The notes under the pieces are model-generated. The model ran no database searches, was not told the origin of the DNA, and worked only from the letters and a program-made list of their open reading frames with translations. Both the position numbers and the translations under genes were made by a program. Source: a bacterium (GTDB taxonomy: Bacteria; Zhuqueibacterota; Zhuqueibacteria; Oceanimicrobiales; Oceanimicrobiaceae). From it: DNA of 13,636 bases. The stretch is from assembly GCA_046757025.1 (NCBI GenBank), contig JBHHXN010000142.1:1-13636 (forward strand). Reading direction: 5' to 3'. Shown in pieces: positions 1 to 13,636 of the stretch (positions are counted from its first letter, which is position 1; the number at the start of each line of letters is the position of its first letter).

Positions 1-33
1 AAACCTTCCAGGTCTTGAAGACCTGGAAGGTTT
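1..33. repeat. Perfect palindrome, REP-like hairpin
   Basis: AAACCTTCCAGGTCTT (1-16), one central G, then its exact reverse complement AAGACCTGGAAGGTTT (18-33). It may extend beyond the window edge. Confidence 0.85.
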
Positions 34-69
34 ACTGAGGTTTTCTCTGACATAGACGGAGGAATTCAA

Positions 70-1683
70 ATGCAAAAGCTCAAAATCGTTCTTCACTTTT
101 TGATTTTTCTGATTTTATTTTTAGTTGATATATCAATTGCACAAAATAACTTCCCTTACCAGGTAGCCTGGACCACCGCTGCGGGTGACACCTCATTCGG
201 CTTCAGTGGCGAAGAGATCAATACCCGCATCAACAATAAACTGGGATTGCGAGCCGGCTTCGATTTCGATGACGATGGCAATCTGGAATTTCTCACTTCC
301 CTGCAAACTTCCAACGAATTTCCCGTGGATAACAACCTGTATCTGTTCGAAGCGGATGGCGATAACAACTACACCCTGCGCTGGCAGTATAAAGTCACAG
401 AAGTTCAGCATCAGCGCAATGCGCTGGCCGTGGGCGATCTGGATGAAAATGGCCAACCGGAGATCGTCTGGGTGCTGGATCAACCGGAAGATCAGCCGAA
501 TGTGCTAATTTTCGAGTACGATCCCAATAGCGGGAGTTTTCCGGACGCACCGACTGCTACCTGGAATTCGCCCCGAAGCGACGCCGGAGCTTTTCGCGCC
601 GAGGTGGATTTAAAAATCCATGATCTGGACAACGACGGCCGGCAGGAGATAATCATGATCAGTTTCGATGGCGTGATCATCGCGTCGCTTTCATCACCGA
701 ATCTGGCGCTGCCGCAATTTGTGGAAGAATATACCAATTTCACCGAAATGGTCTGGACCTTTTCCACCGCCATCGCCGACCTCGACAACAGCGGCACCAA
801 CGAGCTCATCACCTTCGGCGGCTGGGGCCTGGGCGGATTCACCATTTTAGAGGCCCTGGGCCCGGGTTTCTACACTTTGACCGCCAACCTCGGCTTTGAT
901 GAAGTGCCGGATGGCTTCGGCTGCTACAATGCCATGACCTCCGCTGACCTGGATGGCAACGGCTTCCCGGAAATTTATTATGCCGACACCGATGGCAACA
1001 TTCGTTCGTTTGCCACCAACGGCCCAATCAGTCAAATCACCCAGAACAATTTCAGCTTGCTGGGCTCGGTGGGTTTTGAAGTGCTCACCATGATTCAAAA
1101 CGAAAAATCATTTTACGTGGGCACCTCCTTCCGCTCGCAAATTTTTCAGATCGATTTTAACGGCGGAGACGTCAAGGATTCTTTGAACTACCAGATCACC
1201 GAAATCTATGCGGACACCGATACCACCGCCGGCCGAGCCATCACGATTTTTCGCATCGCCGGCGCCACGGATCTGGACGGTGATGACAAAGACGACATCG
1301 TGTTTGCCGCCGCCAATCACGATGCCTCAAAACCAACCTTGTATGTCATTGAGTCTGGATTTGCCACGGCGGTGGAACAGACGGCCCAAACGAACTTGCC
1401 GGAAGATTTTATCTTAATGCAGAATTACCCAAATCCCTTTAATCCGACGACCAATGTGAAATTTGTCTTGCCCAATAAAAATACCATTAGCTTAAAAATA
1501 TTTAATTCCCGCGGCCGGGAGGTCCGCACCCTGATTGCTGGGGAAGTTTATGCCGCCGGCGAACATACGGTGCAGTGGGATGCGCGAGATGACTCCGGGA
1601 ATAGGGTGGCCAGCGGTGTGTATCTTTATACCTTGACTTATGGAAATGTCACCAAGTCCCGGCTCATGACTTTGGTTAAATAA
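70..1683 (+). CDS. Secreted FG-GAP/DxDxDG-repeat protein with C-terminal T9SS type A/FlgD Ig-like sorting domain
   Basis: 537 aa ORF with GGAGGA RBS at 58-63 and an N-terminal signal peptide (…SIA-Q). Repeated DFDDDG, GDLDENG, DLDNDG, ADLDGNG and DLDGDD motifs. C-terminus LMQNYPNPFNPTT…WDARDDSG…SGVY…MTLVK. Confidence 0.9.
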   Translation: MQKLKIVLHFLIFLILFLVDISIAQNNFPYQVAWTTAAGDTSFGFSGEEINTRINNKLGLRAGFDFDDDGNLEFLTSLQTSNEFPVDNNLYLFEADGDNNYTLRWQYKVTEVQHQRNALAVGDLDENGQPEIVWVLDQPEDQPNVLIFEYDPNSGSFPDAPTATWNSPRSDAGAFRAEVDLKIHDLDNDGRQEIIMISFDGVIIASLSSPNLALPQFVEEYTNFTEMVWTFSTAIADLDNSGTNELITFGGWGLGGFTILEALGPGFYTLTANLGFDEVPDGFGCYNAMTSADLDGNGFPEIYYADTDGNIRSFATNGPISQITQNNFSLLGSVGFEVLTMIQNEKSFYVGTSFRSQIFQIDFNGGDVKDSLNYQITEIYADTDTTAGRAITIFRIAGATDLDGDDKDDIVFAAANHDASKPTLYVIESGFATAVEQTAQTNLPEDFILMQNYPNPFNPTTNVKFVLPNKNTISLKIFNSRGREVRTLIAGEVYAAGEHTVQWDARDDSGNRVASGVYLYTLTYGNVTKSRLMTLVK

Positions 1684-1694
1684 TTATTGTTGAT

Positions 1695-1724
1695 TTCAGG
1701 AAGGCGTTTCATGCAGTTCCTGAA
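1695..1724 (+). terminator. Possible stem-loop after the first CDS
   Basis: TTCAGGAA (1695-1702) pairs with TTCCTGAA (1717-1724), 11 nt after the stop. The loop is long and there is no U-tract, so terminator function is uncertain. Confidence 0.3.
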
Positions 1725-1970
1725 TAGCAAAGAGTCCCAATAAAATCAGGCCTTAATTTCCATTCTTTCTATTTTGCGATTGGATTCGACTTAACCGAAT
1801 ACGATGACAGATGAATTTCTTCTTTAATCAAAATGAGTCTCACAATCTTTAAACATGGCTATTGAATGTGTAGAATTTGATCATCTCGTTGCTAGAGTGA
1901 TCGAATTGACTGTTTTTGATATTAAGGATTATGGACAGATGGCTGCAAATACAAATTAACGGAGGGCAAA

Positions 1971-3455
1971 ATGAAAACTCAGTTACTAAAATCTTTTATT
2001 TTGATGATGTTGTTACCACTATCACTTTTAGCGCAAACCAACCAGTGGGGTGTGCAGTACGCGACGTTTGATGATGAGAATAACGGTACCGGTGACCGCA
2101 CCGCTAGCGTGGCTGTACTCGGCCCAAATGCTTTCGTGGCTCTGGTTTCCACCAACAACGACAATGCAAATATTTTCACGGATTTTGATGACAACTATCT
2201 AGTGGGGTACATGGAGGCAGACTCTGCGGCTGGCCGGCTACAGGCTCAGGCTTACAGTCCCAGCGGACAATTTGATAACTGGGAATCGCAGTTAGATCAG
2301 GTGGCTCTCATCGGAGCGTGGCAGATTGCCGGCGGCAAAAACAATTACGTGTACGTCGCCAACAACGATCCCTTTCACAACATCCTGGTGTTTGAGCTGA
2401 CACCGCTGGGGGTTATTTCCACAGACTTTCGCATGGAAACCGGCCAGGAGAACATTTTCGCCATTGACGTAGATACCACCGGCCATGTTTACGTCGTGGA
2501 CTATGAAGGCACCGATGCTAAAAGCAACGAAGTCAAAGTGTATGCGCCCATCGGCACGGCTGGCACCACCTGGGGCGATTTTGGCGGCCACAATGACGCC
2601 CCCGTGGCCACCATCGATTTGCCCCCCGGTATTTACCAGGGGGTGGCTGCCAGCGGCAACGGTACCGCGGTGTTCGTCAGCTCCCGAAATGACCGGCGCA
2701 TTTTGAAATTCGTGGGGGATCCGGCCGGCGGTTACACTCAGGATTCATCATTCGATGCGGCTATTTCCCCCACAGACATTGAGTTCGATGAAGACGGCAT
2801 CGAAATCGGCTCCACCGCTTTTCTGGGCATGGATTACCTGGATGAGCCGGGCATTTTATTTGCCGCGGTCGATTTGTTTCTCTGTATCGGCACCACTGTG
2901 GATCGATGCGGCGGCTATGTAACCGGGCGCATATTTGCCATCGACCCAGCCACGGGAACCAGTGTGGATACCATCGATGTGGCACAGTGGAATTTGGACG
3001 TGACCGGCTTTTACAATGCAGGTTCAAACAATGGCCGCGCCGGCGGCTTTACCTCGGTGTACGATGTGGAAGTCAGCAGCGAGCCGGCGGTTTACTCGCA
3101 GACATTCTACGGCTGGGCCATCGAAAAGTGGATATTCGACGGCGACCTGGGACTCATTGTCGGCGTTGAGCAGATTGCGGAAACGGTTCCCGAAGCGTTT
3201 GCTCTGCACCAAAACTACCCCAATCCGTTCAATCCTGGCACCGCCATTGAGTTTGATTTACAAAGGAGCGGGTATGTTAGGCTATTGGTGTTCAACACCC
3301 GTGGGCAAAAAGTCGCTACGCTGGTGGATGAGCCTTTTACTCCGGGCAGCTATAAAATTGGTTTTGACGCCAGCCGTTTGCCCAATGGCATTTACTACTA
3401 CACACTGGAAGCGGGCTCATTCAGGACGACAAAAAAAATGATCTTGATCAAATAG
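1971..3455 (+). CDS. Secreted probable beta-propeller protein with T9SS type A sorting domain
   Basis: 494 aa ORF with GGAGG RBS at 1961-1965 and a signal peptide (…SLLA-Q). NHL/YVTN-like blades such as 'AIDVDTTGHVYVVD' and 'GVAASGNGTAVFVS'. C-terminal LHQNYPNPFNP…FDASRLPNGIYYY…MILIK. Confidence 0.85.
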   Translation: MKTQLLKSFILMMLLPLSLLAQTNQWGVQYATFDDENNGTGDRTASVAVLGPNAFVALVSTNNDNANIFTDFDDNYLVGYMEADSAAGRLQAQAYSPSGQFDNWESQLDQVALIGAWQIAGGKNNYVYVANNDPFHNILVFELTPLGVISTDFRMETGQENIFAIDVDTTGHVYVVDYEGTDAKSNEVKVYAPIGTAGTTWGDFGGHNDAPVATIDLPPGIYQGVAASGNGTAVFVSSRNDRRILKFVGDPAGGYTQDSSFDAAISPTDIEFDEDGIEIGSTAFLGMDYLDEPGILFAAVDLFLCIGTTVDRCGGYVTGRIFAIDPATGTSVDTIDVAQWNLDVTGFYNAGSNNGRAGGFTSVYDVEVSSEPAVYSQTFYGWAIEKWIFDGDLGLIVGVEQIAETVPEAFALHQNYPNPFNPGTAIEFDLQRSGYVRLLVFNTRGQKVATLVDEPFTPGSYKIGFDASRLPNGIYYYTLEAGSFRTTKKMILIK

Positions 3456-3468
3456 TACCCAACTTGGG

Positions 3469-3644
3469 GCTGTCCCAAAATGGGGAGTGGTCAATGCGAG
3501 TCCCGCGTTTTGTACAGGACGAAGTAATCTACTAATTCGCACCTAAAGTCCAGAGATTGCTTCGTCGTCCCGATTTTCATTATTGTAAAATTTTAAGAAA
3601 AATCGGGACTCCTCGCAAAGACATTTTTTGATTTTTGGGACAGC
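3469..3644. mobile_element. Composite MITE-like element: GCTGTCC-type TIR shell around a GTCATTGCGAG-type REP core
   Basis: Perfect 12-bp TIR GCTGTCCCAAAA (3469-3480) / TTTTGGGACAGC (3633-3644). Core 3490-3622: GTCAATGCGAG…GACGAAGTAATCT…AGATTGCTTCGTC…CTCGCAAAGAC. Confidence 0.75.
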
Positions 3645-3699
3645 GCTGGATTTGATTTCAACCCATCACTTTCACACTAACTTCTTAAAGGAGGGCATC

Positions 3700-5409
3700 A
3701 TGAACAAACGGTTAATTCTTTTAACATTCTGCATTCTGAGTTTTTTGGCCGCAGACGTTTTTGCGCAGGGAACGCCTTCACCGGGATATTCCATCGCGCA
3801 GACGGTTACGCGCTTTGATTATCCGGGGGACATTCCGGATTCCAGCGGCGTAGGCGGAGACGACGTGCTGGCGGGATATGATCTCGACAAGGACGGCAAA
3901 GGGGAAATTATTTTGATAACAGATAATTTAGCAGCTTCTCAGGAAGGGCCGGCGATCATCGTCTTTGAAGCCACGGCCGACAATACCTACGAAGCGGTCT
4001 GGTGGTTTGAAGTCCGTGAGCACACCAACGATAACGGCAGCTTTCCCACCCTGGCCGTGGGCGATTTGGACGGCGACAATCAACTGGAAATCCTCGCCGG
4101 CATCCCTTACGGCGCTCGCGAAATTCCCAACAATCCCGTGCGCTTTTACGTGTTTGAAGTGGACACCACCGTTGACAACGGCTTGCCCCAGGAGCCCACC
4201 GCTACCTGGACTTTTGAAGCCAATCCCACGGACAATACCCGCCCGTCTGCCATGGACGTTTACGACGTGGATGGCGACGGCCAGCAGGAGGTTCTGATGA
4301 TTTTTCGCGCCTGGAACAACGGCGGCAATGCTTTCATGATTTTTTCATTGGTAGGCGATTTTTTTGGCGGATTTACAACCTTCACCAAAGAGTTTTTTGA
4401 TGACACCAATTTGACAGAATCGGATGGCAATATTTATGATGTCCATGTGCATGACGTCAATGGCGACGGCACCCCGGAAATATCCGCTGTTGAATGGGAG
4501 GCCGATGGCATCATAGCGGTTTTTTATCAGGCCACGGGGCCGGATCAATATCAAATGGTCCATAAAGCCGTTTCAGATTTTACTTTTTCCGCTGGCGCTT
4601 TGGGGTCGTTTTTGCCCTGGGATATCGACGGCGACGGCATTGAGGAATTCATGATGGCGGGTTCTGATGGACAACTCTATGTGGTTCCGGTTCCAAACGG
4701 CGATGTGAAGCAAATCACGGCTAGCAGTTTTAATCCGATCAATCTTTATGATAATCAAATTCGCGGCGCGGCAATTGGCGATTTCGATGACGATGGCAAC
4801 GTCGATTATTTGATCGCCGGCTCATACAACAAAAAAATCTTTCGGGTTGAATACAAAGGCAGTGGCAGCGTCACCGACGCCAACAGCTACGATTTTACCA
4901 CGGTTTACGACGATCCCAACGCCGGACGCTACTATTACATTGCCTTTCCACAGGATCGCAAGGCATTGAGAGATGGCCAGACGCTGGTGGATATGGATGG
5001 CGACAATAAACGCGAACTGGTATTTACGGATCAGGAAGATACGGCTCTCGGAGACAATTCAATTTACGTCACCATTTTAGAATCTGACATCGCGGTGAAA
5101 GTGGAGCTGCCGGATCTGTCCACCCTACCAAGCGGATTTGAGCTGCACCAGAATTTTCCCAATCCCTTCAATCCGGAAACCGTCATTCAGTACGATATTC
5201 CAAGAGCCGGACAAGTGAAAATTACGGTGCATAATCTACTCGGAGAGACCATCGCCACACTGGTCGATGAGTACAAAGGACTCGGCACTCATCGTGTCAC
5301 CTGGAATGGCAAGGATTTCAACGGGGTGAACGTGCCGAGCGGTGTTTACATTTATACCATCATTGCCGGCGACTTCAAGCAGTCCAAACAGATGACCCTG
5401 CTGAAATAA
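3700..5409 (+). CDS. Secreted FG-GAP/DxDxDG-repeat protein with T9SS/FlgD C-terminal domain; paralog of 70..1683
   Basis: Start re-assigned from TTG 3628 to ATG 3700 because AAGGAGG lies just upstream and MNKRLILL…VFA-Q is a signal peptide. Motifs DLDKDG, GDLDGD, DVDGDG, DVNGDG, DIDGDG, GDFDDDG and DMDGD. C-terminus LHQNFPNPFNP…MTLLK. Confidence 0.9.
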   Translation: MNKRLILLTFCILSFLAADVFAQGTPSPGYSIAQTVTRFDYPGDIPDSSGVGGDDVLAGYDLDKDGKGEIILITDNLAASQEGPAIIVFEATADNTYEAVWWFEVREHTNDNGSFPTLAVGDLDGDNQLEILAGIPYGAREIPNNPVRFYVFEVDTTVDNGLPQEPTATWTFEANPTDNTRPSAMDVYDVDGDGQQEVLMIFRAWNNGGNAFMIFSLVGDFFGGFTTFTKEFFDDTNLTESDGNIYDVHVHDVNGDGTPEISAVEWEADGIIAVFYQATGPDQYQMVHKAVSDFTFSAGALGSFLPWDIDGDGIEEFMMAGSDGQLYVVPVPNGDVKQITASSFNPINLYDNQIRGAAIGDFDDDGNVDYLIAGSYNKKIFRVEYKGSGSVTDANSYDFTTVYDDPNAGRYYYIAFPQDRKALRDGQTLVDMDGDNKRELVFTDQEDTALGDNSIYVTILESDIAVKVELPDLSTLPSGFELHQNFPNPFNPETVIQYDIPRAGQVKITVHNLLGETIATLVDEYKGLGTHRVTWNGKDFNGVNVPSGVYIYTIIAGDFKQSKQMTLLK

Positions 5410-5468
5410 AAATGGCCGGAATGCGTGCTATTTAGAAGAGTGACGTTTAATTAACATTGCAACAAAAG

Positions 5469-5563
5469 GTCATTGCGAGTCCCGTGTTTTACGCGGGACG
5501 AAGCAATCTCTTAGCTTGCAGAAAATCAGGAGATTGCTTCGTCACTTCGTTCCTCGCAATGAC
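5469..5563. repeat. GTCATTGCGAG-type palindromic REP-like element, no clear outer TIR
   Basis: GTCATTGCGAG (5469-5479) / CTCGCAATGAC (5553-5563) are perfect inverted ends. Internal GACGAAGCAATCTC / GAGATTGCTTCGTC stem and a GTCCCG…CGGGAC side hairpin. Homologous to 3490-3622 and 13012-13120. Confidence 0.85.
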
Positions 5564-5659
5564 TGCAACGTCCATTGGGAAACACTACCCTAAAAGACAA
5601 CAAGTCAAAATAAACTCTTTTGAAATTTACATTTTTAGGGCAGGGTAAATATTTGAAAA

Positions 5660-5688
5660 GAAAGGAGTCTCTGCATAGGGCTCCTTTC
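5660..5688 (+). other. Stem-loop in the leader of the next CDS
   Basis: GAAAGGAG (5660-5667) / CTCCTTTC (5681-5688), extendable by G-U pairs, about 36 nt before the ATG at 5725. Confidence 0.4.
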
Positions 5689-5724
5689 GCCGTTTTCAGC
5701 CACAAAACTAAGAGAGGAATGATC

Positions 5725-7419
5725 ATGAAACGCATTTACCACTTTTTGGTCATTGTCGTGCTGGTTGTTTTCATCGCGAGCACCCCGGCAACCACACATG
5801 CAAAAGTATATGCCTCACAATTAAAAATCACCAACCCGGACGGCAGCGCTTTTGATGGCAATTTTTCAGATGGCACCGGCGCATTGCTGTCGTTTATTTT
5901 GAATGACACCGCCAGCACGGTGACCGTCGATATCAAAGACGCCAGCACCGGTCAGGGCGTGGCGCAAATACTCGCCGGTGCCCGCAGTCGTGGTTTAAAT
6001 TCAGTCACCTGGGACGGCAGCGGCAGCGAAGCTGGTAAACGCTATCTTTTCACCGTCACCGCTGAACAGCCCAATGCCTCGAGCACCGACTGGACGGTTT
6101 TCTTTGATTCCGGCGACATCGATATTTTTACCCGGGGCTGCGACGTGGTAACGGATATGAACAGCTCCTTGTTTGGCCTGTTTTTCGCGCCCAACACCGG
6201 CGGCCCCCTGCAAAAAGGCATCACCATTTACAATTCAGACGGCTCCTTTCACGATCCGTTCTTGGTCGCGGCAGATATTGGCAGCGGAGGCACCATCGAC
6301 TGGGGAGGCGGCACGCAATCGATGTATTCAGGCGTGCTGGATGACGAAGGTCGCTTTTATGTGTCGGCGGTCGATTTTGGTGAGATTCGAAGATTGAATC
6401 GCGACCATTCTCTGACTACGGTTATCACCGGACTTACCAAACCCAAAGGGTTGTATCTGGTGGGCACCGGCGCCGAGCGCGTGCTTTACATTTGCGATGA
6501 CAGCACGGTAGTGCGGGCGGCTATTGGCAACGAAGACGTGTTTAGCGGAACCGTGGAGCTGGTGGGGCAATTTTCCAAAGGCTTGCCGCGAAACATCGCT
6601 CTGGACGACGATGGCGCCATGTATGTGACTTTTCGTTCCAGCAACGATTTTGACAGCGAACCCGTCGGTTTCAATAAATACGATATTTCCGGCAATTTGC
6701 CCGTGACAGACGATGATGCCGTCTGGTTTTTAATGCCGGAAGTTACGTTTCGAATCACCGACCTGGAATTCGATCATGGCAGCGACCGCACGACTTCTAC
6801 GGACGACATACTCTACTATGCCACCCGGGCCGGCGACGGAGTGTTCGATGACGGTCTGTGGCGGATTGAAGATATCAATTTTCCCTTCCCGCAGGTGCTG
6901 AATTTGGTGGACGAGCAGGATCTGTATGGTTTTGATGACAGCGCCAACATCAACGATCGCGCAGCCATTGCGCTGGATGCCGCAGGTAATATGATTTTGC
7001 TGGAAAATTCAAATGAGCACGTATTTTTTCTGTCCCCGCCCGGTGAGGGTCCAACAAACAGCTTCACCACGACCAGCCCGGGTACGGTGTCGGTGGAAGT
7101 GCCGGTGAGCGTGGAACCAAGCCCTGAATCGAATACCGTTGGCTCCTACAGGCTAGAGGCGAATTTTCCCAATCCGTTTAATCCAACCACCACCATTCGT
7201 TATGAGCTGGGGAGCGGCGGCTTCACTACCTTGCGCGTTTTCAACTTAAAGAGCGAGCTCATCAGCGAGCTGGTGAATCGACATCAGCCGGCTGGCGAGT
7301 ATTCAGTTACCTGGAATGGCCGAGATGACGCCGGCCAGGCTGTGGCCAGCGGCGTGTACATTCTGGTGTTAAACTCAGGGAAGTTCACTAAATCCGTGCG
7401 CATGACGCTGATGAAGTAA
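5725..7419 (+). CDS. Secreted protein: N-terminal FlgD-like Ig domain, probable beta-propeller, C-terminal T9SS/FlgD domain
   Basis: Start re-assigned to ATG 5725 (AGAGGA at 5713-5718; signal peptide MKRIYHFL…THA-K); ATG 5719 is an alternative. Blades such as 'LDDEGRFYVS', 'IALDDDGAMYVT' and 'IALDAAGNMIL'. C-terminus LEANFPNPFNP…WNGRDDAG…SGVY…MTLMK. Confidence 0.88.
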   Translation: MKRIYHFLVIVVLVVFIASTPATTHAKVYASQLKITNPDGSAFDGNFSDGTGALLSFILNDTASTVTVDIKDASTGQGVAQILAGARSRGLNSVTWDGSGSEAGKRYLFTVTAEQPNASSTDWTVFFDSGDIDIFTRGCDVVTDMNSSLFGLFFAPNTGGPLQKGITIYNSDGSFHDPFLVAADIGSGGTIDWGGGTQSMYSGVLDDEGRFYVSAVDFGEIRRLNRDHSLTTVITGLTKPKGLYLVGTGAERVLYICDDSTVVRAAIGNEDVFSGTVELVGQFSKGLPRNIALDDDGAMYVTFRSSNDFDSEPVGFNKYDISGNLPVTDDDAVWFLMPEVTFRITDLEFDHGSDRTTSTDDILYYATRAGDGVFDDGLWRIEDINFPFPQVLNLVDEQDLYGFDDSANINDRAAIALDAAGNMILLENSNEHVFFLSPPGEGPTNSFTTTSPGTVSVEVPVSVEPSPESNTVGSYRLEANFPNPFNPTTTIRYELGSGGFTTLRVFNLKSELISELVNRHQPAGEYSVTWNGRDDAGQAVASGVYILVLNSGKFTKSVRMTLMK

Positions 7420-7446
7420 TCCGCGCAACATGGGATTTGGGCTGCC

Positions 7447-8406
7447 CTATTCCTTTTTCTGAAGTTCGAGGCTGTAAATTCTCCCGCGCTTCTGTTCATC
7501 GAAAAGGACAGACGGCCTGCCTGGAGCCCAGTCGGGATTCATTTCGAGGCGATTCGGGCTTTGGGTGAGATTGGTTTTAGCTCGGCCGTCCACCCTGATC
7601 AGGTAGATGTCGGAAGAAAGAATTTGGTGGCCGTCGTCCATAGGCAGCATGTACGCAATCCATTGGCTGTCGGCTGACCAGGCGGGCCGTTCGCCCTTTC
7701 CCAGATCCACCAGGTCCGAACCGTCGATGTTGACCACGTACAGGTTGCCGCCGGCGATTTCAAACGCAATTTTTTCTGCGCTGGGAGATAATCGCGCGTT
7801 CAAAATTTGCCCGGGCACCGGCTGAAGTTGGCTGAACACATTGCCCCGGGTATCGGACAGCACAAAGCCTTTTTCCGTGGTATAAAAGATCGGTTGAAAA
7901 TAACCCCCGGCGCTCGTCTCTTCGGAAATGTCATTGCTGGTGGGTATCAGATCCAGTCCTTGTTTTGTGTAGAGATAAACAAAGCGGCGGTCCAGGGTCC
8001 AGCGGGGCAGACCCACATATCCAGCGCCGTATTTTTTCAGGATACGAATTTGCTTTAATTCCAGATTCAGGATCTTAATTTGCGTGGTCTTGCGGCGTTT
8101 AACGTAGGCGTGTGTTCGATAAACGATTTCTTTCGAGTCTGCAGACCAGCGGAATTGTAAGCCGGCGCCAGGTTCGTTTGTGAGGGATTGCAGCTGGCTG
8201 CCATCCGCCTTCATGACCCAGATGCCGCGGTAATTTTCGCCGGCCAGCGCGATTTTTGTACCGTCCGGCGACCACACGGGTTGCTGAAAATATTGCTCAG
8301 CCGGGGTCAGCGGCACCGCTTCCCCGGCAGCCTGCCAGCTTTCCTGTGCGTGTCCTGCGGCAAACAAATTTAGGCTGATAATGAGTAATAGTTTTGAATT
8401 GAGCAT
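7447..8406 (-). CDS. TolB-like PD40/WD40 beta-propeller protein, exported
   Basis: 319 aa ORF with AGAGGA RBS and a signal peptide (…GHA-Q). PD40-like repeats PVWSPDGTKIA, FRWSADSKEIVY, LSPSAEKIAF, PAWSADSQWIAY and PDWAPG. Lacks the TolB N-terminal domain and a T9SS-type tail. Confidence 0.85.
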   Translation of the reverse strand: MLNSKLLLIISLNLFAAGHAQESWQAAGEAVPLTPAEQYFQQPVWSPDGTKIALAGENYRGIWVMKADGSQLQSLTNEPGAGLQFRWSADSKEIVYRTHAYVKRRKTTQIKILNLELKQIRILKKYGAGYVGLPRWTLDRRFVYLYTKQGLDLIPTSNDISEETSAGGYFQPIFYTTEKGFVLSDTRGNVFSQLQPVPGQILNARLSPSAEKIAFEIAGGNLYVVNIDGSDLVDLGKGERPAWSADSQWIAYMLPMDDGHQILSSDIYLIRVDGRAKTNLTQSPNRLEMNPDWAPGRPSVLFDEQKRGRIYSLELQKKE

Positions 8407-8499
8407 TATTTTATTCCTCTAACCTAAAGAATTCAAGTAACGTGCGCAACGGTTAAATTTAAACCAAGTGTTGCATGGCCTACGATAAATATTGGGGAT

Positions 8500-8644
8500 T
8501 GTCCAAAAAGTCACGAAGAGAATACACTTTATGCTAGGTGTAGTCGAATTGTGGCTGTTTTTAAACAACATACGATACCCTTCGAAGCAGTTTATCCTGG
8601 GCTCGTCGAAGGACTCAGGGTAAAGCATCATGACTTTTTGGACA
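8500..8644. mobile_element. Composite MITE-like element: (GC)TGTCC-type TIR shell with a CCCTTCGA…CTCAGGG-type core
   Basis: Perfect 14-bp TIR TGTCCAAAAAGTCA (8500-8513) / TGACTTTTTGGACA (8631-8644), followed by GCCC. Core 8576-8622: TACCCTTCGA…CCTGGGCTCGTCGAAGGA-CTCAGGGTA. Confidence 0.7.
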
Positions 8645-8760
8645 GCCCTGATGACCATTCAGGGGATTTTTCCAACGTTTTCGACAGCCCCTGCTGAACA
8701 GCTATAAAATCAGCATCTTATGATCTCATACCGATATATTCATGAATTATTCCGGACCAC

Positions 8761-11250
8761 TCACTTGATAAAGATCATCTTTTTTCTGGCTTGCAGTTGG
8801 CCAATGGTAAGCTGATAAAAATAAACACCGCTGCTGACAATCTCACCCGCGTCATCGCTTCCGTTCCAAACGACGCTGTGCCGGCCTGGCGGCAGAGCAA
8901 AATCTACCAGCGTGCGCACAATTTGTCCCTGCAAATTGAAAACCCGCAGCACCACTTTCTGATTCGCCTCAACCGAAACTGGCACCTGGTAATTGATCAC
9001 CGTTTCTGGATTGAAGGGATTGGGGTAATTTTGTGCCAGGTTAAAATCCACTGGCCGCAAAAAATCCCTTTTTAATCTTTCCACTCCGACGGTGTTTGGG
9101 CGACCGCTGGTGAGGATGTCTTCCACATACAATCGGCCCGAATTTTGACGGTTTCCTGTGAGCTGGATGCCGATGAGCTGAATTTGTTCGGCATCGAGCT
9201 GGCCGTTCCCGTTCTCGCCGGGCTGCAGAGCCGATTGCGACAAATCGAATCGCAGCATTTGCCAGCCAGACCATTCGATTACCTGCCAGGGGAGTGCTTC
9301 GACTCCGTCCAAATCCCGCAAAATCAAACGGATTTGATTGCCGCTGTTGTCTCCATACAGGTAGAATCCCAGCTCATCAACTTTGGTGAGATCGATGTCC
9401 GGCGTGGTAATGGCATTCACTTGCAGGCGGCCGTCGGGTCCCGAAAACTGGTAACTCAGCTCCCCGCTTTGAAGGCCGGAAATGGGTTTTTGCTGAGCGC
9501 TCTGGAACCAGGTATTTTCCGGCACGGTATTTTGTGTAAACGGCGAATCGTCCGGATCGCTCCAGGAGAAAGCGCTTTCAAAATCGTCTATGAAATCGAT
9601 CTGCACGCTCGCCCGGGAGGTGGTGAATTGCCGCTGGAGATTCATTTGCATTTCTTCACCGTCCCGCAGACCCAGCCCACGCAGGAATGTGAGAAAGTAG
9701 CGCTGTCCCGATTCCAGCGGTTGTTGGGGAACAAACGTCAGTCGGCGGCTGCCGTCGTCCACGTAATCCAGACTTAACGCCACCGCGGCCCCACCGGTGC
9801 GGGTAATTTTTATGTTGTCTGCGGAGATCGTATTGAGATCCAGCTCTTTATTAAATTCTGCCCAAAAGACGTCCCGGATGAAAACCGAGGTGTCACGCTG
9901 TACGGGGAAGAAGTCCATCACCGCAGGCCGGTTGGTGTCCAGCTCAGCCGTCGTAAACGAAAAGCTAAAATCGTCGCCGCCCACGCCGTCTGCGTTGCCG
10001 TCCAGAGGGCGTCCGGAAGCATCGGTGGCGGAGCCGAGGAGTCGTGCCTGGTATTCGGTACTGAATTCAAACCGTGTGTCCGGCTCAAACAACATAATAT
10101 CGTCGTTGGCTCCCCAGATGAAATGGCCGGTGGCAGCGGGAACGGTGCGGAACGCTACTTCCACGCTCCGGCGCGCCATCTTTCTGTTGAAGCGAAAGCC
10201 GATTTGGTTGTACACGCCGAAGTTTTGAGTTTGGGCAGAAGGGAGCGTGGCGGTGACAATGGGTGGAACGGCCAGGGTCAGAGAAAAATCGGCAAATGCG
10301 AAATCGTGGGCGCGCACCTGCACCATCTTGGTCAGGGTGTCGAATTCGGCGGCGCTCACCGTGAGCTGGTATGTGCCCGGTTCCAGGTCGTGAAATACGA
10401 ACAATCCGTTGTCGTGGTTGTCGGTGGTGTATTTTGCGTTGCCAGGATTCAGGGTAATTTGCGCGCCGTTGATGGGCGCCTCTGTTTCGGCGTCGCTGAC
10501 GATACCAGACAATGCACCGGTGGGCATTTTGCCGGCGTCGTAAAAATCCAGAATGGCCATGTACAGCGCCCGGGCTTCCAATTTCAGGAAATCTGGATTG
10601 CGCAGTTTTCTCTCTTCCACCGCATGGTCGTGAAAAGTGCCTTCCGAAAGCTCGCCAGGCATTTGCAAGTTGTTCAGCACGCCGAGGCTGAAGCCGCCAT
10701 TGCAGCCGCCGTAAAACGTCCAATCGAGACTCACCCGGGTGGAAGAGGTACGCAGCGCTTTGAAAATGGCGTTAGCCATGAATTGGCTCATGACGTCCGA
10801 TTGTCCAGGCCATTCCGGTTGACCGGTGCCTCTTCGCCTGCCATCGGGACAGGGATTGGTTGAAGTTCGTTCTTCTTCCAGCAAGACAAGGGTAAACCGG
10901 CTGCGGCCATTAAAAGCGTTGTGATGCACTGAATGAAACCAATCCGTGCCAAAATTGTTGGCGATGGCTTCTCGTTGGCTCAAGGAGGGATTGGTGGAAT
11001 CGTCCACCCGCGTGAGCAGAACCGTGTCGATGTTGGCGCTTTTGAGAAACTGTTTCAAAAACAGTGAAATCGTCATGTTGATATCGGCTTCTCGCAAGCC
11101 GGTGGGGCCTTGATTTCGATTGCCGCTGCCATGTCCGGGATCGATGCATAAGCTCAGGCCGGAGAGAGCCTGCGCAAAGGACGAGGATGGTACAGCGGAG
11201 GTCGCGAGCAGTACCTGAATGAGCAGAATAATGCGGAATGTCTGTTTCAT
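8761..11250 (-). CDS. Secreted multidomain N-acetylmuramoyl-L-alanine amidase (Amidase_3, carboxypeptidase-regulatory-like domain, two Big_5-like Ig domains, possible carbohydrate-binding domain, T9SS/FlgD tail)
   Basis: 829 aa ORF with a signal peptide. Amidase_3 motifs IDPGHG, EADIN, LTR…SLSQR…AN, HSVHHN and LSEGTF. 'LSGIVSDAETEAPINGAQITL…GTYQLTVSA' domain. Two Ig-like repeats (…FNRKM…, …FNKELD…). C-terminus LAQNYPNPFNP…MIFIK. Confidence 0.9.
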   Translation of the reverse strand: MKQTFRIILLIQVLLATSAVPSSSFAQALSGLSLCIDPGHGSGNRNQGPTGLREADINMTISLFLKQFLKSANIDTVLLTRVDDSTNPSLSQREAIANNFGTDWFHSVHHNAFNGRSRFTLVLLEEERTSTNPCPDGRRRGTGQPEWPGQSDVMSQFMANAIFKALRTSSTRVSLDWTFYGGCNGGFSLGVLNNLQMPGELSEGTFHDHAVEERKLRNPDFLKLEARALYMAILDFYDAGKMPTGALSGIVSDAETEAPINGAQITLNPGNAKYTTDNHDNGLFVFHDLEPGTYQLTVSAAEFDTLTKMVQVRAHDFAFADFSLTLAVPPIVTATLPSAQTQNFGVYNQIGFRFNRKMARRSVEVAFRTVPAATGHFIWGANDDIMLFEPDTRFEFSTEYQARLLGSATDASGRPLDGNADGVGGDDFSFSFTTAELDTNRPAVMDFFPVQRDTSVFIRDVFWAEFNKELDLNTISADNIKITRTGGAAVALSLDYVDDGSRRLTFVPQQPLESGQRYFLTFLRGLGLRDGEEMQMNLQRQFTTSRASVQIDFIDDFESAFSWSDPDDSPFTQNTVPENTWFQSAQQKPISGLQSGELSYQFSGPDGRLQVNAITTPDIDLTKVDELGFYLYGDNSGNQIRLILRDLDGVEALPWQVIEWSGWQMLRFDLSQSALQPGENGNGQLDAEQIQLIGIQLTGNRQNSGRLYVEDILTSGRPNTVGVERLKRDFLRPVDFNLAQNYPNPFNPETVINYQVPVSVEANQKVVLRVFNLQGQIVRTLVDFALPPGRHSVVWNGSDDAGEIVSSGVYFYQLTIGQLQARKKMIFIK

Positions 11251-11302
11251 ATTCTATCCAATACGGCTTTCTTAGCATAAATTGATTTGATGACACCTGG
11301 TG

Positions 11303-11332
11303 AATATATTAAAACTCGCCCTAATTTGTCAA
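11303..11332 (-). promoter_or_regulatory. Putative sigma70-type promoter for the amidase gene
   Basis: Minus strand TTGACA (11332-11327), an 18-nt spacer, then TATATT (11308-11303), about 50 nt upstream of the ATG at 11250. Confidence 0.55.
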
Positions 11333-11341
11333 CTTTAACAT

Positions 11342-11387
11342 TTGTAATTGTGAAAAATAGTTGTAATTTATTATTAAATTTGTAATT
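11342..11387. promoter_or_regulatory. Three direct repeats of TTGTAATT with a 19-bp period; candidate operator
   Basis: Exact TTGTAATT at 11342, 11361 and 11380, in the divergent amidase/kinase intergenic region. Confidence 0.5.
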
Positions 11388-11457
11388 TAGTATGACTCAA
11401 TCCCAATTGTTCGCTTAAACTCGATTCTCCAAATTCATTTGTTTTAAAACATAAGTA

Positions 11458-11651
11458 CATGCGTGTCCGAATTAAAAATACAGTACTAGACATAAGCTCC
11501 TGGAAATAATGCAATAGAGATATGGTTTTGCAACTGAAGACTTGAATTAATATTTCTGCGAAAACACCCCCCTATTTCCCCCCTTGAGGGGGGATTAAGG
11601 GGGGTGTCCTGCACAAAATCTCATAAAAATGAGTTAAACCGGACACTCATG
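11458..11651. mobile_element. Degenerate composite MITE-like element: GTGTCC-type TIR shell with a poly-C/poly-G hairpin core
   Basis: CATGCGTGTCCGAATTAA (11458-11475) matches the reverse complement of TTAAACCGGACACTCATG (11634-11651) at 15/18. Core hairpin 11564-11607: ACACCCCCCT-att-TCCCCCCT-tg-AGGGGGGA-tta-AGGGGGGTGT. Confidence 0.6.
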
Positions 11652-11688
11652 ACCAAAGTAATTAAACAATTTTTTATCGAATACGAAC

Positions 11689-12639
11689 ATGTATTATCTT
11701 GGTATCGATGGCGGCGGTTCAAAGACTTCAGGCATTCTTTGCGACGCCAAAGGAAAAATGCTCAAAACGCTGACAAAAGGCGCCGGCAACATCGCGGTGC
11801 TGGCAGAGAAGCAGGTCGTGCAGCTTTTAAATGAAATGGTATTTGAATTGCTCGAGGAAATCCAGGTCGAGCAAATTAAATGGGCGACGTGTGGATTTGC
11901 GGGCGCGGGCCGGGAAAAAGAAAAGAATCTTGTCGGGCAAATCATTCGTGAAATCGGTATTCGTAATTTTACCCTGATGACCGATGCCGAGCTTTTGTAC
12001 TATGCCATCCACGGCGAAAAACAGGGCTTGCTCATAGCCTCCGGAACGGGCTCGGTTTGTTTGATAAAAAATAAAAATCATGAGTTTGAACAGCTTGGCG
12101 GTTGGGGGTACCTGCTCGGTGACGAAGGAAGCGGTTACGACATCGGACGCAACGCCGTCCGAAACGCGTTGCGAGAGCAGGAGATGGGCCGGCCGTTATC
12201 GAAATTAACCCATGCGCTGCTCACTCATTGCGACGTGGACACCCCCCGGGCTCTGATGTCCATGATCTATGCCGCCGACAATCCGCAAAATCTGCTGGCC
12301 TCGTTTGCGCAAATCGTCGGTGACCAGGCGCTGCAGGAAGAGCCCAACGCGCTGCGAATCGTGGATGCAGCAGCTAAAAATCTCGTGGAACTTGCTTTGA
12401 CCAGTTTGGAGCGCATGGAATCAGAGCCGCCACACCGCATAGCCCTTTCCGGTGGCGTTTTAAACGAGCCTTCTGTGTTCAGCAGTAAATTCAAACGAAA
12501 AGCTCAGCAGCTTAATCTGGATTTTCATTATTTTACACAGGAAATGCCGCCTGCTGCTGCAGGTATTTTGTATTCACTGCATAAAGCGGGAGAAATGATT
12601 TCGGAATCGCTGTTCAAAAAATTGCGCAGCCTTAAATAG
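11689..12639 (+). CDS. BadF/BadG/BcrA/BcrD-family sugar kinase (N-acetylglucosamine/N-acetylmuramic acid kinase-like)
   Basis: 316 aa ORF with motifs LGIDGGGSKT, GFAGAG, TDA, IASGTGS, GGWGYLLGDEGSGYDIG and LSGGV. Substrate is inferred from the family and gene context. No strong RBS. Confidence 0.88.
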   Translation: MYYLGIDGGGSKTSGILCDAKGKMLKTLTKGAGNIAVLAEKQVVQLLNEMVFELLEEIQVEQIKWATCGFAGAGREKEKNLVGQIIREIGIRNFTLMTDAELLYYAIHGEKQGLLIASGTGSVCLIKNKNHEFEQLGGWGYLLGDEGSGYDIGRNAVRNALREQEMGRPLSKLTHALLTHCDVDTPRALMSMIYAADNPQNLLASFAQIVGDQALQEEPNALRIVDAAAKNLVELALTSLERMESEPPHRIALSGGVLNEPSVFSSKFKRKAQQLNLDFHYFTQEMPPAAAGILYSLHKAGEMISESLFKKLRSLK

Positions 12640-12787
12640 TGTCCATCCGTAAAGAACCTTTTTTTGTCATTCCAGCAATCTTTAAGCGGGAATCCATTGG
12701 TCCGTTAGGCATGAGATTCCCGATGAGCTTGTCCCTGCATGTTTTAAGCAGGGAGCACTCGGGAATGACGATGACGGATGGACACTA
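12637..12787. mobile_element. Composite MITE-like element: GTGTCC-type TIR shell with a GTCATTCC…GGAATGAC core
   Basis: Perfect 14-bp TIR TAGTGTCCATCCGT (12637-12650) / ACGGATGGACACTA (12774-12787), with TA at both ends. Core 12666-12769 contains ATTCC…GGGAAT hairpins. Confidence 0.8.
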
Positions 12788-12978
12788 AATAATCTGTTTA
12801 TAAGACGAAACGGCTGCGTGATATTTGAGCAACTGCTGAGTGCAAGGTTAAAAGCCTGTGTGAAAAGTTTGGTTGAGACGTTTTTAACTTAAAACCAGGT
12901 AGATCTCAGCCTCCAAAAACGACTAAGAGTAAGCTGGAAGAATCTTTTTAATAAACAGCGCTTTACGTACAATAAAAA

Positions 12979-13148
12979 GTAAATGTTCAGTGAAGTAGCC
13001 AACTTTTACAAGTCATGGCGAGTCCCGCGTTTTGTGCGGGACGAAGCAATCTCCTGTAAAATTGGGTATAAGTCGTGGATACGTAAAAGATTGCTTCGTC
13101 GCTCCACTCCTCGCAATGACTTTATTGGGTAGATCACTGAACAATTAC
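12979..13148. mobile_element. Composite MITE-like element: GTAA(A/T)TGTTCAG-type TIR shell with a GTCATTGCGAG-type core
   Basis: GTAAATGTTCAGTGA (12979-12993) / TCACTGAACAATTAC (13134-13148) match at 14/15 as an inverted repeat. Core 13012-13120: GTCATGGCGAG…GACGAAGCAATCT…AGATTGCTTCGTC…CTCGCAATGAC. Confidence 0.78.
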
Positions 13149-13295
13149 AATCAAAAAAGATCCTCCTGTAAGGAGGAGAATTTCAAAGACCCTTGAGTTT
13201 GACTTTTTACACAATCTGAAAATTCACGTCTTTTGTTTTTATTAGGCAGGTAAAAACTTGACCAACCACTTTTATAAATAGCAAGGGAGAATTTC

Positions 13296-13636
13296 ATGAA
13301 AAAAGTCGTGTTGACTCTGCTGCCGCTATTGATCCTGAATTGTGCTGGTACGCGTCCATCTCAAAGTACAAATTGGGTAGCTCTACAGCTCGCTTCTATG
13401 AGCGTAGAAGAGAAAGTCGGGCAGATGATGGTGCCGTCCTATGTTCCGCATTTTTACAACTCGGAAGACGAGCAATTTAAACGATTGCTGGATCTGGTTA
13501 AAAACTACCACGTGGGCGGGGTGATGTTTTTTCGCGGCATGCCGTATGAAGTGGCTCGCTCCATTCAGCGGCTGCAGGCTGAAGCCGAGCTGCCGCTGCT
13601 TGTGATGGCGGACGTGGAGTGGGGCTTGCCCATGCG
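13296..13636 (+). CDS. GH3 glycoside hydrolase, beta-N-acetylglucosaminidase (NagZ-like), probable lipoprotein; 3'-truncated by the window
   Basis: Not in the ORF track; translated manually. AGGGAG RBS, then MKKVVLTLLPLLILNC(16)AG…MSVEEKVGQMM…YHVGGVMFF…LQAEAELPLLVMADVEWGLPM. This matches the GH3 N-terminal motifs (EEKxGQ, VGGV, PLLxxxDxExG). The catalytic region lies outside the window. Confidence 0.85.
   Translation, partial: MKKVVLTLLPLLILNCAGTRPSQSTNWVALQLASMSVEEKVGQMMVPSYVPHFYNSEDEQFKRLLDLVKNYHVGGVMFFRGMPYEVARSIQRLQAEAELPLLVMADVEWGLPM

What the first reader, a model, noticed from the sequence alone, without database searches (positions are those of the whole stretch)
3469..13148. Combinatorial 'shell + core' intergenic elements: TIR families and REP-like cores are mixed and matched
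Seen directly: five elements have an outer TIR pair enclosing an unrelated inner palindrome. The same core (GTCATTGCGAG type) sits in a GCTGTCCCAAAA shell (3469-3644), in a GTAAATGTTCAG shell (12979-13148) and with no clear shell (5469-5563). Conversely, related shells carry different cores: the (GC)TGTCC shell holds a GTCATTGCGAG core at 3469 and a CCCTTCGA core at 8500, and the GTGTCC shell holds a poly-C/G core at 11458 and a GTCATTCC core at 12637. Established: MITEs and REP palindromes are each well known separately. Inference: either REP cores preferentially insert into MITEs or MITEs capture and ferry REPs, giving a two-tier modular non-autonomous mobile system. I do not know of a description of this as a system, but cannot verify novelty.
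Basis: partly seen in the sequence, partly recalled or inferred. Interest (0 to 1): 0.8.

Follow-up and report, generated by a model that had tools for sequence, protein, structure and literature searches.

The report
Mini-transposons ferrying nuclease hairpin repeats
The repeats between genes here are miniature transposons with ends matching four insertion-sequence families, wrapped around hairpin repeats of a type that elsewhere flanks small nuclease genes, which likely lets those hairpins spread by hitch-hiking on other elements' transposases.

Summary
The shell + core anatomy is real and genome-wide. In this 5.96-Mb draft genome, 142 of 270 hairpin-dimer cores lie inside intact inverted-repeat shells (12.5 expected; a control hairpin family 0 of 15). 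The shells are MITEs with family-specific target duplications. Their ends match transposase-bearing ISNCY, IS66, IS1182 and, less exactly, IS4 elements in other genomes; none was found here. Most cores are the dimers that flank Ssn-type GIY-YIG nuclease genes. Shells enclosing hairpin-nuclease-hairpin cassettes exist: broken and shrinking here, intact and amplified to at least 23 sites in another genome. So shells likely captured cassettes a few dozen times, lost the gene, and now move shell and core as one unit. Mixing is between founder families, not copy by copy. Corrections: the 'bare' core at 5469 has a decayed shell; the 11458 and 12637 shells are unrelated; 12979 sits inside a further shell. 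The scan noted a similar nesting before in Poribacteria (e1-9843900), and Di Nocera 2013 mentions it in passing. How capture happens is unresolved.

The parts
3466..3647 (.). IS1182-type MITE shell, about 182 bp, holding a K1 (GTCATTGCGAG-type) dimer; no clear target duplication
   Evidence: sister copies at C114 and C252; same ends on IS1182 elements L360 and L329
3490..3622 (.). K1 hairpin dimer core with two small inserted hairpins
   Evidence: K1 dimers flank GIY-YIG genes in L291, L295, L303
5433..5592 (.).
8494..8648 (.). IS1182-type MITE shell holding a K5 dimer (about 8527-8625) with a decayed left arm and a 26-nt inserted hairpin (8587-8612)
   Evidence: 13 hits (self included) cover at least 75%
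11458..11651 (.). IS4-like MITE shell with a 9-bp target duplication (7 of 9 match), holding a C-run/G-run hairpin at 11564-11607
   Evidence: decayed relatives; IS4 ends and 9-bp duplications in L433, L436, L437, L445
12639..12785 (.). ISNCY-type MITE shell with a perfect 6-bp duplication (12633-12638 and 12786-12791; the left copy overlaps the upstream stop codon), holding a K2 dimer (12666-12769) with an inserted hairpin (12727-12754)
   Evidence: 40-copy subfamily; same ends on ISNCY elements L201 and L204; published SRM motif matches at 12665
12852..13218 (.).
   Evidence: uninterrupted paralogues at C84, C73, C72; IS1182 ends in L235, L236, L259; a paralogous contig joins across the insertion
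12979..13148 (.). IS66-type MITE shell with an 8-bp duplication (7 of 8 match), holding a K1 dimer at 13012-13120; single copy of this pairing in the assembly
   Evidence: IS66 ends in L223, L224, L226
1..33 (.). Small single hairpin of a family that is not inside shells (internal control)
   Evidence: 0 of 15 inside paired shells

Best explanation
These are MITEs whose ends and target duplications match ISNCY, IS66, IS1182 and IS4-type insertion sequences and whose interiors are hairpin-repeat dimers, most likely the remains of captured hairpin-nuclease-hairpin cassettes that DDE transposases acting in trans move as one unit. Step 1 (shown): native cassettes, an Ssn-type GIY-YIG gene between hairpin arms, exist without shells. 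Step 2 (product shown, route unknown): a pair of IS ends comes to enclose a cassette with only a few to about 70 bp between end and arm. Step 3 (shown as deletion series): the gene decays or is deleted, leaving arm-loop-arm. Step 4 (inferred from target duplications and copy number): the parent family's transposase amplifies shell plus core, also into other elements. Step 5 (inferred): cores keep exchanging small hairpin patches afterwards. The combinatorial look comes from a few dozen founding captures, not from each core choosing a shell.
For: Perfect target duplications against a cross-pairing null: 6 bp in 24 of 40 and 38 of 85 copies (null 8.2 and 8.5), 9 bp in 13 of 19 (0.06), 7 bp in 9 of 14 (0), 8 bp in 7 of 29 (0), 4 bp in 28 of 41 (6.8).

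Same ends on transposase-bearing elements: ISNCY above the NCBIfam cut-off in L183, L186, L201, with 6-bp duplications in L183, L187, L191, L198; IS66 in L223, L224, L226; IS1182 in L235, L236, L259-L261, L360, L329; IS4 with 9-bp duplications. In G125 and G136 a core-bearing shell and a full ISNCY with matching ends occur in the same genome.

Cores K1-K4 flank short GIY-YIG genes, mostly without shells. IS66-type shells in this genome enclose broken GIY-YIG cassettes of 463 bp and a 266-bp deletion form, and also four-helix-bundle and GxxExxY cassettes. In G146 a 410-bp IS66-type element carries an intact 95-aa GIY-YIG gene, 81% identical to this genome's unshelled one. G131 has 23 left-end and 17 right-end contig breaks in the same element. 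A gene-less sister in G146 shares the left end and arm and keeps short gene-like scraps as its loop (scraps read by eye). GIY-YIG relics also sit in IS4-like and GG-ended shells in other genomes.
Against: No ISNCY, IS66 or IS1182 transposase was found in this assembly (94.8% complete, 374 contigs), so mobilisation in trans is inferred. No empty allele was seen in contigs of four runs from one study, and no same-genus genome was available. No intermediate with both a transposase and a core was seen in the terminal 150 bp of 29 IS loci. The IS1182-type family of the 3466 and 8494 elements shows no clear duplication (best 4 of 19). Cassette origin is shown for K1-K4 only; no native gene was located for K5, K6 or the C-run/G-run core. 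Gene-bearing shells are a minority among GIY-YIG loci: 1 clear case (L286) among 30 class loci. Outside this genome some shells hold no recognisable hairpin core (L111, L112, L124, L179) or are 32-49 bp and empty. Ten or so shell families have no identified partner.
Confidence: 0.74

Rival explanations
1. Cores are independently mobile and keep inserting into, or replacing the interior of, pre-existing empty mini-MITEs.
For: Empty 32-49 bp shells, several with perfect duplications, exist in other genomes. The K1 and K2 subfamilies of one ISNCY-type shell share one spacer at 15 of 17 positions, as a core swap would give. The same small hairpin inserts are polymorphic in parallel in unrelated shells.
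Against: No shell under 54 bp in this genome (three 12-bp pairs are one self-complementary site). The 54-93 bp shells seen keep core relics. Junctions and loops are fixed within subfamilies, and most spacers are subfamily-specific. Gene-bearing forms and deletion series point from large to small.
Confidence: 0.11
2. The whole element is moved by the core's own nuclease (Ssn-type GIY-YIG), and the IS-like ends are passengers.
For: An element with an intact GIY-YIG gene has multiplied in G131. Chenal et al. 2025 note that the repeat-gene-repeat layout resembles an IS (PMC11893778, Discussion).
Against: Duplication length follows the shell family and not the core. SsnA was shown to bind and cut single-stranded DNA only, and the passages I read report no strand transfer. 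The shelled GIY-YIG copies in this genome carry stops or deletions.
Confidence: 0.07
3. Co-occurrence is survivor bias: MITEs and REP-like repeats both pile up in the same tolerant intergenic spots.
For: Elements do nest and abut: 6 of 287 are nested and 14 lie within 30 bp of another.
Against: 142 of 270 cores are inside shells against 12.5 expected, while a control hairpin family is 0 of 15. Cores sit at a fixed place between paired ends in up to 40 copies.
Confidence: 0.05
4. The mosaics are assembly chimeras between repeats.
For: Many contigs break inside these elements. A few hybrid left/right ends exist (1 clear case of 128; others seen).
Against: Matching target duplications join the left and right flanks. 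Contigs of four runs (one study, possibly the source sample) span the 8494 element and support junctions of others. The same anatomy appears in genomes of many phyla.
Confidence: 0.03

Closest known systems
Prokaryotic MITEs and transporter IS (definitions read as passages in PMC9330008 and PMC3184786)
   Same: Short terminal inverted repeats, target duplications, no transposase, many copies, ends shared with full IS elements; some forms carry a passenger gene.
   Different: The interior is not IS-derived (only the 13-20 bp end is shared) but a hairpin-repeat dimer or a repeat-flanked nuclease cassette, and this recurs across at least four IS families in one genome.
Ssn nucleases with NTS/SRM repeats (Chenal et al. 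2025, PMC11893778; passages and Discussion read, supplements not seen)
   Same: Single-domain GIY-YIG genes of about 95 aa between GTC-tagged hairpin repeats; the published motif matches the 12665 core and 49 of its 75 non-coding hits lie in paired shells.
   Different: The main text has no occurrence of 'MITE'. Here most repeats, and sometimes the gene, are enclosed by DDE IS ends. The window's K1 and K5 cores do not match the published motif.
CGTC- and GTAG-tagged REPs inside long palindromes (Di Nocera et al. 2013, PMC3733652; abstract, background, section 7 and passages read)
   Same: REP dimers regularly sitting in unrelated palindromes, with empty target palindromes not found in two of three species.
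   Different: Noted in passing for three species, not linked to IS ends or target duplications; the paper concludes CGTC repeats apparently lack a dedicated transposase.
IS elements that target REPs (IS1397, IS621, IS1594; passage in PMC3184786)
   Same: Shells here also land inside hairpin repeats, as at 12979.
   Different: That is the opposite nesting (IS inside REP) and does not explain a REP dimer between paired IS ends.
BrickBuilt MITE of Porphyromonas gingivalis (PMC4596501; abstract only)
   Same: A repeat array carried inside a MITE.
   Different: One family with a tandem minisatellite; no nuclease cassette or multi-family pattern in the abstract.

Membership tests
MITE | Terminal inverted repeats around a short non-coding interior | tested here: met
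MITE | Target-site duplication of family-specific length | tested here: met
   met for the ISNCY-type, IS66-type, one IS1182-type, and the 9-bp and 7-bp families
MITE | Target-site duplication for the IS1182-type family at 3466 and 8494 | tested here: inconclusive
   best 4 of 19 at 3 bp
MITE | Multiple dispersed copies | tested here: met
   28 multi-copy subfamilies of up to 40 copies; the 12979 pairing is single-copy
MITE | Mobilised in trans by a cognate transposase | not testable with these tools
   partners found only in other genomes; needs a transposition assay
ISNCY-derived (NF033593) | Same ends and 6-bp duplication as transposase-bearing elements | tested here: met
IS66-derived | Same ends as single-ORF IS66 elements; 8-bp duplication | tested here: met
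   ends in L223, L224, L226; 8-bp duplications on other IS66 elements L205, L207, L209 and on the shells
IS1182-derived (NF033551) | Same ends as transposase-bearing elements | tested here: met
IS4-derived (11458 element) | IS4-type ends and 9-bp duplication | tested here: inconclusive
   ends similar but not identical, duplication 7 of 9, relatives decayed
Ssn / SRM repeats | Match to the published degenerate SRM motif, K2 core at 12666 | tested here: met
Ssn / SRM repeats | Match to the published degenerate SRM motif, K1 and K5 cores of the window | tested here: not met
   the only hit in the window is 12665
Ssn / SRM repeats | Repeats flank a short single-domain GIY-YIG gene | tested here: met
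   K1-K4; Pfam PF01541. Not shown for K5, K6
Ssn / SRM repeats | Protein in CDD cd10448 and cuts single-stranded DNA beside the hairpin | not testable with these tools
   no CDD library on hand; needs biochemistry
GTAG REP / RAYT (REPIN) | GTAG tag and a RAYT gene flanked by the repeats | tested here: not met
   window cores carry no GTAG tag; the two Y1 loci above cut-off are not flanked by them; the third, weak hit was checked only for inverted repeats
Transporter IS / passenger-carrying MITE | Passenger gene between IS ends | tested here: met
   L488, L286, G000 C28 and C129; not for the five gene-less window elements

The most novel reading that the evidence does not exclude
Small repeat-flanked nuclease cassettes (Ssn GIY-YIG, and perhaps GxxExxY and four-helix-bundle cassettes) are hyperparasites of insertion sequences. 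They enter an IS, their nuclease cuts just outside its own hairpins and strips the IS down to its ends, and the resulting carrier is spread by the remaining transposases. This would be a general route by which CGTC/SRM repeats, which have no transposase of their own, become genome-wide repeat families across phyla.
Probability: 0.25. Interest if true: 0.85.

Novelty: new variant of a known kind. Interest (0 to 1): 0.6.

Why it matters
How CGTC/SRM hairpin repeats multiply is an open question: Di Nocera 2013 found no dedicated transposase, and Chenal 2025 showed cutting but only hypothesised mobility. In this genome most such repeats sit inside the ends of identifiable IS families, which gives a concrete, testable answer (hitch-hiking) with named enzyme-element pairs. 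It also shows Ssn nuclease genes inside a 410-bp IS66-ended element that has multiplied in one genome, and it warns that MITE and REP catalogues may count the same elements separately. Whether this applies to repeat-rich genomes such as Neisseria or Rickettsia was not tested.

Tried and rejected
IS630 as partner of the TA-flanked shells: rejected, because the duplication is 6 bp and the IS630 at C318 has other ends. IS1595: none found in this genome. Three scans of viral contigs gave 52 loci and no convincing paired element. Rfam: no match at gathering thresholds. Promoter and terminator scans: 20 against 12.6 +/- 3.8 and 23 against 18.0 +/- 4.7 in shuffles, no clear signal. Empty alleles: no same-genus genome among 40 relatives and none in contigs of four runs of one study. 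No RNA holder listed. Hairpin fold-back copying of one IS end: not favoured, because left and right spacers differ. An IHF-like site as the reason cores are kept: present in most copies of 9 of 28 multi-copy subfamilies against 5% of random windows, but the motif was recalled, relaxed after looking, and several loops are related, so it is a lead only. Core types in other genomes' shells were read by eye; no automated count exists for them. Literature: nine full-text searches found no description of this as a multi-family system. A 2024 MITE review (PMC10969869) and a 2024 MITE census (PMC11602168) were searched by term only and showed no passage on it. Subscription papers and all supplements were not seen.
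Full report
Setting. The window is all of contig C142 of a 5.96-Mb, 374-contig, 94.8% complete draft genome. Its genes are secreted FG-GAP, FlgD-Ig and amidase proteins and a BadF-family ATPase, unrelated to the finding. All elements are intergenic and have no Rfam match.

Observation. A de novo search gave 1120 inverted pairs that cluster into many end families. Seventeen end motifs plus one added later gave 287 paired elements under 700 bp, in 28 multi-copy subfamilies of up to 40 copies plus singletons. Of 270 core dimers, 142 lie inside intact paired shells against 12.5 expected from non-coding length. Another 56 have both flanks matching shell termini, 40 have one and 32 have none. A motif-free test gave 126 of 251 cores with a strong flanking inverted repeat against 5 of 600 random windows; 19 cores near contig ends were dropped. 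A small single-hairpin family, with a copy at window 1-33, is inside shells 0 of 15 times, so this is not true of every palindrome. Copies of a subfamily are not independent; by subfamily, 24 of 28 carry a recognised core.

Corrections. The core at 5469 has a decayed shell of an 8-copy family. The shells at 11458 and 12637 belong to different families. The element at 12979 interrupts the core of a larger shell at 12852-13218, whose uninterrupted paralogues serve as the empty site. That spot has five layers: IS1182-type shell, K3 core, IS66-type shell, K1 core, inserted hairpin.

The shells are MITEs. Perfect target duplications, against a null that pairs flanks of different copies, were 6 bp in 24 of 40 and 38 of 85 (null 8.2 and 8.5), 9 bp in 13 of 19 (0.06), 7 bp in 9 of 14 (0), 8 bp in 7 of 29 (0) and 4 bp in 28 of 41 (6.8). 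The family at 3466 and 8494 gave none clearly. One of them led to an ISNCY transposase. In 125 genomes of the class, ISNCY elements carry the same ends, several with the 6-bp duplication, including the exact end of the 12639 element. Single-ORF IS66 elements carry the ends of the 12979 shell, and IS1182 elements those of the 12852 shell. A metagenome scan found IS1182 elements with the ends of the 3466 and 8494 family. IS4 elements have similar ends and 9-bp duplications to the 11458 shell. Shells share only the 13-20 bp end with these elements. No ISNCY, IS66 or IS1182 transposase was found in this assembly, but G125 and G136 hold both a core-bearing shell and a matching full ISNCY. About ten shell families remain without a partner.

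The cores are nuclease-cassette repeats. This genome has one intact, unshelled 98-aa GIY-YIG gene among K4 dimers at C173. Of 30 loci with its relatives in the class, the flanks of 22 were displayed; most show K1-K4 dimers and no shell, and a motif scan of all 30 flagged one clear shell, L286. This matches the Ssn nucleases and SRM repeats of Chenal et al. 2025 (PMC11893778), who show cutting of single-stranded DNA a few bases upstream of the hairpin. Their motif hits 75 non-coding sites here, 49 of them inside paired shells, including window 12665, but misses the window's K1 and K5 cores. No native gene was located for K5, K6 or the C-run/G-run core.

Missing links. IS66-type shells in this genome enclose arm-GIY-YIG-arm cassettes with broken genes: two of 463 bp, further decayed copies, and a 266-bp deletion form. 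A 135-bp gene-less family shares the left end and arm (by eye). Other IS66-type shells enclose decayed four-helix-bundle and GxxExxY cassettes, whose unshelled versions also occur. In 26 genomes chosen because they carry the ISNCY-type end, 14 have such a GIY-YIG gene. G146 holds a complete 410-bp IS66-type element with an intact 95-aa gene and a 7-of-8 duplication. In G131 the same element breaks the assembly at 23 left ends and 17 right ends. A gene-less sister in G146 has the same left end and arm and a short loop, but a different right end. IS4-like (416 bp) and GG-ended (490 bp, three copies) shells around GIY-YIG relics occur in other genomes.

How mixed is it? One ISNCY-type shell holds six core types, and K5 sits in six shell families. 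Yet another shell family has one core type in its 40 copies, and K6 is essentially confined to one shell. Spacers between end and core are mostly subfamily-specific; one is shared between a K1 and a K2 subfamily. No shell under 54 bp exists here, and the short ones seen keep core relics. In other genomes the same ends enclose SRM-type dimers (15 of 66 paired short elements by eye), tandem heptamers, GTAG-type and C-run/G-run hairpins, plain filler, or nothing (7 of 66 at 32-49 bp); the IS1182-type end shows a similar range. So mixing reflects founding events, each followed by amplification.

A third tier. Small hairpin inserts of 11-27 bp net occur as plus and minus alleles at the same core position in unrelated shells, for example in K5 cores of three shell families. 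This suggests patch exchange between cores, or a site-specific process, after capture. It is unexplained.

Mechanism and certainty. Shown: anatomy, enrichment, duplications, matching IS ends, cassette-bearing shells, deletion series. Inferred: mobilisation in trans and the direction from cassette to core. Unknown: how IS ends first enclose a cassette. Options are cassette entry into an IS followed by loss of the IS body (possibly helped by cuts just outside the hairpins), capture as filler during repair of an excision gap, or entry into an empty mini-MITE. No intermediate was seen in 29 IS loci.

Known or new. MITEs and transporter IS (PMC9330008, passages), IS targeting of REPs (PMC3184786, passages), a repeat inside a MITE (PMC4596501, abstract) and Ssn-SRM pairs are all described. 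Di Nocera et al. 2013 mention REP dimers inside long palindromes in three species and say CGTC repeats apparently lack a transposase. Nine full-text searches found no account of the multi-family capture; subscription papers and supplements were not seen. An earlier unchecked scan note reports GTAG hairpins in IS630-derived MITEs in Poribacteria. I rate it a new variant of known kinds, interest 0.6.

Noticed in passing
window:1-33: Single 33-bp hairpin of a family with 15 strict copies, none in shells; some sit inside decayed four-helix-bundle cassettes (C14, C92).
   Followed up: partly
window:8587-8612 and 12727-12754; genome-wide: Small hairpin inserts occur as plus/minus alleles at the same core positions in unrelated shell families, in some K6 cores as tandem doubles; mechanism unknown.
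   Followed up: partly
window:8655-8695: Short imperfect palindrome resembling a decayed IS1182-type end pair right after the 8494 element; no other copy found.
   Followed up: partly
G000:C1:92418-92618 and related copies: One IS1182-type shell family often sits in the loop of a small palindrome that is itself the core of two other shell families.
   Followed up: no
L260 (G018); G000:C15:27626-27756: A second IS1182-type family has the same short flanks in the full IS and in the MITE; they resemble integron attC core sites (resemblance recalled, not tested).
   Followed up: no
L549, L552 (G146); G000:C149:106-201: Hybrid elements with the left end of one shell family and the right end of another around a shared core type; recombination or misassembly not resolved.
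   Followed up: partly
L096: The ISNCY-type end also precedes a truncated IS5-family transposase in an alphaproteobacterial genome.
   Followed up: no
G000:C9:60799-61067 and three more: A 269-bp four-copy TIR element without a recognised core; likewise a roughly 430-bp AT-rich family at which many contigs break.
   Followed up: no
G000:C59:26700-27473: A short GIY-YIG gene lies between partial duplicates of what looks like a tRNA gene (by eye).
   Followed up: no
G000:C95:17324-17606: A 283-bp element with its own inverted repeats holds a short GIY-YIG frame; it resembles the tiny GIY-YIG elements in other scan notes.
   Followed up: no
window:70-7419: Four tandem co-oriented secreted proteins with C-terminal FlgD-Ig or secretion-tail domains, two with FG-GAP repeats.
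   Followed up: no
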